DNA of 64,000 bases from the NCBI GenBank assembly GCA_965222115.1, contig CBDCTJ010000007.1:1408001-1472000 (forward strand), given 5' to 3'. The position numbers were made by a program, and so were the translations under genes. Source of the DNA: Planctomycetota bacterium. Lineage in GTDB: Bacteria > Planctomycetota > PLA2 > JAEUHO01. The notes beneath the pieces were generated by a model. It had not been told where the DNA came from, did not search any database, and saw only the letters and a list, made by a program, of their open reading frames with translations. Every line of letters begins with the position of its first letter. The first letter of the stretch is position 1. This document shows positions 1 through 64,000 of the stretch, piece after piece.

Positions 1-1389
1 AAGGGAAGTGGTGCTGTGGTCTCAGTGCTTGTCTTCCCCGTGCGGCGCGAAGGCACGGCCAAGGCGTTGCTCCGGCAAGCGGTGGATACAGCGGTCCGCG
101 GGCGTACGCGCAGCGGCTTTGGCATGCTCGACCAAAAATCGTTTCAGATCCTCGGGCGCGATGGAAGCGACGCACGCATTGAGATTGCGTTGGCGAAAGA
201 GAAGGCGCTCGGTCACGCGCGACTTCTACGCATTGCCGATGCGCAATGGGCATTTGCGTGGGGCTATGCGCCCGAGAAGGCACCTGCCGATGTGGCCGGT
301 CTCATCAAGCGTGTGGTGACGAGTCTACAAACCACCGATCCAGCGCTGTTCACACTGCGATTCGACGAGCGTCCCACGTTTTCTCGCGAAGTCGTGACGG
401 TCAAGGGCGAGGAGGCGATTCGCCGCGAACACATCATTGCCCTGCAACTGCTCTTAGAGGCCTCACGTGGAGAGCGCTATCCGGTAGCCGTGCGTCCCTT
501 GTTGCGCAAGGCGCTGGTGGATGACGCTCGACGATCGAAGTCGAAATGGCGTGATGGGTTTCGAGAAGCACTTCGTTCGGTGCGAAAGGCGGAGCATCAA
601 CCGCTTGACGTACGCCGTAAGCTCTTTACCGAATGGGGTACGGCAATCTTCGCTGGTTATGTTCTTCGCTCCGTGCGACGTGAACTCGCCGGCATGAAAG
701 TCACTACGATCTGGGAGAAGCTAAGTGCACCCGTAGCAACGCATAAAGGTGAGTCGCTCAAAACCTGCGACTACTCCGCCCTGGCAGAAATGGCATCGTT
801 CTTCGCGTCACTAGGACTGGATAAGGGCGTGCCCGTGAGCGACGAGATCCAAGCGAGCCTCAAGAAGTCGCTCGCGAAACGTTGGACGTCCCTCTGCGAT
901 CGCGCGGGATTCCCGGATTCGCCTGCCAAGAACAAGCAGGCCGAACCAAAGAAAGACGATGCCGATAGCCAGTCCAAGGATGCAGACGATCCGAGTAAGA
1001 GAAACGAATCGCCGAAGAAAGACGAATCGCCAGCACTTACCGACGATCAGAAAGCCGCACGCGCCGAAGTCGAACGCCTGCAACACGCCGATCGTCAATG
1101 GGCCACGCTTCGCTACGCCTGGGACCGCGCCGCGCCCGAAGCACGTTTGGCGTTTCGCAAGGCGTTGGTCAAACGTGTGTTTGCGGACAGCGAGGAGAAA
1201 TCGAAGGCAATTGATGCGCTCAAGAACCGAGCTGCTCTCAAGCGTTGGTTTGAGGCGCAGGATGCGGAACAAGCGCCGAGTGCAGATGATATTGTGCGTC
1301 GCATGATGGAAATGACGGGGGAAGAGCGAGAGGGACTGATCGAGATGCTGGGGGTGGGGGACGCGGATGACTTGAGGTTTGGGTGGTAA
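1..1389 (+). CDS. Hypothetical protein, probably 5'-truncated by the window edge
   Basis: Frame 1 is open from base 1 to TAA at 1389 (>=457 aa). It has a charged low-complexity linker (KQAEPKKDDADSQSKDADD); no family recognised. Confidence 0.6.
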   Translation, partial: KGSGAVVSVLVFPVRREGTAKALLRQAVDTAVRGRTRSGFGMLDQKSFQILGRDGSDARIEIALAKEKALGHARLLRIADAQWAFAWGYAPEKAPADVAGLIKRVVTSLQTTDPALFTLRFDERPTFSREVVTVKGEEAIRREHIIALQLLLEASRGERYPVAVRPLLRKALVDDARRSKSKWRDGFREALRSVRKAEHQPLDVRRKLFTEWGTAIFAGYVLRSVRRELAGMKVTTIWEKLSAPVATHKGESLKTCDYSALAEMASFFASLGLDKGVPVSDEIQASLKKSLAKRWTSLCDRAGFPDSPAKNKQAEPKKDDADSQSKDADDPSKRNESPKKDESPALTDDQKAARAEVERLQHADRQWATLRYAWDRAAPEARLAFRKALVKRVFADSEEKSKAIDALKNRAALKRWFEAQDAEQAPSADDIVRRMMEMTGEEREGLIEMLGVGDADDLRFGW

Positions 1390-1612
1390 CGTACGGATTC
1401 GTACCGGGAGCAAATGCGCAACATCACAATTTGTGCCGGGAGCGAATGCGCGGAGAGCCTCACGTTCCCAGCCCTCCCCTCCCAGGGGGAGAGTGGAAGC
1501 AAGTATGCGCGGAATTCTCGTGCTGGAAGGCACAGAGCCTTTCCACCCTCCGTCGCGACCCTGCCACCGCCCCGGTTGGTATCATTCCCCGCCCTGTCTC
1601 GGAGGACCCTTG

Positions 1613-3241
1613 ATGCGCTCAACCCAATCAACGCTGTGGCGAACGGTCACATGCGGCCTCGCACTTGCATTTGCCATTTCATTGGGAGCATGCGGCGGCG
1701 ATTCCGGTGGTGGTGACTCGGCCGACGGCGGGAAGAGGCTGACTGTTGAATTGCGCTACGGAAACAACTCGCGGCCCTACATGCCGTGGCCCGAGGACGT
1801 GGCCAAGCAGTTGGCGGGAGCCATGGAGAGTGCGGGCATTGATGTGAAACTTCGGAAAGAAGAGTGGAACCCCTTCTTGGATCAAGTGAAGAACGGCGAA
1901 CACCAAATGGCGATCCTCGGTTGGTCCGCCGACGTGGCCGATCCCGACAATTTCCTCTATGTCTTGCTCGATAAGGACAATGCTCGTCCCGGCAGCGCCA
2001 ACAATATCAGTTTCTACGACTCCGAAGAAGTCCATCAACTACTCACCAAGGCCCAGCGCATCGGTGACAAGGCTGAGCGCATCAAGCTCTACAAGAAGGC
2101 GCAAGAGATTATCTTCGACGACGTGCCCATGATGCCGTTGGTCTACAACCTGAAACTCCACGCGCATCGCAAAGAAGTGTCACCTCTTGAGGTGCAGCCC
2201 GTTACGCATCCCCTGCTGCGACTGATCAAGACGCCCCAGGACGGAGACCTTGTGTATCTGCGCGGCAGCGATAGCGAGATGCTGGATCCCGCCGATGTTA
2301 CGGATGGCGAAAGTTCCAAAGTCATTGAGCAAATCTATGACACGTTGACGCGATTCAAGTCGGGTACGAGCGACGTGGAGCCTTCGCTTGCCGAGTCCTG
2401 GACGCACAATGATGATCGCACGCAGTGGACGTTTCGCATTCGAGGCGGCGTCAAATTTCATGACGGCACGCCCGTGAACGGCGCAGCGGTCGTCAATGCC
2501 TTCGAGCGTCAACGCGACGAGAAACACCCGCATCATTTCCCCGATGGCACGTGGAGCTACTGGAAAGACAACTTCAAGTTCGTGGACAAGGTTCGCTTGG
2601 GCGACGATCCCATGGACGTTGTGTTCGAGCTCAATCGCGCGGCGCCGCCGTTTTTCCTGTCGTTGCTTGCCATGTTTACCACGTCCATTCCATCGCCGAC
2701 GGCACTCGAGCTCCACGGCAAAGACTTCCGCCGCAACCCGGTGGGATCAGGCCCCTTTCGATTCGTTTCTTGGAAATCGGCCGTTGAGATCAAGCTCGCG
2801 CGCAATGACGACTACTGGGACGGCGCGCCGGCCATTCAGTCTGTTTCATTCCAAGTTTCCCGCGATCCAACCGTGCGCGCTGAACGCTTGGCGTCTCACC
2901 AGCGCGCGGACATCATCGACAATCTCGATCCCCTCACGGTCGAAAAGCTCGCCGCCGACCCGGGCGTAACGATTGAGAAAATCCCCGGCCTCAACGTGTG
3001 CTATGCGGCCATGAACACACAAAAGCCCCCCTTCGACAACAAACTTGTCCGCCAGGCGATCGCGCATCTCGTAGACAAAGACCGCATTGTCAAAATCGTC
3101 TACCGCGGCGAAGGCAAGCCCGCCACGACCCCGCTTCCTCCTACGTTATTTGGTCACAATAGCGACATCGTGGATCGCAAGCGCGATGTGAAGAAGGCGA
3201 AAGAATTGCTGAAGCAGGCGGGGTATGGGGTGGGGGATTAG
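1613..3241 (+). CDS. dppA: Dipeptide/oligopeptide ABC transporter substrate-binding lipoprotein (SBP family 5, DppA-like), circularly permuted
   Basis: GGAGG at 1601-1605 precedes ATG 1613, and the lipobox is LGAC. DppA motifs RPYMP, LGWSADVADPDNFL, LDPA..DGES, LAESW..WTFRIRGGVKFHDGTP, PVGSGPF, PFDNKLVRQAIA and KAKELLKQAGY are all present but in rearranged order. Confidence 0.92.
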   Translation: MRSTQSTLWRTVTCGLALAFAISLGACGGDSGGGDSADGGKRLTVELRYGNNSRPYMPWPEDVAKQLAGAMESAGIDVKLRKEEWNPFLDQVKNGEHQMAILGWSADVADPDNFLYVLLDKDNARPGSANNISFYDSEEVHQLLTKAQRIGDKAERIKLYKKAQEIIFDDVPMMPLVYNLKLHAHRKEVSPLEVQPVTHPLLRLIKTPQDGDLVYLRGSDSEMLDPADVTDGESSKVIEQIYDTLTRFKSGTSDVEPSLAESWTHNDDRTQWTFRIRGGVKFHDGTPVNGAAVVNAFERQRDEKHPHHFPDGTWSYWKDNFKFVDKVRLGDDPMDVVFELNRAAPPFFLSLLAMFTTSIPSPTALELHGKDFRRNPVGSGPFRFVSWKSAVEIKLARNDDYWDGAPAIQSVSFQVSRDPTVRAERLASHQRADIIDNLDPLTVEKLAADPGVTIEKIPGLNVCYAAMNTQKPPFDNKLVRQAIAHLVDKDRIVKIVYRGEGKPATTPLPPTLFGHNSDIVDRKRDVKKAKELLKQAGYGVGD

Positions 3242-3455
3242 AAGGTCTTACAACCTATTGGGCACCCCGTCTTACTGCTTGTTTCTTGGCATTGGAATTG
3301 GCGTCGTTGGCACGCTACTGCTCACAGATTCGAAGCAGGCTACGGAATTCGACGCAGGTCGCGCGTTCTCGGGTTGAGTCAACGTCTTTGGAGAAGTTTT
3401 CGGCTGGGGGCCGAGATTTCATCCTCGACACAATCGGCGCAACACAATCAGTCAC

Positions 3456-3561
3456 CGGTCCCGAAGGGACATACGCGGATAGCCCAGGGTGCACAACGAG
3501 CGTAGCGAGTTGAAACCCTGGGACAAAACGCAACAACAATCTCAGCGCCCTGTAAGGGCGC
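3456..3561 (+). repeat. REP-like structured repeat, copy 1 (three hairpins)
   Basis: GTCCC-GAA-GGGAC (3458-3470), then GATAGC, a CCCAGGGT...ACCCTGGG stem (3483-3522), and GCGCCCT-GTA-AGGGCGC (3545-3561). Confidence 0.8.
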
Positions 3562-3594
3562 AAGCGTCTCCGCCAACCGATGCAACGTCATGAG

Positions 3595-4047
3595 TCAGTC
3601 CCAAATGTAGCGCTCGTCGTACACAACAAGATTTTGCTCAAACAGTTTCAGCAACTCTTCCTTGTACGTCCATTTGCGGTGGTGTTCTCGTTGGTGCTCA
3701 ATGTAGTCAATGACAGGTTCTTTGTGACTTGGGCTCACCGAGAAGGCGCCGTATCCATTCTGCCATCTAGAGTCGGCGAGTAGCGGTACCGAATCTCGGA
3801 TCCATCGCGTCGATCCAGTCTTGATGTTCTGAATGACCTTTGAAATGGCCTTGGTACGAGGAAGACTCAACATCAAGTGGATATGGTCATCTACGGATCC
3901 TGCAGACAGGAGTACTCCCCCAAGTCTTCGGACGATTCCTCCGATGTAGCTGTGCAGTTCACTCCGCCACGCGTCGCCTAGCAATGGCTTCCGGCCCTTT
4001 GTACTGAAGATTACATGAACCAAGATGTTGGAGAGTGATTGCGACAT
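3595..4047 (-). mobile_element. tnpA: IS200/IS605-family Y1 (HUH) transposase, REP-associated tyrosine transposase (RAYT)-like
   Basis: 150 aa with HVIFSTKGR, the HUH motif DHIHL, WQNGYGAFSVS and the catalytic YIEHQ..HH. No tnpB is adjacent, and the gene is flanked by inverted palindromic repeats. Confidence 0.92.
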
Positions 4048-4210
4048 GCACCTGCCTCAGAGTCGAACCCGTCTTGAATCTCGGCGCTCGACGTCGACGT
4101 TGCTAGATGCCGGCCCCAACACACTCTTCGCACAACTCCGTTGCAGGTAACACGTCGGGACGGATTCTTCATCCACCAGAATGGTTGGGATGCCTCTGCA
4201 AGTCGCACTA

Positions 4211-4302
4211 CCGCCCTTACAGGGCGGCGGATTATTGGGGAACCTCATACCAGGGTTCGGAAGCCTCACCCTTCGCTATCAGCTTCCATGCCTTCGGCAT
4301 GG
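4211..4302 (-). repeat. REP-like structured repeat, copy 2 (inverted relative to copy 1)
   Basis: The reverse complement reads CCATGCC-GAA-GGCATGG..GATAGC..AGGGTG..AACCCTGG..CCGCCCT-GTA-AGGGCGG, the same architecture as copy 1. Confidence 0.8.
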
Positions 4303-4519
4303 CCCTGTCTTCCATATGCCCAAGGACGAGTAACGGGTATTGGCCTAGCCCAACCACCAGGCATCCTTGGAAACGTCTCCGCGCATGTTTCCGCCGTCAA
4401 TACTACGAACGCGCCCTAGGAGCTTCATGATCTGTCCCTGCCACCTCTCTTGATCTGGGCAGAGCCACATCTTGTGTCAAGGCGTATCGTCAACACCTCC
4501 GAGTAACACAACCCTTAGA

Positions 4520-4650
4520 CGGTCCCGAAGGGACATACGTTGATAGCTCGGAGTGCCCGCGAGGAAACAGTGCGGGAGCGCAGCGAACTGAAACCCGGGG
4601 ACCTCGTGAATGAAACACAAACTGACCGCCCAGTATGGTTGGACGGGGCG
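4520..4650 (+). repeat. REP-like structured repeat, copy 3 (diverged)
   Basis: CGGTCCCGAAGGGACATACG is identical to copy 1. It is followed by GATAGC, GAGCGCAGCGA, TGAAACCCGGGGAC and a degenerate CGCCC...GGGCG terminal hairpin. Confidence 0.75.
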
Positions 4651-4770
4651 TGCGCAGGTTGAGATTCTGAATACCAGGGATCGGGCGAGGCGAAGGATTG
4701 AGATTCAGCTTCCGAAAGAGCGGGCAAGCAACAAGCGTATCGGCTAATTCAATATCGAATCAACCGCCCA

Positions 4771-6597
4771 CTACTTTAGGCGTGACAATTGTATGTCCAC
4801 AGCTGTCACTTTGTTCGGAAACACTTGAAACTCGGTGCTCGCTTGTTCGTACCCTGGCATCATGATTGCCAATAGATACTCCCCAGCCGGGCAACTTGTC
4901 AGCCACTCCCTTTGTTTGGGTGGAGTCCTCGTGTTGGATAGTGGAACTTGAATTCTTGCTGGGCCAAACTTCCCTGTGATGTTGTTCTTCAGTAGGGCCA
5001 TGAGCCGGGAACCGTAAATTCGTTGTCCACTGGCATTCTTTACTCGTACGAAGAACCCAGTGGGAGGTGGAAGCCGTACTTGATATTTGAGATTGTTCCC
5101 GGCTTCAATTTTTAGCTCTTCTCTCCTAACACCGTCTCGTACCCAAACTTTCAATTCGCGATCGGGAACACCTTTGAACGACCATTCGTTTCTTGTCTTG
5201 GAGCGCAGGCCGTCCAACAAGAATGAGAAATTGTTCTCCAGCCGAACTTCGAGGCTTAACTCGCTGGGAATCGCGACTTCTTTCGGATAATCATGCTTCA
5301 CGACTATCGAAAGTTCGCGGCGACTGAAAAAACCATGCCACGGAACTCTGACTCTCTCCCATCGAGCATCTTCATTGTGCTTCCATAGGCGCACCGTCGT
5401 GGCGATGGTGCCATACCCTGGGGAACTCACCTCGAGTTTCGCGTTTTGAGGTAAATCCGCCGAGCTGGTCCTAGATCGTCTTACGAATCCGGAGTACCTA
5501 GCTCTCCCAATTGATTGTTCACTTTTGAAGCCGTCTCGGCTTGAGCGCCACACGTCTTTCCAAAGGACGCGTTCCGTAACGAGCTCACATTTTGTTTGAC
5601 CGCCCGCCAACTTCTTCAGGCGCAAGACAGGCATCCCTGCGTCGAGTGGCTTGTTGGAATCCACCTCTTCTAATTCTAAAAAAAAAGCTCGCAATTCGTG
5701 CAGCGTAAACAGCACGTTTGCTCGACCAACTCTTACTACTTTGCTACTTAGAGACACAGTTCCACGTCCGGCATCGCCGCGGCTAGTACCGGCATATCCA
5801 GACGCACAGCAGCATAGTTGCACAGCCGATAGGTTGTTGGAAACTGATATTGAAAAGCTGCCATCGTTAAGGGTTCTCGTACTTCGCATGTTTACAGCAG
5901 CCGGTGCGGAGCCATTTCCTTCGTCGCTCCATGAACCTGAACAGCGAGTAATCAATTCTTGGCTTGCTCCAATGGGCAGGCAGCATACCTGGGCTTTTGC
6001 GATAGGCGCGCCAGAATCATCCACAACTCTGCCCGACACGGTTGCACCTAACGGGTCCATCCCAATCTCGTGGGCACCAGAATCAGAGATGACGCTTAGT
6101 ACCTCGCTTTGCATCTCCTCAATCGCGTCTTCGTACCCAGCCGATCTAACGATTAGTTTCAAGACCTCTCGTGAACTGGGGATTTGGGCGGTCCCCTTTT
6201 CGCCCGATGTTCGACGGAAAACTACATCTTCATTCTTCAGCGCAAGCAAGTTAGATGATCGCCTGAGTCCCCAGATATGCGCGTTGGAGATTGGGAGCTT
6301 CGTTTTTCGGTCAACTACCGAGACCGCGAAAGAAGTCCCTGCTTCGCTCGGCTCAGGCATATCCTCGCTTGCGTCCTGCAACGAATCTACCACGCTCCCC
6401 TCAAGTGTGCTGTTCGACGAAAGTCCTACATCGTCTCCCAAGATCGCCGTGAGGTGACTATATCGGTCGTCGGCCCGCGCTGATCTCGTAGCTGTCGTGT
6501 CTTGGATCAGCGCCAAGTACAGAAAGTAGCCCGCGCAGGCAGCCATGACTCCTACACATATGAGCAGTCGGGGCGACCGCTCAAATAGCGTTCTCAT
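4771..6597 (-). CDS. Membrane-anchored protein with several carboxypeptidase-regulatory-like (Ig/prealbumin-like) beta-sandwich domains
   Basis: ATG at 6597 overlaps the upstream stop (ATGA). There is an N-terminal TM helix, and repeated motifs VSVVDRKTKLPISNAHI, VSGRVVDDSGAPIAKAQV..DGSFSI, VRVKNASGQRI..GEYLLAIMMPGYE. Confidence 0.75.
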   Translation of the reverse strand: MRTLFERSPRLLICVGVMAACAGYFLYLALIQDTTATRSARADDRYSHLTAILGDDVGLSSNSTLEGSVVDSLQDASEDMPEPSEAGTSFAVSVVDRKTKLPISNAHIWGLRRSSNLLALKNEDVVFRRTSGEKGTAQIPSSREVLKLIVRSAGYEDAIEEMQSEVLSVISDSGAHEIGMDPLGATVSGRVVDDSGAPIAKAQVCCLPIGASQELITRCSGSWSDEGNGSAPAAVNMRSTRTLNDGSFSISVSNNLSAVQLCCCASGYAGTSRGDAGRGTVSLSSKVVRVGRANVLFTLHELRAFFLELEEVDSNKPLDAGMPVLRLKKLAGGQTKCELVTERVLWKDVWRSSRDGFKSEQSIGRARYSGFVRRSRTSSADLPQNAKLEVSSPGYGTIATTVRLWKHNEDARWERVRVPWHGFFSRRELSIVVKHDYPKEVAIPSELSLEVRLENNFSFLLDGLRSKTRNEWSFKGVPDRELKVWVRDGVRREELKIEAGNNLKYQVRLPPPTGFFVRVKNASGQRIYGSRLMALLKNNITGKFGPARIQVPLSNTRTPPKQREWLTSCPAGEYLLAIMMPGYEQASTEFQVFPNKVTAVDIQLSRLK

Positions 6598-7154
6598 TGA
6601 CACGTGCAGCCGGAATTTGAAACACCAGTCCAAATGGGGGGGTCTAGTGGCATCGGCGGGGTCCACACGATGCCGACGTCCTCGCAAGTCAAGGAGGATC
6701 CGATGCACTCGCCCTCACAGCCCTTCCAAAGCGTGTTCCCACTCTGAGGGTCACTGTATCGAACTGAATCGCACAGCCAGGGTCCGTTCCCGCCGACTTG
6801 GTCGGGATAGTGCCAACCAAAGTGAGTCCCGCTAATGAATATGGGGCAGGTACACGTCGCCCGAGTCACCACCGTGCCCGCTAGCCCTGAGGGATGTCCG
6901 GCTGGTACCGTGTATCCTGGGAAGTCCTGAAGTTGACAATCCGGAACGGACCCTCCCGGGCAGGGTCCATCGCAGTCTATGACCTGAAGAAAGTCAAAGA
7001 AAATTGGCGTCCCTCCGATAGTCAACCAGAAGCCTTCGTAGTGCAGCGTCTTGCCGCGGCACTGGCCAGATTGCGCGGACGCTATATTAAACCCACCGAG
7101 CGCAATCGAACATATCGCGACCAATAAGGGAGCAATTCCTATCCAAAACCTCAT
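6594..7154 (-). CDS. Secreted cysteine-rich protein with two tandem 6-Cys (cystine-knot-like) modules
   Basis: AGGAGGA RBS at 7162-7168, a signal peptide with an ASA|Q cleavage site, and 12 Cys in the mature part arranged as 2 x C-CxGxC-C-CTC. Confidence 0.85.
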   Translation of the reverse strand: MRFWIGIAPLLVAICSIALGGFNIASAQSGQCRGKTLHYEGFWLTIGGTPIFFDFLQVIDCDGPCPGGSVPDCQLQDFPGYTVPAGHPSGLAGTVVTRATCTCPIFISGTHFGWHYPDQVGGNGPWLCDSVRYSDPQSGNTLWKGCEGECIGSSLTCEDVGIVWTPPMPLDPPIWTGVSNSGCTCQ

Positions 7155-7175
7155 TCGTGTATCCTCCTGCTAGAT

Positions 7176-7535
7176 TTATGCCCTAGACTGACTAGACGCA
7201 CGCCAAATTTCGAGACTCGTGATAACTACTAGGCCGCTCACTACCATCGCTATCCCATCTGACATCTTAGCCGCCCCAAGGCAGCCACATTGACCGACAG
7301 GTCGCGGGTGCAGGAGTCGTGCGAAGGCTGCGCCAGCGTATGCGAAAGCCAGCACAAAGGCAGTGGGCCTTGCAGTAATCGGTACGGCAATTCCGACGGC
7401 GCACAACAGCTCAAGTAAGGCGACTTCCGTGTTTGGTCCCTGGCGATCGGGAGATGATCCGTCCCCTGAGAGCTTTTCATAGACTGCCCACACTAAGAAC
7501 AGGACTAAGGACCAACGCAGGGCGTGCCAGTACAT
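7176..7535 (-). CDS. MauE/DoxX-family redox-associated membrane protein
   Basis: GAGGAG RBS precedes ATG 7535. The protein has ~4 hydrophobic segments, an ELL..G motif and the MauE-type CGCLG motif. Confidence 0.72.
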   Translation of the reverse strand: MYWHALRWSLVLFLVWAVYEKLSGDGSSPDRQGPNTEVALLELLCAVGIAVPITARPTAFVLAFAYAGAAFARLLHPRPVGQCGCLGAAKMSDGIAMVVSGLVVITSLEIWRASSQSRA

Positions 7536-7795
7536 TTGAGACTCCTCACTCCTCAACCCTATACGAGCCTTTGGGACGAAGCGCCGAAAAGCTGAGAGAA
7601 ATCCACACGGATCTAAATTTATGTTTTGAACCCGCTCCATAGGCCGATGTGACTAGGCAAGATCACTTGAGATATCTAGCACTGAGCCTGGACATAACAC
7701 TACATCCGTGAATCTAGGCCCTTGCCACTCACCGCGGAGTCCACATTGGCGCAAAAGGTCGCGCTGCTTAGGTTGAGGCGCCTACGTTCTTGTGC

Positions 7796-8191
7796 TCAAT
7801 TCAAAATCGAATCATCCGCCCACTCCGGCGTCCACACGATTTCGCACGGTTGCAGCGTGTCAAACTCGTCCCACGAGAGATTGAACGTGAAGATCCAGTC
7901 GGCGACATCCAGGCGAATGTCGAGATCGAGCACGAACGAGTCTAACTTGCGATACGTGGACGTGCGGGCGCGCCGGAGTTTGCGAATCAGCTTGCGCATA
8001 TCGGGGTCTTCGCCTGGGACCGCAGCCGTTCCGAGTTTGCCGTTGCCGCAATTCCAAATGAACTCGGCGACTTGGAGATTGGTCTCCTTGTCCCACTTGA
8101 GGAAGCCGGGTTCAAAGGCAATGAGCGTGAATTGCACGACTGCATTGGCCTCCTTGAGAACAACGTCCTCGGGCTTGATGAACTTCTTCAT
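7796..8191 (-). CDS. Hypothetical protein (131 aa, soluble, acidic C-terminus)
   Basis: Composition is protein-like from MKKFIKPEDVV, and a purine-rich AGAAGGGG lies upstream. The longer ORF-track start would overlap the next gene. Confidence 0.65.
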   Translation of the reverse strand: MKKFIKPEDVVLKEANAVVQFTLIAFEPGFLKWDKETNLQVAEFIWNCGNGKLGTAAVPGEDPDMRKLIRKLRRARTSTYRKLDSFVLDLDIRLDVADWIFTFNLSWDEFDTLQPCEIVWTPEWADDSILN

Positions 8192-8261
8192 ACCCCTTCT
8201 ACGCACGAGTGCGCGAAAGGTAACATATCGCCACAAAGCCCGGGCGCATCTCCGAAGACGG

Positions 8262-10706
8262 CTACTTGGCCACCCCCGGCACAAGTCCACCGAAAACCGC
8301 GCTCGGCACCCAATGCGTGGCTTCGTCGTAGGCGCGCATGGCCTTCGTACTGGGAGGCAACAGTTCAAATTTGATCCAGCGCCGCATGCCGCGGAGGAGG
8401 TCATAGCATGATTTATTGAGCGCCGCATTGCTGTCGAGTTGCGTAATGATGAGGTCGTAAATGCCATCAATGCCTCGCAACCAATGCGGCCGGCTCGTTG
8501 CGCGAGGTTCGAATGGGGCCAAACGTGCCATGATCGATCCGTTTCCTGAAGAGAGTAGCTGCGACACATCGTTGCGAGCATCAGATTGCGTCCGAGCGAG
8601 GCCTGCCGTCGCGAACCAATACCACAGGCCCTCTCGCCGCTGTGCGCGCGATTGCTCGAGATACGTCGTAATGCGCGGATCGTTTACAGCGCCCAGTCGT
8701 GCAAGCCCGGCGTAACTGCGGTCTGCCAACACCATGGCGGCGGAGACAGTATCGCCCGCACGAAAGTGTTTCCATGCCGCGCGCGAGTCCTTTCGCTCCT
8801 GAATGTGGCGCTCACCCTCTTCGGCCTCGAAGGTCGCGTCTGCGTTGTGCCACAAGAACTCAAGCTCATTCGCCCCGGTAGCGCGAACTACAAGCGCTGT
8901 CAATGCGTCGATCGATCTGGCTTCATCATCGTGATAATGGACACCCTTTATTTCAGGGTCGGGGGCGAGCCTACGGAGTTCTGCGTCGATCGTCTTGTTC
9001 TGTACGTACGTAAGTGATCGACGATGTCGAGACTTCCAGTAGACCGAGCCCTCACCGCGAAACGCCTTGAGCATGACATCTTCATGTCCGGTCACGCCCA
9101 GGCGTGCCAATGCCGCAAGAAGCGAGGGCTTGATCCCTGGCTGCGATTCTAAAAGTGTCGTAATGAGTGCAATCGTTGCGTCGCGATCCCGCACTTCAAG
9201 CAGCGATAGCAATCGGAGCCAATGAACTTCATCGCCGCGGCTCTGTTTCAAGTCAGGTAAGCTTGAGAGTCGCTTTGCAAGTCGTTTGGCACGCTCACGC
9301 GAAAGACTCTCGGGATCCGCATTCACGTGCCACTCAGCGAGTTTACGAATGTGCGTCGTCGATTCGGGGTCCATCGTGTTCCACAGCGCGTCGCTCAACA
9401 TTCGTAGATGATTCGGTGTGATGTTTACGCCAAACATGCGGCGCATAAGTTCTCGCATGCCGGGTGTGAACTGCACAGACGCACGCGATCGCCGATCCAT
9501 CGGCCCATTCAAGATTCGTTTCGCGGCTCGCGTGGCCGATTCCTTGGGCAATGCACGCCACGACATGAGTTCTACAAACGCATTGACGCGAGCCGATCGG
9601 CTGGCATCTTGCTTCTGGTGGCGCTCTAGACGCTCGCGATAGACCTCGGGCTTTCCCAGCAACGCAAGTGCGGTTGCCGCGCACCAACTGCGTTCGTCGC
9701 GGTTCTTTGTCAGCGCCAACACTTGTTCGGCGTCTTCTTTGGAAAGCCTCGCACGATGTCGCATGCTCCATGTGCCGAGGTTCACGATGTGAGAGGCAAA
9801 CGCTCGCGTCGGCGCGTCAAACGCGTCAACGAATGTCCTGAGAAATGGAAGGTCCTTTTCTGCCGGTTGATAACGCATGAGCGCGAGTTGAATCCACGAC
9901 TTTGGCGCAGACACACTCAATGGCTTGTTCTTTGGATCGCCGATATCGAATCCCCGTTTGCGGTCATTCAACGAACGAAAGAGCTCCAGGATCCCCTCCG
10001 GGAGGCCACCGTCGCTGGGCACTTGGGTTCGCGGCGAGACCGAGGCGAGTGTGGGCGGCTTCGTGTTGGCACGTTCCGCACGCAAGCGCTCCAATCCGTA
10101 TAGCAGTCCCACGAGAATCGCATCTTGATGTTTGAACTCGGAGTCGAACTCGCAAACGTCAATGAATGCGTCGAGCAACTGTTCAAACATAGGTGTGGGG
10201 CTTGACGCCAATAGCGGGAGAAGTCCGGCAAGCTGGCGTGGCGTGAGGCAGCTTCGTACTCGCTTGTAGTCGATTCGTTCGCGCTGTTTTTCCGTGGCGG
10301 TAGCGGCTAGCTTAAGGTGTGAAGGAATGTCTTCGGACCGCAACGTGCCATTGGACTTGTCTATGGCCCACCAAGGCGCACGGGAGATAGCCTCCAGCGA
10401 ACCACTGAGCAGTTTCCGCTTGCGCGCCATTCCCTCGGTGTCGAGATTCGGGAAGTCCAGTCCCCGCGCCGCTTGTCTCGCTAGTTTGAGATCCTCGCCC
10501 TCGAAGGCGGCGCGCAGCACGTTTCGCTTGTGGCTTGCGTAAGTCTCTCGGCTACGCCACCACTGGCGAACTTCTTTGTGTTTGGCATGCGCTTCGTCGA
10601 GTAGCGCGCGAAACGTGTCGAGTTCACCTTTGGCGCTGGCCGTGTGAGGCGGCGCCAACAACAGGAGGACAGAAATTAGACCCATTCGCGCAAGGGAGAT
10701 ACGCAT
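8262..10706 (-). CDS. Large exported alpha-helical (HEAT/ARM-like) hypothetical protein
   Basis: >800-aa ORF with a signal peptide (..LLLLAPPHTASA|K) and HEAT-like segments such as CAATALALLG and LLAALARLG. The start is uncertain. Confidence 0.65.
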   Translation of the reverse strand: MRISLARMGLISVLLLLAPPHTASAKGELDTFRALLDEAHAKHKEVRQWWRSRETYASHKRNVLRAAFEGEDLKLARQAARGLDFPNLDTEGMARKRKLLSGSLEAISRAPWWAIDKSNGTLRSEDIPSHLKLAATATEKQRERIDYKRVRSCLTPRQLAGLLPLLASSPTPMFEQLLDAFIDVCEFDSEFKHQDAILVGLLYGLERLRAERANTKPPTLASVSPRTQVPSDGGLPEGILELFRSLNDRKRGFDIGDPKNKPLSVSAPKSWIQLALMRYQPAEKDLPFLRTFVDAFDAPTRAFASHIVNLGTWSMRHRARLSKEDAEQVLALTKNRDERSWCAATALALLGKPEVYRERLERHQKQDASRSARVNAFVELMSWRALPKESATRAAKRILNGPMDRRSRASVQFTPGMRELMRRMFGVNITPNHLRMLSDALWNTMDPESTTHIRKLAEWHVNADPESLSRERAKRLAKRLSSLPDLKQSRGDEVHWLRLLSLLEVRDRDATIALITTLLESQPGIKPSLLAALARLGVTGHEDVMLKAFRGEGSVYWKSRHRRSLTYVQNKTIDAELRRLAPDPEIKGVHYHDDEARSIDALTALVVRATGANELEFLWHNADATFEAEEGERHIQERKDSRAAWKHFRAGDTVSAAMVLADRSYAGLARLGAVNDPRITTYLEQSRAQRREGLWYWFATAGLARTQSDARNDVSQLLSSGNGSIMARLAPFEPRATSRPHWLRGIDGIYDLIITQLDSNAALNKSCYDLLRGMRRWIKFELLPPSTKAMRAYDEATHWVPSAVFGGLVPGVAK

Positions 10707-10795
10707 CAGCAAGCTCCGCAATTCAATTGGCCAACGGCGTAGCATACTCGCCCAAGGTGGTGGGAATAAACGCGGCGCGGTATGGTCGCGTCGCG

Positions 10796-11815
10796 ATGTT
10801 GCTCTACGTGCTCCGCCGTCTGGTACTGACGATTCCCCTGCTGCTCGGGGTGTCGTTTCTCGTTTTCGTGGTGGTCACGAGCATTCCCGGTGACCCGTGC
10901 CTGCGGAAGTTGGGCGCCAAGACCAGTCCCGAGGCTTTGGCTGGATGCCGAACGGCGTTGAAGTTGGATCGTCCCTTCCCGGAACGCTACGCCCACTTCG
11001 TTACGAATGCGGCTCAGCTCGACTTTGGCGAAGACCTCGTCACGGGCGAAGACGTAGGACCGGTCATCATGGAGCGCTTGGCGCCCACGGTTGAGTTGAC
11101 GCTCGTGGCGTTGTTTCTTGCCTTCATACTCGGCACCTGGATTGGCACGCGCTCGGCGCTTCGACCGGGCACATGGTTTGATGCATTTGGTCAAGTCGTG
11201 AGCTTGGCGGGCGTTTCAATCCCCGTGTTTTGGTTGGGCCTCATGTTGTCGGCGTGGCTCGGTTCGCGTCTCGGGTGGTTGCCATTCAGTGGTTGGCACG
11301 CCGATCAAATCGGACCCGACGTCAACTATGCGACGGGCTTCTATATGACTGAGTCGCTGTTCCGACTCGAATTGGGCTCGTTCTTTCGTGCGCTCAAACA
11401 CATCGCGCTGCCCGCAATGACGCTGGCGACGATTCCGCTTGCAACCATTACGCGCATGACGCGTTCGTCGGTGCTCGAAGAAGTGGGTCAAGACTATGTA
11501 ACGACAGCGCGCTCCAAGGGACTAAACGAACGGGTGGTGATTGGGCGACACGTTCGGCGCAACGCGTTAATTCCCGTGGTTACCATCACCGGGCTTCAAC
11601 TTGGGTCGCTTCTTTCGGGCGCGGTTCTTACGGAGACCATTTTCAGTTGGCCCGGACTCGGGACACACATGGTGGAAGCGGCCGACGCGCGAAACTATCC
11701 CGTGCTCATTGGCTGCATGATGCTGTTTGTTGTGATTTTCATTCTGGTAAACTTGCTCGTGGACGTGCTCTATCACTGGATCGATCCCCGTATGCGCGCG
11801 GCGAGTGGCGTCTAA
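10796..11815 (+). CDS. dppB: Peptide ABC transporter permease (DppB/OppB family)
   Basis: YVLRRL N-terminus, IPGDP, LDFG, GVSIPVFWLG, EAA loop DYVTTARSKGL..RHVRRNALIP, GAVLTETIFSWPGLG, DPR C-terminus. Confidence 0.95.
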   Translation: MLLYVLRRLVLTIPLLLGVSFLVFVVVTSIPGDPCLRKLGAKTSPEALAGCRTALKLDRPFPERYAHFVTNAAQLDFGEDLVTGEDVGPVIMERLAPTVELTLVALFLAFILGTWIGTRSALRPGTWFDAFGQVVSLAGVSIPVFWLGLMLSAWLGSRLGWLPFSGWHADQIGPDVNYATGFYMTESLFRLELGSFFRALKHIALPAMTLATIPLATITRMTRSSVLEEVGQDYVTTARSKGLNERVVIGRHVRRNALIPVVTITGLQLGSLLSGAVLTETIFSWPGLGTHMVEAADARNYPVLIGCMMLFVVIFILVNLLVDVLYHWIDPRMRAASGV

Positions 11816-12701
11816 GGTGGTGGGCGAGGTTCCTACGGGCCGAATTGCACAGTTGTGGCATCGATTCCGTTTGGGCATACGCGCACTTTGCAAGGATCGC
11901 GGTGCGCTCGTCGGTCTCGTGTTGATCGGGCTTGTATTGTTGATGGCCGCTACCGCCGACTTTGCCACCTGGAACCCGAGTCAACTCGACTACGACATCG
12001 ACTTCGCACCCGCTCCGCCTTCCGGAACGCACTTGCTCGGTACCGACGCCGCGGGCTTTGATGTGTGGTCACGACTCTTGCATGGCTCCCGCCTTTCGCT
12101 GCTAACGGGCGTGATGGCGATCGTGCTCGCGCTTTCCATCGGTGTTCCCATGGGTGCGATCAGTGGTTATGCCGGCGGGTGGACCGATAGCATTTTGATG
12201 CGCGCCGTCGACGTCATGTTGGCGTTTCCAAGCGTGGTATTGGCCGTTGGCATCGCCGCGGTCTTGGACAAGCGTGCGATGTCCACATTGATCATATCCG
12301 TCGGTATTGTAAACATTCCGACCATCGCCAGGCAGGTTCGCGCATCGGTATTGCAGGCCAAGAGCCACGAGTATGTGACGGCCGCGAAGGCCATGGGCAT
12401 GTCGCCGCTTCGCATTCTTCGACGCCACGTTTTGCCCAACTGTTTGGCGCCCATCATTGTCTTGAGCACGCTTGGCGTTGGGAGTGCGATTTTGACGGCG
12501 GCGGGATTGAGTTTTCTCGGTCTCGGTCCCGATGCGCGCGTGGCCGAATGGGGCGTCATGCTCACCGACGGCAAACGCTTCATCTCACGACCCGAACAAT
12601 GGGTAATCATTCCGCCGGGCGTTGCCATTGCCATCACGGTTCTCGGGTTCAATCTGGTGGGGGACGGCCTACGACGAGCGTTGGATCCGCGCTCGCGATG
12701 A
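11805..12701 (+). CDS. dppC: Peptide ABC transporter permease (DppC/OppC family)
   Basis: HLLGTD..G.DVWSRLLHGSRLSL, EYVTAAKAMG, HVLPN, LSFLGLG, FNLVGDGLRRALDPR. Confidence 0.95.
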   Translation: MASKVVGEVPTGRIAQLWHRFRLGIRALCKDRGALVGLVLIGLVLLMAATADFATWNPSQLDYDIDFAPAPPSGTHLLGTDAAGFDVWSRLLHGSRLSLLTGVMAIVLALSIGVPMGAISGYAGGWTDSILMRAVDVMLAFPSVVLAVGIAAVLDKRAMSTLIISVGIVNIPTIARQVRASVLQAKSHEYVTAAKAMGMSPLRILRRHVLPNCLAPIIVLSTLGVGSAILTAAGLSFLGLGPDARVAEWGVMLTDGKRFISRPEQWVIIPPGVAIAITVLGFNLVGDGLRRALDPRSR

Positions 12702-12806
12702 GCACGATCGCAATATGACGGTGGCATGACGGAGCAGCGTTCTGCTAGGGGGTTGCGACCCGGCGACGAACGTACGGCGTAGCCCGTGGCTTACGCGGAG
12801 AGACTC

Positions 12807-13427
12807 GTGAAGATGATGCAGGAAATATCACGGACCAACAAGTGGCGCGCGCCTTTGCTCGCGATGCTCTTGATGATGTCGTGCGTGGCGTGTCAAACGG
12901 CAGACAGTTTCAAAGACGTGGAAAAGGAGCCGGGTCAGCGTTCCGACGGGTTTCCAGCACCGAACCGCGGTGAGGTGTGGGATGCGGCCGTGAGTGTCTT
13001 GCGCACGCAAGGCTATCGGCCCGATCTTTCGGCCTCGTCGAAGGGCGAGGGCGTCGTGCGCAGTGAGTGGTTGCACTCCATGGCGCCGTTCTCACGGTCG
13101 GGTTGGAGGGAGCGCGCTATTGTGCGCATCGTCCCGGCGGGCGAGCGCGACGGCTACTACCGTCTTCAGACCACCGTCACGCGACAAACCAACGACAACA
13201 TCAAGAACCCGAGTGATCGTGAAGATGCGGAGTGGACGCAGGCCAAGCGCAACCCCATGTCCGAGAACCTCATCAATCGTCGCATTGAAATGGAGTTCCT
13301 CTCAGGCGACGTGAGCAACAAATACCGCAAACGCCACGGCATGAAGAGCAAGCGCAGCGATCGACTGAGCGACGTCGAAGAAGACGACGACCTCTACGAA
13401 GAACGCAATAGCGACGAAGATCGGTAG
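12807..13427 (+). CDS. Lipoprotein, possibly with a BamC/helix-grip-like domain
   Basis: Lipobox (SCVAC) and a VWDAAVSVL..GY....GVVRSEW pattern. The start is uncertain (12786, 12807 or 12813). Confidence 0.55.
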   Translation: MKMMQEISRTNKWRAPLLAMLLMMSCVACQTADSFKDVEKEPGQRSDGFPAPNRGEVWDAAVSVLRTQGYRPDLSASSKGEGVVRSEWLHSMAPFSRSGWRERAIVRIVPAGERDGYYRLQTTVTRQTNDNIKNPSDREDAEWTQAKRNPMSENLINRRIEMEFLSGDVSNKYRKRHGMKSKRSDRLSDVEEDDDLYEERNSDEDR

Positions 13428-13437
13428 CAGTCCTTTG

Positions 13438-14661
13438 CTACCGTGCCGTGTCTGATTCGAGACTGGCGATTACGATTTGTTTTCCGTTGTGCCCGCGAGT
13501 AAACACAAGCGTTGCAGCGCGTGACCCTGACGATGTGTGGCGCTTCTGTAACACATCGGCGCGATCATGAATGCCTTGTTTACGTATCGTGAGGCGGCCA
13601 ACGTCGTGATCGCGGAGCCATTTGCGAATGGCCTTAGGTTGGTGCGGAAGCACGGCGTCGATGCGAAGCCAATGACCCGGCAGTTCGTTGATGGCTTGCT
13701 CGCCTACGAGGTAGCTCGTTTCTCGATGAATGGCGTGAAGGCTGTGAGTAGCCGCTACGTGGCCGACGAGTCCTGCGCGAACTACTGAAATGTCAGGATC
13801 AAGGAGATAGGCGCCAACGTCGGTAGGTCCAGGCATCGGGCGCGGCGTTGTCACTCCTTCCACAAACTTGCCCGAAGGAAGCGTCGTAGCGCGGAGCGGT
13901 GCATGACGTTTCCAATCCCCGATGTACACCCGGCGTTCCCTGGCACGACCGTGTAGTGAAATCCATTCGTTTTGCCTTGCCGACTTCATCGCGCCACACG
14001 CCTGCTCGCTCGGTTGTTCGATGATCGCAAGCTTGAGCATCGACCGTTCGGCGTGTGCAAGCAGCGCGTCCCAAGTTTCGGGGGCAGGCGCGTAGTTTGC
14101 TTTGCGTCGATTGTGATCACCTTCCGCGCGTCGATCCGGATCGATGTATACGTTGTCGCCATACGGTGCGTCGAGGAGACAATCCTGATGACGCACATCG
14201 ATGCGCTCGCTTAAGCCCCAAACAGAAACGTTGTGCCGAAGAATGGACGCGAGGTGCCGGTTCATCTCATAGGCAATGACGCGGTGTCCGCACTTCGCCG
14301 CGGCCCACGCATCAATGCCAAGGCCTGCACAGAGATCGTGAATTGGAGTATCCGAATCGGGCCATTGCTCCGCACGATGCGTTGCGACGTCCCATGCGGT
14401 GGCTTGCTCCAACGCCGTGCGATCAAAGAGCATGTTGTCATTTGGTGTGCACTTCCGCTCGGCTCGCTGCATGAGTTCGTCCTGCTCAACTAGCCACGAC
14501 GTCGCCTCGGCCGACGTTTTCTGCCGCAGCGCCTCCACCCGCCGATGGGGCGGATCGTCACGAAGCGAGCGCGCCAACGCCAGGAGTGCTTGCCCTTCGG
14601 CGCTCGCCAAAAAGTCGATTTTGAGATCTGTGGCGCTCACAAGTGCCGTCCCGTGCCTCAC
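13438..14661 (-). CDS. Class I SAM-dependent methyltransferase with C-terminal THUMP-like domain
   Basis: ALEQAT, SAM motif HDLCAGLGID, YIDPDRR, YLLDPD..VVRAGLV, and a C-terminal LR..DVGRLTIRKQG. Confidence 0.85.
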   Translation of the reverse strand: MRHGTALVSATDLKIDFLASAEGQALLALARSLRDDPPHRRVEALRQKTSAEATSWLVEQDELMQRAERKCTPNDNMLFDRTALEQATAWDVATHRAEQWPDSDTPIHDLCAGLGIDAWAAAKCGHRVIAYEMNRHLASILRHNVSVWGLSERIDVRHQDCLLDAPYGDNVYIDPDRRAEGDHNRRKANYAPAPETWDALLAHAERSMLKLAIIEQPSEQACGAMKSARQNEWISLHGRARERRVYIGDWKRHAPLRATTLPSGKFVEGVTTPRPMPGPTDVGAYLLDPDISVVRAGLVGHVAATHSLHAIHRETSYLVGEQAINELPGHWLRIDAVLPHQPKAIRKWLRDHDVGRLTIRKQGIHDRADVLQKRHTSSGSRAATLVFTRGHNGKQIVIASLESDTAR

Positions 14662-14756
14662 TTGAGGCTACGTCGCGAACTTTTGAAGCGGAATTTCGTC
14701 CAAGGCCGTCCGGCAGAAACAATCCTCTGGAGCAGCCCTGCCCATCTGACCGATGA

Positions 14757-17228
14757 GTGAATGCCCCCGACAGGAGCAACGTGGAGCCGAACAAGCCCCC
14801 CCCGAGCGATCTCGCCAAGATCCCCACCACGCTACCCGGGATCCGGCTTTCCAGCACCGTGGTGTTTCCCTTCGACGTGGTGTCGGTCGCGCTTGAACGC
14901 GATCGCAGCATTCGCATGATCGAGGCGCACCGCACCGATGCGGCGATTGTTGCCTGCTTTGTTCCCACGTCCGACATCGAAGAAGACGTTGTCGTCACCA
15001 AAGACGATCTCTACGAGGTGGGCGTTGCGTGTCGCGTGATTCATCGCATGCGTATGCCCAATGGCACGATCCAAGTTGTGTTTCAAGGACTTCGTCGCAT
15101 TCGCCTCGTGGATGTTGTTCAGAGTGAGCCGCACCTCGAGTTTCAAGTGAAGGCGTGCCAAGAGCGCGAGCCGCGTGGTGCCGATGTTGATGGTCTGATA
15201 TTCCGCACGATGGAAACGGTTGACAAGGTTGTTGCGGCGGAGGGTAATTATCCCGCCGAGATGACCAACATTCTGCGCATGAATATTGCGGGCGCAGGAC
15301 GTTTTGCCGATCTTGTGGGCGCGCATCTCAATCTGCCGTTGCCTGTGAAGCGGAGAATCTTGTCGGCATCCAATGTTCGTGATCGCCTGCGGTTGGTGGA
15401 AGAGTCGCTGCAAGAAACACTGGCGCGCATGCAAGTGGAGGGCGAAGTATCGGAGAAAGTACGCGCCGACCTGAGTACGCGGCAGCGTGAACATCTTTTG
15501 CGCGCACAGCTTAAGGCCATTCGTGAAGAACTCGGTATCGATGGTGATTCGGAGGCGGAGTTGCTCGAACTTCGCGAGCGCGTCGACGATACGCCGCTCA
15601 CGGAGGAAGCGCGTAAAGCCGTTACGCGCGAGATCGATCGCTTGGCATCGATGCAACCAGCTTCGGCCGAGTACCACGTCGTGCGCACCTACGTGGGCTG
15701 GATTCTGGACTTGCCTTGGGCCACGCCCGAATCCAAGAAGATCGATTTGAAGAAAGCGCGCCGCATTTTGGATCGCGACCATCACGGTCTTGAGGATGTG
15801 AAAGAACGCATTCTCGAGTTCTTGGCGGTTCAAACGCTGCGGGAAGATCCCAAGACGCCGGTGCTTTGTTTGGTTGGTCCGCCTGGCGTAGGCAAGACGA
15901 GTTTGGGTCGCAGCGTTGCCGAGGCGATGGGACGCGAGTTTGTGCGCTTTAGTGTGGGCGGTATGCGCGATGAGGCGGAGATCCGCGGTCATCGACGAAC
16001 GTATGTGGGCGCCATGCCCGGAAAGATCATTCAGGCTATCAAACGTGCCGGCGTTCGTGATCCGGTGTTCATGTTGGACGAGATCGACAAGATGGGCTCC
16101 GACGCGCGAGGTGATCCTTCGAGTGCCATGCTTGAAGTCCTCGACCCGTCGCAGAATGACACGTTTGGCGACCATTACTTAGATACAGCGTTTGACTTGT
16201 CGCGCGTGTTCTTCCTCTGCACCGCGAATGTGTTGGAGGCGATTCCTGGGCCGCTGCGTGACCGCATGGAGATCGTGCGTCTTGCGGGTTATACGCGCTT
16301 GGAAAAGATGCAGATCGCGCGCAAGCATATTCTTCCGCAAGTCTTGGAAGAAAATGGACTCACGTCCAAGCAGTTGGTGTTTACCGACAAAGGACTGCGC
16401 GCGCTCATCGACGGCTACACCCGTGAGGCGGGCGTGCGTGAACTGCGTCGGCAAATGAGTCGCGTTTGTCGTCAGCGAGCACTCGATGTGGCGCGTGCCG
16501 AAAACGGCGAAGTTAAGCGTCAACAGGTAGACGACAAGCGACTGGAATCGATTCTTGGACCGCGCCGCTTCGACGATACGCACCGCGCCGACGAGGCACA
16601 GGTGGGCGTAACCGCGGGACTCGCGTGGACGCCCGTGGGCGGCGACCTGTTGTTTTTCGAGGCCACGCTCGTACCCGGCAAGGGACGTTTGCAGGTCACG
16701 GGGCAACTCGGGGATGTCATGAAGGAAAGCGCAACGGCCGCACTTACCTACATACGTAGCATCTCGACGGATCTAGAAATCAACCCGGCTGCATTTGAGA
16801 GCTTCGACATTCACCTGCATGTGCCCGACGGCGCAACGCCAAAGGATGGACCAAGCGCTGGCGTAACGATTGCTGCGTGTCTCGCGAGCTTACTCACCGG
16901 AAAGCCGGCGCGTGCCGACATTGCCATGACCGGCGAGATCACAATCAAGGGACGCGTCTTGGCGGTGGGGGGCATCAAGGAGAAGGTCCTCGCGGCGCAC
17001 CGGGCGGGCATGCGACTTGTGCTGTTGCCCGACGCCAACCGCAAAGACCTACACGAAATTCCCGAGGACATTCGCGAAGCGACCGAAATTCGTTTCACGA
17101 GAACTGCCCGCGAAAACATCGAGGCGGCGCTGCTGCCCATCTTCTTGCCGAATGGCAACAGCACCGATCTCCCCGATACCTTTCCCGACCAACCCGGCGC
17201 TCCCCCCGACCAACCACGCGCCAGATAA
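14757..17228 (+). CDS. lon: ATP-dependent Lon protease (endopeptidase La)
   Basis: Lon N domain, Walker [23 protein letters not shown], Walker B LDEIDK, catalytic PKDGPSAG and GGIKEK. Confidence 0.98.
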
Positions 17229-17290
17229 ACCAGGTATTTTTGGCGCGTCGCGCGATGCGACCGGGCCGCAGAGCGCGAGCCACTGCCGTG

Positions 17291-17321
17291 TGCGCCACAA
17301 AAGCCAGGCTTTTGTGGCGCA
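17291..17321. terminator. 31-bp palindrome between convergent genes; probable bidirectional terminator
   Basis: TGCGCCACAAAAGCC-A-GGCTTTTGTGGCGCA, with perfect 15-bp arms. Confidence 0.6.
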
Positions 17322-17363
17322 TCGAGGATCCGTGCGCCGCAGATACCAGGTAATTTTGGCGCG

Positions 17364-19763
17364 TTACTTGTCGTTGGTGGTTTTGGGGGAGTCGGGTGCT
17401 TTGAGGACGCCGGCGAGGACCTCGAGGCCGCGCATGGCTACACGGCGGACGTCGGGATCGGGGTCGCTGGTGCTCATGATGGCGAGTCGGGGTAAGGCTT
17501 CCTTGGCGCCCATGCCCACGAGAGCAAGGACCGCCGCGCGGCGCTTCCCCGCATCTTCGGCGTCGAGCATCTCGAAGAGCTGTTTGGTAGTCTCCTCATC
17601 GACGTCGTTCATCATGCGCTTTGCTGCTGCGAGTCGTTGCCGATGCTCTTTAATCAGGTCTATCACGCTGCCCGCGTCGTTTGTGTACTGCGTGTACTCA
17701 TAGGCGTAGATGAGATAGGGTAGCGACGCAGGGTGCTTCGTCTTCCGCGCGGCATCGATCAGCGCGTCGTGTAGATCCGACCTGGGATCGATCTTGCCAT
17801 TGGCGGCGAGAGCCCACGCATCGGACAGTGATTTAATGTCTCCGCGCTTGCCTAGTGCCCGAAGGGCGGGCGGTGCCCAGCGGCTCTCGCGATGGGCCGC
17901 GAGTCGCCGCAGGAGTTCGAGTGACGAATCCACGGTCATCTCGCCCAACGCGCGAGTCAAGTAGCGCTCACGCCCCTCGAAGTCATCGCGCGACTTGATC
18001 CATGACTCGAAGGTCACAACGGCTCGGTCGTTATCGGCCGCCGCCAGTGCCTGAATGAGATTCGTTGCTTGTTCGAGGTTGAGCGTGGGCACGGTCTCTT
18101 CAATACGTTTGATCATGAGCAGATCGCGCTGTCGACACGCGGTCCGGTAGAGATTGGCGTGTTGGGTAGAAGGGAATTCGATACCTTCCAGTGACACAAT
18201 CTCGCCCCACGAAATCTTTGTTTCGAGCGCTCTGTGAACATTGGCCAAGTAGTAGATGAATTCCACCGCCACGGGACGCCATCGAAGTGGCAATGCCTTC
18301 AATCGTTGGATCACTCGTGTTGCAATACCATCGTGCATGGACAAATTGACGATCGCGGGTCGTACCTCGCCTCCATGGTACCGCGTCATGTAGTTATCGA
18401 GCCATGCGTCATCCCCGACGAGTTCCGCGGGAATCGTGTCTCGGTTACCGAGCCGTTGACGAAGCTTTGTTGCCAAATCACTCGAACGTGTGCTTGTCCG
18501 GCTTCGCTTAGGTACTGGACGTGTTGCGAGATCGAGTGGTACGGCAGCGCGCCAAAGCAAAACACGATTGTTGTGAAACGCTTCGCCACCCGCGTCAATG
18601 ATAGCTTCGAGCAACTTCCAGACCCGGTGGGTAACTCGCCTGTCGCTGCTCGAAAGATCGTCTTGCAACGCGCGAAGCATTACCTGTAAGTCATCATGAG
18701 ACATTGTCTGCAGCGGGTTAAGGCGTGAGTTGGTGTTGTCGAGCAGGGTGCGAGCGGCCCACGTTGCGCGCGCGGGGTCCTTGCTTCGTACGATCGTGAG
18801 GCAGGCTTCGAAGGCCGGGGCATGCTCGCTTTGCAACGCGACTTCCAATGCAAGATCCGAATAGGGGCCTTGTGCTTGAACAATGCCCATCAACGCATCT
18901 CTATTTCGCAGTGAATAGATAAAGAACGTCCGCCAAAATTCTCGTGAAGTCTTCGTGGACGTATCGGGAACAACACGCTTTGCCCAGGCGAATAGCTGGT
19001 CAACGTTTCCCGTGTAGTACTTGGGGAGCGCGCTCAACATATGCTCCGCCGCTTGCTTGTCGCCTGAGGCTAAGATCGACTCCACGTGCGTGAGGACGGA
19101 TTCTCCTTCTTCTGAAACCAAGTGCTTGGCGGCTGCGGCGGCGATGTCACCGGGCGTGTCCAAAACGACTTTGGCAAGCACACTGCGTACGGCTTCGGTC
19201 CGACGTGGTAGGCGTTTTGCGACGGCCTGTTCGAACGTTCGCTTTTTTTCACGCTCGAGTGTACGGAATGAGACCGTGTCCATGGGTGCATATAGTTCAC
19301 GGATCTTTGATTCCAGCGGACTCATAGCAGCGTTCGACCCGCTCTTGCTGGCGACGCCAACTGCCATGCCGATCGACGTCCTCACGACGTCACCGGGCGT
19401 CAGAGTGAGGCCGAGTAGGCGGAAGAGGCGCGTTTTGTCTTGGGGGGACAGAACGCTGGCTTGCTTCTGGGCGATCTCTATCAAGACGGCCTTCGCATCA
19501 TTCGTATGGCCTGCGAGCACGATGGACTCGGCGACGTTCAAGAACGCGCCTGCCCATTGCTTGTTGCTCGCATACTTGTCTTGCGCTTTGCGCAAGGCAG
19601 CTACCACTTCGCTGGGTTGACCATCCACACGAAGTAGCGTTTCCATCTTGCGGACGAAGGCCTCGGGTGTGGCCTCGTCGGCGTTGGCATGCGGTGCGAG
19701 GGCCGACCACAACAGCGTGCCCGTGAGTGCGGCGACTAGGAGGGGACGTATGAGAGGATTCAT
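17364..19763 (-). CDS. Exported HEAT-repeat protein
   Basis: AAGGAG RBS precedes ATG 19763, with a signal peptide (..ALAPHANA|D). C-terminal HEAT repeats include [13 protein letters not shown] and [14 protein letters not shown]. Confidence 0.8.
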
Positions 19764-19848
19764 GATGGGCTCCTTGTTCAGTGGGTTACGCCCAAAACAA
19801 TGACGCCGATTCATCGCGAGTTGCGATCACGGTGTCAACTGGATGTAT

Positions 19849-20562
19849 CTAAGTTGTCAAATCTCGGAGGATCTCGAAGGTGCCGTCCGGCGGGTCGAAG
19901 CGATAGCCCACGCCGTGCGCGGTGTGTATGAATGTGGGGCCCGCATCGCCGATCTTTTCGCGTACACGTGCCACGTGCATATCGACCGTGCGCGTAGATG
20001 GATAGCGGTCCACACCCCACACCGTATCGAGAAACGTGTCGCGCGAGACGACGCGCCCCTTCTCGGCGATAAGCAACTTTAGGACACCCACTTCCATCTT
20101 CGTGAGCGGATGAACCGTGCCGTCGCGTCGTACGGTCATCGCCGCGAGATCCACAACGGCGTTGCCAATGCGAGCTTGTTCGGGCGCGTCCGGTACATTC
20201 GACCGTAGCCGAGCTCGAACGCGGGCCATTAGCTCCTTGAGCGAAAACGGCTTCACCAAATAGTCGTCGGCGCCGAGATCAAGTCCGGTCACGCGATCTT
20301 CTTCGCGTCCGCGTGCCGTGAGCATCAAGATCTGCGCTTTGTTGCCTTCGCTTGTAAGGCGTTTGCAGATCTCATAGCCATCCATGCTCGGCAACATGAG
20401 GTCAAGCACGATTAACGCGAACGTCTTGGTGCGCGCACGATCCAGTGCCTGACGACCGTCGCTGATGCGTTCCACCGCATAGCCCTCTCGTTCCAAGGCA
20501 TCGCCCACCACCAGGGCCAAGCTCTCGTCGTCTTCGACCAACAGAAGTTCTGGCTTGCTCAT
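19849..20562 (-). CDS. OmpR/PhoB-family response regulator
   Basis: LLVEDD, VLDLMLP, LTARG, GADDYLVKPF, and the wHTH RTVDMHVARVREK..GVGYRF. Confidence 0.96.
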   Translation of the reverse strand: MSKPELLLVEDDESLALVVGDALEREGYAVERISDGRQALDRARTKTFALIVLDLMLPSMDGYEICKRLTSEGNKAQILMLTARGREEDRVTGLDLGADDYLVKPFSLKELMARVRARLRSNVPDAPEQARIGNAVVDLAAMTVRRDGTVHPLTKMEVGVLKLLIAEKGRVVSRDTFLDTVWGVDRYPSTRTVDMHVARVREKIGDAGPTFIHTAHGVGYRFDPPDGTFEILRDLTT

Positions 20563-22355
20563 GGCGACCTGTCCTTTGCTTCATACGGAAGTTCGATTGT
20601 GAAACGTGCGCCGCCACCGTCGCGATCTTCCGCATGCACTGTACCGCCGTGCGCGATGGCGATTTCACGGACGAAGTAAAGACCCAGGCCGACGCCCGGC
20701 ACGGCGCTTTCATCCGCGGAGCTACCGCGCACGAAGCGCTTGAAGAGACGTCGGCCACTCTCACCGCGCAGACCTACGCCGCGATCTGCCACCGAGATCC
20801 TGTACGCCTGCTCAACGGCGATTCCTGAAACGTCAATAGCGCCCCCGTGCGTGCCAAACTTGCACGCGTTGTCTATGAGGTTGCGAATCGCCGCTGCCAG
20901 TGCATCCGCGTCAATTGGCATGTCCCGCGAATCGGGCTCGATTGCCTCGTTCAGCGTGAGCGAGTGCTCCGCAACCACAGGTCGCATCTGTTCCACCACG
21001 TCTTGCAATACGCGGGACGGGCGATTTGGCGAAGGTTGAATGACGTAGTGGCCGGCGCGTTCCACGCGCGCAGCGTCAAGCACGTCGCGCACGCTTGCCC
21101 CGAGGCGCGTCATCTCTTTCACGATGTGTTTGGCGTACGTGCGCATGCGCGGCGAGGCATCCTCCTCGTCTTCCATGAACTCCGCCATGGCGCGCACCGA
21201 AGCAATTGGCGTCTTCATTTCATGCGACACCGACGCCACAAAGTCTGCTTGTAGGCGTTGCGCGCGTCGTGCCTTCCACACACCCCAGGCCGCGATGAGC
21301 ACGCCCAATGCAAAGATGCCGAGACCCAGCAATAGTGACGTCTTCGCCGTACGCGATGCGACGACGTCCGGCGCGGGCGCAACCAGTTCAAAGTCGCCGA
21401 GCTCGGCGGGAAGCAACGCTGCAACGATGGGCAAATCAGGCCTGGGCGCGTCCATCCGCTTTCGAACGCTCGCCCCATTCAGTCCGGCTCCTTGGTGAAG
21501 CACATCCGAAATGTGCAGGAGTTCGATGGAGTCAGCGGTGCGACGTGCCATGAGATGGTCTTTTGCAATGGGGACGATTGAAACGTCACCATTCTTCATG
21601 GTGCTTGCCAGCCACGAACCGCGCTGTGCATTTGATACGGCATGATCTAGATTTGGTTGATGATCGCCCCTTGGATGCGGCAGAAGTTCGAGGAGTCGTT
21701 CCGGCGGAAGCGAAGTGCCCGTGTGAATCAGCTGACCATGATCGAGGAGACTGAGCAGCTTGGAGCGCGCCGATTCACTTCCTTCGCTGTCGAGACTGCG
21801 CGCTTGAAAGTACAAGAGTCCATGCCGCAACAGCGTGCTCTTCGGGTCGAGCAACGTGTGCCCAATTGGTAGCGCGAGTCCATCAGCGGCCGCTTGTGCA
21901 CAGGCGTCGCCCTGCCCCAGCATGGTGAGTATGCGGCAACGTCGAAGATGAATGAGCGCGATCTGCTGAGCATGCGCGGCTTCGTCGAGATCAGCAGAGG
22001 CAATGTGCTCGATTGCAGATCGCAACATCACTTCAGCACGTTCGGGTTGTTGCTCGGTGAAGGCCACGTAGTCGGCTTCTTCGAGAATGAGTGCTGTACT
22101 CTCCGCAAGCCCCCTCGTTGCGTCCTCGTAGCGATTCACAATCAGCCACGCTGTGTGCGGCGTTCCCTGAAAGTCGCGTGCCCACGCCTTGAGGTTACGC
22201 GCTGCGGTTTCTAGGGACGTGCGCAACGCCTCGACGCGTTCTTGTTGGCGCTGTTTGCCCTCATGGACAAAGCCCTGCCACCCAAGCACGCCCAGCACGG
22301 CGCCGCCCGCCAAAAGCAGCAGCAGCGCCCCTACGAATGTGGCTCCGAGTCGCAT
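20559..22355 (-). CDS. Membrane sensor histidine kinase
   Basis: Two TM helices flank a large periplasmic region. H box VSHEMKTP, N box NLIDNACKF, G boxes DRGVG and GVGLGL; it overlaps the response regulator start. Confidence 0.95.
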   Translation of the reverse strand: MRLGATFVGALLLLLAGGAVLGVLGWQGFVHEGKQRQQERVEALRTSLETAARNLKAWARDFQGTPHTAWLIVNRYEDATRGLAESTALILEEADYVAFTEQQPERAEVMLRSAIEHIASADLDEAAHAQQIALIHLRRCRILTMLGQGDACAQAAADGLALPIGHTLLDPKSTLLRHGLLYFQARSLDSEGSESARSKLLSLLDHGQLIHTGTSLPPERLLELLPHPRGDHQPNLDHAVSNAQRGSWLASTMKNGDVSIVPIAKDHLMARRTADSIELLHISDVLHQGAGLNGASVRKRMDAPRPDLPIVAALLPAELGDFELVAPAPDVVASRTAKTSLLLGLGIFALGVLIAAWGVWKARRAQRLQADFVASVSHEMKTPIASVRAMAEFMEDEEDASPRMRTYAKHIVKEMTRLGASVRDVLDAARVERAGHYVIQPSPNRPSRVLQDVVEQMRPVVAEHSLTLNEAIEPDSRDMPIDADALAAAIRNLIDNACKFGTHGGAIDVSGIAVEQAYRISVADRGVGLRGESGRRLFKRFVRGSSADESAVPGVGLGLYFVREIAIAHGGTVHAEDRDGGGARFTIELPYEAKDRSP

Positions 22356-22406
22356 GCATACACACTGCCCGCTCCGCCCCGCCAAGTGTCACGCACTCGT
22401 AAAAAC

Positions 22407-22460
22407 TACGCCTGCGTGCCAGGCACTACGATGTACCCCATACGCCTGCGTGCCGGGCAC
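22407..22460. repeat. Two 20-bp direct repeats, each with an internal palindrome
   Basis: TACGCCTGCGTGCC(A/G)GGCAC at 22407-22426 and 22441-22460. Confidence 0.8.
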
Positions 22461-22470
22461 CGAGTAGTAC

Positions 22471-23409
22471 CTAAAGGGCCATGAGGGCGACGCCGAGGAT
22501 GGCGATGAGGGTGGCGATCCAGGCGATGGGGCCGCGGCGTTCACCGAGAAAAATGGCACTGAGGGGTAGCTGGTAGATGGGTGTTAGCGAGTTGAGGGTG
22601 GTGACGACGCCGGTGTGCGTGCCCCACTGAATGCCGAGTTGATTGAGCCAGATGCCGCCGAACGTGCCGACGAGCGCGCTGATGCCGAGAATGATGCGCG
22701 CGGCGGGCGCGAAGATCTGCCGAAGCCACGTTCGTAGGCGTCCACGGAGTAGGCCCCATGCCATAAGTGCAACGGTGCCTGTCGTGAGTCGAATGGACGC
22801 CGCAACGCTGCCTTCCATGTCGGCCACATTCATGGCATGACGCGTGAGTAACACAGCGGCCGCTTGCAGTAGCGCGGCGATAGCAGCATTCACCATTCCT
22901 TTGCGTGTGTCGCCAATAGGTCGCGAGGGGTCCGGTCGCTCAAGCACCGCCAGGGCAATGCCACCAAGCGTCACGGCCATTCCAGCAATGATTACGAGCC
23001 CGGGATGTTCGTTGTAGGGCGGAAGGGACGCGCCAATGGCTGTGACCACGGGTGCGAGGCAGAAGATCAACATCGCCCGTTGTGGCCCGATTTGAAGCAG
23101 GGCGCGCATGAGAAAGGTGTCGCAAATGGCGAGCCCCACAACACCCGATCCCACCAAGAAGAGGACGGATTCGGTTGGGCCATGAAAGGGAAACGGGTTG
23201 CCCTTGGTCACGAGCAGCAAGAGCGCGAACCCAATGGTGGCAGTGAGATTCTTGCCAAGGTTGAGCGCTGCACCCGATATGGGGCCCGGTACGCGTGCGA
23301 AGCCAATGCCCGCGCACGCCCACACCAAAGCACTTAATGTCGCGGCGATTTCGCCCGCGTAGAGGAATGGTGGCGAACTCGCCGTGGCCAGGGGCTGTGA
23401 AAGCGTCAC
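22471..23409 (-). CDS. DMT (EamA) family transporter
   Basis: Ten hydrophobic segments in two repeats; GEIAATLSALVWA, IGPQRA, TPI..LPLSAIFLGE. Confidence 0.9.
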   Translation of the reverse strand: MTLSQPLATASSPPFLYAGEIAATLSALVWACAGIGFARVPGPISGAALNLGKNLTATIGFALLLLVTKGNPFPFHGPTESVLFLVGSGVVGLAICDTFLMRALLQIGPQRAMLIFCLAPVVTAIGASLPPYNEHPGLVIIAGMAVTLGGIALAVLERPDPSRPIGDTRKGMVNAAIAALLQAAAVLLTRHAMNVADMEGSVAASIRLTTGTVALMAWGLLRGRLRTWLRQIFAPAARIILGISALVGTFGGIWLNQLGIQWGTHTGVVTTLNSLTPIYQLPLSAIFLGERRGPIAWIATLIAILGVALMAL

Positions 23410-23522
23410 TGCGTGTCATCCTTCCCCGGTCCGGCTGGAATGCCAAAGTTCCCCTGGCGTTTCTCTCCCTGCGCGCGGGCATGGGCAGAAGAATGTCTTC
23501 CCCAGCGAACTCGGAGTCACCT

Positions 23523-25553
23523 ATGGATTGGCAAGCGCAAAGAAGGCCACGAATCACTCGGTTGCGCGCCTGGCGACGGATCGTCTGTATCGCGCTCCTC
23601 GCCGCCGTCCTCCCCAGTTGCGGTGATCCCCAGCCCGCATCCGGTGAGAGGGACACGCGTGACGCGGACGCGCGCCCGGAACACGCCGATGTGGGCCCCA
23701 CCAAGATTCGTTTTGTAGATGTCACCAAAGAAGCGGGCATGACCGCGATCAATCATTCCGGACGTGCGGGGTCCAAGGAATATCTTATCGAAGCCGTCGG
23801 TCCTGGCTCTGCGTGGCTGGATTACAACCATGACGGCTTTATGGATCTCTTCATTCCCGATGGCGATGTCTTTAGTAACTATCGGTTCCAGCAGATTACA
23901 GAAGAGCGAGACGGCACCAAGCGCGATCGCGTGATTTGTGTGCGCCGCGAAGACGCCAAAGAGTCGTATCGCGCGCAGCTTTGGCGCAACAATGGTGACG
24001 GCACATTTACCGACGTGGCCGCCACGGCGGGCGTGGATAGTCCCGCATGGTCATTTGGCACGACGGCGTTTGACTACAACGCCGACGGATGGACCGATTT
24101 GTTTGTTGCCAACTGGGGCCACGATCAGCTCTATCGCAACAACCAAGACGGCACATTTACGGAAGTCGCCGCCGAGGTGGGCGTGCAGGGTGATGAAGGC
24201 GCATGGTCTACGTGTGCAGCCGTGGGCGATATCGACGGTGACGGGCGTTTGGATCTCTATGTCGCGCGTTATTCGGATCCGTCGGCGGAAGTGGACCGCC
24301 TTCGCCGGAAGAACAAGATGTCACTGGATGTGCCCGTGAACACAGTGCCCGGACGCGATACGTTTTGGCGTGGAATGCGAGTCTATATTGGTCCTGTGGG
24401 ACTTTTGCCGCAAGCCGATATTGCCTACCAACAGCAGGCAGACGGCACGTTTCGGGATGTTACGAAGGCATGGGGCCTTGTTCCGCTCGAGAGCCATCAA
24501 TACGGATTTACGACGGCACTATTTGACTATAATGGCGATGGATTGACCGATCTCTATGTTGCCAACGACTCCGTGGAAAACTTTCTTTGGGAACAAGCAC
24601 GCGACTCAAAGGACCGCGTGGTCTTTGAGGATCGAGCAAGCGTGCTGGGCGTAAAGACGAAAAGCGGCACGGCAGGCCAAGCCAGCATGGGGCTGACGTG
24701 CAGCGACATCAATCAAGATGGGGAAGTGGACTACTTCGTCACCAACTTCAGTCATGACTACAACAACATTTTTCTCGGAAACCGCATGAGCAGCGGAAAC
24801 TACTACTTCAAGGATCGCGGTCGGCGCGTGATGGCGCAACAGGTGTATTACGATCTATCGTGGGGATGCGGGTGGGAGGACTTCGATAACGATGGCGACT
24901 GGGATCTGTACGTTGCGAACGGTCACGTCTATTACGAAGTGGAAAACTTCAAAGACATTGGCTCCGAGTACGAGCAGTACAACGCGCTCTTTGAATGCAT
25001 CGATGCCGAGTCATTGAGCTATCGCGAAATCGGTCCAAAGGCACAGGCCAAGCCGGCCGGACTCGACCCAAAGGACTTGGATGCGGGTGACGGTATGGCC
25101 GTCAAGCGTTGTTCGCGGCAAGCGGCGTTTGCGGACTTCAACAACGACGGTCGTATGGACGTCGTCGTGAGCAACCTCAATGCCGCTCCGACCGTGCTCG
25201 CTGGGGCTGGCCCCTCCGATGAAAACCATGGATGGGTCAAGCTGACGCTTGAGATGCCAGACTCGGGCAATCGCGACGCCCTGGGCGCATTCGTGCAAGT
25301 CGAAACCGATGTCTCGGTGCAGTACCGACCGGTGGTGGCGCTCACCTCGTTCTTGGGAACCAATGACCCTCGGCTCCATTTCGGCGTAGGTGCGGCAAAG
25401 ACCTGCACGATTCGCGTTCGCTGGCCCGGTCAGCGAAAGTTTGAAACCGAACTCAATAATATTGCAATTGGCAAGCATTATCGTGTGATTCGAGGCAAGA
25501 AGGATCCTGTAGAGGTCCCAATGAAATCATTTGAAGTCACACCATCAAAATAG
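23523..25553 (+). CDS. CRTAC1-family lipoprotein (FG-GAP/VCBS repeats + ASPIC/UnbV domain)
   Basis: Lipobox LPSC, repeated DYNxDGxxDLxV and NNGDGTFTDVA motifs, and C-terminal NRDALGA..RLHFGVG..VRWP. The start is uncertain. Confidence 0.92.
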   Translation: MDWQAQRRPRITRLRAWRRIVCIALLAAVLPSCGDPQPASGERDTRDADARPEHADVGPTKIRFVDVTKEAGMTAINHSGRAGSKEYLIEAVGPGSAWLDYNHDGFMDLFIPDGDVFSNYRFQQITEERDGTKRDRVICVRREDAKESYRAQLWRNNGDGTFTDVAATAGVDSPAWSFGTTAFDYNADGWTDLFVANWGHDQLYRNNQDGTFTEVAAEVGVQGDEGAWSTCAAVGDIDGDGRLDLYVARYSDPSAEVDRLRRKNKMSLDVPVNTVPGRDTFWRGMRVYIGPVGLLPQADIAYQQQADGTFRDVTKAWGLVPLESHQYGFTTALFDYNGDGLTDLYVANDSVENFLWEQARDSKDRVVFEDRASVLGVKTKSGTAGQASMGLTCSDINQDGEVDYFVTNFSHDYNNIFLGNRMSSGNYYFKDRGRRVMAQQVYYDLSWGCGWEDFDNDGDWDLYVANGHVYYEVENFKDIGSEYEQYNALFECIDAESLSYREIGPKAQAKPAGLDPKDLDAGDGMAVKRCSRQAAFADFNNDGRMDVVVSNLNAAPTVLAGAGPSDENHGWVKLTLEMPDSGNRDALGAFVQVETDVSVQYRPVVALTSFLGTNDPRLHFGVGAAKTCTIRVRWPGQRKFETELNNIAIGKHYRVIRGKKDPVEVPMKSFEVTPSK

Positions 25554-25731
25554 TTGGCAAGCTATATGTATAATACAATAAAAATCGGCAACGCGTGGGG
25601 GGCGCGTGTGGGCCCGAGCGGAGACCTTTCGCCGGAGTTTTAGGCGCGACGGTGGGTCTTCGATCGTTCAATGTTGCCGCTCTTCGTGCGTGCTTAAGAT
25701 TGCACGTGCCTGAGCGTGCCGGAGCCTCTGC

Positions 25732-26148
25732 ATGAACGTGTCTGCCTTCCTTGCCAATGCCTCCCCGGTACTTGGCACTGCGTCGATTCGCGAATACGCA
25801 CCGGTACTAGCGATGTTGATCTTCGCGCTTCTATTTGCGGCGCTCAATCTCGGCCTTTCGTTTGTGCTCGGCAAGAAGGCGCCGCCGAATCCAGTTAAAG
25901 ACGCGGCCTACGAATGTGGCATGCCACCGATTACGGATGCGCATCAGCGCTTCAGCGTCAAGTTCTACCTCGTGGCAATTCTGTTCGTGTTGTTTGATAT
26001 TGAAGTGGTGTTCCTCTATCCCTGGGCCGTGTACTTCGGAAAGCTCAAAGCGTTTATGTTTTTCGAAATGCTCGTGTTCATCGGCATTCTCTTTATTGGT
26101 TGGTGGTACGTGGTGCGCAAGGGTGCGGTAGACTGGGCCAACGAGTAG
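25732..26148 (+). CDS. nuoA: NADH-quinone oxidoreductase subunit A
   Basis: [32 protein letters not shown]. Confidence 0.97.
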
Positions 26149-26192
26149 CCCGCGAAGAGTTCCAAGGTGCGTCCAACGAAAGGACTGTTTCA

Positions 26193-26846
26193 ATGACCCT
26201 TCCTCCTAGCCGCACGAGCGATGGCGATCGCGTCACGCAGAAGGCCGACATGCTGGAGGCCACGGGTAGCAGCGAGGGCTCGTTCCTGCTCAGCACGGTG
26301 CAGTCGATGGTCAATTGGTCGCGAAAGAACAGTGTGTGGCCGTTGCCGCTTGGTCTCTCGTGTTGCGGAATTGAGTTCATGGCCACCGCCGCGAGTCGTT
26401 ACGACATGGCCCGATTTGGCATGGAGGTCGCGCGTTTTTCCCCGCGACAGGCCGACCTTTTGCTCGTCGCCGGAACGCTCACCTACAAGATGGCGCACGT
26501 CATGACGCGCCTTTATGACCAGATGGCCGAACCCAAGTGGGTGATCGCAATGGGTGCCTGCGCGTCCTCAGGCGGCATGTTTCGCAGTTATCCCGTGGTG
26601 CAGGGCATTGACGAGTTCATTCCTGTGGACTTCTATATTCCCGGCTGCCCGCCACGTCCCGACGCCGTCCTCAACTGCCTGCTCCAGCTTCAGAAGAAGA
26701 TCGAGCGCGACCGCAGTTATCAATTGCGTTTGAGCACACCCGAGGCAGAGGCAAGCGATCCGCTCTCTGAAGAGAACGCGCTTCCAGGCAGGGGCGAAGG
26801 CCCACCCATTGCCTTGGCAACGGACGACCAAAGCTACGGACGCTAA
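26193..26846 (+). CDS. nuoB: NADH-quinone oxidoreductase subunit B
   Basis: [30 protein letters not shown]; AAGGA RBS precedes ATG 26193. Confidence 0.97.
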
Positions 26847-26915
26847 CCCCTTTCGATTCTGCGCCCATTCGTGTTCCGCGGGTCGCCTGTCTCCCGCACC
26901 TAAGAGGCACCAATC

Positions 26916-27452
26916 GTGACGAGTTCTTCAGCCCCCACACTGCGATCCAGTTCCTTGACTTACAGCGACGCAGCGCCCGAATCCGTATCTGACGCCGTAG
27001 AGAAGGCGCTCGCACCCTTTAGTCCGTCGTGGTGTGTGCATCCAAGTCTTGAGGACCAAGGCGGGTATCCTGCGTGCCTGATCGCCGTTGAACATTGGCA
27101 GGACGCGTTTCGCGCACTTCGTGACTCAGCGGGATTCGATTATCTCCGCGACCATACGGCAGTTGACTACCCCGATCGCAAACCGCGTTTCACCGTGATC
27201 GGTTTGCCGGTCAACGTAACGACACAAGAACAGCTCATTGTGAAAACCCGCGTTGACGACGGTGAGGCCGTGCCCACGCTCAGCGGTCTCTGGAAATCGG
27301 CCGACTGGGCCGAGCGCGAGACGTTCGATATGTTCGGGATTCCCTTCTCCGATCACCCGGACCTCACGCGCATTTACATGCCGCAGGACTACGACGGCTG
27401 GCCCATGCGCCGCGACTTCCCGCTTCAGGGGCACCTGCGGTTTCAGGATTAG
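26916..27452 (+). CDS. nuoC: NADH-quinone oxidoreductase subunit C
   Basis: TAVDYP, ADWAERETFDMFGIPFSDHPDLTRI, PMRRDFP. Confidence 0.95.
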   Translation: MTSSSAPTLRSSSLTYSDAAPESVSDAVEKALAPFSPSWCVHPSLEDQGGYPACLIAVEHWQDAFRALRDSAGFDYLRDHTAVDYPDRKPRFTVIGLPVNVTTQEQLIVKTRVDDGEAVPTLSGLWKSADWAERETFDMFGIPFSDHPDLTRIYMPQDYDGWPMRRDFPLQGHLRFQD

Positions 27453-27490
27453 GCGCTTTCAGGCATATAGGCGCTTTCAGGATTAGGCCC
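27441..27490 (+). repeat. Short tandem repeat duplicating the nuoC 3' end
   Basis: TTTCAGGATTAGGCGC / TTTCAGGCATATAGGCGC / TTTCAGGATTAGGCCC. Confidence 0.75.
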
Positions 27491-27738
27491 TGAAGGGCAT
27501 GATTCTGAGATCGATTCTCAACAACGGGCCCCAAATTGGTGTCGAGCTGGGCGGTGTTTCGCGGTCGGAATTCACACCACCCAAGTGACGTGAATGCGTC
27601 ACTTGCGGACGGGTATGTCGTCGCGCGTTTTCTACTTCACGAAAGCGATTCCTGACTGCGAACCCTTTTCGCGCGTTGCCTGCTCCCTCATACCCTCATG
27701 GCGATCCACGCACCCCCCATGCGAGACCCCTGCGCCCC

Positions 27739-29061
27739 ATGAGCGTGCCCGCCGACCCTTCCGCTCCCGCTGCGCCCCCAACACCGGTGGGTGAGCCACC
27801 TGAATTTGCTCAGTCGCCGAGTACGAATCCAAGCAACCGCGGTGCGCACAACCCTGATGTTCAGGCCGACATTCTTTTGGATGCCGGGGATGACCCCGGT
27901 GAGCGCATGGTGCTCAACATGGGGCCGCAACACCCATCCACGCACGGCGTGTTGCGCATTCTACTTGAGATCGATGGCGAGCGTGTGATTACCGCCACGC
28001 CCGATGTGGGCTATCTCCATCGTGGCATGGAAAAACTCGGTGAGAGTCTTGGGTACCACCGTTTCATTCCCTACACAGATCGACTCGACTACCTCGCACC
28101 GCTTTCAAACAACTGTGCGATTGCATTGGCGGCCGAACGCGTCTGTGGCATTGACATTCCGGAACGTGCAAAGTCGTTGCGAGTGATTTGCTGCGAGTTG
28201 GCGCGCATCTCCGCGCACTTGCTCGGACTGGGCGCCTACTCCATGGACGTGGGCGCCATGACCGTGTTCCTGTACACGTTTACGGAGCGCGAGCGACTCT
28301 ACAACTTCTTTGAGTACCTGACCGGCGCACGCTTTACCACGTCGTATACCCGTATTGGTGGCGTTGCCCGTGACGCGGAAGATGGTTGGCTTCAAGAAGT
28401 CCTTCAGTTTGTGAAAGGCTTTCATAAGAAGGTCGATACGTGGGAGAAGTTGCTCACACGCAACCGCATTTGGCGCATTCGCAACGAAGGCGTGGGCGTG
28501 ATCACGCAACAGATGGCGCTCAGCTACGGCATCACCGGGCCCGTGTTGCGCGGCAGTGGCGTGCCTTACGACGTGCGCAAGGATCGGCCGTACTTCGGCT
28601 ACGAGAAGTACGACTTTGATGTGCCCGTTGGAGAACACGGCGACGCCTACGACCGCTATTTGGTGCGGTTGGAGGAAATGCGTCAATCGGCGCGCATCGT
28701 GGCGCAGGCCATCGACGGCATTCGTCCGGGACCGATTCTTGCCGACGAACCCAAGTACGTGCTTCCCGAGAAGTACGACGTGCTCACCAGCATGGAGGAG
28801 CTGATTCACCAGTTCATGTTGGTTACGGGTGAAATGGATTCGCCCAAGGGTGAGATTCACTCCTACATCGAAAACCCCAAGGGCGAACACGGCTACTACG
28901 TTCGTTCGGAAGGTGGCGCCGCACCCTGGCGACTCAAGATGCGCGCGCCGTCGTTCGTCAATCTGCAAGTGTTGAAGGACATCTTGCCGGGGCAAATGAT
29001 TGCCGACATTGTGGCCATTCTCGGCTCGATCGACTTCGTGATGGGGGAGTGCGACAAGTGA
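27739..29061 (+). CDS. nuoD: NADH-quinone oxidoreductase subunit D
   Basis: NMGPQHPSTHGVLR, GYLHRGMEK, DRLDY, ENPKGE, DFVMGECDK. It has a Pro-rich N-terminal extension and the start is uncertain. Confidence 0.97.
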   Translation: MSVPADPSAPAAPPTPVGEPPEFAQSPSTNPSNRGAHNPDVQADILLDAGDDPGERMVLNMGPQHPSTHGVLRILLEIDGERVITATPDVGYLHRGMEKLGESLGYHRFIPYTDRLDYLAPLSNNCAIALAAERVCGIDIPERAKSLRVICCELARISAHLLGLGAYSMDVGAMTVFLYTFTERERLYNFFEYLTGARFTTSYTRIGGVARDAEDGWLQEVLQFVKGFHKKVDTWEKLLTRNRIWRIRNEGVGVITQQMALSYGITGPVLRGSGVPYDVRKDRPYFGYEKYDFDVPVGEHGDAYDRYLVRLEEMRQSARIVAQAIDGIRPGPILADEPKYVLPEKYDVLTSMEELIHQFMLVTGEMDSPKGEIHSYIENPKGEHGYYVRSEGGAAPWRLKMRAPSFVNLQVLKDILPGQMIADIVAILGSIDFVMGECDK

Positions 29062-29570
29062 GCGACGCCACGACTGCGGCGCCCGTAAACGCCGCGCCAT
29101 TTCCGCCGGCTGAACTGAAGGACGCGTGCGAGTCGCTCATCGCGCGCTATCCCACGCGCGTGGCCGCACTGATTCCGATATTGCATCTTGCGCAAAAGCA
29201 CTTCGACAACTGGATCAGTCCAGAGGTGGAAGCCGGCGTTGCCAAGTATCTCGACGTGAGCCCGGCGCATGTGCGCGGCGTGTTGACGTTTTACAGCATG
29301 TACAACACGAAGCCTGCTGGGAAACATGAAGTCTGGATCTGCCGCACGCTTACCTGTTGGTTGCGCGGCGCCGACGATCTACGTAAGACCGCGCTCGACA
29401 AGGCGGGTTTGAAGCACGTGGGGGACGTGGGCGAAGACGGCAAGTTTCTGGTCAAGAACATGGAGTGTCTTGGTCTCTGTGAACAGGCCCCCGCTGTCTT
29501 TGTGGATGGCGAGCCACATATGCACGTGACGTGCGAGAAGTTGGCCGAGCTAATGGAGGGCTGTGACTAA
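29058..29570 (+). CDS. nuoE: NADH-quinone oxidoreductase subunit E
   Basis: TFYSMY, CRTLTC, ECLGLC..AP; the GTG overlaps the nuoD stop. Confidence 0.96.
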   Translation: MSDATTAAPVNAAPFPPAELKDACESLIARYPTRVAALIPILHLAQKHFDNWISPEVEAGVAKYLDVSPAHVRGVLTFYSMYNTKPAGKHEVWICRTLTCWLRGADDLRKTALDKAGLKHVGDVGEDGKFLVKNMECLGLCEQAPAVFVDGEPHMHVTCEKLAELMEGCD

Positions 29571-29640
29571 TCCAACGCACGGATCTCGTTGATCCATTGG
29601 GTCACCGAGCCCGGTATCAGGACCTCACTCAGAACGATTC

Positions 29641-31050
29641 ATGAGCAAGCGCTACCCAGAAACGAAAGTCCTCTCGAAGAACTTCGAGCGCGATCAAGCG
29701 TGGACATTGAAGGTTGCCAAAAAGCACGGCGCCTACAAGAGCCTTGAAAAGGCCATGACCACCATGACGCCCGACGAAGTCACGGCCGAGGTGAAGACCA
29801 GTCGTCTTCGCGGACGTGGTGGTGCCGGGTTTCCTACGGGCGTGAAGTGGGGCTTCATTCCCAAGGACAGCGACAAGCCCAAGTACATTGCACTCAATGG
29901 CGACGAGAGTGAGCCGGGCACGTTCAAGGATCGCTACCTAATGGAACTCGATCCGCACCTCGTGTTGGAGGGGTGCTTGATTGCCGCCTACGCCGTAGCG
30001 GCCAGCAAAATTTGGATCTACATTCGCGGCGAGTATCCGCTGTGTATCGCGCGCATGGAACAAGCCATCGAAGAGGCGCGTGAGGCCGGCATCCTTGGCG
30101 ACCACGTGATGGGGCTTGAGTCAAAGAACGGTGCCAAGAAGGGCAAGTTCGCGTGCGACGCCCACGTCCATATCGGCGCCGGGGCTTACATCTGCGGTGA
30201 AGAGACCGCCATGCTCGAATCACTCGAAGGCAAGCGTGGGCATCCCCGTATCAAGCCACCGTTTCCCGCGGTGGAAGGTGCGTTCGCGTGTCCCACGGTG
30301 ATCAACAACGTGGAGACGCTGGCCCACGTTCCGTGGATTATCGAATACGGCGGTGAGGCATTCGCAGCACAGGGCATTGCGCCGGATCCAGACAATCCGC
30401 GCAGTGTGGGTTCGTCGGGCACCAAGTTGATGGGGCTATCGGGCGACATCAAGACGCCGGGTTGCTGGGAGTTTGAGTTCGGGATTACGCTTCGTGAGTT
30501 GATCTACGACTATGGCGAAGGGCCGCGTGACGGTCGCAAGGTCAAGGCCGTGATTCCCGGTGGGTTGTCGATGCCGGTGCTCATGGAGCATGAACTTGAC
30601 GTCAAGATGGGCTTTGACGACTTGCAAAAGGCCGGTAGCGGGCTTGGCACCGCGTGTGCGATTGTGATGGACGATCAGTGCGACATGGTTGAGGCGTGCG
30701 AGAACATTGCGCACTTCTTTGCCGACGAGTCGTGTGGTCAGTGCACACCTTGTCGTGAAGGGTGCCACTGGCTTGAGAAGATTTACCGTCGGTTTAACGC
30801 CGGTGAAGGCACCGTGGCCGACTTGGAATTGCTTGAGAGTTTGTTTTTCAACATCGAGGGCCGCACCATTTGCGCGTTGGCCGATGCCGCGGTATGGCCG
30901 TTGCGTTCGATTCTGCGCAAGTTCCGCGATGAGTTCGTGGCCAAGATGTTGCCGGAAGAGCAGGAAAAAGAGCGCAAGCGCGTTGCCGAGGCCGAGCGTG
31001 TACCTGGGGAGGGTACGGAACAGCTTGCGGCAGCGGGAGGATCGAGCTAA
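29641..31050 (+). CDS. nuoF: NADH-quinone oxidoreductase subunit F
   Basis: LRGRGGAGFPTG, NGDESEPGTFKDR, GAGAYICGEET, ESCGQCTPCREG. Confidence 0.98.
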   Translation: MSKRYPETKVLSKNFERDQAWTLKVAKKHGAYKSLEKAMTTMTPDEVTAEVKTSRLRGRGGAGFPTGVKWGFIPKDSDKPKYIALNGDESEPGTFKDRYLMELDPHLVLEGCLIAAYAVAASKIWIYIRGEYPLCIARMEQAIEEAREAGILGDHVMGLESKNGAKKGKFACDAHVHIGAGAYICGEETAMLESLEGKRGHPRIKPPFPAVEGAFACPTVINNVETLAHVPWIIEYGGEAFAAQGIAPDPDNPRSVGSSGTKLMGLSGDIKTPGCWEFEFGITLRELIYDYGEGPRDGRKVKAVIPGGLSMPVLMEHELDVKMGFDDLQKAGSGLGTACAIVMDDQCDMVEACENIAHFFADESCGQCTPCREGCHWLEKIYRRFNAGEGTVADLELLESLFFNIEGRTICALADAAVWPLRSILRKFRDEFVAKMLPEEQEKERKRVAEAERVPGEGTEQLAAAGGSS

Positions 31051-32592
31051 GTGGCTGAAGCCTCCACCCCCAAGCCGAACACGATCTTCATTGATGGGAC
31101 GGAATATCCCTTCAAACCCGGTCAGACCGTTATCCAGGTGGCCCATGAGAATGGCTACGACGTTCCACACTACTGCTACCACCCGGGATTGAGCATTGCG
31201 GGCAACTGCCGCATTTGCATGGTGGAAGTTGAGGGCCAGGACCGCCCGCAGATCTCATGCAAGATGGGTTGTTGGCCCGGTTTGCGCGTGCGCACCGATA
31301 GCGACCTCGCCAAGGACGCGCGACGCGGCGTGATGGAAATGTTGCTCGTCAACCACCCGCTCGATTGCCCCATTTGCGATCAGGCGGGCGAGTGTCACCT
31401 GCAGGATTACAGCTACGAACACGGCGAGGGCGAGAGCCGCGCATCCACGCCCAAAACGCACCTGCCAAAGAACGTGCCGTTTGGCGAAGGCATCGTTTAC
31501 GACGCCGAGCGCTGCATCAAGTGCACACTATGCGTTCGATTCTGCGAAGAGATTACCGATACGCATGAGTTGGCCATGGCCAACCGCTCCGATCACGAGA
31601 TGGTCGTAATGACCTCGGAGGGTGAGTTCAAATCGGGTTATTCCATGAACATTGTGGACATCTGCCCGGTGGGAGCGTTGACATCGCGCGACTTCAGGTT
31701 CAAGAGCCGCTTGTGGTTTATGGAATTCGTACCCACGGTGTGTACGAGTTGCGCGCGTGGCTGCAGTGTCACCGTGGGCGTTCGTGGTGGAGATATCCTG
31801 CGCAACGAGCCGCGTGAAAATCAGGACATCAACAAGTGGTGGATGTGCGACGCCGGTCGTCTCGACTACCGCCACGCCAATAGCGAGACGCGTCTTTCAT
31901 CTGCCGCGATTCGCAACAAGGATGGTTCGTGGCGTGCGGCCGGCTATGAAGAGGCTATTGTCGAAGCTGCGAAGGTGCTTCGCGACGCTGGCAAGGGCGG
32001 AAACGTATTGCTCGACGGTGGTTGCACCCTCGAAGAGATGTTTATGGGTCGCGCCCTAGCAAATGTGCTCGGTGGATCGGCAACCTTCGCGGCACCCATG
32101 GGCGACGACGCGGATGACTTCCTCGTCGTCAATGACAAGGCCGCCAATGCTGAGGGCGCGCGCGCACTTGGCATTGCGCGGCAAGAAGCGGCGAGCCCAG
32201 CAGCGGTCATCGTGGTTGAGCGCGATCGCAATGTAGGTGAGGCCATGCGAAACGAAAGTGGCGCCTTGGTGGCTTTCGTTACCGACGCCATGCACGTGCC
32301 CGATTCGGTACAGGTCGCGTTCCCGTTTGGTTCCTACGTGGAACGCAGCGGTCACATCGCCAACTGCGATGGCATCGTGCAATCCATGGCCAGTACGTCG
32401 AACGTGGGTCCCGGCAGCCTCCTTGCGGCTCACGAGTTAATGCGCGAGATCGCGAGCGAGCTCGACGACTCGTTTGATGTTATTGACGTCGCCAAGGCGG
32501 TTCGCGAAGACGCGGGTGCCAAGAAGCTCACGTGGCCCGCCGTCACCGATTCCAGTGAGTCCACGCCGGCCCTTGCGGGAGGTCCCGCATGA
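31051..32592 (+). CDS. nuoG: NADH-quinone oxidoreductase subunit G (short form)
   Basis: CYHP..GNCRICMV, HPLDCPICDQAGEC, RCIKCTLC, CPVGAL, CTSCARGC..MCDAGR. 513 aa, with a reduced C-terminal part. Confidence 0.93.
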   Translation: MAEASTPKPNTIFIDGTEYPFKPGQTVIQVAHENGYDVPHYCYHPGLSIAGNCRICMVEVEGQDRPQISCKMGCWPGLRVRTDSDLAKDARRGVMEMLLVNHPLDCPICDQAGECHLQDYSYEHGEGESRASTPKTHLPKNVPFGEGIVYDAERCIKCTLCVRFCEEITDTHELAMANRSDHEMVVMTSEGEFKSGYSMNIVDICPVGALTSRDFRFKSRLWFMEFVPTVCTSCARGCSVTVGVRGGDILRNEPRENQDINKWWMCDAGRLDYRHANSETRLSSAAIRNKDGSWRAAGYEEAIVEAAKVLRDAGKGGNVLLDGGCTLEEMFMGRALANVLGGSATFAAPMGDDADDFLVVNDKAANAEGARALGIARQEAASPAAVIVVERDRNVGEAMRNESGALVAFVTDAMHVPDSVQVAFPFGSYVERSGHIANCDGIVQSMASTSNVGPGSLLAAHELMREIASELDDSFDVIDVAKAVREDAGAKKLTWPAVTDSSESTPALAGGPA

Positions 32593-33881
32593 ACTCGCTC
32601 GTTGCGATGGGGCAGCAGGGCATGGCCTCGTTGGCGTCCCATATACCGCTCGCGTTCTTGGAGATCTTTGCAGCGCCTGAGGATGGCGGTTCCACCACCG
32701 GTTGGGTGATTGGTCGCATTCTCCTGATGCTATTGATCGTGCACATCATGTTGATTATGGCGGCGCTCATGGTGTGGGCGGAACGTCGCGTGAGTGCATG
32801 GATGCAGGATCGCTTGGGTCCAAATCGCGTGGGTCCGCAAGGCCTGCTGCAACCACTGGCCGACCTCGGCAAGTTCATGTTCAAGGAAGACGTGGTTCCC
32901 AACCACGTGCACAAGTTTCTCTACAGCATTGCTCCCACCATTTCGGTGCTTCCCGCGCTCGTCACCTTCGCGGTGATTCCGTTCGGTGGCAGCGTGACGG
33001 ATGGCACATTTCATTCGTGGCAGATTGCCGATCTCAACATCGGTGTGTTGTTCATCCTGTCGATGGCCGGTATCAGCGTGTACGGCATCACGATTGGCGG
33101 TTGGGCTAGCAATTCGAAATACAGCTTGCTCGGTGGGGTGCGCGCGAGTGCGCAGATGATTAGCTATGAGTTGAGCATGGGACTTTCGATCGTGCCTGTG
33201 GTGCTGATTGTGGGTTCACTTAGCCTGGGCGACATTGTGGCCTGGCAGGGTGAGCACACGTGGTTCCTGTTTACGCAGCCCCTGGCGGCATTCATTTTCC
33301 TTGTTGCGGTCTACGCTGAAACGAACCGACTGCCCTTTGACATGCCCGAGTCGGAAACCGAACTCGTGGCGGGCTACCACACTGAGTATTCTTCGATGAA
33401 GTTTGCGTTGTTCTTCATGGCCGAGTATTGCCACATGATTGTGGGCTCTGCATTGATGACTACGCTATTCCTGGGTGGGTGGACGTTCTTCGGTCTTGAG
33501 AAGATTTCGCCCGTCCTTGGCGTCTTGATTTTCTGCATGAAGGCGTTCTTCTTGCTGTTCGTTTTCATCTGGGTGCGCTGGACCCTTCCGCGCTTCCGCT
33601 ACGACCAACTCATGCGCATCGGTTGGGTGTGGCTGATTCCGCTCACGCTCATCAACATCCTGATGACCGCTGGTGCCGAAGCGCTGGACGCCACGTGGGT
33701 GCAGTATGTCGTGCCGGTCGCCGTGCTCGTGGTGGCGCTCATCATTGCGTGGCTTGGGTGGCGCAAGGAAGTTAGCGAGCCACTCCCGCTCGCGTCCGAT
33801 CCCAACGCGCGCGACATCGTGATGCGTCGCAAGATGGGTGGCTACGGCACATCTACCGCGTCACCGGAGGTGCGCTCATGA
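32589..33881 (+). CDS. nuoH: NADH-quinone oxidoreductase subunit H
   Basis: ERR..QDRLGPNRVGP.GLLQP.AD, AETNRLPFDMPE, LPRFRYDQLM. Confidence 0.98.
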   Translation: MNSLVAMGQQGMASLASHIPLAFLEIFAAPEDGGSTTGWVIGRILLMLLIVHIMLIMAALMVWAERRVSAWMQDRLGPNRVGPQGLLQPLADLGKFMFKEDVVPNHVHKFLYSIAPTISVLPALVTFAVIPFGGSVTDGTFHSWQIADLNIGVLFILSMAGISVYGITIGGWASNSKYSLLGGVRASAQMISYELSMGLSIVPVVLIVGSLSLGDIVAWQGEHTWFLFTQPLAAFIFLVAVYAETNRLPFDMPESETELVAGYHTEYSSMKFALFFMAEYCHMIVGSALMTTLFLGGWTFFGLEKISPVLGVLIFCMKAFFLLFVFIWVRWTLPRFRYDQLMRIGWVWLIPLTLINILMTAGAEALDATWVQYVVPVAVLVVALIIAWLGWRKEVSEPLPLASDPNARDIVMRRKMGGYGTSTASPEVRS

Positions 33882-34387
33882 CCGCCACCGTCAAGAAAGT
33901 GCGCCGGACGCGTCAGACGTTTATGGATCGCATTTACCTGCCCGCCATTGTGAAGGGCATGGGAATCACGCTGCGTCGCATGCTCTTCGGCAAGAAGGTC
34001 ACGATGCAGTTCCCCGAAGAGCGCTGGGAAGTTCGCGATGGCTATCGCGGCGCCCCGGTGCTGGTGCAAGACGACGAGCGCCGGCCCAAGTGCGTGGCGT
34101 GTTCGCTATGCGAGTACGTATGCCCACCCAAGGCCATTTCGATCGTTCCCCAGGAGCTCGAATCGGGTAACAACGTGGAACGTGGCCCCGCGGTGTTCAA
34201 CATCAATATGTTGCGCTGCATCTTTTGCGGACTGTGCGAGGAAGCCTGTCCCGAGGAGGCCATCTTCATGTCGAAGGACTTCGCGCTGTGGGGCGCTACA
34301 CGCTCGGAGTTGATTCACGAGAAAGAGACGCTGTACGAACTCGGAGGGGTTCGTCCGGATTCCATCAAGAAGTGGAAGCACAAGTAG
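33878..34387 (+). CDS. nuoI: NADH-quinone oxidoreductase subunit I
   Basis: Two CxxCxxCxxxCP ferredoxin motifs (CVACSLCEYVCP, CIFCGLCEEACP). Confidence 0.97.
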   Translation: MTATVKKVRRTRQTFMDRIYLPAIVKGMGITLRRMLFGKKVTMQFPEERWEVRDGYRGAPVLVQDDERRPKCVACSLCEYVCPPKAISIVPQELESGNNVERGPAVFNINMLRCIFCGLCEEACPEEAIFMSKDFALWGATRSELIHEKETLYELGGVRPDSIKKWKHK

Positions 34388-34481
34388 GTAGGAGGGACAG
34401 ATAACGACGGCTTGGCTGGCATAGACGCCGCCGCGGTATCGGTCCGCAGGTAAGACACCCCCAACAAAGACACCCCAATAC

Positions 34482-35030
34482 ATGACACAAGTCCTTTTCA
34501 TCATTTTCGGACTGCTTGCGATCGTGGCGGCGCTATGCGCGGTGACGCGACGCAATCCCGTGGCATCCGCGATGTGGTTGATCGTCATGTTTTTTGGCAT
34601 GGCGGGCTGCTACGTCGTGCTCGAAGCCTTTTTCGTCGCGGCGGTGCAGGTCTTGGTCTACGCCGGCGCCATTATGGTGCTCTTTTTGTTCGTCATCATG
34701 CTGCTCGATTTGCGCACAGAAGAAATCGAGAAGCGCCACACGCCGCTATTCAAGTTTTTTGGCGTGATGTCTGCCATTCTGTTTGCCACCGTTGCGGTTT
34801 TGGCCATTATCGCAGCCAAGAACGAAGGCGCGTTGGTTGCCACTAACCCGATTCACGCGACCGACAGCGCAGCGCCCAGCACGTTGGCCGAACTGCCACT
34901 GGACGGCAGCGCACACGAAATTGGCCGCGAACTCTTCACGCGCTGGTTGCTTCCGTTTGAGGTCGTGAGCCTGCTCTTGCTCGGAGCCATTCTTGGCGCG
35001 GTCATTCTCACCAAGCGGAGGCTCACGTAG
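34482..35030 (+). CDS. nuoJ: NADH-quinone oxidoreductase subunit J
   Basis: QVLVYAGAIMVLFLFVIMLL, LPFEVVSLLLL. Confidence 0.96.
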   Translation: MTQVLFIIFGLLAIVAALCAVTRRNPVASAMWLIVMFFGMAGCYVVLEAFFVAAVQVLVYAGAIMVLFLFVIMLLDLRTEEIEKRHTPLFKFFGVMSAILFATVAVLAIIAAKNEGALVATNPIHATDSAAPSTLAELPLDGSAHEIGRELFTRWLLPFEVVSLLLLGAILGAVILTKRRLT

Positions 35031-35563
35031 TGTCTTCCGCCATTGTGTCTTCCGCCATTGATCCGACATTCGCAGCCGTGATGGCTACCACGATTCCCAT
35101 GGAATGGGTCGTGGGGCTTGGGCTGGCGCTGTTTGGCGTGGGTCTCTACGGCGTCACGTGTCGCCGCAACATTTTGATCGTGTTGTTGTCGGTCGAGATT
35201 CTGCTAAACGCCGTGAATGTGATCTTTGTTGGCTTCTCCCGCATGCACAACAACTTGAGTGGGCAGGTATTCGTCTTCTTCGCGATGACGGTTGCCGCGG
35301 CCGAAGTTGCCGTGGGACTGGCGATCGTGATTGCGAGTTATCGATTGCGTCGCAGCACCGACATCAATGACGCCGCCGACCTCGCCGAGGTCGATTACGG
35401 GCCCGTACCACCGATCGTCTTGGAAGGTGAGGATCATCACCATGACGATCATGATCACGACAAGGACGTCGGGCACGATGCGGTTGTTCATGATGCCGTG
35501 AATGGCATTGAGATTTCCACCCACGATGTGGCGGGCGTATCCACGTCGGCCGGGGAGGCGTAA
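35030..35563 (+). CDS. nuoK: NADH-quinone oxidoreductase subunit K with His/Asp-rich C-terminal extension
   Basis: RRNILIVLLSVEILLNA and VAAAEVAVGLA, followed by a tail containing EDHHHDDHDHD. Confidence 0.95.
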   Translation: MSSAIVSSAIDPTFAAVMATTIPMEWVVGLGLALFGVGLYGVTCRRNILIVLLSVEILLNAVNVIFVGFSRMHNNLSGQVFVFFAMTVAAAEVAVGLAIVIASYRLRRSTDINDAADLAEVDYGPVPPIVLEGEDHHHDDHDHDKDVGHDAVVHDAVNGIEISTHDVAGVSTSAGEA

Positions 35564-35566
35564 CCG

Positions 35567-37606
35567 GTGGACGCGTTCGTCTCAGCCAATTTCAGTCTCC
35601 CCACCGTGCTCGCCGCGGGCGGTGACACGTCGATCGTGGCCAACGGGTTCTCTGCATGGGCCGCCTGGCTCGTGTTGTTCCTGCCGTTGGCCGTGAGTGC
35701 CATCGTGCTCTGTGTTCCTTCCGTTCGCAAGGCATCGGGCGTTGCCGCCTTTCTTGCCATCGCGAGTGTCCTGGCCGGGTTCCTAATCACGCTGTTCGTC
35801 TACTTCATCCCGTCGCTCAGTGGTGGGCACACCGTGTATGAAGGCATCGTTGATTGGGTCGTGGTCGGCGACGCCAAGATCACCTTCGGAACGCGCTTGG
35901 ATCATCTGTCGCTCATCATGACATTGATCGTTACGGGCATTGGCAGCGCGATTTTCGTTTACGCCCTTGGCTACATGCACGGCGATCCGAGCATGGGTCG
36001 CTTCTACGGAAAGTTCTCGCTCTTTGTCTTTTCGATGCTGGGCATAGTGCTTTCGCCCAACTTCTTTCAGACGTTTGTGTTCTGGGAGTTGGTGGGCGCG
36101 TCGTCGTACTTGCTGATTGGCTACTACTGGAAGAAGCACTCGGCAGGCGAGGCCGCCAAAAAGGCCTTCCTCACCAACCGCGTGGGCGACTTTGGGTTCT
36201 TGCTCGGCATCCTCATGATCTGGGCTGCGGTGGGTAGCGCCGGCGGTGAGCTCGTGAAGGAGTACGGTGCGTTTGATTTCCGCGCCATTCGAGCCGCCGT
36301 AACCGACGGTGACTGGGCCAGTTCATTGTTCGCTACAAGCAACTGGGCGGCCATCGGCGCCATCCTTGTGTTCTGCGGCGCCATGGGCAAGAGCGCGCAA
36401 TTCCCGTTGCATGTGTGGTTGCCCGATGCCATGGAAGGCCCCACGCCCGTGTCGGCGCTCATGCACGCGGCCACCATGGTTGCGGCCGGCATCTACATGA
36501 TCATTCGCTGCTTCTTTGTGATTCAGGGAACAGCGTGGGCGTCGGATGTCATCGCGTGGTTGGGCGGCATTACGGCGTTCTTGGCTGCGTCCATGGCGAT
36601 TGTGCAAAGCGACATCAAAAAGGTGCTCGCGTACTCCACGTTGTCGCAGCTTGGCTACATGACGATGGCGTTGGGCCTGGGCGCTTACACCGCCGCCATG
36701 TTCCACTTGACCACGCACGCGTTCTTCAAAGCGTTACTGTTCCTTTGCGCGGGTAGCGTGATTCACGGCTGCCATCACGAACAAAACATGTTCAAGATGG
36801 GCGGGCTCAAGAAGTTCATGCCCTCCACCCACAAGACGTGGGTCATTGGTACGTTGGCGCTGTGTGGCATCTTCCCGTTGGCCGGTTTCTGGTCAAAGGA
36901 TGAGATCCTCGGTGCCGCGTGGGATAACCAACACGCCATATCCGCAGCAAGCTTGTTGTGGATTGTGGGTACGGCGGTTGCGTTCATGACGGCGTTCTAC
37001 ATGGGACGCGCGTGGTTCCTTACGTTCGCGGGTCAGTACCGTGGTCACCACGAACCCCACGAGAGTCCCAAGGTGATGACCGTGCCGCTGTGGATCTTGG
37101 CGATCTTCAGCATTGGTATTGGCTTTATCGGTATTCCCGGTGCCTCCAACTGGGTGGAGAAGTTCCTCCACGATTGGCACGTGGGTGAGAATGCCGTGTT
37201 CCATATGTCGGTGGCCATCATTTCGTTGATCGTGGCAGGTTTGGGGCTGCTGATGGCAAAGGGCATCTACAGCAAGGTCACCAGCGACAACCCCGACGAC
37301 GATCCGATGAAGGCCAAACTCGGGCCGCTTTGGACGTTGTGGTCAAACCTCTACTACATCGATGACTTCTACCTGTGGCTCGTGCGTTGCGTGCAGCAGG
37401 GTTTCGCCAAGTTGTGTTGGCTCTTCGAGCGCAAGGTGGTGATTGGCGCCGCCGTCAATGGTGCGTCGCGCGCCACGCGCATGGCGGGTGACCAACTTCG
37501 TCGTGTTCAAACCGGTCGGCTGGGTGGCTACGTCACCAGTTTCGTCGTTGGCACTGTACTCATTTTGATCGTGCTTCTGGCACAGATCACCTTGGGCAAG
37601 AAGTAG
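35567..37606 (+). CDS. nuoL: NADH-quinone oxidoreductase subunit L
   Basis: WELVG..SYLLIG, KAFLTNRVGD, GKSAQFPLHVWLPDAMEGPTPVSA, HAFFKALLFL. Confidence 0.98.
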   Translation: MDAFVSANFSLPTVLAAGGDTSIVANGFSAWAAWLVLFLPLAVSAIVLCVPSVRKASGVAAFLAIASVLAGFLITLFVYFIPSLSGGHTVYEGIVDWVVVGDAKITFGTRLDHLSLIMTLIVTGIGSAIFVYALGYMHGDPSMGRFYGKFSLFVFSMLGIVLSPNFFQTFVFWELVGASSYLLIGYYWKKHSAGEAAKKAFLTNRVGDFGFLLGILMIWAAVGSAGGELVKEYGAFDFRAIRAAVTDGDWASSLFATSNWAAIGAILVFCGAMGKSAQFPLHVWLPDAMEGPTPVSALMHAATMVAAGIYMIIRCFFVIQGTAWASDVIAWLGGITAFLAASMAIVQSDIKKVLAYSTLSQLGYMTMALGLGAYTAAMFHLTTHAFFKALLFLCAGSVIHGCHHEQNMFKMGGLKKFMPSTHKTWVIGTLALCGIFPLAGFWSKDEILGAAWDNQHAISAASLLWIVGTAVAFMTAFYMGRAWFLTFAGQYRGHHEPHESPKVMTVPLWILAIFSIGIGFIGIPGASNWVEKFLHDWHVGENAVFHMSVAIISLIVAGLGLLMAKGIYSKVTSDNPDDDPMKAKLGPLWTLWSNLYYIDDFYLWLVRCVQQGFAKLCWLFERKVVIGAAVNGASRATRMAGDQLRRVQTGRLGGYVTSFVVGTVLILIVLLAQITLGKK

Positions 37607-37615
37607 GAGCCCGCG

Positions 37616-39235
37616 ATGAACCCGCTGCTCATCATCCTGCTTGCGCCAGCGATCGCCACGGTGATTCTCTTTATGGTTCCCAAGGAGAATCACAAGGCCA
37701 TTCGTTGGATTGCCACGCTAGCTAGCGCCGTCACGCTCGGTGTGGCGCTTTGGCTCATGTTCGTCTTTGCTGGCGCACCTGATGGAGATGTGGCCAATGC
37801 CGGCACGGATGCGGCCCACGCCTACAAATTCGTATGGCAGAAGACGTGGGTTGCCGATCTGGGTCTCCAATTCAAGCTCGGTGTCGATGGCATCGGCGTG
37901 GCGATGGTGCTGCTCACGGCCTTCATCATTCTCGCGGCGTGCATCGTGAGTTTCACGGTCGAGCACCGCGTCAAAGAGTACTACATCAACCTGATGGCGC
38001 TCGTGACAGGTGTCTTCGGCGTGTTCATTTCGCTCGACCTGTTTTTCTATTACTTCTTTTACGAATTGGCCGTCATCCCCATGTTCTTGCTGATCGGCAT
38101 CTGGGGAAGCACCACCAAGACGGTCGATCAGCAGTACGCCACCATGAAATTGGTGTTGATGCTCAGCACCGGGGCGATTCTTGCGCTCGTGGGTCTGTTG
38201 GCGATCTACATTCAAAGTGCCGATTCGCTGGGGGCCGCCACGTTCGACATGGTGCGGCTCGAAGAAGCTACGTTTAGTACCTCGCTGCAAATGATCTGGT
38301 TCCCGGTCATCTTTATTGGGTTCGCAAGCTTGATTCCCATGTGGCCGTTCCACTCATGGAGTCCGGCCGGTCACGCTGCCGCACCAGCCGCCGTGTCGAT
38401 GCTTCACGCAGGCGTTCTGATGAAGCTCGGGGCGTTCGGTGTGATTCGCGTGGCGCTCACCTACTTCCCCGAAGCCAGCGCAACCTACTTGCCGTGGGTC
38501 GGCTTGATCTGTTGCATGAATATCATTTATGGCGGCTTCGTTGCCATATCGCACCGCGATCTCAAGCTCATTATTGGCTACTCGTCGTCCAGTCATATGG
38601 GTTATGTGTTGCTAGGCTTGGCATCCGTCACCTTGTGGGGCGTTGAGGGCGCCGTGTTCTTGATGTTTGCCCACGGCATTATGACTGCGCTGGCCTTCTC
38701 GTTGATTGGATGGTTCTACGACCAAACGCATACCCGCATGGTGGATGACCTCGGCGGCATGATGCGCGTCATGCCATTTGCCGGAACGTGTTTCGTCATG
38801 GCGTGCATGGCTTCTGCAGGTTTACCGGGCTTTGCCAACTTCGTCAGCGAACTCATGGTCATTGTCGGTGCATGGGAAAGCAAGTCGCTCATCTCCAAGG
38901 TGCCTGCCATTCTGGCGGTGTGGGGGTTGGTCATTACCGGCGTATACCTATTGCGGGCCATCAAAGACGTGTGGTACGTAGACATGCCCGAGCGCTGGGA
39001 GGGTTTGAAAGACGCCACGTCGCCGCTCATGAAGTTCCCCTATGTCATGTTGATGGGTGTGTTGCTCTTCTTTGGCTTCTATCCACAACCCATGATCGAC
39101 ACGATTGATCAGGGCGTGCGCCCGCTGGTTGCGCGTATTCAAGCCCATCAAGATCTCGATGAAAAGACGGCCAATGCGAAGCCGGCCCTCACGAAACCGA
39201 GCGACGCAGCGACGTCGGGTACGGAGGCAAAGTAG
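37616..39235 (+). CDS. nuoM: NADH-quinone oxidoreductase subunit M
   Basis: LGVDG, IPMFLLIGIWG, PMWPFHSW, YSSSSHMG, GLPGFANFVSE. Confidence 0.97.
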   Translation: MNPLLIILLAPAIATVILFMVPKENHKAIRWIATLASAVTLGVALWLMFVFAGAPDGDVANAGTDAAHAYKFVWQKTWVADLGLQFKLGVDGIGVAMVLLTAFIILAACIVSFTVEHRVKEYYINLMALVTGVFGVFISLDLFFYYFFYELAVIPMFLLIGIWGSTTKTVDQQYATMKLVLMLSTGAILALVGLLAIYIQSADSLGAATFDMVRLEEATFSTSLQMIWFPVIFIGFASLIPMWPFHSWSPAGHAAAPAAVSMLHAGVLMKLGAFGVIRVALTYFPEASATYLPWVGLICCMNIIYGGFVAISHRDLKLIIGYSSSSHMGYVLLGLASVTLWGVEGAVFLMFAHGIMTALAFSLIGWFYDQTHTRMVDDLGGMMRVMPFAGTCFVMACMASAGLPGFANFVSELMVIVGAWESKSLISKVPAILAVWGLVITGVYLLRAIKDVWYVDMPERWEGLKDATSPLMKFPYVMLMGVLLFFGFYPQPMIDTIDQGVRPLVARIQAHQDLDEKTANAKPALTKPSDAATSGTEAK

Positions 39236-39237
39236 TC

Positions 39238-40755
39238 GTGCCGCTCGAACTGAACTTCGACCGATTGATGCCCGAGTTCTTGGTGGCCGGTGCGGGCTTG
39301 GCGGCCATCATTCCGGAACTCCTGTTGCCCGCGGGTCGCCGCGCAGTGGCTACCGCATGGACCTCGGCCATCGGCTTGACGCTCGCGTTTTTCTGCCTGT
39401 GTTTCTGGTGTCCCGAAGGCGTTGCCATGGTGGCGCGCGCCGACGACGGTCACATGATCACGGGATGGGTATCCGATAAGTTCTCGATTTACTGCCGCGC
39501 TGTAATCGCCGGTGGCGGCCTCTTGCTCGTGCTCCTGTCGATGCCCTATACGCGACGCATGGACCGCGGGCACGGCGAATACTATTCGATCCTTCTGTTT
39601 GCGCTTCTGGGCGCGATGCTCGTAACGGGCGCGTCCGACTTACTCTCGATTTTTGTTTGCTTGGAACTCGTCACCATCATGGCGTATGTGCTGGCTGCGT
39701 TCCGACGCAACCATATGCCATCCACCGAGGCAGGGCTCAAGTACCTCGTGGTTGGCGCCGTATCGACAGCCATTCTCCTCCTTGGCATTGCGTTTGTTTA
39801 CGGCGGCACGGGCAGCTTGTCGCTCGGCCAACTTGCCGCGGTCGTCCAGGCCGGCAAGATCAATTTGCTCACCGGACTTGGACTTGGCCTGCTGTTGATT
39901 GGCATGTTGTTCAAGGTCGGAGGCGTACCGTTTCACGTGTGGATTCCGGACGTGTACGAAGGGTCGCCGAGTCCCTCGACGGCGTTTCTTTCAACCGCGT
40001 CCAAGACTGCGGGCGTCGTTCTCTTGTTGCGCTTTGCCTATGTGGCCCTGGCGCCCGTCGCCGACGGCGTGCACGCCATGAGTTGGGTGCTTTTGCTCAG
40101 TGTGATCGCCATCATTACGCTGTTCTTTGGAAGCCTTGGCGCGCTCTCGCAGCGAAGCATCAAGCGCCTGCTGGCCTACTCGTCGATCTCCCACGCGGGC
40201 TATCTGTTGATGGGTATTGCCGCGATCGCATCGGGCGGTGCAGACAGTGGAGGCGCGTCGGCGGTGCTCTACTATTTGCTCGCCTATACCGCCACAAACC
40301 TCACCGCGTTTGCGGTCATCGTCTTGGTGTCGGGCGCCTCGCCCCTTGGTCATGGCGCCGGCACGTACCGCGGCCTGTGGAAGCGTTCGCCGTTTCTTGC
40401 GTTAGCGCTCGTGCTCGCGTTCTTATCACTGGCGGGCGTGCCCCCCATGGGCGGCTTCTTCGCAAAATTCTTGATCCTCAAGTCGGTTGTGTCCGAAGGC
40501 ATGATCTTGCTGGCCATTGTGGGCGCCATTGGCGTCGTCCTTGGCCTCTACTTCTATTTCCTGTGGGTTCGGGAAGTGGTCATTCATGGACCCGAGGTCA
40601 CCACGCCCGCTCGCCCGTCGATATCCATCGGTGCTCCGGCACGCGTCGCGATCGCTGTTGGAATGATTGCCATGCTGGCAACGGGCATATTCATGGGTCC
40701 GTTCTACGAGTGGGCCAGTGACGCCGCCGCTGCACTGTCGACGTTGCCCGGTTAG
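39238..40755 (+). CDS. nuoN: NADH-quinone oxidoreductase subunit N
   Basis: EAGLKY, FK..VPFHVWIPDVYEGSP, KRLLAYSSISHAGY, LAGVPP.GGFFAK. Confidence 0.97.
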   Translation: MPLELNFDRLMPEFLVAGAGLAAIIPELLLPAGRRAVATAWTSAIGLTLAFFCLCFWCPEGVAMVARADDGHMITGWVSDKFSIYCRAVIAGGGLLLVLLSMPYTRRMDRGHGEYYSILLFALLGAMLVTGASDLLSIFVCLELVTIMAYVLAAFRRNHMPSTEAGLKYLVVGAVSTAILLLGIAFVYGGTGSLSLGQLAAVVQAGKINLLTGLGLGLLLIGMLFKVGGVPFHVWIPDVYEGSPSPSTAFLSTASKTAGVVLLLRFAYVALAPVADGVHAMSWVLLLSVIAIITLFFGSLGALSQRSIKRLLAYSSISHAGYLLMGIAAIASGGADSGGASAVLYYLLAYTATNLTAFAVIVLVSGASPLGHGAGTYRGLWKRSPFLALALVLAFLSLAGVPPMGGFFAKFLILKSVVSEGMILLAIVGAIGVVLGLYFYFLWVREVVIHGPEVTTPARPSISIGAPARVAIAVGMIAMLATGIFMGPFYEWASDAAAALSTLPG

Positions 40756-40939
40756 CATTTGGTCCATGCGGCGCTAGGGACGACCATTCGTTCGTATATT
40801 TGAAGGGGTCAAGCGTCCTGCGCGAATTCGCTCACGCGGATATTTGGCGTCCAGTCATCCTTTGCGTTTTATAGCCATCGAATGCGTATAACTCACTTCC
40901 TAAAAACGGTTTATGGATTGCGAACCCCTGTACCGCAAA

Positions 40940-40954
40940 CGGCATTGAAGTTGC
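40940..40954 (+). promoter_or_regulatory. Candidate sigma-54 (-24/-12) promoter
   Basis: CGGCATTGAAGTTGC fits GG-N10-GC with GGCA and TTGC. It lies in the ~710-bp intergenic region upstream of the giant lipoprotein gene. Confidence 0.4.
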
Positions 40955-41468
40955 CGTATGCCGTTCGGGATTGGTCTCTCAATTTGGGAGGGCAATTCCA
41001 CGTCGGCTTCACCCGAGAGGCACCGGTTAGGTTCAAGAGCGAGTGTTCCCGATTTTGGGGTTCGTCCGCGAGTTCTTCCAAGAAGACGAGACGAGACGCC
41101 CGAAATCGCGCGATTCGTTCATTGGGACCATCGCCGTCGCTTCCTGGGTTCCCGCGGTCGAGTGCCGCAGGTAGGATGTCGGCGGATACGCCCTCGCCGG
41201 TTTGATCGTCAGCAAGCATTCGTGGGAATGCGAACTTGTGCGCGCTCAACTCAGGTATAGCGCCTGCCGGATGAAACCGGACGGGCAAACGGAAGGCCCG
41301 ATTTGCGACGGTTATTGGTTTTCGGATCAGGACGCCAAAAAGGTCGTTAACCCCAAACCCCCACGCTGGGTCAGAACAGTTTCAGAGTTTCGTTATTTGC
41401 ATCGCCAGCTTTCGGAGTTGAGGCGACTCCGTTATCTGGCGTCAGAAATACGGCCAAGGAGAGTGCAC

Positions 41469-44400
41469 ATGCGCCATTCAAAGCTTGCAATCGTGTTGAT
41501 TGCCGCGGTCGCCCTCGGTGTGATCCCTGCATGCGGCAGTGGACACGGCGGTGGCGGCGGAAACGGATATTCCGTTGCAAACAATCCGCTATTTATCGGT
41601 TCTCCCGCGTTCCCCAGTGGACTCGTCGCGGGTGATCACGTTGAGTGGGCAATTCCTCTCAGTGGCGGTTGCGGTGGGCCCTACGACATTGAAATCGTAG
41701 CGGGTCAGCTCCCCGAAGGTCTTGAAGTCGACACGACGGCTGGCGAGTTCTGGACCGACCTCAACAACAACGACGTCTATGATCCGGGCGAGCCCTACCG
41801 CGAGGGGGAAGGTGCCTGGAACAACGGCGTCTATGACGCCGACTACCCACGTCACCACATCGTGGGCATTGCGATGGGTGAAGACACGTATAGCTTCAGC
41901 ATTCGCATTGACGATACCGGCTGCTCACCTTTCTCCAGTCAAGTCATCGACGTCGATTGGACAATTGGTGACGGTCCGCTCGCAATCGTAGGCGCCAATC
42001 CGCCACTCATTGAGCAGCCTGGCTATGGCTTTGGTCCGCGTGGTGAGCCGCTCCCCGAGTGGGAAGACATTGCTGGTTTGCCCGATACGGTATTCGGCTC
42101 AACGATCGCCTTTAATCTGATTGCTGTTGGTGGCGCCGCTCCCTATAGCTGCGAATTGATCGACGATCCCAATGACCCCGATGACAGCGGCACGTTGCCC
42201 TCGGGTGTCTCCATGCCCGCGCAGTCCTGCGCACTTGTTGGTCGCCCCATTCAGGTGGGTCCCAATGGTAAGCCCTGGCGCTTTACGTTCCGCGTCACCG
42301 ACGCGAACGGCGAACAGGCCATTCGAAAGATCCAGTGGCGTATCGCAACGCCCGCGCTCATCTTCGCAACCGACTCTATGCCCGATGGCGTTGCCGGTTC
42401 GCCTTATACCGCCACGATGGCGGTGGCCGAGGGTGTGCCGCCCTTCCTGTTCGAACTCGTGCGCGGCATTCCGTCGCCCAACGACAACTTGGATTCGAGC
42501 TGGGTCTACGCCTCGCCCAACGCTCCCGTACTCCCGGGCGCCAACGCCCCAACACTTACGCCTTCTGGTAACGCAATTGCTGCGGACAAGATCAGCCGCA
42601 CCGACTACCCAGCGGCGTCAAATCCAGGGCCCGATTACACGGCTACGGGTGCGCCTTCGGAGGGCATGTTCTTTGACGACACGCCATTTGATCCCGGTGT
42701 GTTCTCCGGCATTCCTCGTCGTGTAGGCGACTTCCAGGTTCATGTCCACGCCTACAGCCAGTCGATTCCCAATGAGCGTGGTCAGCATGCCTTTGGCTCG
42801 CTGACATTTACGATTGCTCCAGCGCCCGCGTTCGCGATTACGCCGAGTACGTTTGTCGAGGATGCGCTCACGTCTACGCTTCCCGATGGTCAGCCCACCC
42901 TTGCCGAGTTTGAAGTCGGTGCCGGTGTTGCCAATGACCGTGTACTTGCTGCCACCGGTGGCGTGGCCATGGACGGCTGGCAGGACGATCCACACATTTC
43001 AGATCGCCTCACCGATCCTACAGAAACGGTGCCCGCGCCGCACTACACATGGAGTGTGTCCGATTGGGATCCGCTCAATGAGGGCTGGCATGATCCTGCG
43101 AATCCGGGTTTTGCCGTAGGGCAGCCGATCGACATTTCCATTGTGGGTGCCGACGTCATGACAGCCGCAAATAGCGGCAATGACCTAGTGCGTCAGTCAC
43201 GCCAGGTGATCGAGCTCACGGTGGCCGATGAGCAGTTGCCCACGACGCTCACAAATATTGTCACGCAGCGGGCGGGCATCAGCATCGGACCGGACCAGGT
43301 CATCGTGACCGTCAGCGATATTGGCGCCTCCACCACAACGTTCTCGACAAACAACACAACCATGCACGACGACCAAGTGTTTATCCGTCAGTGGGACTTG
43401 GTGCAGGGCAGTGGTGGTGTGAAAGACCTTACCGACGCCAACTTGACCGCTGGCACGGTGTTCCCTGCTGCGGCTGGGCTTACGACGACCAACAACTTGG
43501 GTACGTTGCTGTCGGGCACTGGCAGTACAGGCTCTGGATTCAATCCTCAGAGCGTGGATATATTGCGCGTGGTGATTAATCCCTCGGGTTGGTGGGACGA
43601 TATGTTCTCGCTCCATCCCAAGGGTGGACGCGCAATGCAACACACCGATCCGAACCAGCCGCGATCCAATTACGGGATGGGCTTTTACTCGTATGGCTGG
43701 CATGCGTCCATGTCGTGTCTGGAGCTGCCCGAGGCACCCAATGTTACGCATGCTCCCGCTTCAGGCATATTCGCCGATGGCGGTCGTATGTATGCGTTTG
43801 ACACGGGCACGCACTTTGGCGTGTTCACGATCCGTTCCGATGCCTCGATCTACGTACCCTTCGCCTACAAGAAGGACACAACGTACGCCGGGTTCGGAGA
43901 CGGTATGCTGGATACGCGCACGTCGACGGCGGGCTCGTACGGATTCGCTCGAAACGTGAATATCGCGATCAGCCCGGATGGTCGGTTTGCCGCGATGAAG
44001 CTCAAGCGCAACCCCACCACGTACAACGAGAGCGGTACACTCAGTGGTATCGTGATCTTCGACTTGACGGGGCAGCAACCGTTTGGTGCTTCCGATGCGC
44101 ACTACAAGATCATTGGTACTGGCGCGAGTTCACTCACGTACGCTGGGGCCGACATCTTCGCAGGCACTACGATGGTCATGACCAATCAGCGTCTGTACTT
44201 CATCATCAAGCACACGTTTAACTCGTCCCTCAATACAACGCCGCCCTTCTCGGACGACACGCACTGGAATAATCATCATGTGATGACGTATGACATTCTC
44301 GGGGCCGGCACGAGCGCAGTCTTGGCGACTAGCACGGATGCTGCTTGGACGCAGACGGCTGCAACGCCTATGCAGACTCCTGGCCAGCTTTGGCGCCCGC

Positions 44401-46313
44401 TGAATCTGTCCACGAGTAATGGCTGGGATCGCAACTGGGTGTCTCCCGAGTCGCACATGTACGGCGGCATGAACTTGCTGGAGAACAGCTTGGCGCCTAT
44501 GCCATTCCGTGTGAACGCTGCAGGTACACATTGCGCGTTGCTGGCAGCGTCTCGCGCGACGAGCGTTACAAGCACCTCGGATCCAATGAACTTCTACTGT
44601 TGGGTTGATACGGGAACCGGGAGCTTCAAGCGCGTCACCAGTGTGCGCCGAAAAGTCCCTCAGGGTGGTCAGCGCATTGGCGCACTTCACATTGGACCCG
44701 CGTCGTCCTATCGTCACTGGGGCTACTACGATGGCCCAAGCACGGGCTTCGAGATTTCTGACGATGGCTCCAAGATTGCTTTCGCCTACCAGACCTTCGG
44801 TACGTGGTCCTCATCGACAACATCTACCTTTGGCGGTATTCATCAGCAATACGGGCACTTCAACCGTTTTCGACAGAATGTGCTAGTGACGAAGTCTACG
44901 TCAGGGACTTCTTGGCCGGGCTTTACGGAAAATGAGGTTACCCGGAATACCTTTGGTGGAACGCACCTTTGGAAGTTCGGCTGCCTGACGTTCTCGCCCA
45001 AGAATGACAAACTGTTCTTCTATGCAGGCGCTAGCAATGGCGATACGGACACGACGAGTGATGGCTCGTTCTCGATTTTCTCGACATCAACCTCCTACAG
45101 TTACTACTCGTGGGACCAGTGGTCCTGGCAGAAGCGCGGTAGCTTCTACGTGTTCGATACGAGCGACGCGGTTGGTAGCGAGGAAGTAAAGAACGTATTC
45201 GCGTCGGCCGACGGTGGCCATGGATCCGCGGGTACGCTCTACACGGGCACGACCACAGGACGGTTTAATCCGACCGATCCTTCGTCCACCTATCAGACCA
45301 ACTGGGGATACTTGCAGCCGCGTGGTGGCTTCATGTCGGAAAACCGCCAGTTCCTCTACTTGTACAACAAGAACATCTTGACGACTTCAGGTAACGGCTC
45401 AAATACGGGCGGCATGCTCGTCGGCATCAACCTGACGGATCAGGCGGTAAATGGCCATGCGGCAGAGACGGGCTTCAGGCTCGGCAAGTGGCCCAATCGC
45501 AGGTCTTTCTTGGTCGACTACCCGGGCGGTTACAGCCGTTATTCGGCGTGGTCTACTCAGGGTTATTACGACCCGGCCAAGGGGGCCTCGGGCGGCAAAC
45601 AGGTAATGGTGGCTGGCACGAGCGCAAGTGATCCCAATCGCGGCGTCGTGTACTTCTCCACAACCTCCTACCGGAACGGCACGAGTTCAAGTGTCTATAC
45701 GGGCAACCGATATTCTGGCGATCGCATCAGGGGTCCTTGGTCCGGTAACGGATACGAGGGTGGCGATGTGAATGCGTTTAGTTCAAACGTAGGTGGTGAA
45801 GTGGCGCGTCTTACACACCCGACCATTAACGACCCCGCAGTCAATCTCGGCGCAACGAGTAGCTACCCCAGTGGCAATTCAAACTATCGTCGCGTGCATT
45901 TCTTGAAGACCACGCGCGATGGCCGCCGCGTTGCGTATGTGTATGATGCGAACTACGGCAGTTCGTCCGTCCACTACGGGCAAGAGGGTATCGGCTTGAT
46001 CAACAACCTTCAGTTCAGCGCTACAACGGGTGCGTTGCACTCGGGCTTCAACGGTACGCGCAACTGCGTGATGCTTGAGGGGAATCACGGTGGGCTGACG
46101 GGCTTGGTCGGTCAAAGTCTCGGTCGCGCGGGTGACGCCATGGCGTTTGACTCGCAGGGCACTACGCTTTACTACGCGTTCGGCTCAGGCAATGAGAATG
46201 CTAAGACGCTCAAGGGTGTCAAAGTTGGCGATGACGGAACCGCACCCACTTCGGATGAGGCCTATGGTTGGGCCACCGCGAAGCGGTATAACGTGTTGTT
46301 TGCCGCTCGCTAG
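41469..46313 (+). CDS. Giant surface lipoprotein (~1614 aa): putative Ig (He_PIG-like) repeats followed by a beta-propeller-like region
   Basis: AAGGAGAG RBS, lipobox IPAC plus a Gly linker. Ig motifs include GG.GPY..GQLPEGL, GGAAPY..GTLPSGV and MPDGVAGSPYTATM..EGVPPF. Blade-like motifs include ISPDGRF, ISDDGSKIAF, FSPKNDKLFF, TRDGRRVAY and FDSQGTTLYY. Confidence 0.85.
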   Translation: MRHSKLAIVLIAAVALGVIPACGSGHGGGGGNGYSVANNPLFIGSPAFPSGLVAGDHVEWAIPLSGGCGGPYDIEIVAGQLPEGLEVDTTAGEFWTDLNNNDVYDPGEPYREGEGAWNNGVYDADYPRHHIVGIAMGEDTYSFSIRIDDTGCSPFSSQVIDVDWTIGDGPLAIVGANPPLIEQPGYGFGPRGEPLPEWEDIAGLPDTVFGSTIAFNLIAVGGAAPYSCELIDDPNDPDDSGTLPSGVSMPAQSCALVGRPIQVGPNGKPWRFTFRVTDANGEQAIRKIQWRIATPALIFATDSMPDGVAGSPYTATMAVAEGVPPFLFELVRGIPSPNDNLDSSWVYASPNAPVLPGANAPTLTPSGNAIAADKISRTDYPAASNPGPDYTATGAPSEGMFFDDTPFDPGVFSGIPRRVGDFQVHVHAYSQSIPNERGQHAFGSLTFTIAPAPAFAITPSTFVEDALTSTLPDGQPTLAEFEVGAGVANDRVLAATGGVAMDGWQDDPHISDRLTDPTETVPAPHYTWSVSDWDPLNEGWHDPANPGFAVGQPIDISIVGADVMTAANSGNDLVRQSRQVIELTVADEQLPTTLTNIVTQRAGISIGPDQVIVTVSDIGASTTTFSTNNTTMHDDQVFIRQWDLVQGSGGVKDLTDANLTAGTVFPAAAGLTTTNNLGTLLSGTGSTGSGFNPQSVDILRVVINPSGWWDDMFSLHPKGGRAMQHTDPNQPRSNYGMGFYSYGWHASMSCLELPEAPNVTHAPASGIFADGGRMYAFDTGTHFGVFTIRSDASIYVPFAYKKDTTYAGFGDGMLDTRTSTAGSYGFARNVNIAISPDGRFAAMKLKRNPTTYNESGTLSGIVIFDLTGQQPFGASDAHYKIIGTGASSLTYAGADIFAGTTMVMTNQRLYFIIKHTFNSSLNTTPPFSDDTHWNNHHVMTYDILGAGTSAVLATSTDAAWTQTAATPMQTPGQLWRPLNLSTSNGWDRNWVSPESHMYGGMNLLENSLAPMPFRVNAAGTHCALLAASRATSVTSTSDPMNFYCWVDTGTGSFKRVTSVRRKVPQGGQRIGALHIGPASSYRHWGYYDGPSTGFEISDDGSKIAFAYQTFGTWSSSTTSTFGGIHQQYGHFNRFRQNVLVTKSTSGTSWPGFTENEVTRNTFGGTHLWKFGCLTFSPKNDKLFFYAGASNGDTDTTSDGSFSIFSTSTSYSYYSWDQWSWQKRGSFYVFDTSDAVGSEEVKNVFASADGGHGSAGTLYTGTTTGRFNPTDPSSTYQTNWGYLQPRGGFMSENRQFLYLYNKNILTTSGNGSNTGGMLVGINLTDQAVNGHAAETGFRLGKWPNRRSFLVDYPGGYSRYSAWSTQGYYDPAKGASGGKQVMVAGTSASDPNRGVVYFSTTSYRNGTSSSVYTGNRYSGDRIRGPWSGNGYEGGDVNAFSSNVGGEVARLTHPTINDPAVNLGATSSYPSGNSNYRRVHFLKTTRDGRRVAYVYDANYGSSSVHYGQEGIGLINNLQFSATTGALHSGFNGTRNCVMLEGNHGGLTGLVGQSLGRAGDAMAFDSQGTTLYYAFGSGNENAKTLKGVKVGDDGTAPTSDEAYGWATAKRYNVLFAAR

Positions 46314-46358
46314 AGAAGTGAGGCGAGCGACATCCCTCCCGCGCTAGGGAGGCTCGGT

Positions 46359-46401
46359 GAAGGGTGCTGGCCGATTTGGTCCGCACCCTTCCCTGTTTTT
46401 T
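46359..46401 (+). terminator. Rho-independent terminator
   Basis: GAAGGGTGC...GCACCCTTC stem followed by CCTGTTTTTT, just downstream of the giant gene. Confidence 0.75.
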
Positions 46402-46492
46402 GGCATTCAATGGACTGAATCTGATTCTCGACGAAACGTGCTGTGAGAAGGTGCTGCACCAAACGTCGCTACAGGTGAGAGAGCACAGTCCG

Positions 46493-47077
46493 ATGAGCGT
46501 GCTGCGAATACTGTTGATGCTTGTGGCCATCGGATCCACCGCCTGGTTTGCGCTGTCGATGCTCGACGAAGAAGCGCCCGCAGTTCACGTTGTAGACGAA
46601 TTCGAGCCGGTCGCGCGGCCTATCGTCCGGAACCCGACGCCCAAGCCCGAGAAGACTGTGTCCAGCAACTCTCAGAAGAACAAGCTTCCTCCCCTGCGCG
46701 TGACGGCAGAGCTCCCTAAAGACACACCGCTCCAGGAGCGTTTTCATCACACTGTGCTGTCATTTGACGTGACCGAAACGGCTTCACCACCCAAGGCTCA
46801 AGTAGCAGTAGGCGTTGCGAAGGACGCTGAGATCTCCGGCGAGCATGTGCTCAAAGTGCTGTCGCGCGTTTGTCCTGTAAAATTCGAGCCACCCGCCGCT
46901 CGGCGCAAGTTCATTGGGCGGTCGTTTACGATATTGGACGAATGGGCGAAACGTGGCGTCCGCGGGAACGAGCTTATCGAGATGCTTCATGCGTCCGGTA
47001 TGGATGTCGTATTTTCGGAACGACACGTGTCGATTTCCTTTCCCGATCAAGGCCATGAAGATTCGCAAGGCCAGTGA
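46493..47077 (+). CDS. Membrane-anchored hypothetical protein; C-terminus weakly resembles an STN (secretin/TonB N-terminal) domain
   Basis: N-terminal TM helix, Pro-rich linker, and a C-terminal GVRGNELIEMLHASGMDVVFSERHVSIS pattern. Confidence 0.55.
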   Translation: MSVLRILLMLVAIGSTAWFALSMLDEEAPAVHVVDEFEPVARPIVRNPTPKPEKTVSSNSQKNKLPPLRVTAELPKDTPLQERFHHTVLSFDVTETASPPKAQVAVGVAKDAEISGEHVLKVLSRVCPVKFEPPAARRKFIGRSFTILDEWAKRGVRGNELIEMLHASGMDVVFSERHVSISFPDQGHEDSQGQ

Positions 47078-47083
47078 CCCTGG

Positions 47084-47695
47084 TTAGCGTTTCAACTTTC
47101 GTCCTGCGCCATTGAGGAATAGATCGAGCACAGGATCGGCCAGGCGTGTTGCCCGTGGCTGGGGTCGTTCCGCATGCGCGCGGTGCGCTGCCCGATCGGC
47201 CATGGCAACAAGCAGTTCGGCGCGCCGTACGGAGGTGGTCTTTCGCTCTCCCGGTCTGCGAACGACGGCGTCCACGGCACTCTGGACGTGGGCCGCATAG
47301 TGATCACGAAGTTCGCGGATGCGTCGGTCCTGCTGGGGTGAGAGAGGGAGTTGTGGTCCTTGGAGCAGCCACGCTTCCGACGGATCTTCCATCACGCGGC
47401 GGATGTGATCGGTGATGAGGGCTCGTAGGCGATCCTTGGCGTTGCTCACACTTTGAGCGGCCTCGGCCGACGTCAAGGCGCGCGTCAGGCTGCGATGAAG
47501 CACCTGGTATGTGAGCGTTTCCTTGTTGGCGGCGTAGTCGTATACCGTCGAACACGCGACGCCAGCGCGCTTGGCTACGTCTCGAATGGAGGCGCCCCAG
47601 AAGCCGCGCTCGCGAAAGAGCGCCGCGGCTGCATTGAGGAGCGCGTCATGTCGTTCCTTTCGCGTGCGTGGTGGGGCGGGACGGGTTTTCTTCAC
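47084..47695 (-). CDS. TetR/AcrR-family transcriptional regulator
   Basis: AAAALFRERGFWGASIRDVAKRAGVA.STVY.Y..NKE.L; the start overlaps the queD stop. Confidence 0.92.
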   Translation of the reverse strand: MKKTRPAPPRTRKERHDALLNAAAALFRERGFWGASIRDVAKRAGVACSTVYDYAANKETLTYQVLHRSLTRALTSAEAAQSVSNAKDRLRALITDHIRRVMEDPSEAWLLQGPQLPLSPQQDRRIRELRDHYAAHVQSAVDAVVRRPGERKTTSVRRAELLVAMADRAAHRAHAERPQPRATRLADPVLDLFLNGAGRKLKR

Positions 47696-48051
47696 GCGTC
47701 CTTCGACTCCGGTCCGCGGTAGCGCACGAAACAGCGACTCGTCTCATACAGCGTGAGTTCGTGAAGCGGTAGGTGCGGCGCCAGTCGATTCCACATCCAC
47801 TCGATCAGCAGCTCGGCGGTAGGATTTGATAGTATTGTGTTAAGGTCCTGGTGGTCCACTAGGTCAAGGACTTGCGTCTGCACAGCGTGCTTAAGGTCCG
47901 CAAAGTCCATCACCATGCCCGTGGTCGAATCTACCGGTCCCGACACCGATACCAGCAGCCGATAGCTATGTCCGTGGGGGCGCTTGCACTTCCCGGGATG
48001 ATTCGGGAGGTGGTGGGCGGCGTGAAACTCGAAGTGACGGGCGATGATCAC
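47692..48051 (-). CDS. queD: 6-carboxy-5,6,7,8-tetrahydropterin synthase
   Basis: FHAAHHL, GKC.R.HGHSY, GMVMDF, DH..LN, NPTAE, LYET. Confidence 0.95.
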   Translation of the reverse strand: MIIARHFEFHAAHHLPNHPGKCKRPHGHSYRLLVSVSGPVDSTTGMVMDFADLKHAVQTQVLDLVDHQDLNTILSNPTAELLIEWMWNRLAPHLPLHELTLYETSRCFVRYRGPESKDA

Positions 48052-48283
48052 GTCGTGATTGTACGGGGTTCATGCGGTGGGCGTACCGAGTCGCTGCGAA
48101 ATCGAATCGTCCCTGCTCCGATCGCCTCGAATCAGTTGAGTTGGGCCTTTTGTCGGCGGTTTGTCCGAGAAATGCAAGTGTTTCGGATCGCACCCCTTCG
48201 GGGCAGGAACACTAGGTGCCTCGGCCCGCTCGTGGTGCAATTAGGGATGCGCCGACCGAGTCACCGAGGGAGCACTGGACGTC

Positions 48284-50623
48284 ATGCGCACAACTTCGTC
48301 GATAACTACGCCAGCTAGACGGACTCGATGGACGGTTCTCTGGCTCGTCGCCATGATCGCATGTCTTCTCGCAGTAGGCGAGACCCACGCGTGGGATCCC
48401 GAAACCGGGCGCCTGAACATCCGTGCCACGCTGGAACCCGCCGATCTTGCGGCCGGTCAAGAAGGTGTGTTCGTCGCTCACTTCGACTTGCCGCCGAAGG
48501 GCAAGATCCAGCTTGAAGAAGGCGAGGAGCTTCGCTGGGCGCCGGCCGAGATCAAGGGCGTCACCTTTCATCGTGACCGCATGACAACCACCCACCACAA
48601 GAAGTGGTACGACGAGGGGCTGGAAGAGAACTACCACGGTTGGAAAGAGAGCTTTCAAGTTCGCATTCCGGTCACCCTAGGGAAGGACGTTCCTAACGGC
48701 ATCTTGCTGAGCGTTGACTTCACGTACCTCGTCTGCGACGACATGGCGTGTTTTCAGGAAAACACCAACACGGTTACCGTCGCGATCGGCGGCAACGCGA
48801 GTGGCCATGCGACCGGACCCTTAGGCAATGGCAGTACCCCTGCGGACGTTTCAAACGGGGGCGTGGTCGGAGATGGTTCCGGCAAAGGCATCAAAGCAGG
48901 CGATGCGAAGAAGGGTCCTACGATCAGTCCGCCCATCACCGACAAGTCGGGAACGGCTACGCTCACCATCGACGATAAGAAGGACGTTGCGATTGTTACG
49001 TTTGAGCCGGCATTTGGCTTCTACTTCTATATGCGTGGCGACGAGATTGGTTCGCCGGTCGTGGTTTCACCTCAGAAGGCCGTAGGCATAAAGTGGGGAG
49101 CATTCGAGATACCGGAGACCGGCAAGTTTTACGACGTGCAGTCCGTTGAGGTGCCCTTTACGCGCGGCACGCAAGCTGTAGAGTTAGCGATAGACGTTGA
49201 ATGGTCTCCCTGCGAGGAAGGAACATGTTACGGCTCGGTCAAGGGAACGCTCCGTGCGTCTTTTGCCGAGGGTGTTCCCACCCCATCTACAGAAACACCA
49301 GTGTCAACCAAAGGCGCCGGCGTAATCGGTGACGTGGCCTTTGAGGTCGTCGAGGGTGATGACATCGCTGGCGCCAGCGGTGGCAAGGGCCCGTTCGGCG
49401 GAAAGACAGGCACGATTGGCTTGATGGGATTGTTGTTCCTGTTGGGCGCAGGCCTCGCGTTTACGCCGTGTGTGTTTCCCATCATTCCCATGGTGGTTGC
49501 GACCATTGGCGGCGGGGGGGACATTCCCAAGGGACGACTGGCGCGACTGCTAGGAACCTACGTACTCGGTCTATCGCTTACGTTTGCCGTTCTTGGGGTT
49601 GTATCAGCGCTCACTGGCGCCAGCATGTCGGCGGCCCTCGAGAGCAAGACCTTTCAGTGGGCATTTTCGATTCTCTTCATCGTCTTGAGCCTCGGTATGC
49701 TTGGCGTCTACGAGTTGCAACCGCCTGAGTGGGCTATGAAGTGGAATCGCGGTGCCGAAAAGCGCGCGGGTTCGTACCTCGGTGCATTCCTGTTTGGCGT
49801 ACTCGGTGCCATTCTTGCGAGTCCCTGTACGGGGCCAGCGATTGCAGGCCTTCTTGCCTACGTTGCCAAGACGGCCAATCCTGCATTGGGCTTCGTTTTG
49901 TTCTTTACGCTTGGGCTGGGCATGGGTGCAGTGTTCTTCGCGTTTGGCTCCATGAACTTCGCCCTTCGTCCGGGTCCCTGGATGGTGTGGGTGAGGTACT
50001 TTTTCGGCGCGCTACTATTCGCAGGCGCGATCTATTACATTGCGCAAGGTGAGTTGCTAGATCACACGATATTATTGATCGCGGGAATACTCATCACTCT
50101 CGTCTCAGCTTACTGGGTCTACAAGCACCTTAAGAATAAGGAGTTTGAGTCAGAACAGGTCTCCAGAAAGCGCGCCATTGTTGTGGCGGGGTCGTATCTC
50201 GTGCTGCTGTTCGGCATTTGGCTTTGGATGAGCCCGCCCGAGAATACGCTCAACTGGCAGTCCGTAGATAACGTCGATGAACTCAAATCGGCCGTTGCGA
50301 AAGCAAATGCCGAAGGACGCGCCGTCGTCATCGACTTCACCGCGAAGAACTGCACCTATTGCAAGTACTTCAAGAAGGTGATTTCTGACAATGAGAAGCT
50401 TTTAAGGAAGTTCCAAAAAGTGACCGCCATCAAGATTGACCTGACCGACGGGGAAAAACCGCGCATACGTGGCGCACTCGCCGTGCCGGCTCAAATCCGT
50501 CCCGTGATGGTTTTCATCGATAGCGATGGACGCATCCACCGCAAAGCCGATGTACTTGGCAACTGGCCTGGGTGGGATGATGCCCCCAAGTTTCTTGAAG
50601 AGCGCATCGACACGGTGCTGTAG
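48284..50623 (+). CDS. dsbD: DsbD-family protein-disulfide reductase with two N-terminal Cys-pair Ig domains, TM domain and thioredoxin domain
   Basis: VCDDMAC and PCEEGTC, TM motifs FTPCVFP and ASPCTGP, PGPWM, and thioredoxin DFTAKNCTYC. Confidence 0.9.
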   Translation: MRTTSSITTPARRTRWTVLWLVAMIACLLAVGETHAWDPETGRLNIRATLEPADLAAGQEGVFVAHFDLPPKGKIQLEEGEELRWAPAEIKGVTFHRDRMTTTHHKKWYDEGLEENYHGWKESFQVRIPVTLGKDVPNGILLSVDFTYLVCDDMACFQENTNTVTVAIGGNASGHATGPLGNGSTPADVSNGGVVGDGSGKGIKAGDAKKGPTISPPITDKSGTATLTIDDKKDVAIVTFEPAFGFYFYMRGDEIGSPVVVSPQKAVGIKWGAFEIPETGKFYDVQSVEVPFTRGTQAVELAIDVEWSPCEEGTCYGSVKGTLRASFAEGVPTPSTETPVSTKGAGVIGDVAFEVVEGDDIAGASGGKGPFGGKTGTIGLMGLLFLLGAGLAFTPCVFPIIPMVVATIGGGGDIPKGRLARLLGTYVLGLSLTFAVLGVVSALTGASMSAALESKTFQWAFSILFIVLSLGMLGVYELQPPEWAMKWNRGAEKRAGSYLGAFLFGVLGAILASPCTGPAIAGLLAYVAKTANPALGFVLFFTLGLGMGAVFFAFGSMNFALRPGPWMVWVRYFFGALLFAGAIYYIAQGELLDHTILLIAGILITLVSAYWVYKHLKNKEFESEQVSRKRAIVVAGSYLVLLFGIWLWMSPPENTLNWQSVDNVDELKSAVAKANAEGRAVVIDFTAKNCTYCKYFKKVISDNEKLLRKFQKVTAIKIDLTDGEKPRIRGALAVPAQIRPVMVFIDSDGRIHRKADVLGNWPGWDDAPKFLEERIDTVL

Positions 50624-50632
50624 CCCCATTCG

Positions 50633-51919
50633 CTACAGCCCACCGCCCGGCAACACCACAACATCGTCTAGCGTTTTTCCATGCTGTGCGGCTTCGTGCC
50701 ATGCAAAGTCAATCGCTTTTTGCATATCGCCAAAAGCCAGCAGGCCCATGGGACGTAAAATGTCGCGCGGGAGTGAGCTAACGACGTGTACCGGGTGATC
50801 TTTCGCGATTCGACGAATGCTGTACGCCGTCAGCCCGTAGGGGTGAAACTGTTCGCGGAGTGCAGCCAAGTGTCGATGCAATTTCCCGCTCTCAAACCAC
50901 GGTAGAAACGATGGATGACCAGGTCCTTGAGGCGCGTCGGCCAGCCAAACAATGGGAGCGCCGGGTTTGGCCCATGCCGTGGCGCGCAATAGCGTCTTGT
51001 GCGCTTGAATCAAGTCGCCGTCGGTGGGTGGTGGCGAATGGACGACGACACAGTCGTGGGCTCGCGGCGTAGGCAGCGCGTGTAGCGTTTTCCAGCGCTC
51101 GATGCCCGCTTCATGTGCCTCGCGCACGTCGCCCGCAATGGCATCAACGATACGTCCGTCAGGCGTGAGAATGACATTGAGTAAGAACGCGTTGCGGATG
51201 AGGCCCGCGACCCGATACAGGGCGTTACGAAACCCGTTGGGCTTGGCCACACATGTGGACGCAGTAACGCTGCCATCGGGGCGTACCATCACGTCGAGTG
51301 TCAATCGATGCGCGGCCACTACCGTGTCGCGCTCCGCTACACCGGGCACAAGCGACTTGGGTCCACCGCCAAAGCCCGCCAAGTGATGGGGCGTGATGGC
51401 GCCCGTCAGTATGACGAGCCCGGCTTCGGCTACGAGACGATGCACGCGCACATTGCCAAGCTCGGCGTCGGATCCGATGGATTCGTTTGCTTCGGGGGCG
51501 TCCGGCGAACTCTGTACGGGACGTAACGTCTCCATGATCTCGTCGCCCACGAGTCGCCGTACATCGTCACGTGAAGACGTTGTGTGAATTCCGCGTGCAA
51601 CCACCATGCGTATACGGCCGGGATGTATGCCCGCAAGCGCAAGGCGCGCCAGGAGAGGAAGAAGGTAGGTGTGCGCTGCGGCCGGTCGGGTGCGATCTGG
51701 CACAACAAGGGTTACGGTCCCGGCGTCGGTCGCAAGTTCACTAAGTGGTGGGCGACCAACGGGATCATCGATGGCTTGCGCGACGACACGCAATGGATCG
51801 TCGGCGGCCTTGAGATCCTTGGACGTAACGCAATGCACGCGCGCGCTGGAGGGAATCGTTGCGCGCCGTTCGCCGGAACTCGTTTGAAACGCAAGGCGGT
51901 GAGTGGCTGCACTCGACAT
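50633..51919 (-). CDS. LarA-family (nickel-pincer nucleotide dependent) lactate racemase/2-hydroxyacid isomerase homolog
   Basis: VPDRTRP, ARGIH, PHHLAGFGGGPKSLVPG, AAH and DLIQAHK correspond to LarA motifs. The substrate is unknown. Confidence 0.85.
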   Translation of the reverse strand: MSSAATHRLAFQTSSGERRATIPSSARVHCVTSKDLKAADDPLRVVAQAIDDPVGRPPLSELATDAGTVTLVVPDRTRPAAAHTYLLPLLARLALAGIHPGRIRMVVARGIHTTSSRDDVRRLVGDEIMETLRPVQSSPDAPEANESIGSDAELGNVRVHRLVAEAGLVILTGAITPHHLAGFGGGPKSLVPGVAERDTVVAAHRLTLDVMVRPDGSVTASTCVAKPNGFRNALYRVAGLIRNAFLLNVILTPDGRIVDAIAGDVREAHEAGIERWKTLHALPTPRAHDCVVVHSPPPTDGDLIQAHKTLLRATAWAKPGAPIVWLADAPQGPGHPSFLPWFESGKLHRHLAALREQFHPYGLTAYSIRRIAKDHPVHVVSSLPRDILRPMGLLAFGDMQKAIDFAWHEAAQHGKTLDDVVVLPGGGL

Positions 51920-52029
51920 GGCGGCATCTTACGTGTGTCGGGCACGTTACGGCAGCCCGGTCACTGTGAACCATCGCGGAATCGCCCGGTTACGAGCTAT
52001 ATCCCCTGCCTTCGAACGCGCATGTGCCG

Positions 52030-52890
52030 CTACGGCACACTCCAGTTTCGCGCGACCATACGGTGGGGGTTGCCTTGCGTTGCATGCTGTTGTTCGTGGC
52101 ACGCCTTGCAATGCATTAACTCACTTGACCCATCATCGGTTACCGAATCTCGATGGACGGCGAGGAACTGGCGCATGCCAGAAACTGCAACATCGTAGAT
52201 CACGAAGTTACGCATTTCGGTCACGCCGATTTCTATCGAAGGCTTTGCCGACGTGGCAGAACGAAGGACAAGGCCGGCCGTGTGATGCCGCCCCGGTCGA
52301 TACAACGTGGCGCCGGTGCCGTCGGCAAACGAGCGCGGTTCGTAGCATTGTCCCACCCGCCAAGCGCCCGCATGCACGAGATGGCTCGCGCGCGGATCCA
52401 TATCCCGATCACTTTGATCACATGTGCGTGCATCGAGACTTGTGGGTTTGGTCCCGCTTGGCAACACGGCCAAGTCAATCGCCCGCACCACCGCGGGGTC
52501 CACCCCCATGCGGGTCATTTCAAGACGCGGCTTCAGCATCGTTGCCGCAAGAAATGCGACGAGCGCCGTTGCCGCGACGGTAGAAACTGCCAACACCGCA
52601 CGCCCAAGATCGCTCATACGGCGACGCTGCGCGACGGGCGAGCATTGAAGCTCGCGATCCGTGGCATCGAGCCGACGTTCAATGCACGCGACCAGGTGAT
52701 CTTGCGCGCCACGATTGAAGTCGGACTGAACATCCGCGCGCCATGCCTGGCCCGCGTCGCGCATGGTCTGTTCAAAGGCCCGGTCCGATATCTTTGACGC
52801 CGGCGACCCGTTTGGCGTGGTCCCGTCACGACCTGACTCTTGATCGAGGTGTGGGGGCTGATCGGGAGAGGGGTTGGGCGTAGCGTTCAA
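52030..52890 (-). CDS. Putative transmembrane anti-sigma factor with C-terminal CxxCH motif
   Basis: The start overlaps the stop of the ECF sigma gene. It has a single TM helix, and the extracytoplasmic part has CKACH at 52096-52110. Confidence 0.7.
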   Translation of the reverse strand: MNATPNPSPDQPPHLDQESGRDGTTPNGSPASKISDRAFEQTMRDAGQAWRADVQSDFNRGAQDHLVACIERRLDATDRELQCSPVAQRRRMSDLGRAVLAVSTVAATALVAFLAATMLKPRLEMTRMGVDPAVVRAIDLAVLPSGTKPTSLDARTCDQSDRDMDPRASHLVHAGAWRVGQCYEPRSFADGTGATLYRPGRHHTAGLVLRSATSAKPSIEIGVTEMRNFVIYDVAVSGMRQFLAVHRDSVTDDGSSELMHCKACHEQQHATQGNPHRMVARNWSVP

Positions 52891-53504
52891 TCCATGATTC
52901 CAGGCTTGGGATTCGGGGCTTGAGGACGCGCCGGATCGCCGTCCAAGTCCTCAACGAGCGCCCGTCGAATGTATTCCCGTCCGCGATGCAGTCGGCTCAT
53001 GACGGTGCCCGGCGGGATGTCCAAAATCTCGCCCACCTCGCGATAGGTCAATCCATGTAGATCGCGAAGTTGTACGCATGCGCGAAAGGGCATGGGGACG
53101 TTCTCGATAGCTTGGAGAATCGCACGATAGCGCTGCGAGCGCGCCACCACCTCACTGGGCGCGTCGTGAGGTGTGCCGACGCGCGCGGCCTCGGCGCCTC
53201 GATCCCCAAGCTCATCCTGCGGTCGAACTTTCGGGCGGTGAACCGAGCGGCGATACCGGTCAATGTGGAGCCGGCGCAGAATCGTAAACAACCACGCCTT
53301 GGCGTGGGTCCCCTTGCGAAAGCGATCAAAGGCCCGGTAGGCCTTCACATAGGTATCGGCCACCAAATCTTCCGCATCGTGCAAGTTTCGAGTGAGTGAG
53401 AGTGCGAATGCGCGGCAATCCGGAAGTAGCGGCATGGCAATGTCCATGAAGGCCTCGCGTAGGTCCTCGCGGGCGTCGTTGTCGCTGGGTTGCCGAGAAC
53501 GCAT
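52887..53504 (-). CDS. ECF RNA polymerase sigma-70 factor
   Basis: Region 2 DAEDLVADTY.KA...KAWLFTILR; region 4 LTYREVGEILDIPPGTVMSRLHRGR. Confidence 0.96.
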   Translation of the reverse strand: MRSRQPSDNDAREDLREAFMDIAMPLLPDCRAFALSLTRNLHDAEDLVADTYVKAYRAFDRFRKGTHAKAWLFTILRRLHIDRYRRSVHRPKVRPQDELGDRGAEAARVGTPHDAPSEVVARSQRYRAILQAIENVPMPFRACVQLRDLHGLTYREVGEILDIPPGTVMSRLHRGREYIRRALVEDLDGDPARPQAPNPKPGIMD

Positions 53505-53600
53505 CCCGACTATCGTCCTTGAAGCTGCAGGGTGCGCAAGCTGCCGATTTAGACATTCCTTTGGAATGGGTTACACCCGTGTCGCTCCTACAATCGAGCG

Positions 53601-54491
53601 ATGAAGTGTGCGATCTACGTAGACGGCAGCGTTACGGGGCCCGAAAAGGCCTTTGTTCCTGCGCTTGACCATGGGTTCCTGTTCGGCGATTCCGTATACG
53701 AAGTGTTGTGGATGCATCGCGGCGTGCTCTTACATCCTCAAGCACATTGGGACCGCCTGCGCCGTTCGGCCGCGCTGGTCTACATGGACGTTCCCTATCG
53801 CGATGACGACTTTTTGCAGGCCATTGAGGTGACCGCTGCGAAGGCAGGCGTAGAAGCGAAGGACGAAGTCTACGTGCGCGTGGTTGTAACGCGTGGTTCC
53901 GGTCCTTGCACCATAGACATCAATACGGCCACCACGCGCCGCCTCATGATTGTGGTCAGTGAGATCACGCGCCCCACCATGGATGAACGGCGCCGCGGCA
54001 TTCATGTACGCGTTGTAGATCGCAAGCGTATGCCCACCGAAGCGTTGACACCTGCGGCGAAGACCGGTAATTATCTCAACAGCGTGCTCGCGCTCCATGA
54101 AGCCCAGCGCACCGGTGCCGACGATGCCATATTCACCAACATGCATGGGCACATCGCGGAGGCATCCACAAGCAATGTCTATTGGTGGAAGGGTGGCACG
54201 CTGTACACCCCGGCCTTGTCGTGTGGCATTCTCGAAGGGACCACGCGTCGTCAGTTGCTCGCGATGTGTGGGGATGCAGAGATTCCCGTGGCCGAAGTGG
54301 AAGCGCCCCCGAGCGTATTGCACGAGGCAGAAGAAATTTTTGTGTGTTCGTCGATTCGCGGCGTGATGCCGGTCACCACGTTGAATGGCGACGCCATACA
54401 CACCGGCGAAGCGGGCCCACGTTCCCTTGACATGGCGCGTCGCTTCGAGGCCGCCGCCGATGCCGAGGCTCGTGCTCAACTTTCGTCGTAG
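53601..54491 (+). CDS. Class IV PLP aminotransferase (IlvE/PabC/D-amino acid aminotransferase family)
   Basis: DHGFLFGDSVYE, HWDRL, AKTGNYL, EASTSN, GILEGTTR. Confidence 0.93.
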   Translation: MKCAIYVDGSVTGPEKAFVPALDHGFLFGDSVYEVLWMHRGVLLHPQAHWDRLRRSAALVYMDVPYRDDDFLQAIEVTAAKAGVEAKDEVYVRVVVTRGSGPCTIDINTATTRRLMIVVSEITRPTMDERRRGIHVRVVDRKRMPTEALTPAAKTGNYLNSVLALHEAQRTGADDAIFTNMHGHIAEASTSNVYWWKGGTLYTPALSCGILEGTTRRQLLAMCGDAEIPVAEVEAPPSVLHEAEEIFVCSSIRGVMPVTTLNGDAIHTGEAGPRSLDMARRFEAAADAEARAQLSS

Positions 54492-54539
54492 GAACGAAAT
54501 CCATCGCTATGGCACGGCATGCGCGTGTAGCGTTTCACC

Positions 54540-56426
54540 GTGAACCTCTTCCGCCCGTCCCCTCCAGTTCGCCGTGCTACGTCTCGCCGTGTTACCGCGT
54601 CCGCCCTACAGCGGGGTGCTTTGGAAACGGGGCGCGTTCATTTGCCCTTTTTGCTTGCATTGGTTGCGGCGCTGAGCGCTGTCGTCGTGCCCGTGGGCGT
54701 TGTCGTCTGGCGTTCGTTTCATGTTACGGAAGTCGAGATGAAGAGCGGCGAGGTCTACGTCGCGTCTGGCGACGTGGTGCGCACCGATCGCGGCTACGAC
54801 TTTTCCATTCAAGAAGGCCCGGGCGCACCCAAGGTTCGCGTGCCCGCGCCACACAGTGCCGTTGTGGATGTGCGCAATGTGTTTAGTCTGCGCCACTATA
54901 AGTTCGTGCTTGGGGACAGCCGTACGCATGGCTTGCTAAAGAACAGCGCCTTGGTGGGGTTGGGCGCCGCGTTGCTCGCCTTGCTGTTTGGCATACCCAT
55001 CGCGTGGCTCCTCGCGCGTACGCGTTTTCGTGGTCGTGCATTGCTTGCTGTGCTGTGTTTGGCGCCGGCCATCCTTCCTCCCTTCTTCATCGCGCTGGGT
55101 GGCGCGCGCGTGATTCAACGTGCATTCATCGATTGGTTTGGCTGGAGTGGCAGCACGCTTCAGTTCGCCACTGCCATCGTGGTGTTCGGCAGCGTGCTCT
55201 ATCCGTTGGTCGTACTTTTGCTTACGCCTTCCATTGCAGGCATTCCTGCGGGTCCTTGGGAATCGGCACGACTGCTGGGTGGCCGACGCGCTGCGTTTCG
55301 AACCGTCACCTTGCCTGCTATCTTGCCCGCCATCCTCGGCGCGTTTGTACTCGCGTTTGTCGTCGCGTTGGGTGACTTTGTTGTGCCCGACTTGATGGGC
55401 GTCATGTTGCCCGGTGGGGGCACACCCGGGCACGTGCTGTCCACAGAAGTATTGCTTCAATGGAAACAGGAAGGCAATGTGGGCCGAGCGGTGGCAACAA
55501 GCGCGCCATTCCTTCTCCTTACCACAAGTTTGGTTGTGCTCGGTTTGTGGTTTCTTCGCCGGAGTCCACTCTTTGGCCGCGGTCGCGGTGCTCGTCCACG
55601 CGACCCAGTCAAGCTTGCTCTTCCGTGGAAGCTTGTGTCAGTGCTCTTTGTTGCCGGTGTGCTGTGGTTGTCGTTGTGGATGCCATTTAGCGGGATAGCG
55701 TCGTGGACATCTGGATTCGGCGAAACGGTGGCCCAAGGAAGCAGCGAAGTTAAAAAAGTTTCCGTATCGGGCGAGTTGTTTGATTTCAAGACTGCGCTCG
55801 ACAACACGCCCGGGGGACGCGAAGAACGCGATCGTTGGTTGCGTCATGCGTTGGCGGCGGCACTGCTCGCGTTGCTCATCGCCTTGCCCCTAGCACACGG
55901 AATGCGCGAACGTGGCGGCGTTTGGCGATTCTTGGTGTTGCTCGCTGCTGTCTTGCCTTTGGCGGTGCCCGGACTCGTGCTCAGTGCGGGCACGAAACTA
56001 CTGTGGATGGCAGTACCGTTTGGCGATGGTGGCAGCGGTGCCCTTTCCGCGGTGTTGGTTCGCGTGGCAAAGTTCTTTCCGTTCGCCTTGCTTGCGTCGT
56101 GGCTGGCACTGCGTTCCGTGCGACGGGGACAAGAGCAAGCGGCCTCCTTGCTTGGCGCCCGAACGCCCATGGCCGCGTGGGGGCCCGCGACGTGGTTAGG
56201 AATCGCTTCGGCGGGATTGGTCGTACTCGTCCTCAGCCTGCGCGAACTCGAAGCGGTGATTCTGCTCGACGCGCGCATTCTCCCCCTACGGCTCTACGAC
56301 AAGATCCACTTCTCGCGTCTCACCGATGAGGCGAATCTGCTATTGCTGTGCCTCCTGTACCTCATGATTCCCGCGCTCTTGCTCGCCGCCGTCCTCGCAT
56401 TCCGGGCTCGTCGCCGGCGTTCGTAG
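54540..56426 (+). CDS. FbpB/ThiP-like ABC transporter permease (fused two-repeat type) with an inserted soluble beta domain
   Basis: LKNS..G..LALLFGIPIAWLLART.F.GR, EAA-like loops WESARLLGG and QEQAASLLGA, and ~12 TM helices. The start is uncertain. Confidence 0.85.
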   Translation: MNLFRPSPPVRRATSRRVTASALQRGALETGRVHLPFLLALVAALSAVVVPVGVVVWRSFHVTEVEMKSGEVYVASGDVVRTDRGYDFSIQEGPGAPKVRVPAPHSAVVDVRNVFSLRHYKFVLGDSRTHGLLKNSALVGLGAALLALLFGIPIAWLLARTRFRGRALLAVLCLAPAILPPFFIALGGARVIQRAFIDWFGWSGSTLQFATAIVVFGSVLYPLVVLLLTPSIAGIPAGPWESARLLGGRRAAFRTVTLPAILPAILGAFVLAFVVALGDFVVPDLMGVMLPGGGTPGHVLSTEVLLQWKQEGNVGRAVATSAPFLLLTTSLVVLGLWFLRRSPLFGRGRGARPRDPVKLALPWKLVSVLFVAGVLWLSLWMPFSGIASWTSGFGETVAQGSSEVKKVSVSGELFDFKTALDNTPGGREERDRWLRHALAAALLALLIALPLAHGMRERGGVWRFLVLLAAVLPLAVPGLVLSAGTKLLWMAVPFGDGGSGALSAVLVRVAKFFPFALLASWLALRSVRRGQEQAASLLGARTPMAAWGPATWLGIASAGLVVLVLSLRELEAVILLDARILPLRLYDKIHFSRLTDEANLLLLCLLYLMIPALLLAAVLAFRARRRRS

Positions 56427-56558
56427 AGTCGAAGGCCCCTGGCGCTTTGGGTTGTTGGGGACCACCAACTGGATTCAGAAGGCTCTCAGGGGCGTTGATA
56501 CGGTGGGGCGACCCGCAGCCCCGGTGTATTCGATCGTGCTGCCACCAGGATTCGAGCT

Positions 56559-57968
56559 ATGTCCTTTCAAACCATGTCTTTTCAAACAGTATCGCTTCAA
56601 GCCAAGCCCCGTTTTCGCCTCGTCGCGCTCTTCCTCGCGGCCGCATGCCTCTTCGCTTCGGCCTCGTCCTACGCCGACGTATTGACCACGAAGAGCGGCC
56701 TGGTGCTTGAAGGGAGCGTTGCCAAAGACGCCGATGCCGGTTACCGCGTGACGACCGATGCCGGGGTAGTACACGTCAAAGCGTCCGAGGTGCTTTCCGT
56801 TCAAACGGGTGTGTCGCCCCGCGCCGCGTGGATCAAGGCCTTCGAGGCCGCTTCGTCGAAGGCGCCAGCCGCCAATGAAGATCAGGCCACCGCGATGTAC
56901 AAGCTCGCGGTTCGCGCGGATGCCGAAGGGTTAGACGATCTCGCGCGCCGTGCGCATCTTCGAGTGGTGGCACTGAATCCAAACCATCGCGCATCGCGGC
57001 GTGCGTTGGGTCACGAACTGGTGAAGGGGAATTGGCTTACGCAAGCCGATGCGCGACGCGCTCAGGGGCTGGTGCTCTTTCGTGGTACATGGCGAACGGC
57101 CGAGGAAGTTGAACGTCTGACCGCTCTGCGCGAAGGGGCCAAGAAGGCGCCTGCCTCTGACAAGTCCGTCGCCCACGAGTCCTTAGCCCGCAGTGCGTCA
57201 CCGGCGAGTCGTTGGTTGGAAACGGCGGTGTTGGCCGAGCCTGCGCTGCGCGCCGCCGCAGAACGCGCATTGCACGCTGCCGATTCCGTGGACATGCAGG
57301 CCGCCGGCGTGGCCGGGTTAGCTCACAAGGACGTGCGCGTTCGTGCGGCCGCAGCAAAGTTGTTGGGCGAACTAGGCGACGAAGCCTCACTGCGACCGCT
57401 GATTCTCACGGCTGCGCGCGATAAAGACGAGGATGTGCGGCGCGAAGCCACATTGGCCGCCATGGCCTTTGGGCACGACGATGTGTCCATTCCCTTTGTG
57501 CGCGCGTTGGGCGCATCCAATCCCAAAATTGTAGCCAATGCGGCTCAAGCGCTCGGGATGATCGGTGATATGCGGGCCGTCGGCTATGTCGTAAAGCGCA
57601 TGATGTCGGCGGGCTCGTCTACGCGAAACTTTATTGCCATTACCAATCAGATTTCCTACGTACGTGATTACGACGTGGAGATTGCGCAGGCCAGCAACAT
57701 TGCCAATCCCGACATTGGAACCATTCAAGAAGGCGTAGTGCTCGACGCCAAAGTCGCCGGTCTCTACTACACACGCACGTGGATTGAACCCATCTTGGTT
57801 GACGCCGCAGGCGCCTTGGCGGGTGAACGCTTTCGCAATCGCGATGAAGTACTTGCGTGGTACGCGAAAAACAAGGCGTCGATTCCGAGTTACCCGCCCA
57901 AGCCAGGTAAGCGTCTACGCAAGAAGCGCCGCGGGCGTTGGATTGGCGTACCGAACCCCACGCGCTAA
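56559..57968 (+). CDS. Exported HEAT-repeat protein with secretin-like beta-hairpin
   Basis: Signal peptide (SSYA|D), PNHRASRRALGHELVKGNWLT, HEAT repeats (VRVRAAAAKLLGELGD, DKDEDVRREA, NAAQALG), and a QISYVRDYDVEIAQ segment. Confidence 0.85.
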   Translation: MSFQTMSFQTVSLQAKPRFRLVALFLAAACLFASASSYADVLTTKSGLVLEGSVAKDADAGYRVTTDAGVVHVKASEVLSVQTGVSPRAAWIKAFEAASSKAPAANEDQATAMYKLAVRADAEGLDDLARRAHLRVVALNPNHRASRRALGHELVKGNWLTQADARRAQGLVLFRGTWRTAEEVERLTALREGAKKAPASDKSVAHESLARSASPASRWLETAVLAEPALRAAAERALHAADSVDMQAAGVAGLAHKDVRVRAAAAKLLGELGDEASLRPLILTAARDKDEDVRREATLAAMAFGHDDVSIPFVRALGASNPKIVANAAQALGMIGDMRAVGYVVKRMMSAGSSTRNFIAITNQISYVRDYDVEIAQASNIANPDIGTIQEGVVLDAKVAGLYYTRTWIEPILVDAAGALAGERFRNRDEVLAWYAKNKASIPSYPPKPGKRLRKKRRGRWIGVPNPTR

Positions 57969-58048
57969 GTTCATTTCGACGGCTGTGAGAACGGTCGACG
58001 GCTGTCAGAACGGCACGAGTGTGTCTGAACGAACGCGAATGCGTGGCG

Positions 58049-58282
58049 CTACGCTTCCTTGCCCTCTTCCTTTTCCGCCTGCGCCGCCATCGCTTCGTCG
58101 CGCTTCATCGCCTTGCGTGAGCGGACTTTGAACTTTGTGCGCACCTTCGGAAGTCCGAGTACCGAATCGCCATCGCTCCAGCGCTCTTGCTCCTTGAGCT
58201 TTTCGATGCGTTCCCAACGGGTCAATACACTGCGCTGACGCTGGAGCGTGTTCTTCAGCTTGAGGCTCTTGTGAATCGACAT
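58049..58282 (-). CDS. PVC-superphylum small basic signature protein (TIGR04137-like)
   Basis: MSIHKSLK....L.RQRSVLTRWERI.KL....RW.DGDSVLGLPKVR. Confidence 0.9.
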   Translation of the reverse strand: MSIHKSLKLKNTLQRQRSVLTRWERIEKLKEQERWSDGDSVLGLPKVRTKFKVRSRKAMKRDEAMAAQAEKEEGKEA

Positions 58283-58436
58283 GGTGGGGGTCTCGCTACG
58301 GGTGGCTCGTAAGTATCCCGGCAGTCGGGGCTCTGTCGCGCTATTCCTCACTCGACAATTTGCGGGCGCCCTTGGCCATCGGCTCGCCGAGTTCGTTGCT
58401 GGCCGCAGGTAGGCAAGGGTGTGACGTCGATGCGAC

Positions 58437-59144
58437 CTAACGACGTCGAAACGGGCGAAACTCGGGGTAGCGGAACGCCGCCCGTCCGTTGAAGTCGGCC
58501 GTTTTCAGCTTCTTTTGGTCGATGAATCGTTCGGCCTCGGCACGCGTGCGGAAGGGGCCAATGTCGATCAGCAGTTGATTGCCCTTGGCGCGAATGCTGT
58601 AGATGGCATTTCGCCGAATCTTGTAGATCCGCATGAGGCTGGTGGCGAGTTCTTTGGACGTGAGTAGCTTCTGGCTGGGTTGCTTGATGCGCGACACCCA
58701 GGTGTGGATCATGACACCCGTGCTATCGCGGCTGTCTACGCGTTGCAGCGCGTCCGGTTGTCCCCCCGAACGACCGTGAGACAGTCCGACAAAGAAGCTG
58801 AGCACCATCAACAACAAGCACACCGCCGACGTGAGCAGCACTTGCCGGCCACCAAGCGTGATGCCATCTGAGCTCATGAGGTTTTGAAACCAACCTTCAC
58901 CGCTCCTGGCTTTGCCTCTCGACGTTGACGTCGAAGACGAGATCCCTCGCGGCGCCTTGGGCGCACGTGTTGCGCGCTTGCTTGACGTTCTACTACTTGG
59001 TACCGACTTGCTCGTTCCCCGGGCACTCCTCGCGCCTCGCTGCGCACGCTTTTCTTCACGCCGGGCCGCTTTACGCGCCTCGGCAGCAGCGATCTCGCTC
59101 TGCTGATTGAAGATATCGAAGAGATCGTTCGCTTTGCGCGCCAT
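58437..59144 (-). CDS. Bitopic membrane protein with C-terminal SPOR-like domain
   Basis: Basic disordered N-terminus, one TM helix (..LMVLSFFVG), and the SPOR-type IDIGPFRTRAEAERF. Confidence 0.6.
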   Translation of the reverse strand: MARKANDLFDIFNQQSEIAAAEARKAARREEKRAQRGARSARGTSKSVPSSRTSSKRATRAPKAPRGISSSTSTSRGKARSGEGWFQNLMSSDGITLGGRQVLLTSAVCLLLMVLSFFVGLSHGRSGGQPDALQRVDSRDSTGVMIHTWVSRIKQPSQKLLTSKELATSLMRIYKIRRNAIYSIRAKGNQLLIDIGPFRTRAEAERFIDQKKLKTADFNGRAAFRYPEFRPFRRR

Positions 59145-59245
59145 GGATTCCCAACTGGAGGCCGCCAACTGGTAGCGGCTGGACAGGGGCCTTACGACAT
59201 GAGGCAGGGCACGACCGTTCCCTCCGGGTGGACGCACCTCTTCCG

Positions 59246-60298
59246 CTAAGAAGTTAGGTCGGAGGGGGGACGGGCTGGGTTGAGCGCGGAGCCCAGAAGA
59301 ATCATAGTTTTGGCCGCATTCCAGGCCGCCACGAGCGAGTCGTCGGTGGCTAGACCCTTACCCGCAATGTCGTGGGCGGTTCCGTGGTCCACCGATGTAC
59401 GCACAAAGGGCAGGCCGAGTGTGATATTGACCGCTGATCTACGCCCCAACGTCTTCACGGTGGGCAATCCCTGGTCGTGATACATCGTGAGGACTGCGTC
59501 GAATGCGCCGTGCGCAGCAGCAGGAATGCACGCGTCGGCCGGTAGGGGGCCCTCAGCGTCTATACCCAGCGCCCGTGCGGCATGCACGGCTGGCGCGATG
59601 ACGAGATCGTCTTCTTTGCCCAGCACTCCGCCTTCTCCGGCATGGGGGTTGAGTCCGCACACGGCGACCTTGGGCTCCCTGTCTGTGAGGAAGTACCGCT
59701 GAAGCTCACCTCGTAGCAGCGTGAGATCTCGAACGAGGCCGTCCGTTGTCAAGCGCGCGCCCACGCTCATGAGTGGCACATGGATTGTGGCCAAGACCAC
59801 GCGGAGCGATTCGCAGGCCAGCATCATGAGCACGTGCGGTGTGCCAGTCTTGTCTCGCAACACCTCCGTGTGTCCCGGTTGCGAAATGCCGGCGGCGTGC
59901 CAAGCCCCTTTGTGAATCGGCGCCGTGACGATGCCGCGCACAAGACCGTCCTGCGCCAAGTCGATGGCCGATTCCACCCACGAAAAACACGCTCGCCCTG
60001 CCGCAGCGTCGAGAGCACCCATCTCAAGTCCCGATTCGCATCGCTGAGATGGGGCCCACAACGCCGCGTACTCGTACGTCACCCCTTTGAGGTCATTCGA
60101 ACTCGATACGTGAACGATGACGCGGCGAACATCCTCATCCAGGCAGGTGGTATCGCCCACGATGAGTGGTGCGACGGGCGTCTCGGCGTCTTCCATCCAT
60201 CGACGGGAACGAATAAATCGGCTCACAATTTCTGGACCGATACCTGTGGGATCTCCCATGGTGATGGCCAAACGCATAGAGGTCGCCTGCGATGTCAT
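59246..60298 (-). CDS. pdxA: 4-hydroxythreonine-4-phosphate dehydrogenase
   Basis: ITMGDPTGIGPE, TAPIHK, GHTE, GLNPHAGE, MYHDQGL, RTSVDHGTA.DIAGKG. Confidence 0.97.
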   Translation of the reverse strand: MTSQATSMRLAITMGDPTGIGPEIVSRFIRSRRWMEDAETPVAPLIVGDTTCLDEDVRRVIVHVSSSNDLKGVTYEYAALWAPSQRCESGLEMGALDAAAGRACFSWVESAIDLAQDGLVRGIVTAPIHKGAWHAAGISQPGHTEVLRDKTGTPHVLMMLACESLRVVLATIHVPLMSVGARLTTDGLVRDLTLLRGELQRYFLTDREPKVAVCGLNPHAGEGGVLGKEDDLVIAPAVHAARALGIDAEGPLPADACIPAAAHGAFDAVLTMYHDQGLPTVKTLGRRSAVNITLGLPFVRTSVDHGTAHDIAGKGLATDDSLVAAWNAAKTMILLGSALNPARPPSDLTS

Positions 60299-63087
60299 CG
60301 TCGAACACTCCGGCGATGGAGCGCTACGTCAAAGGGCAAGAGCGCGATCATGCTCAACACAAGCATCATCCATACCGGCTGCCGACGCGGTTTGCTGCTT
60401 CCAAGTAGGCCTTCAAGTGCCTCCGATGCGCTTTGGGGCGGTTGTCCAAAGAACTCCGCTAGTACGGCGGCGTTTCCCGTGCGCTCGGGCGCAGGAGGAT
60501 ACGTCTTTCGCCGGTAGTCAAGAGCGGGCATCGCGCTCACTGCGTCACTTGTCGCCTCGATTCGAGCCGTCTTGCCCGCTGCCAAACGAGGTAACGCAAT
60601 TCGCGTCGACGTTCGAGTCGCCTTAATGACGCCGAGCGGTTCGCGTTGTTCGCCGGGGCCCACCCACGTAAGCGTGAGTTCACCCAATGAAACGCCAGGC
60701 GGCCAGGCGACGTCGAGCGTGGACCCTTCGGGGTGTTGAATCACCCGCAACGTTGGGGCGCGGTCAAACGAACCCGCCGGTGCACGCGCGGCGCGAGCCA
60801 GTTGTTGTAAGAACACACCCAACTGCTTCCACGCCAGCGTTCCCGCGTCGTCACTGCGTACGTTCCACAGTAGGACCCGACCCAATCCTTCGCGGCGCGC
60901 CGACAGTGCTACGCGCTCACCGCTTTGCATCAATGCAATGCCGTCGCGCACGTCGCCGCTCTTGTAGGGACGCGAGACGGAAGGCAAGTCGGTGGGTTTG
61001 ATGCCGAGCAGGGCCTCGTGTCGCTGAATGATTTGAAGCGGTGCTCGTTGGGACGCGGGGTCCGGCGTCTCTTCGCGCGGCTCCTGTATCGGCTCCTTGC
61101 GAGGGAGGGGTTTTTCCGGCGGCGTTGGCGGCGGGTCCTTGGGCTGATTGCGCTCTTGCTCCGCATCGCGCATGCGCGCCATGGCCCTGGCTTCCTGCGA
61201 GCGACGATCGGCGAGTACGTTTGTGTCGCGCGTGAGAATGGTTGGAATCTCGGCAGCAGTACGTGCGGCAATCACGCTTCCTCCCGCTGCCCAGTGAACA
61301 ATTTCCCGAAGATCGCGCAGTCGCGCGCCGCGACCAATGCCGACCGCCGTGATCGTGACGCCGCGTGCGCCCAACGGTCGAACGACCGGGCTAAAAATTG
61401 GCGCGCCCACCGTTTGTGCACCGTCGGTCAAGAGAATGATGTGTTGGATGGGTGTTGCATTGTTTGGATCGGCAAGCAGTTCGCCGGCTTTGCGAAGTGC
61501 GCCAAAAATGTCGGTTGCGTCTCCGTCGGCTTGGAGCCCCGCAGCCCACAGGGAACGTCCGCCACGCGAACTCAAACGCCGGGGCCGAAGATCGACACGC
61601 GCCTTGCGCGCGAACGTGATCACACCAAGTCGATCCCACGACGAGAGCGCCGCAGCCGTTCGTCGCGCCCCTTCCAACGCCATAGAGAACTTCTCGCCGT
61701 CCATACTCCCACTGCGATCGATCAGCAAGAGCACAGTGATCGGTCGCGCTTCCTCAGGTTGACGTTCGGCGCGCAGCCCGGGGCCTTTGTCGGGGTTGGG
61801 CTGTTCTAGCGGACGCGACGGTTCCGGTGGTGTTGGCGGTGGCGGCGGTGGTTTGGGGGGCGGCGGCGGTTCCGGTAGGGGTCTGCGCGGCAGAAGTGAG
61901 GCGGCGGGTGCTTTGCTCAATCGATCCCACGCGTCTTGATCGCTGCCCGCTTCCACGACCAGTCCAAGTCCTTGCTCAAGGGCGGCCTGCAACTGCTTGG
62001 TTTCCTTGGCGGACAACGTAGATAGCGCAGTTGCATCGGCCAACAATAGGGGTCGCGTCGCATGGCGCGGCAACGTGCGCGGATCCAATTGAACCAATTG
62101 AGCAGGCGTCATTACGTTGAACGCCGTGTTGTAAGCACGCCAGGCGCGCACGAAGGGACTTGCTTGCGGACGAGCATGCATGACGAATGTGGTTGGGCGA
62201 CCCTCGACATGGACCCGACGCTCACGCGCGTCACTGGGTCCGTCGTCGTTACCAACGACGCGCAGTGTGAGGCTGTGCAGCCCTGGCGGCAGTGACACAT
62301 TGCCAAAGTTGAGTTCATGTCCGTTGCTAGACGGCGGTACGGGGAGGCGCTTGAATTCGACACCGTCAATCGTCAACACCGCTTGCGCAGGCGTCGAAGT
62401 CGTTGCCACCGTACGGATGGCGAAGGGGCCCGCCACACGTTCGGGCACGTCGAACAAGTCAATTGCGACGTGAGTCGTTGACGCGTGTTCTACATGCATG
62501 GGCAACGCAACAGCAGTGACGTCTATATTCCTTTGGGCGAGCTGCGAAAGCTCTTCGCGCACGCCCTGTGTGTCGCTGCGACCCGATGCGAGTACGACAA
62601 CCCGCCCCGACGTATGATCCGGAAATGCAATGCGTGCTGCGCTGAGGCCTGCGCGCAATCGACTGGTAGGCCTCTTATCGGCGCTGGACGCCTTGTCCAA
62701 GGGCTTCTCAATTCCTTGCACGGCACGGACTTCGTCGTCATAGAGCACAAGTTGCGTGGGCGTCGCTCGGCGCTCCGCTTCCAAACGAAGGCGTTTCAAC
62801 CACGCACGCGCCTCCGCATTGCCGTTTGCGCCCCGAAGCACCGACTGATCGAGCGCCACAACGAGTTGGGGCATGGTTTGCGTTCGCCGTTCCATATAGG
62901 GGCCGGCCAATGCAGCGAGCCCGAGACCGAGAAGCGCCGTGCGCGAGAGGGTTCGCGCCGTGCGTCGCATGCGCGTTCCAGGCAAGCGCCACTCCATCCA
63001 TGCGACAACGATCAGGGCCGCGGGGATGAGCGCCAAAAGCCACGGCGTTTCAAACGCCACGCCCAAGCGTGCTGGGAGCGTCGCCAC
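60295..63087 (-). CDS. Membrane-anchored VWA domain protein (BatA-like N-terminus, C-terminal TM)
   Basis: F..PWLL N-terminus, a degenerate first VWA domain, an intact MIDAS (LIDRSGSM..T..LLTDG), Pro-rich linkers and a C-terminal TM + RR. Confidence 0.88.
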   Translation of the reverse strand: MATLPARLGVAFETPWLLALIPAALIVVAWMEWRLPGTRMRRTARTLSRTALLGLGLAALAGPYMERRTQTMPQLVVALDQSVLRGANGNAEARAWLKRLRLEAERRATPTQLVLYDDEVRAVQGIEKPLDKASSADKRPTSRLRAGLSAARIAFPDHTSGRVVVLASGRSDTQGVREELSQLAQRNIDVTAVALPMHVEHASTTHVAIDLFDVPERVAGPFAIRTVATTSTPAQAVLTIDGVEFKRLPVPPSSNGHELNFGNVSLPPGLHSLTLRVVGNDDGPSDARERRVHVEGRPTTFVMHARPQASPFVRAWRAYNTAFNVMTPAQLVQLDPRTLPRHATRPLLLADATALSTLSAKETKQLQAALEQGLGLVVEAGSDQDAWDRLSKAPAASLLPRRPLPEPPPPPKPPPPPPTPPEPSRPLEQPNPDKGPGLRAERQPEEARPITVLLLIDRSGSMDGEKFSMALEGARRTAAALSSWDRLGVITFARKARVDLRPRRLSSRGGRSLWAAGLQADGDATDIFGALRKAGELLADPNNATPIQHIILLTDGAQTVGAPIFSPVVRPLGARGVTITAVGIGRGARLRDLREIVHWAAGGSVIAARTAAEIPTILTRDTNVLADRRSQEARAMARMRDAEQERNQPKDPPPTPPEKPLPRKEPIQEPREETPDPASQRAPLQIIQRHEALLGIKPTDLPSVSRPYKSGDVRDGIALMQSGERVALSARREGLGRVLLWNVRSDDAGTLAWKQLGVFLQQLARAARAPAGSFDRAPTLRVIQHPEGSTLDVAWPPGVSLGELTLTWVGPGEQREPLGVIKATRTSTRIALPRLAAGKTARIEATSDAVSAMPALDYRRKTYPPAPERTGNAAVLAEFFGQPPQSASEALEGLLGSSKPRRQPVWMMLVLSMIALLPFDVALHRRSVRR

Positions 63088-63138
63088 ATCAAGGCCTGAC
63101 TGTGAAGGTGGGGAAGGGCCTCATCGTTGTGTCATTAC

Positions 63139-63999
63139 CTATTTTGATTCGCGAATCAACACACCCTGTACCCAATTCGCCCGATCGCGCACAAAGTGTT
63201 TGTCGGCGCCTGTACCAACTTCCAGTACCAACTCCTTGACACCCTTGAGGGGGATGGCACCTGTTGTCTTCATCGTCTCACCACCGCGAACGCCGCGCGC
63301 TTCCCACAGGACCTTGCCGTCGCCAATGATCTTGGCATCGACGTTCCCGGTTTCTGTTGTGTCGCCGGGTAAGTCGAGTACCTCGTCATCAATGCCGAAG
63401 CCAATCGTGAGTGCGCTGTACTTGCCGCCCAAGTCGAACCGCACCTCGCTATGGCTATGCACCGCAATGCCGCGACGAAACGTGCGGCCACCCATGCGTA
63501 GCGGACAACCACTTGGCCGTCGTCCCACCCGCGCGCCACGAAGCCGCTCCAGTTCCTTGGCCAAGCCAAGTTCGGGCGGATCTTCGTAATACGGCTTGAG
63601 CGTGCTCGAAAAGGGCAATGAGCTGAGGTAGGTAAATCCAGGATGGTGCATCCACAGCGCAACGATGGCAGCGCGTGGAATTCGAAATGTCTTGTCTTTG
63701 AGCGAACGCGTCTTAGCGGACAGGTCTGCCGCGCCCGACCACGACAACGCGCCGTCGATTACGAGTCGCGTGCCGTCACGCAACTCAAGTTCCGTCCATA
63801 GTGCACGTGCGTCCACGGGCTTGGATTCGTTCTCGATGTGCACGGCGCGAATCTTGTCCCAGGCAATGGTGCGACTGACTTCGCGATCGTTCTCAATCGC
63901 GAGTCCCTTGCCGGTCGCTTCATCGAGCGTGCCGGTCATCGCGTCGTGAGCGATGCTGTAGATGACGTCGGCACCTTTGCGCGGCGGGCAGCCGCGTAG
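63139..63999 (-). CDS. NPCBM/NEW2 domain protein, 5'-truncated by window edge
   Basis: YLSSL, GRTFRRGIAVHSHSEVRFDL, GIDD, G.VD.KI.GDGK.LW, D.ANW. The frame is open to the window end. Confidence 0.9.
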   Translation of the reverse strand, partial: LRGCPPRKGADVIYSIAHDAMTGTLDEATGKGLAIENDREVSRTIAWDKIRAVHIENESKPVDARALWTELELRDGTRLVIDGALSWSGAADLSAKTRSLKDKTFRIPRAAIVALWMHHPGFTYLSSLPFSSTLKPYYEDPPELGLAKELERLRGARVGRRPSGCPLRMGGRTFRRGIAVHSHSEVRFDLGGKYSALTIGFGIDDEVLDLPGDTTETGNVDAKIIGDGKVLWEARGVRGGETMKTTGAIPLKGVKELVLEVGTGADKHFVRDRANWVQGVLIRESK

Positions 64000-64000
64000 C

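Follow-up and report, generated by a model that had tools for sequence, protein, structure and literature searches.

A conserved, circularly permuted DppA-type substrate-binding lipoprotein in a family of Planctomycetota

Near its start, a stretch of 64,000 nucleotides from contig CBDCTJ010000007.1 of a Planctomycetota bacterium (the whole stretch is called the window here) encodes a substrate-binding protein (SBP) of the DppA type. A preliminary description proposed that in this protein the C-terminal segment of canonical DppA comes directly after the lipobox and precedes the segment that normally forms the mature N-terminus. The locus raises the question of whether the chain is really permuted, how such an order could have come about and whether a protein built in this way could still serve its permease.

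The translation of the gene (Table 1) is free of stops. The longest open reading frame in a mechanical list begins at TTG 1379, but ATG 1613 was taken as the start because the relatives begin there, with a short basic N-terminus followed by a hydrophobic stretch and a lipobox. The sequence pattern, a signal peptide ending in a lipobox whose cysteine is shared by all 60 aligned members, marks the product as a putative bacterial lipoprotein. The tether behind the cysteine differs in length and sequence between relatives. A scan of window positions 1300-3700 gave no sigma-70 promoter site, and the two terminator-like sites found in it are at chance level.

Table 1. Features discussed in the text (window positions, except for the second cut variant, whose genes are placed in loci L027 and L028)
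Feature	Position	Strand	Details
Upstream neighbour, no family assigned	16..1389	+	Syntenic in 8 of 14 loci (all 8 of the query's cut type)
Circularly permuted SBP_bac_5 (DppA-type) lipoprotein gene	1613..3241	+	542 aa + stop
Predicted signal peptide and lipobox	1613..1693	+	Pattern L-G-A-C, residues 24-27; Cys27 = predicted lipidated residue
Gly/Asp/Ser-rich tether, residues 28-40	1694..1732	+	pLDDT <50 at residues 26-34
Residues 41-208, C-terminal segment of canonical DppA	1733..2236	+	E. coli mature ~343-507
Joint IKTPQDGD, residues 205-212	2225..2248	+	pLDDT 85-94; alignments
Residues 211-541, canonical mature 1-343 (N-lobe and first part of C-lobe)	2243..3235	+	VIA-align
Insertion of ~7.5 kb between SBP gene and dppB, only in this genome	3242..10789		
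IS200-like Y1 transposase (RAYT-like) gene	3595..4047	-	PF01797, 84 bits
dppB-type permease gene	10790..11815	+	BPD_transp_1, BPD_transp_1_N; beside SBP gene in relatives
dppC-type permease gene	11805..12701	+	OppC_N, BPD_transp_1
Second cut variant genes	L027 (G008) 9150-10670; L028 (G020) 9228-10706		dppB-dppC next

SBP_bac_5 (PF00496) was the only significant Pfam family of the protein, which it matched in two stretches with 300.2 bits against a cut-off of 32.4. When the protein was compared with PDB chains by phmmer, every close relative gave two swapped stretches, with E-values far beyond chance. In H. pylori DppA (6ofq_A), residues 211-540 of the query matched chain residues 31-371 (7.8e-57) and residues 69-190 matched 393-514 (2.2e-27); in E. 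coli DppA (8z1y_F, precursor numbering), residues 209-539 matched 27-369 and residues 52-197 matched 381-524, which are the two swapped matches that the preliminary description had led us to expect. An HMM of canonical order, built from 42 canonical relatives and 533 columns long, placed residues 42-205 on columns 366-529 and residues 208-539 on columns 37-364. In VIA-align, residues 211-541 of the structural model aligned with residues 1-343 of 1dpp_A (Z 28.6, rmsd 2.3 Å, 328 aligned residues). Given in E. coli mature numbering, the chain therefore runs from about 343 to 507, through some two linker residues, and then from 1 to 343. At the joint, the last canonical C-terminal residues are followed by about two linker residues and by the counterpart of mature residue 1 (G211 of the window protein corresponds to K1 of E. 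coli DppA), the length of the joint being put at 2-5 residues. The junction had been predicted at nucleotides 2230-2245, inside the interval found here, and the protein ends as described, with ...KAKELLKQAGYGVGD. The two segments are complementary: the C-terminal end corresponds to E. coli mature residue 343 and the N-terminal segment starts at about 343/344. Since the new ends match to within a residue or two, no part of the canonical chain is missing or duplicated.

The AlphaFold2 model that the preliminary description had called for, computed with a 60-member alignment, has a mean pLDDT of 92.1 and a pTM of 0.86; the joint is modelled with confidence, and only the tether falls below 50 (Table 1). 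None of the best 1000 solved chains retrieved by Foldseek aligned colinearly with the whole model, and all 50 of the Foldseek/VIA-align rows listed begin at model residue 204-212. Both programs are sequential aligners and cover only residues ~205-542 of the model, so that for residues 41-208 the predicted packing is supported by the confidence of the model and by homology in sequence. Judged from sequence and model together, all segments of the bilobed three-domain fold are present. As the order of the segments is rotated, we file the protein as an SBP_bac_5 homologue with variant topology, not as a canonical member of the family.

Residues R54 and D107, which lie in the relocated segment and are unchanged in all 60 members, align with R383 and D436 of E. 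coli DppA. According to passages of PMC12136057, this Arg/Asp pair of DppA holds the dipeptide by its carboxyl and its amino end. The nearest solved relatives are, by their titles, binders of peptides or glutathione. Judging from the two residues, a dipeptide or another short peptide-like compound is the most likely ligand, and the protein would still close on such a ligand and hand it over to DppBC. The new N-terminus lies within the segment that holds the counterparts of R383 and D436, which by the domain limits of the E. coli protein belongs to domain III, with the canonical N-terminus in domain I. The predicted membrane tether sits on the C-lobe rather than on the N-lobe, in line with the opposite-lobe lipid anchor suggested earlier; that this shift changes docking on DppBC, as was also suggested, may be the case.

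The permuted order recurs widely among relatives. It is found in ~70 metagenome protein clusters, and among the best 120 of 3782 homologues (E≤0.001) 75 were permuted and 45 canonical; the source labels of some of the permuted ones name Planctomycetota. The family of the organism comprises 29 genomes in 16 genera, and 21 of them carry a permuted gene, 19 with the order of the query (in two of these the gene is interrupted by a contig end) and two with a second cut variant. Seven genomes have a canonical gene, one genome (89% complete) gave no match, and both orders together were found in none of the 29 at E≤1e-30. A query of 201 residues centred on the joint gave a joint-spanning match in 21 of the 40 genomes of the order, all belonging to this family, and in none of the 11 genomes of the sister family. 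Matches to two proteins of the sister family (G026 and G032) extended weakly into their signal peptides, an extension that was judged spurious on reading the frames.

Logan contigs of three runs (X1, X2 and X3) span window positions 1-4277 without a single difference; X1 and X2 come from one sample and X3 from a second sample of the same study, and the source sample may be among them. The dN/dS ratio (Nei-Gojobori) was 0.10-0.20 in all five pairs of permuted genes compared, including 0.175 for the window gene against its relative in locus L033, indicating that the permuted genes are under purifying selection. Single metagenome contigs can be chimeric, and two adjacent partial genes can be called as one, but we consider it extremely unlikely that the permuted order is an artefact of either kind, given that 21 of the 29 genomes of the family, as well as dozens of independent metagenome clusters, share this order and joint, that the frame is open in every permuted relative, that contigs of three runs and two samples (with the caveat on the source sample just given) cross the joint unchanged, and that dN/dS is low. 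The preliminary claim of a complete, in-frame permutant with homologues sharing its junction is upheld by this distribution in genomes and metagenome clusters and by the contigs crossing the joint, together with the exact complementarity of the ends and the confident model.

To place the gene in its context, we compared 14 related loci, eight of the query's cut type, two of the second cut type, two canonical ones from the same family and two canonical ones from the sister family. The SBP gene was directly upstream of dppB-dppC homologues in all 14; in most of them, Lon and the ORFs at window positions 12786-13427 and 13438-14661 also had homologues further downstream. In the window, dppB and dppC lie on the same strand as the SBP gene, 7.5 kb downstream. 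This linkage and the anchoring Arg/Asp pair point to a DppA-type protein. No ATPase gene was found in the SBP-dppB-dppC locus of the window or of the relatives (L022-L035). The candidates in this genome are oligo_HPY-type ATPase genes on contig C1 near 359.9-361.1 kb, where they adjoin another SBP_bac_5 gene, and at C7:2,644,348. In the periplasmic N-terminal region of DppB, which forms the scoop in E. coli, the majority consensus of 14 aligned sequences has two cysteines, neither of them invariant, and no E-R pair corresponding to the one that touches DppA in E. coli can be made out.

The insertion that separates the SBP gene from dppB carries four minus-strand ORFs in addition to the IS200-like gene and REP-like repeats. 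The transposase gene is flanked by REP-like repeats at 3434-3492 and 4498-4556 (76%) and by inverted repeats at 3546-3560 and 4212-4226. The minus-strand ORFs include those for a protein with a CarboxypepD_reg domain (4771-6708) and for an 827-aa protein of no family (8262-10745). GC content falls to 0.49-0.53 around 4750-6000. Contigs of the sequencing runs break at ~4248-4285, and one contig of run X2 covers 4256-13000. With oppositely oriented genes in between, and in a genome that has further SBP_bac_5 genes besides a complete opp/dpp-like set on contig C1, the SBP of this genome might have been uncoupled from DppBC and have become an orphan that acts as a sensor, as a scavenger or as the partner of another permease. 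We regard this as quite unlikely, because the gene is intact and keeps every residue that is invariant in the family, its dN/dS against L033 is as low as stated above, dppB and dppC are themselves intact and on the same strand, and SBP genes often work from separate transcripts. Delivery to DppBC is the preferred reading for the window protein as well, although its distance from dppBC and the lack of ATPase genes in the locus speak against it.

The history of the permuted form was followed in a tree for which three segments of the protein were aligned separately and concatenated; 117 of 134 rows were kept and 17 with less than 80% segment coverage were dropped. All 75 permuted rows group together in a single clade (SH-aLRT 100), and its sister (99) consists of canonical genes of the same family. 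The genomes that carry the permuted gene likewise form one clade in the trees of DppB, DppC and Lon (SH-aLRT 99, 98 and 87), with the canonical genera of the family as their sister and the sister family as outgroup. From these trees and from the synteny in 14 of 14 loci it follows that the permuted gene replaced the canonical one in place and was then inherited vertically. This replacement took place a single time, within one family of an order of Planctomycetota. No acceleration of DppB specific to the permuted clade was seen in the comparison of stems (DppB 0.34, DppC 0.29, Lon 0.14), in which the longest stem is that of the canonical sister.

The second cut variant is represented by nine sequences, including the genes of the two genomes listed in Table 1. 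After its lipobox, the chain begins about eight residues before a P-G-L-N motif that aligns with E. coli mature residue ~260, the position at which, by the domain limits of the E. coli protein, the chain crosses from domain I to domain III. It then passes the canonical C-terminal end and the same joint, and stops where the middle of the first variant continues. Such a cut would leave only one of the two inter-lobe crossings covalently continuous. The variant shares its joint with the window gene and is located inside the permuted clade, where it falls in two places on the tree, monophyly not being rejected (AU p=0.163). It may have arisen once or twice, either from the first variant or from a longer ancestor of both, and a comparison of the linkers did not decide between these orders of events. 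The AlphaFold model of the second variant, computed from only seven sequences, is poor (pLDDT 57.5, pTM 0.42).

Permuted members of SBP_bac_5 were also found outside this family. We searched 1.84 billion representatives with the joint region and checked the best 150 of 21,586 hits with the canonical HMM. Among these 150, non-colinear proteins were cut near column 365 (P0126, P0136, P0152, P0174 and P0192), near column 290 (P0266), near column 195 (P0162) or near column 150 (P0159, P0242, P0261, P0158, P0214, P0256 and two fragments). In a tree based on HMM coordinates (175 rows; 46 dropped for a fill below 75%, and the query family thinned to 19 of 66), nine changes between canonical and non-canonical order were counted, and at least seven when only branches with SH-aLRT ≥95 were trusted; the joint sequences differ from lineage to lineage. 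A lipobox-like cysteine is present in 11 of 14 outside representatives, but the canonical relatives are mostly lipoproteins too, so that these counts show no association between permutation and lipobox. In P0158, P0214 and P0256, which have the domain II cut (~150), a Peripla_BP_6 or SBP_bac_3 domain is joined to the permuted SBP_bac_5.

Replication is good for three of the outside lineages. Of the 79 loci fetched for the P0192 type, 15 held a permuted ORF, followed by dppB-dppC in every case; apart from one, these 15 are labelled as Anaerolineae or Chloroflexota MAGs. The permutants (L036-L049 and L095) form a monophyletic group (99) and share 77-82% identity with the closest canonical relatives. 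They are cut at the same loop as the window gene (HMM columns ~367/368), and their two ends overlap by ~20 HMM columns, which leaves a short duplicated strand at the C-terminal end. The Anaerolineae permutants are an independent, younger lineage. One of them, L042, is labelled Nitrosomonadaceae, and the canonical relative L099 is labelled Methanosarcinales; both labels may be binning errors. P0266 has five members at 90% identity, one of which is named Candidatus Methanofastidiosia archaeon, and P0159, from the group cut in domain II, also has five. P0126, P0136, P0152, P0162 and P0174 are single sequences on single contigs and may be chimeras. A further protein, P0129, is 1202 aa long and consists of two full SBP_bac_5 copies arranged head-to-tail, 57% identical and each other's nearest kin, with a joint of ~10 residues and a C-terminal extension, encoded on a single contig. 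By analogy, it represents the intermediate type that a duplication route demands, though in another lineage.

These observations bear on how the permutant of the Planctomycetota family arose. At its joint, the canonical last strand is kept to within ~4 HMM columns of its end, and it is followed by the pre-strand motif of canonical precursors (E-P-K-x-G) and then by the first strand. Such a joint is the expected remnant of an in-frame tandem fusion after loss of the signal peptide and tether of the second copy. Tandem duplication, fusion and loss is the most likely origin, judged from the joint: the SBP gene would have been duplicated in tandem, and the end of copy 1 would have been fused in frame to the mature start of copy 2. 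Loss of the front of copy 1, from behind its lipobox onward, and of the back of copy 2 would have completed the change. No tandem or partly redundant form from this clade was present among the best 150 of 21,586 hits of the joint search, so that we infer the route from the joint and from the other lineages. None of 424 candidates was a longer, fused relative in a search limited to residues 130-330, which is weak evidence. The missing intermediate, and the fact that the ends of the query's cut type carry no leftover overlap, would also fit a real permutant made by gene fission and re-fusion of the swapped halves, or by some other rearrangement. Such an origin is improbable in our view, since no split SBP gene was found in 40 genomes of the order, the joint retains the canonical C-terminal end and an N-terminal start from the pre-strand motif as a read-through fusion would, and both a full tandem fusion and terminal overlap are present in other lineages. 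Taken together, we assign a probability of about 85% to the reading that the window gene encodes a functional permuted Dpp-type SBP, tethered by its C-lobe and delivering to DppBC, which arose by duplication, replaced the canonical gene once and has been inherited as a vertical orthologue.

The known proteins closest to it, E. coli DppA (1DPP, 1DPE and 8Z1Y/8Z1Z), 6OFQ and GbpA/HbpA (3M8U), share the homologous cluster C fold, with 31-38% identity over the aligned parts. Like E. coli DppA, the window protein keeps both dipeptide-anchoring residues and the dppB-dppC partners; unlike it, its chain is rotated (~343-507, then 1-343), it is lipid-anchored, and the anchor is predicted to be on the C-lobe. 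Engineered circular permutants of periplasmic binding proteins serve in biosensors and show that new termini are tolerated by SBP folds; those permutants are laboratory constructs, whereas the window protein is natural, conserved and under purifying selection. Our searches of full texts outside subscription journals turned up no permuted protein of the OppA/DppA type (cluster C), and within the same scope the only natural permuted ABC binding protein that we found was TpMglB-2 (Tp0684) of Treponema pallidum, for which passages of PMC4990184 propose a 'cluster Bc'. According to these passages, TpMglB-2 resembles the window protein in being a natural permutant and a tethered lipoprotein with homologues of the same topology, and it retains ligand binding and closure; it differs in being a type I, cluster B sugar binder in which the permutation concerns only strands of the N-lobe and the hinge has gained a fourth crossing (PMC4990184). 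Its origin is obscure, as the same passages have it, because the permuted part is poorly similar to canonical MglB (PMC4990184). In the window protein, by contrast, both parts are clearly homologous to DppA, canonical positional orthologues exist in the family and the joint is readable. The window protein appears to have no homology to MglB, and it is best placed as an analogue of TpMglB-2 by topology change, outside 'cluster Bc'. We class the window gene as encoding a conserved, positionally orthologous permuted cluster C lipoprotein, one of several independent permutations in SBP_bac_5.

Permutants of this kind form a new topology class among the peptide/nickel binding proteins (cluster C), whose members annotation pipelines label as ordinary proteins. 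In the family studied here, a rare natural permutation can be read stepwise: sister genera carry the canonical or the permuted gene at one and the same locus, both old ends can still be recognised in the joint, a second cut variant is known, and other lineages show the proposed intermediate stages. The permutants also mark positions at which the chain accepts new termini, a help in designing sensors. A broader, tentative reading, which we hold to be possible but rather doubtful, is that permutation is a recurrent, selected mode in tethered cluster C SBPs. The loop at ~343 of DppA would then be a hot spot that was hit several times independently, and the chain could also be viably cut in domain II, close to the border between II and I, or at the lobe hinge. 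If this were true, a tether on the C-lobe or a cut in a hinge strand would alter opening, closing and docking on the permease, and nature would have supplied, with these permutants, a series in which SBP mechanics can be dissected and which points to sites for engineering. The permutants also make it possible to test whether delivery to the permease depends on where the lipid tether is placed or on how many covalent hinge strands there are.

Follow-up and report, generated by a model that had tools for sequence, protein, structure and literature searches.

The window analysed here, a stretch of 64,000 nucleotides of planctomycete DNA, contains at 6594..7154 a gene for an exported, cysteine-rich protein of 186 aa (P0001). 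The gene lies on the minus strand, a point absent from a preliminary description of the same DNA; its stop codon occupies 6594-6596, and a Shine-Dalgarno motif AGGAGG, read from the sequence, is found at 7163..7168 on the same strand, 8 nt 5' of the ATG at 7154. Residues 1-27 (7074..7154, minus strand) were recognised by eye as a Sec signal peptide with a predicted cleavage site between A-S-A and Q, thus the mature protein should begin at Q28 and comprise 159 aa with 12 cysteines. The cysteines of the whole chain stand at residues 15, 32, 61, 65, 73, 101, 103, 128, 146, 150, 157, 183 and 185, C15 being within the signal peptide, and the mature ones are arranged in two modules. Module 1 (residues 28-105; 6840..7073, minus strand) reads C32-x28-C61DGPC65-x7-C73-x27-C101TC103, and module 2 (residues 120-186; 6597..6797, minus strand; alignments A8 and A11) reads C128-x17-C146EGEC150-x6-C157-x25-C183TC185-Q, which brings the chain to its C-terminus. 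The gaps are 28/3/7/27/1 and 17/3/6/25/1 and the motifs CDGPC with CTC and CEGEC with CTC, exactly the two-module layout that had been proposed in the preliminary description, whose signal peptide is also borne out by eye.

Such a pattern is hardly reached by chance. When mature P0001 was shuffled 200,000 times with its composition preserved, at least one strict module occurred in 85 of the shuffled sequences and two modules in none, while the real sequence has two; likewise, the strict pattern was found in only 2 of 40,583 six-frame ORFs (>=60 aa) of the same genome, namely the window gene and one paralog. Comparison of module 1 with module 2 by hhalign gave a probability of 17% over 12 columns, with weak similarity beyond the cysteines, hence it is by the cysteine framework only that an internal duplication is indicated.

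On both sides the gene is closely flanked by genes of the same strand. Its start follows the stop of the upstream gene by 21 nt, and its stop overlaps the ATG of the downstream gene (ATGA). The upstream gene (7176..7640, minus strand) encodes a MauE-like, DsbB-type membrane protein (PF07291 MauE, E 7.8e-5, 23.4 bits, under the GA of 27) in which the motif C-G-C-L-G lies between predicted TM helices; its true start is likely M36, and it shares 34% identity over 67 aa with the MauE-like gene product of a paralogous cassette. The downstream gene (4771..6597, minus strand) encodes a 608-aa protein anchored by a single membrane pass, with CarboxypepD_reg-like beta-sandwich domains (PF13620, E 1.5e-15, 57.7 bits). 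A promoter and terminator scan of the window returned 0 sites, and such a scan is uninformative for this phylum. Contigs from three sequencing runs are identical to the window wherever they overlap it, one of these runs being possibly the source of the window DNA, and this agreement does not bear on expression or variation.

These genes belong to an inserted island of about 7.6 kb (3242..10800, ends approximate) that splits an ABC-transporter operon of SBP and permease genes, for in all 11 loci of relatives that were examined SBP, permease 1 and permease 2 follow one another without interruption. The GC content is 0.51-0.54 within the island and 0.57-0.60 outside. All of its content is on the minus strand: an IS200 element, the three genes described above, and a gene for an 827-aa secreted protein. 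The IS200-type element at the island edge (3434..4556, minus strand) carries a Y1 transposase ORF at 3595..4047 (Pfam Y1_Tnp, E 1.1e-23), a 59-nt direct repeat (3434-3492 / 4498-4556) and a perfect 15-nt inverted repeat (3546-3560 / 4212-4226).

The relatives of P0001 proved to be few and strongly diverged. A word-seeded single-sequence search of 5.8 billion proteins recovered P0001 itself and no relatives, and an exhaustive phmmer search of 1.84 billion representatives returned the query and one repetitive 2827-aa protein, which was judged spurious from its repeat composition. Profiles built from alignments A1 and A7 retrieved only P0001 and P0003 from the 5.8-billion set; this collection evidently does not hold the other family members, and a search for related loci in genome and metagenome collections recovered only the G025-type locus. 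Altogether the family consists of eight members across four Planctomycetota genomes, at least two of which are metagenome-assembled, and five of the eight are in the genome of the window itself. They share the 12-cysteine framework at about 19-30% identity with P0001 (alignment A9), and the N-termini of the seven homologs are hydrophobic and end in A-x-A/G ahead of the first cysteine. Within the class, 3 of 40 genomes have the family, and elsewhere in a 401-genome sample of the phylum there is one clear and one weak match. Weak profile matches in G015 and G141, and several at E>0.01, are outside the eight members counted; some of the latter were inspected and dropped as not being proteins of the cysteine framework.

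The fruitless exhaustive single-sequence search might suggest a spurious or non-coding ORF with an accidental pattern. However, the strong Shine-Dalgarno motif, the operon-like spacing and the signal peptide all speak for coding, seven further members agree with it in framework and in neighbours, and the shuffles never produced two modules. In view of the conserved family and its synteny this explanation is effectively refuted, and we regard its probability as negligible; judged from sequence, the ORF is a genuine gene. A scan of P0001 against Pfam and NCBIfam found no family at E<=10, hence the possibility, raised beforehand, that it would fall into an already described bacterial family did not materialise. 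The P0001 family is a new, previously undescribed and fast-diverging family of Planctomycetota.

The neighbourhood of the family is conserved together with it. A MauE-like gene adjoins the family member at all eight loci, across divergent members and independently of gene order, and CarboxypepD_reg-like equivalents of about 600 aa occur in seven of the eight cassettes. The Pfam MauE model scores above GA in four of seven cassettes scanned and below it in three; the copy in G101 was recognised solely from its CGCFG motif. A CXC motif is present in 6/8 MauE-like copies, one locus has CxxC instead, and one copy is truncated. For the large protein, CarboxypepD_reg is above GA at five loci, below GA at two and without match at one, and its alignment has no conserved cysteine. 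Gene order varies, with four arrangements among the seven intact three-gene loci, and at one locus the MauE-like and beta-sandwich proteins are fused in a single ORF. Since no paralog of the 827-aa protein lies close to the other cassettes, this protein was left out. What recurs, as far as sequence can tell, is a conserved cassette of three genes, for the Cys-rich protein, the MauE-like protein and the CarboxypepD_reg-like protein. Transposases of the IS200, IS110 or IS66 type or an integrase adjoin four of the eight cassettes, and one paralogous cassette of this genome shares a 28.7-kb contig with a ParA-like gene (recognised by eye). The cassette is mobile, has multiplied to five divergent copies in this genome, and is patchy among relatives.

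Regarding the fold, both modules of P0001 carry the six-cysteine growth-factor signature C1..C2-x-G-x-C3..C4..C5-x-C6, and the preliminary description had taken them for true growth-factor cystine knots, the tandem being a single-chain equivalent of the dimer that serves as a signalling ligand, a eukaryote-directed mimic or a toxin. Several points favour such a reading. The strict CxGxC occurs in 10 of the 16 modules of the eight members, and the Gly is present in 10/10 modules with C-x3-C spacing; in the strict subfamily C2, G, C3, C4, C5 and C6 are invariant in 8/8 modules. The CxC end is kept in 15/16 modules, and the chain stops one residue past C6 in five of the eight members. For module 1, AF2 built from eight aligned rows a model of moderate confidence (pLDDT 69, pTM 0.40) with two beta-hairpins and no more, one between C1 and C2 and one between C4 and C5, as expected of growth-factor fingers (strands 13-19/22-28 and 47-55/68-75, cysteines at 5, 34, 38, 46, 74 and 76, in module numbering). 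In a Pfam scan of eight modules the sole family match was PDGF (PF00341), found in one of the eight at an insignificant E of 0.14 (12.9 bits vs GA 27), and the sole PDB matches of the 8-module profile A8 were the VEGF-E chains 3v6b_A (E 0.74) and 2gnn_A (E 0.89), insignificant as well, with an alignment showing the spacing C-x3-C-x6-C, to which that of P0001 is near. When the module model was compared with the PDB by Foldseek, 3 of 11 matches, all insignificant, were cystine-knot factors: Norrin twice (TM 0.23) and llama OIF (TM 0.34), which we take to be beta-NGF.

However, every one of these matches is statistically insignificant. PDB profile searches with A2 and A11 gave no match and those with A3 and A9 no growth-factor match; the Pfam scan of full family proteins gave none, and TGF_beta was matched by neither proteins nor modules; the echoes of BMP/GDF termini pointed out earlier are not supported. 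The check that had been suggested, AlphaFold followed by Foldseek, did not come out in favour of the fold: full-length AF2 from a 2-row alignment was unusable (pLDDT 32), and the module model found nothing better than E 5.8 or TM 0.34 in the PDB. A structure search of BFVD returned nothing, the ESM Atlas gave no usable match with P0001, and the neighbours of its model of the homolog P0003 (pTM 0.64) reach at most TM 0.40 with no growth factor among them, though such structural comparison is weakened by the elongated hairpin folds and by the moderate confidence of the models. The conservation among homologs is likewise divided, since the C2-C3 loop has 2, 4 or 5 residues in the remaining 6 of 16 modules and one module is without CxC. 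Moreover, the genes form a cassette of the bacterial cell envelope, carried on a mobile island, in planctomycete genomes where no eukaryotic host is indicated and no receptor-like or secretion-system genes lie nearby, and nothing was found in support of a eukaryote-directed ligand or mimic.

What stands of the cystine-knot reading is thus the six-cysteine signature, the invariant Gly at C-x3-C and the two modelled hairpins, against which there is no significant match in sequence or structure. Compared with the PDGF/VEGF knot (PF00341; VEGF-E 3v6b, 2gnn), the likeness consists in the signature, in the form C1..C2-x-G-x-C3-x6/7-C4..C5-x-C6, and in the predicted hairpin pair, and it is there that the best, if insignificant, sequence matches fall. 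In contrast, the planctomycete family is bacterial, neither animal nor viral, it has two modules per chain and tolerates C2-C3 loops of 2-5, and its gene stands next to those for a disulfide oxidase and for a beta-sandwich protein anchored in the membrane. A literature search on bacterial or prokaryotic cystine knots found nothing relevant. In our estimate the growth-factor-type knot is the leading model for how a module may be clamped, with odds somewhat short of even. That these are the first bacterial growth-factor-type cystine knots, two in tandem, in a mobile planctomycete family with its own MauE oxidase and an anchored binding partner, is a more doubtful proposition, and the reading as growth-factor knots acting as ligand, mimic or toxin we likewise consider rather unlikely.

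The constant MauE-like neighbour offers another approach to the function. In a recent preprint (bioRxiv 10.64898/2026.03.05.709764), MauE homologs are reported to substitute for DsbB in E. coli with an essential CXC motif, and the active site is given as CXC followed by a hydrophobic residue and Gly, to which the CGCLG of the window conforms. According to the same preprint, MauE was originally described as a maturation factor of the six-disulfide MauA subunit and acts as a DsbB-like disulfide generator; in the mau cluster it matures MauA together with MauD. The planctomycete cassette resembles the mau cluster in that a MauE-family CXC membrane protein adjoins a small exported protein of 12 cysteines. 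On this ground one might suppose that the cysteines of P0001 bind a metal or cofactor or form cross-linked cofactor sites, in the manner of MauA of methylamine dehydrogenase, instead of being purely structural disulfides, for P0001, too, has 12 cysteines in its mature form and a MauE-like protein next to it. However, Pfam assigns P0001 neither to the MADH light chain nor to any other family at E<=10, and a conserved pair of Trp is not apparent in alignment A9; the cassette encodes no dehydrogenase large subunit, no other mau genes and no MauD-like thioredoxin, and its third partner is the CarboxypepD_reg-like anchored protein, fused to MauE in one cassette. A further neighbour matches no family. 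The cysteine spacing of P0001 is also modular and duplicated, presumably unlike that of MauA. This supposition is therefore very improbable. A literature search on MauE together with Cys-rich planctomycete proteins found nothing relevant, though supplementary lists of MauE neighbours may exist.

We consider it most plausible, with a probability of roughly 0.65, that P0001 represents an exported disulfide-locked protein family, matured by a dedicated MauE-like oxidase and travelling as a three-gene cassette. The gene content, the motifs and the conserved linkage behind this reading are observations, and all of its biochemistry we infer. The MauE-type partner would be a quinone-linked generator of disulfides, similar to DsbB and with CXC as its active site; after export of P0001 and cleavage at 27/28, the co-encoded oxidase may supply the oxidising equivalents for six disulfides, either directly or via a general periplasmic thioredoxin-fold carrier, the cassette itself encoding no such carrier. 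Each module would then form two beta-hairpins with the base clamped by three disulfides, and in the clamp model C1-C4 would be threaded through the ring of C2xGxC3/C5xC6, a growth-factor-type knot. The rigid, protease-resistant product might act in or outside the cell envelope together with the anchored beta-sandwich protein; a complex prediction of the large-protein ectodomain with the Cys-rich protein scored 0.00, which is no answer and carries no weight either way. As to the oxidase, the whole genome has 11 MauE-like matches, hence MauE could be a general oxidase and adjacency alone could mislead. Further points against the reading as a whole are the 23.4 bits of the window ORF vs 27, the missing carrier, the large protein having no conserved cysteine, the weak likeness between the modules, the poor full-length AF2 model and the structure searches without a significant neighbour.

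The mobility of the cassette, its five divergent copies and its patchiness make surface recognition or antagonism between microbes likelier, by our guess, than a housekeeping role. A more definite version of the antagonism would be a bacteriocin-like, disulfide-stabilised antagonist whose dedicated oxidase corresponds to that of the sublancin operon and whose beta-sandwich protein serves immunity or export as an accessory. It would agree with the placement of the cassette in a mobile island, with its presence as five divergent paralogous copies within a single genome, one of which shares its contig with the ParA-like gene, and with the patchy distribution and very fast sequence divergence. A precedent is bdbB/sunA: sublancin, encoded in the sunA operon of prophage SPbeta, is matured by BdbB, a thiol-disulfide oxidoreductase dedicated to it (PMC6391423). 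The parallel is a dedicated membrane oxidase, putative in the planctomycete case, that is encoded on a mobile element together with its disulfide-bonded secreted product; the planctomycete oxidase is of a different family. Moreover, sublancin is a leader-peptide glycocin of small size, accompanied by an ABC exporter and an immunity gene. The planctomycete protein is a 159-aa substrate with an ordinary Sec signal, and its cassette lacks an ABC exporter, a leader peptidase and any recognisable immunity gene. Both the mature size and a 600-aa 'immunity' protein would be atypical, PADLOC gave no match, and neither did tblastn against plasmid and phage collections. We therefore regard an antagonist of this kind as unlikely.

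If the knot is true, a hallmark fold of animal extracellular signalling would be present in free-living bacteria together with its disulfide-making enzyme, there would be a prokaryotic counterpart of the 'animal' cystine-knot cytokine fold or that fold would have originated twice, which bears on its origin, and a bacterial route to the production of knotted scaffolds might be at hand. Even without the knot, a new unannotated protein family and a conserved three-gene cassette are defined, and they provide natural candidate clients for the MauE pathway, MauE having been proposed as a general oxidase only in the 2026 preprint.

The Cys-rich protein of the window belongs to an exported 12-cysteine family whose genes are tightly linked to those of a DsbB-type oxidase and of an anchored beta-sandwich protein, and the cassette made of the three genes is carried on mobile DNA and has been multiplied within one genome. 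Its gene, at 6594..7154 on the minus strand, has AGGAGG 8 nt upstream of the ATG, lies 21 nt from the stop of the upstream ORF, and overlaps with its own stop the ATG of the next ORF (ATGA). The 186-aa ORF holds cysteines at positions 15, 32, 61, 65, 73, 101, 103, 128, 146, 150, 157, 183 and 185, exactly as the preliminary description had laid them out; C15 falls within an N-terminal hydrophobic signal ending, as judged by eye, in A-S-A|Q, and the mature cysteines are 12. When the mature sequence was shuffled 200,000 times, at least one strict module (C..CxGxC..C..CxC) appeared in 85 shuffles and two modules in none, and a scan of 40,583 six-frame ORFs in the 4.55-Mb genome of the organism itself found the strict pattern in two, the window gene and a paralog.

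Neither Pfam nor NCBIfam gave a match to this protein at E<=10, and no true relative came up when its sequence alone was searched against collections of 5.8 billion and 1.84 billion proteins. Members were recovered only by stepwise searches, namely by genome search, pattern scan, profiles and MauE neighbourhoods. Searching the whole genomes of 61 relatives gave one homolog, in G025 (31% identity), annotated as a hypothetical protein in a Planctomycetes MAG; a regex scan of the window's own genome brought up paralog b; profiles found the members of genomes G020 and G101, the latter from another family within the phylum; and inspection of the neighbours of the 11 MauE-like matches in the window's genome found paralogs c, d and e. 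The family thus counts eight members in four genomes. It was found in 3 of 40 genomes of the class, and in a sample of 401 genomes of the phylum there were matches in five, including two weak ones (one inside the class) and one clear one outside it, in G101; 16 further genomes of the order of G101 yielded no member.

In all eight members a signal peptide precedes two modules, with spacings of C1-x17..28-C2-x2..5-C3-x3..9-C4-x10..27-C5-x-C6. The CxC end is found in 15 of the 16 modules, and in five of the eight proteins the last cysteine is followed by one residue and the chain end. Extra cysteines occur in two members (a CC pair in d, two further cysteines in G020), and beyond the cysteines modules 1 and 2 are barely alike (hhalign probability 17%). 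Conservation of the glycine in CxGxC, which the preliminary description had made a point of interest, holds in part: it is present in all 10 modules with the strict C-x-G-x-C, which are mutually related and hence not independent instances, but the central glycine is not kept in the other six, where the C2-C3 loop has 2, 4 or 5 residues. Since glycine is kept in three-residue loops and not at other lengths, the alignment would fit a constraint restricted to the smallest ring.

As for the proposal that the modules form a growth-factor-type cystine knot, we put its probability at roughly one in three. In its favour are the six-cysteine signature, its conservation across the family, and an AF2 model of module 1 from the eight-module alignment (pLDDT 69, pTM 0.40), the secondary structure of which consists only of two beta-hairpins, between C1-C2 and C4-C5; against it, some modules depart from the spacing of the 8-membered ring, and every match by sequence or structure is insignificant. 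The lone Pfam match among the eight modules is PDGF/VEGF (E 0.14), and the only two matches of the eight-module profile to PDB sequences are both VEGF-E chains (E 0.74 and 0.89), with alignments spanning C-x-G-x-C-x6-C; profiles of four and of 16 modules matched nothing. Cystine-knot factors make up 3 of the 11 Foldseek matches, all at TM <=0.34, and a structure search of BFVD found nothing. An ESM Atlas model of the homolog P0003 (pTM 0.64) has its nearest neighbours at TM <=0.40, with no growth factor among those listed.

A MauE-like membrane protein is encoded at all eight loci, and Pfam PF07291 scores above cut-off in four of the seven copies scanned; the window copy reaches 23.4 bits against a cut-off of 27. 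In a 2026 preprint (bioRxiv 10.64898/2026.03.05.709764), MauE proteins were shown to substitute for DsbB in E. coli and to require their CXC motif; CXC followed by [FLA]-G is found in six of the eight copies. Locus d has C-x-x-C instead, and the G020 gene (L031:6445..6702, minus) stops at the expected CXC motif with unrelated sequence beyond; it was probably truncated by a rearrangement. Of the 11 MauE-like matches in the window's genome, five are above the Pfam cut-off; five are the cassette copies, and no convincing Cys-rich ORF was found beside the other six. The third partner, at seven of the eight loci, is a single-pass membrane protein of 560-630 aa, with CarboxypepD_reg above cut-off in five loci and below it in two; locus d has in its place two membrane proteins of about 320-340 aa with no family match. 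Large proteins of other loci share 20-23% identity with that of the window, and their comparison showed no conserved cysteine common to them. The gene order is MauE, Cys-rich, Large in the window; Cys-rich, MauE, Large in G025 and c; Cys-rich, Large, MauE in b, G020 and G101; and in e Cys-rich is followed by a single 742-aa ORF in which MauE and Large are joined. That the linkage is kept although the order is shuffled, and that a fusion exists, both speak for a joint function of the three proteins.

In such a scheme the MauE-like oxidase would make the six disulfides of its Cys-rich client, and the rigid product would act with the anchored large protein at the envelope. The sublancin operon, with its dedicated oxidase BdbB, offers a precedent for an arrangement of this kind (PMC6391423). 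No described family or paper covering these proteins was found in Pfam, NCBIfam or the literature, and the cassette is a new variation on the theme of dedicated oxidase plus client; the knot, if confirmed, would make it far more unusual. Nothing in our results supports a eukaryote-directed ligand; our guess is that the proteins help microbes to recognize or antagonize one another.

Regarding the genomic setting, about 7.6 kb of minus-strand genes split an oligopeptide-type ABC transporter operon on the plus strand, separating the solute-binding-protein gene (SBP_bac_5, 1379..3241) from its two permease genes (BPD_transp_1, about 10800..12701); in all 11 relatives' loci examined these three genes lie directly next to one another, about 100 nt apart. 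The insert, with a lower GC of 0.51-0.54, contains an IS200-type element, the cassette and a secreted protein. In the IS200-type element (3434..4556) the Y1 transposase ORF (3595..4047, minus) lies between the copies of a 59-nt direct repeat (76% identical), which contains the palindrome GGTCCCGAAGGGAC, and also between the arms of a perfect 15-nt inverted repeat. The secreted protein (8262..10745, minus; 827 aa with a signal peptide) has no Pfam, NCBIfam or PADLOC match, and neither the rest of the genome nor the surroundings of the other cassettes contain a paralog of it. Three other cassettes are flanked by IS110 or IS66 transposases or a phage-type integrase; the integrase lies on the side of the G020 cassette opposite the truncated MauE-like gene, and IS66-like remnants, recognized by eye, flank that of G101. 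The 28.7-kb contig of cassette d (L035, G000:C4:1-9000) may be a plasmid, since another of its genes looks ParA-like by eye.

Paralog e (L019:1992..2393, minus; G000:C7, about 2.82 Mb) has an open frame and a good signal-peptide core with no in-frame start codon, and the nearest ATG, with GGAGG ahead of it, lies beyond a short A-run in a frame shifted by one base; the missing start could be due to a sequencing error or a frameshift, or mark a pseudogene. Cassette b is adjoined by a 1107-aa ORF (L023:3566..6889, minus; G000:C7, about 2.97 Mb), which by eye has repeats of TPR-like type and, at its C-terminus, a CHAT-like region.

Follow-up and report, generated by a model that had tools for sequence, protein, structure and literature searches.

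A recurrent three-gene cassette encoding a MauE-like membrane protein, a cysteine-rich secreted protein and a membrane anchor in Planctomycetota

In a stretch of DNA of 64,000 nucleotides from a Planctomycetota bacterium (the whole stretch analysed, hereafter the window, in which positions are counted from the first letter), three neighbouring genes encode a small membrane protein resembling MauE, a cysteine-rich secreted protein and a larger membrane-anchored protein. Do these genes form a functional unit and, if so, what is it that they make together?

The three genes and their products

The ORF check of the window placed the three genes on the minus strand, co-oriented, in the order MauE-like (M), Cys-rich (C) and anchor (A). 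The tight packing described in the original prediction was borne out by the coordinates: 21 nt separate genes 1 and 2, and genes 2 and 3 overlap by an ATGA. The strong ribosome-binding sites attributed to the first two genes were also there, GAGGAG before the ATG of gene 1 and AGGAGG 7 nt upstream of the ATG of gene 2. The 262 nt upstream of gene 1 (7536..7797, minus strand) were classed as a non-coding leader from their position only; they belong to the insert described below, and the scan of positions 4400-8300 revealed neither the consensus of a sigma-70-type promoter nor that of an intrinsic terminator.

Gene 1 (7176..7535, minus strand) encodes 119 amino acids counted from the ATG behind the GAGGAG motif. 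A longer start (a 154-aa ORF from 7640) would add no further hydrophobic segment. The hydropathy profile contains four hydrophobic helices, with a CGC motif between helices 3 and 4. The match to the MauE profile (Pfam PF07291) claimed for this protein held for its family, all 11 cassette MauE homologues matching at E≤0.01 (best 4.1e-10), but gene 1 itself remained below the 27-bit cut-off (24.1 bits, E 5e-5, profile positions 52-121 of 128). Scores were higher for the cassette MauE of genome G025 (28.1 bits, positions 6-126) and for another copy from the same genome as the window, at C7:0.23 Mb (53.5 bits). K21, E42, C83, C85 and G87 were invariant in the alignment of the 11 homologues, and equivalents of K21 and E42 were also found in a protein in which MauE is fused to the anchor (see below). 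The residue after the CXC is leucine in gene 1 and in 8 of the 11 proteins overall; phenylalanine, isoleucine and valine occur once each. On the strength of these motifs, we treat the gene 1 product as a compact, divergent member of the MauE family and a putative membrane thiol oxidase.

According to a 2026 preprint, two proteins of the MauE family can stand in for DsbB of E. coli and require the CXC motif to do so; the features given there are an active-site CXC lying in the loop that joins helices 3 and 4, a conserved lysine and glutamate on helices 1 and 2, proposed as the quinone site, and a Phe-Gly directly after the CXC, which is presented as highly conserved and not as shown to be essential (10.64898/2026.03.05.709764). 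Because the MauE proteins of that preprint replace DsbB by way of the CXC, the role of dedicated oxidative-folding factor originally proposed for the gene 1 product is mechanistically plausible, and the gene is linked to the Cys-rich gene across genomes, though the oxidation of this particular client is something we infer. Eleven MauE/DoxX matches were present in the genome, and no DsbB, VKOR or DsbA was recognisable in the genome searches; eight Redoxin-type genes were found elsewhere in the genome, none of them beside a cassette. The reported absence of mauA and mauB agreed with the data from this 90%-complete genome: mauA (PF02975) gave no match, a weak blank in that the PF02975 control was positive in 0 of 14 control genomes, and the best score for mauB (PF06433) was 17.3 bits, below the 21-bit cut-off and in a distant place.

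Gene 2 (6594..7154, minus strand) encodes a protein of 186 amino acids with a single N-terminal hydrophobic segment (residues 1-27), of the Sec signal-peptide type, followed by 12 cysteines in about 159 residues and ending in C-x-C-Q. Nine cysteine columns were invariant in the 13 aligned members of the family and three more were conserved in at least 90% of them; outside this cysteine frame, identity was 19-29%. Two C-x-C motifs and two closely spaced cysteine pairs were conserved, a C-x-G-x-C motif was also present, and the alignment contained no conserved histidine, methionine or aspartate ligand column. The protein had no Pfam or NCBIfam match, and none of the 10 members compared with Pfam at E≤1 matched a family, YTV included (one chance match, 0.46, to an unrelated model). 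In large protein collections it retrieved only itself and cassette homologues, and in single-sequence searches only itself; a 2827-aa repetitive protein matched in a library of 1.84 billion representatives was judged spurious. A two-row profile gave nothing new in 401 genomes of the phylum, and scans of genome and metagenome contigs returned only the G025 organism. The Cys-rich profile matched 10 of the 401 genomes, and the single-protein search matched 1 of 60 relatives. From its sequence, therefore, the gene 2 product appears as the founder of an unannotated family of predicted secreted 12-Cys proteins.

The description of this protein as cystine-knot-like had to be set aside, no fold being obtained: AlphaFold2 reached a pLDDT of 32 with a 2-row alignment and of 50 with a 10-row alignment, both too poor. 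The ESM Atlas yielded no usable match, the profile search of the PDB one chance match only (E 0.22), and PADLOC no match among 8 proteins.

Gene 3 (4771..6597, minus strand) encodes a bitopic protein of 608 amino acids, with a single N-terminal hydrophobic segment serving as the putative anchor helix (residues 9-32), an acidic linker and then beta-sandwich domains of the CarboxypepD_reg and PEGA types. CarboxypepD_reg (PF13620) was matched in two stretches (E 1.5e-15, 57.7 bits, cut-off 32.3) and PEGA at 25.6 bits (cut-off 20.8). These families take the place of the Ig repeats first read into the protein, for which Pfam offered no Ig family match. The protein aligned end to end with its cassette homologues, and CarboxypepD_reg was found in 8 of the 12 cassette anchors scanned. 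The anchor profile also matched about 60 other ORFs in the same genome; the domain type is therefore common, and part of the similarity among anchors is generic. The CC and CCC groups to which attention had been drawn were not conserved in the G025 homologue, nor was any cysteine column kept among 9 or 12 aligned anchors, so the anchor cannot be a redox relay. The prediction of a complex between the mature Cys-rich protein and the ectodomain of the anchor gave a score of 0.00, which is evidence neither way.

Recurrence and probable insertion of the cassette

The same three families stood together at many other loci, so the arrangement goes beyond chance. Five complete trio loci, with shuffled gene order, were present in the genome itself: M-C-A in the window, C-A-M at C7:2.976 Mb, C-M-A at C7:0.23 Mb, C followed by an M::A fusion at C7:2.82 Mb, and C-A-A-M on C4; a partial locus was found on C1. 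Beyond this genome, the trio was found in at least eight more genomes of Planctomycetota, belonging to several families, as C-M-A (G025, G293), C-A-M (G020, G005, G141, G225), M-C-A (G297) or C-A-A-M (G064). Overall, there were at least 13 full trios, adjacent and co-oriented, in four gene orders. A failure of the three families to co-occur in other genomes had been named beforehand as a result that would speak against a unit; they co-occurred.

Fourteen MauE-like loci were extended; the profile used to pick them had been made from MauE proteins of cassettes, a choice biased towards cassettes. Seven of these loci contained the full trio, two contained variants and five nothing of the kind. At two loci reached by the Cys-rich profile alone (G009 and G018), the anchor gene directly adjoined the Cys-rich gene. 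No MauE-like gene lay within about 1.5 kb of the pair in G009, and MauE is thus not obligatory in cis.

The fusion protein (729 aa) begins with a MauE part (Pfam E 0.001, cassette profile E 2e-5), continues with a fifth helix and ends with the anchor ectodomain (profile E 8e-22; CarboxypepD_reg E 8e-9). That gene 3 belongs with the other two, as originally proposed, was supported by its constant partnership and by this paralogue fused to MauE. The trio is a real module.

In the window, the cassette is bracketed by a 27-nt direct repeat. One copy (4746..4772) starts within the stop codon of gene 3 and is identical at 25 of 27 positions to the other (7798..7824), which forms the last codons of a 131-aa gene (7796-8191). 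The repeat search found only these two copies in the 4.55-Mb genome, and none of the reversed control pattern. The insert of about 3 kb contains no integrase, and an IS200-type transposase lies 0.7 kb away. Both belong to a lower-GC island (3242..10741), recognised from the relatives and from its GC content, between a dppA-like binding-protein gene and a dppB-like permease gene; the island comprises the IS200-type transposase, the cassette, the 131-aa gene and a gene for an 827-aa secreted protein. The two flanking transporter genes abut in all 11 family relatives examined, in which the operon interrupted here by the island is intact. A truncation of the upstream binding-protein gene by the island was considered and rejected, since the homologues of this gene in relatives can be aligned with it as far as its end; the island insertion stands.

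The GC content was 55.2% in the island and 53.4% in the cassette, compared with 58.7% in the genome, and ranged from 52.6 to 55.8% in the six loci of this genome (five complete plus the partial one on C1). Of the seven loci that were inspected, four had transposase genes alongside them, of the types IS200 (window), IS110 (C7:2.976 Mb), IS3 (C1) and IS66 (G025, on either side). The cassette appears to be an insertion and to move as a unit. No comparable bracketing repeats turned up around four other cassettes. Homologues of the 131-aa gene were found in 5 of 60 relatives, none adjoining a cassette gene, and no true empty site was recovered among those relatives; contigs covering the cassette in four runs of one study, in which rare forms are dropped by assembly into contigs, contained no joint that skips it. 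Neither the probable insertion marked by the 27-nt repeat nor the paralogous cassettes had been noticed in the original prediction.

Proposed function and alternatives

We consider it rather probable that the three genes form a self-contained module, horizontally mobile, with which a disulfide-rich secreted protein is made, that is, a private oxidative-folding cassette for a diversifying client. Family membership, motifs, linkage, one fusion, the insertion signature and the expansion of paralogues form the observed basis of this explanation. The gene 2 product would be exported by Sec, its 12 cysteines being sufficient for six disulfides. The gene 1 product would act like DsbB, the periplasmic CGC loop taking electrons from thiols and handing them to a membrane quinone held by the lysine of helix 1 and the glutamate of helix 2. 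The gene 3 product would be tethered in the same membrane, with its beta-sandwich chain reaching into the periplasm, and may hold or dock the Cys-rich protein beside the oxidase, as suggested by its staying with the Cys-rich protein in every locus. DsbB-like enzymes normally work through a thioredoxin-fold carrier, and the cassette contains no gene for one; MauE may oxidise the Cys-rich client directly or through a carrier encoded elsewhere. As to the purpose of the Cys-rich proteins, the variable loops on a fixed cysteine frame, the several divergent copies and the mobile-element neighbours lead us to guess at a role in interactions with other cells.

A more far-reaching version, which we think somewhat improbable, is that planctomycetes possess a mobile, diversifying arsenal of six-disulfide mini-proteins, bacterial counterparts of the defensins or cysteine-rich effectors of eukaryotes in contests between cells, each with its own MauE and a membrane scaffold that would present the unfolded chain directly to the enzyme. 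If this were true, MauE would be the first DsbB-type oxidase to act on a client without a thioredoxin-fold go-between, and this in a genome in which the searches found no DsbA, DsbB or VKOR.

Among the alternatives, the one that survives best, although we think it somewhat improbable, is a bacteriocin-like toxin, in which the Cys-rich protein would harm competitors, the anchor would be a periplasmic immunity protein and MauE a maturation factor only. A toxin would be consistent with loops that vary around an unchanging set of cysteines, with the presence of five complete, divergent copies in a single genome, with a mobile context and with a patchy distribution (Cys-rich profile in 10 of the 401 phylum genomes), and private DoxX/MauE-type oxidases described in peptide clusters provide a precedent (PMC7168211; PMC7794033). 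However, the cassette has no outer-membrane exporter, lysis gene or peptidase, an immunity protein of 600 amino acids would be unusually large, neither PADLOC nor the toxin families of Pfam and NCBIfam gave a match, and the MauE::anchor fusion is more in keeping with a folding scaffold than with immunity. The toxin reading refines the end function of the oxidative-folding module rather than replacing it.

An envelope building block appears unlikely. The Cys-rich protein would then be a disulfide-cross-linked component, comparable to the Cys-rich YTV-domain proteins reported in planctomycete cell-wall preparations (PMC8567305), tethered to the inner membrane by the anchor, whose long beta-sandwich chain could span the periplasm and which has a large family of similar anchored proteins in the genome. 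A core wall component should nevertheless be widespread, whereas this protein was found in 10 of 401 phylum genomes and, by the single-protein search, in 1 of 60 relatives; the 10 members scanned gave no YTV or other Pfam match at E≤1, and the lower GC content and insertion signatures are those of accessory DNA.

Still less can be said for a redox or metal carrier, a very unlikely reading in which the C-x-C and C-x-G-x-C motifs would shuttle electrons or bind copper or zinc while MauE sets the redox state. It would account for the two conserved C-x-C motifs and two closely spaced cysteine pairs, C-x-C being the redox-active motif of MauE too, but the nearly free sequence between the cysteines (19-29% identity) suits structural disulfides better than a tuned site, no histidine, methionine or aspartate ligand column is conserved, and a housekeeping role would not readily explain why a genome should have several divergent copies. 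Finally, a fortuitous adjacency of three independent genes, conceivable from the abundance of MauE and CarboxypepD_reg in the genome (11 and about 60 matches), is contradicted by the comparative data, with at least 13 full trios, adjacent and co-oriented, in four orders and several families, and one fusion, and can hardly be maintained.

Relation to known systems

A literature search of sources outside subscription journals found no published description of the trio. The kind of arrangement is known (mauE-mauA; DoxX in lasso-peptide clusters) and the three-gene variant seems unpublished. That MauE is a general disulfide-forming enzyme was shown only very recently, and the private oxidative-folding cassette proposed here would represent the opposite use, private copies for a single client family. 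The cassette makes three points directly testable: the way in which a DsbB-like oxidase comes to serve one particular client, any dependence of MauE on a thioredoxin-fold carrier, and the contribution of the ever-present beta-sandwich anchor. The 12-Cys family, with its very variable surfaces, provides candidates for new proteins with antimicrobial or adhesive activity and for compact scaffolds rich in disulfides, and the three-gene unit, with its clean insertion signature, extends the short list of mobile cargo known in Planctomycetota.

The nearest comparison is with the mau clusters, in which the gene for a four-helix protein of the MauE family likewise stands beside that for a small, cysteine-dense exported protein dependent on many disulfides. 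MauA has six of them. Unlike the mau clusters, the cassette has no MauD-type thioredoxin, its Cys-rich protein matches neither PF02975 nor another Pfam family, the third place is taken by a beta-sandwich anchor, and the unit is multi-copy and apparently mobile; the genome searches gave no mauA match and mauB below threshold only. MauE matures methylamine dehydrogenase's small subunit, as cited in the preprint (10.64898/2026.03.05.709764). The MauE proteins of that preprint share with those of the cassette the CXC, the lysine of helix 1, the glutamate of helix 2 and the glycine two residues after the CXC, all invariant in the cassette proteins, but as presented there they have a highly conserved phenylalanine after the CXC, where the cassette proteins mostly have leucine, and are generalists working probably via DsbA or MauD, whereas the cassette has divergent copies wired to one client family and no carrier gene (10.64898/2026.03.05.709764).

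A private DoxX/MauE-superfamily oxidoreductase for a disulfide-bearing secreted product is also described in class I lasso-peptide clusters (the DoxX/thioredoxin pair HumE/HumF of humidimycin; PMC7168211), and a private membrane oxidoreductase in a small cluster in the mauE-containing candidate RiPP families of Streptomyces (PMC7794033). The products of those clusters are short, leader-dependent peptides accompanied by lasso cyclase, protease and ABC exporter genes. The cassette, in contrast, encodes a Sec-exported product of 100-160 residues, and its neighbours include no cyclase, leader protease or ABC exporter.

In Bacillus subtilis, the sublancin operon combines bdbB/bdbA, which include a dedicated DsbB-type oxidase, with a secreted antimicrobial that contains disulfides, the operon being carried by a mobile element. 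The oxidase there is a DsbB and not a MauE, and the two systems differ further in organism, product and partner genes.

Composition of the cassette and conserved features of its products

Three open reading frames followed one another head-to-tail on the minus strand: a MauE-like gene (gene 1, 119 aa, 7176-7535), a cysteine-rich gene (gene 2, 186 aa, 6594-7154) and an anchor gene (gene 3, 608 aa, 4771-6597). The tight packing described in the original prediction was borne out, with genes 1 and 2 separated by 21 nt and genes 2 and 3 sharing an ATGA, as were the ribosome-binding motifs claimed for the first two genes, both of which were preceded by purine-rich motifs. The gene 1 product was hydrophobic over most of its length; hydropathy placed one hydrophobic segment at the N-terminus of the gene 2 product, ahead of its 12 cysteines, and one helix at the N-terminus of the gene 3 product. 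In Pfam, gene 1 matched MauE weakly (E 5e-5, 24.1 bits, below the 27-bit cut-off) and only over the second half of the profile, gene 2 had zero matches, and gene 3 matched CarboxypepD_reg (57.7 bits) and PEGA. None of the three matched NCBIfam.

All 11 aligned cassette MauE-like proteins matched PF07291, and Lys21, Glu42, Cys83, Cys85 and Gly87 (window numbering) were invariant among them. According to a preprint on MauE as a DsbB-like oxidase (bioRxiv 10.64898/2026.03.05.709764), two MauE proteins substitute for DsbB in E. coli, neither cysteine of the CXC motif that lies between helices 3 and 4 is dispensable, and a Lys (helix 1), a Glu (helix 2) and a Phe-Gly after the CXC are conserved near a predicted ubiquinone site. 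The conserved features reported there were all kept in the cassette proteins except the Phe, whose position was occupied by Leu in 8 of the 11. The Cys-rich family (13 members, 19-29% overall identity) had 9 invariant cysteine columns, a further 3 retained by at least 90% of members, and C-termini ending in C-x-C plus one to three residues; no Pfam family was matched by any of the 10 members scanned, and sequence comparison with solved structures gave no match. CarboxypepD_reg was matched by 8 of the 12 anchors scanned. The CC and CCC pairs noted earlier in gene 3 were missing from its homologue in a related genome (G025), and the anchor alignments contained not one conserved cysteine column.

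Linkage of the three families in other genomes

By single-sequence search the Cys-rich protein was nearly an orphan: a word-indexed protein collection returned no match besides itself, and an exhaustive search of a 1.84-billion representative library returned itself and one 2827-aa repetitive protein, judged spurious. Among 60 relatives there was one credible match (G025, E 3.5e-6), at a locus with a complete trio (Cys-rich, MauE and anchor genes, in that order), the MauE and anchor genes overlapping by 4 nt and IS66 transposase genes lying on either side; pairwise comparison with the window proteins gave low yet consistent similarity for each of the three.

A MauE-like profile derived from three cassette proteins found matches in 34 of the 401 genomes taken to sample the phylum, and 14 of the 30 loci returned were extended. 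These neighbourhoods bore out the predicted co-occurrence of the three genes elsewhere: seven held the full trio (genomes G297, G293, G005, G064, G141, G225 and G020), two held variants and five had no trio-like arrangement. One variant (G361) combined the MauE-like gene with another Cys-bearing protein and a 956-aa CarboxypepD_reg anchor. In the other (G032:C129, local coordinates L088:5918-9335), MauE was accompanied by a dissimilar secreted protein with 9 cysteines, by an anchored protein that matched thioredoxin faintly and by an AhpC/Redoxin-type protein of 418 aa; this locus was nearer than the trio to the classical MauE/MauD pairing. One in-frame TGA was observed within the MauE-like gene of the G020 cassette (G020:C5:206372-206656; local coordinates L095:8445-8816).

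A Cys-rich profile (13 rows) gave matches in at least 10 of the 401 genomes, a lower bound because two genomes contributing profile proteins were not returned. Two credible loci were new (G009 and G018), both with the anchor gene directly adjoining the Cys-rich gene; no MauE was present in the ~1.5 kb around the G009 pair. Taking these two together with the extended loci and those of the source genome, the Cys-rich and anchor genes were inseparable at the loci seen, with MauE mostly joining them. The occurrence of four gene orders and a fusion favours selection on the linkage itself over inherited synteny.

Further cassettes in the source genome and insertion of the window cassette

An anchor-profile scan of the source genome located a second trio (contig C7, 2.976 Mb), arranged Cys-rich, anchor, MauE and adjoining an IS110 transposase, and whole-genome profile searches located three further loci. 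That at C7:0.23 Mb had the order Cys-rich, MauE, anchor; a tandemly repeated 13-nt unit lay just upstream of its Cys-rich gene (L120:9493-9544). That on C4 comprised four genes (Cys-rich, two shorter anchored proteins, MauE); this small contig (28.7 kb, 55.4% GC) also carried a ParA-like ATPase gene and is possibly a plasmid or otherwise mobile. At C7:2.82 Mb the Cys-rich gene was followed by a gene for one 729-aa fusion protein (C7:2818251-2820440; L121:7252-9441). In this single chain a MauE domain was joined with a fifth helix and the ectodomain of the anchor; the protein matched the MauE and anchor profiles alike and retained the Lys, Glu and CGC. An 18-nt tandem duplication lay within its gene (L121:9236-9271). 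In the adjacent Cys-rich gene (C7:~2820560-2820990, L121) the reading frame seemed to shift by 1 nt within an A-run close behind an ATG that had a strong ribosome-binding motif; an error of assembly, a pseudogene or phase switching could each account for this. A sixth locus (C1) lacked the Cys-rich gene; half of a MauE gene, together with an anchor gene, lay directly behind an IS3 transposase.

The window cassette was bounded by a 27-nt direct repeat (4746-4772 and 7798-7824, 25/27 identical) occurring nowhere else in the 4.55 Mb genome. The first copy started inside the gene 3 stop codon and the second supplied the final codons of a 131-aa gene (7796-8191); the interval between them therefore contained exactly the three genes and a leader of 262 nt. 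A wider, lower-GC stretch of ~7.5 kb (3242-10741) lay between a dppA-like binding-protein gene and its permease genes, which are directly adjacent in 11 of 11 same-family relatives. GC content was 53.4% in the window cassette and 52.6-55.8% in the others of this genome, against 58.7% genome-wide. No integrase was found within the insert; a transposase gene of the IS200 type lay 0.7 kb off. No cassette-less form was seen in contigs from four runs of one study, which cover the cassette and leave room for rare forms.

On each side of the IS200-type Y1 transposase gene (3595-4047, minus strand) lay one copy of a 59-nt direct repeat (3434-3492 and 4498-4556, 76% identical) and one perfect 15-nt hairpin sequence (3546-3560 and 4212-4226). 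Contigs of the four runs broke at a short multi-copy element (~4248-4302), where 34-nt contigs reached depth 22 vs ~5 in the surroundings. The 131-aa gene, whose homologues in 5 of 60 relatives stood in different contexts, lay downstream of a gene (8262-10745) whose 827-aa product had a signal peptide, a helical-repeat look and no Pfam match.

Relation to known systems, proposed mechanism and redox background

The general kind, a MauE/DoxX-type oxidase gene next to the gene for its cysteine-rich exported client, is already known: examples are mauE with mauA, HumE/HumF of a lasso-peptide cluster (PMC7168211) and three mauE-bearing candidate RiPP families of Streptomyces (PMC7794033). The trio differed from these in its client, an unannotated 12-Cys protein family, in its constant beta-sandwich anchor, in having no thioredoxin partner and in being mobile and multi-copy. 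No published account of the trio was found in the literature outside subscription journals.

DsbB-type enzymes oxidise periplasmic thiols, passing electrons to quinone. The preprint extends this role to MauE (10.64898/2026.03.05.709764). Beyond the family membership, motifs, linkage, fusion and insertion observed here, we propose that the 12-Cys protein would be exported by Sec, that its private MauE would oxidise it, directly or via a carrier encoded elsewhere, and that the anchor would hold or dock it. The anchor ectodomain and CGC loop of the fusion protein would share the same side of the membrane, since four MauE helices plus the fifth would bring the chain to the periplasm. The variability of the loops, the several copies within a genome and the mobile neighbourhoods tentatively suggest that the folded protein may act in dealings with other cells.

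No DsbB, VKOR or DsbA-type families (PF02600, PF07884, PF01323, PF13462) were found in the source genome (90% complete), in searches whose controls gave matches in well-known genomes. In the same genome mauA was not found, by a profile (PF02975) that likewise gave no match in 14 control genomes, and mauB was represented by just one sub-threshold mauB-like stretch. There were 11 MauE/DoxX matches (five above cut-off) and eight Redoxin-type thioredoxin-fold genes, none of the latter adjoining a cassette. Some 60 ORFs of this genome matched the membrane-anchored CarboxypepD_reg profile, forming a large paralogous family.
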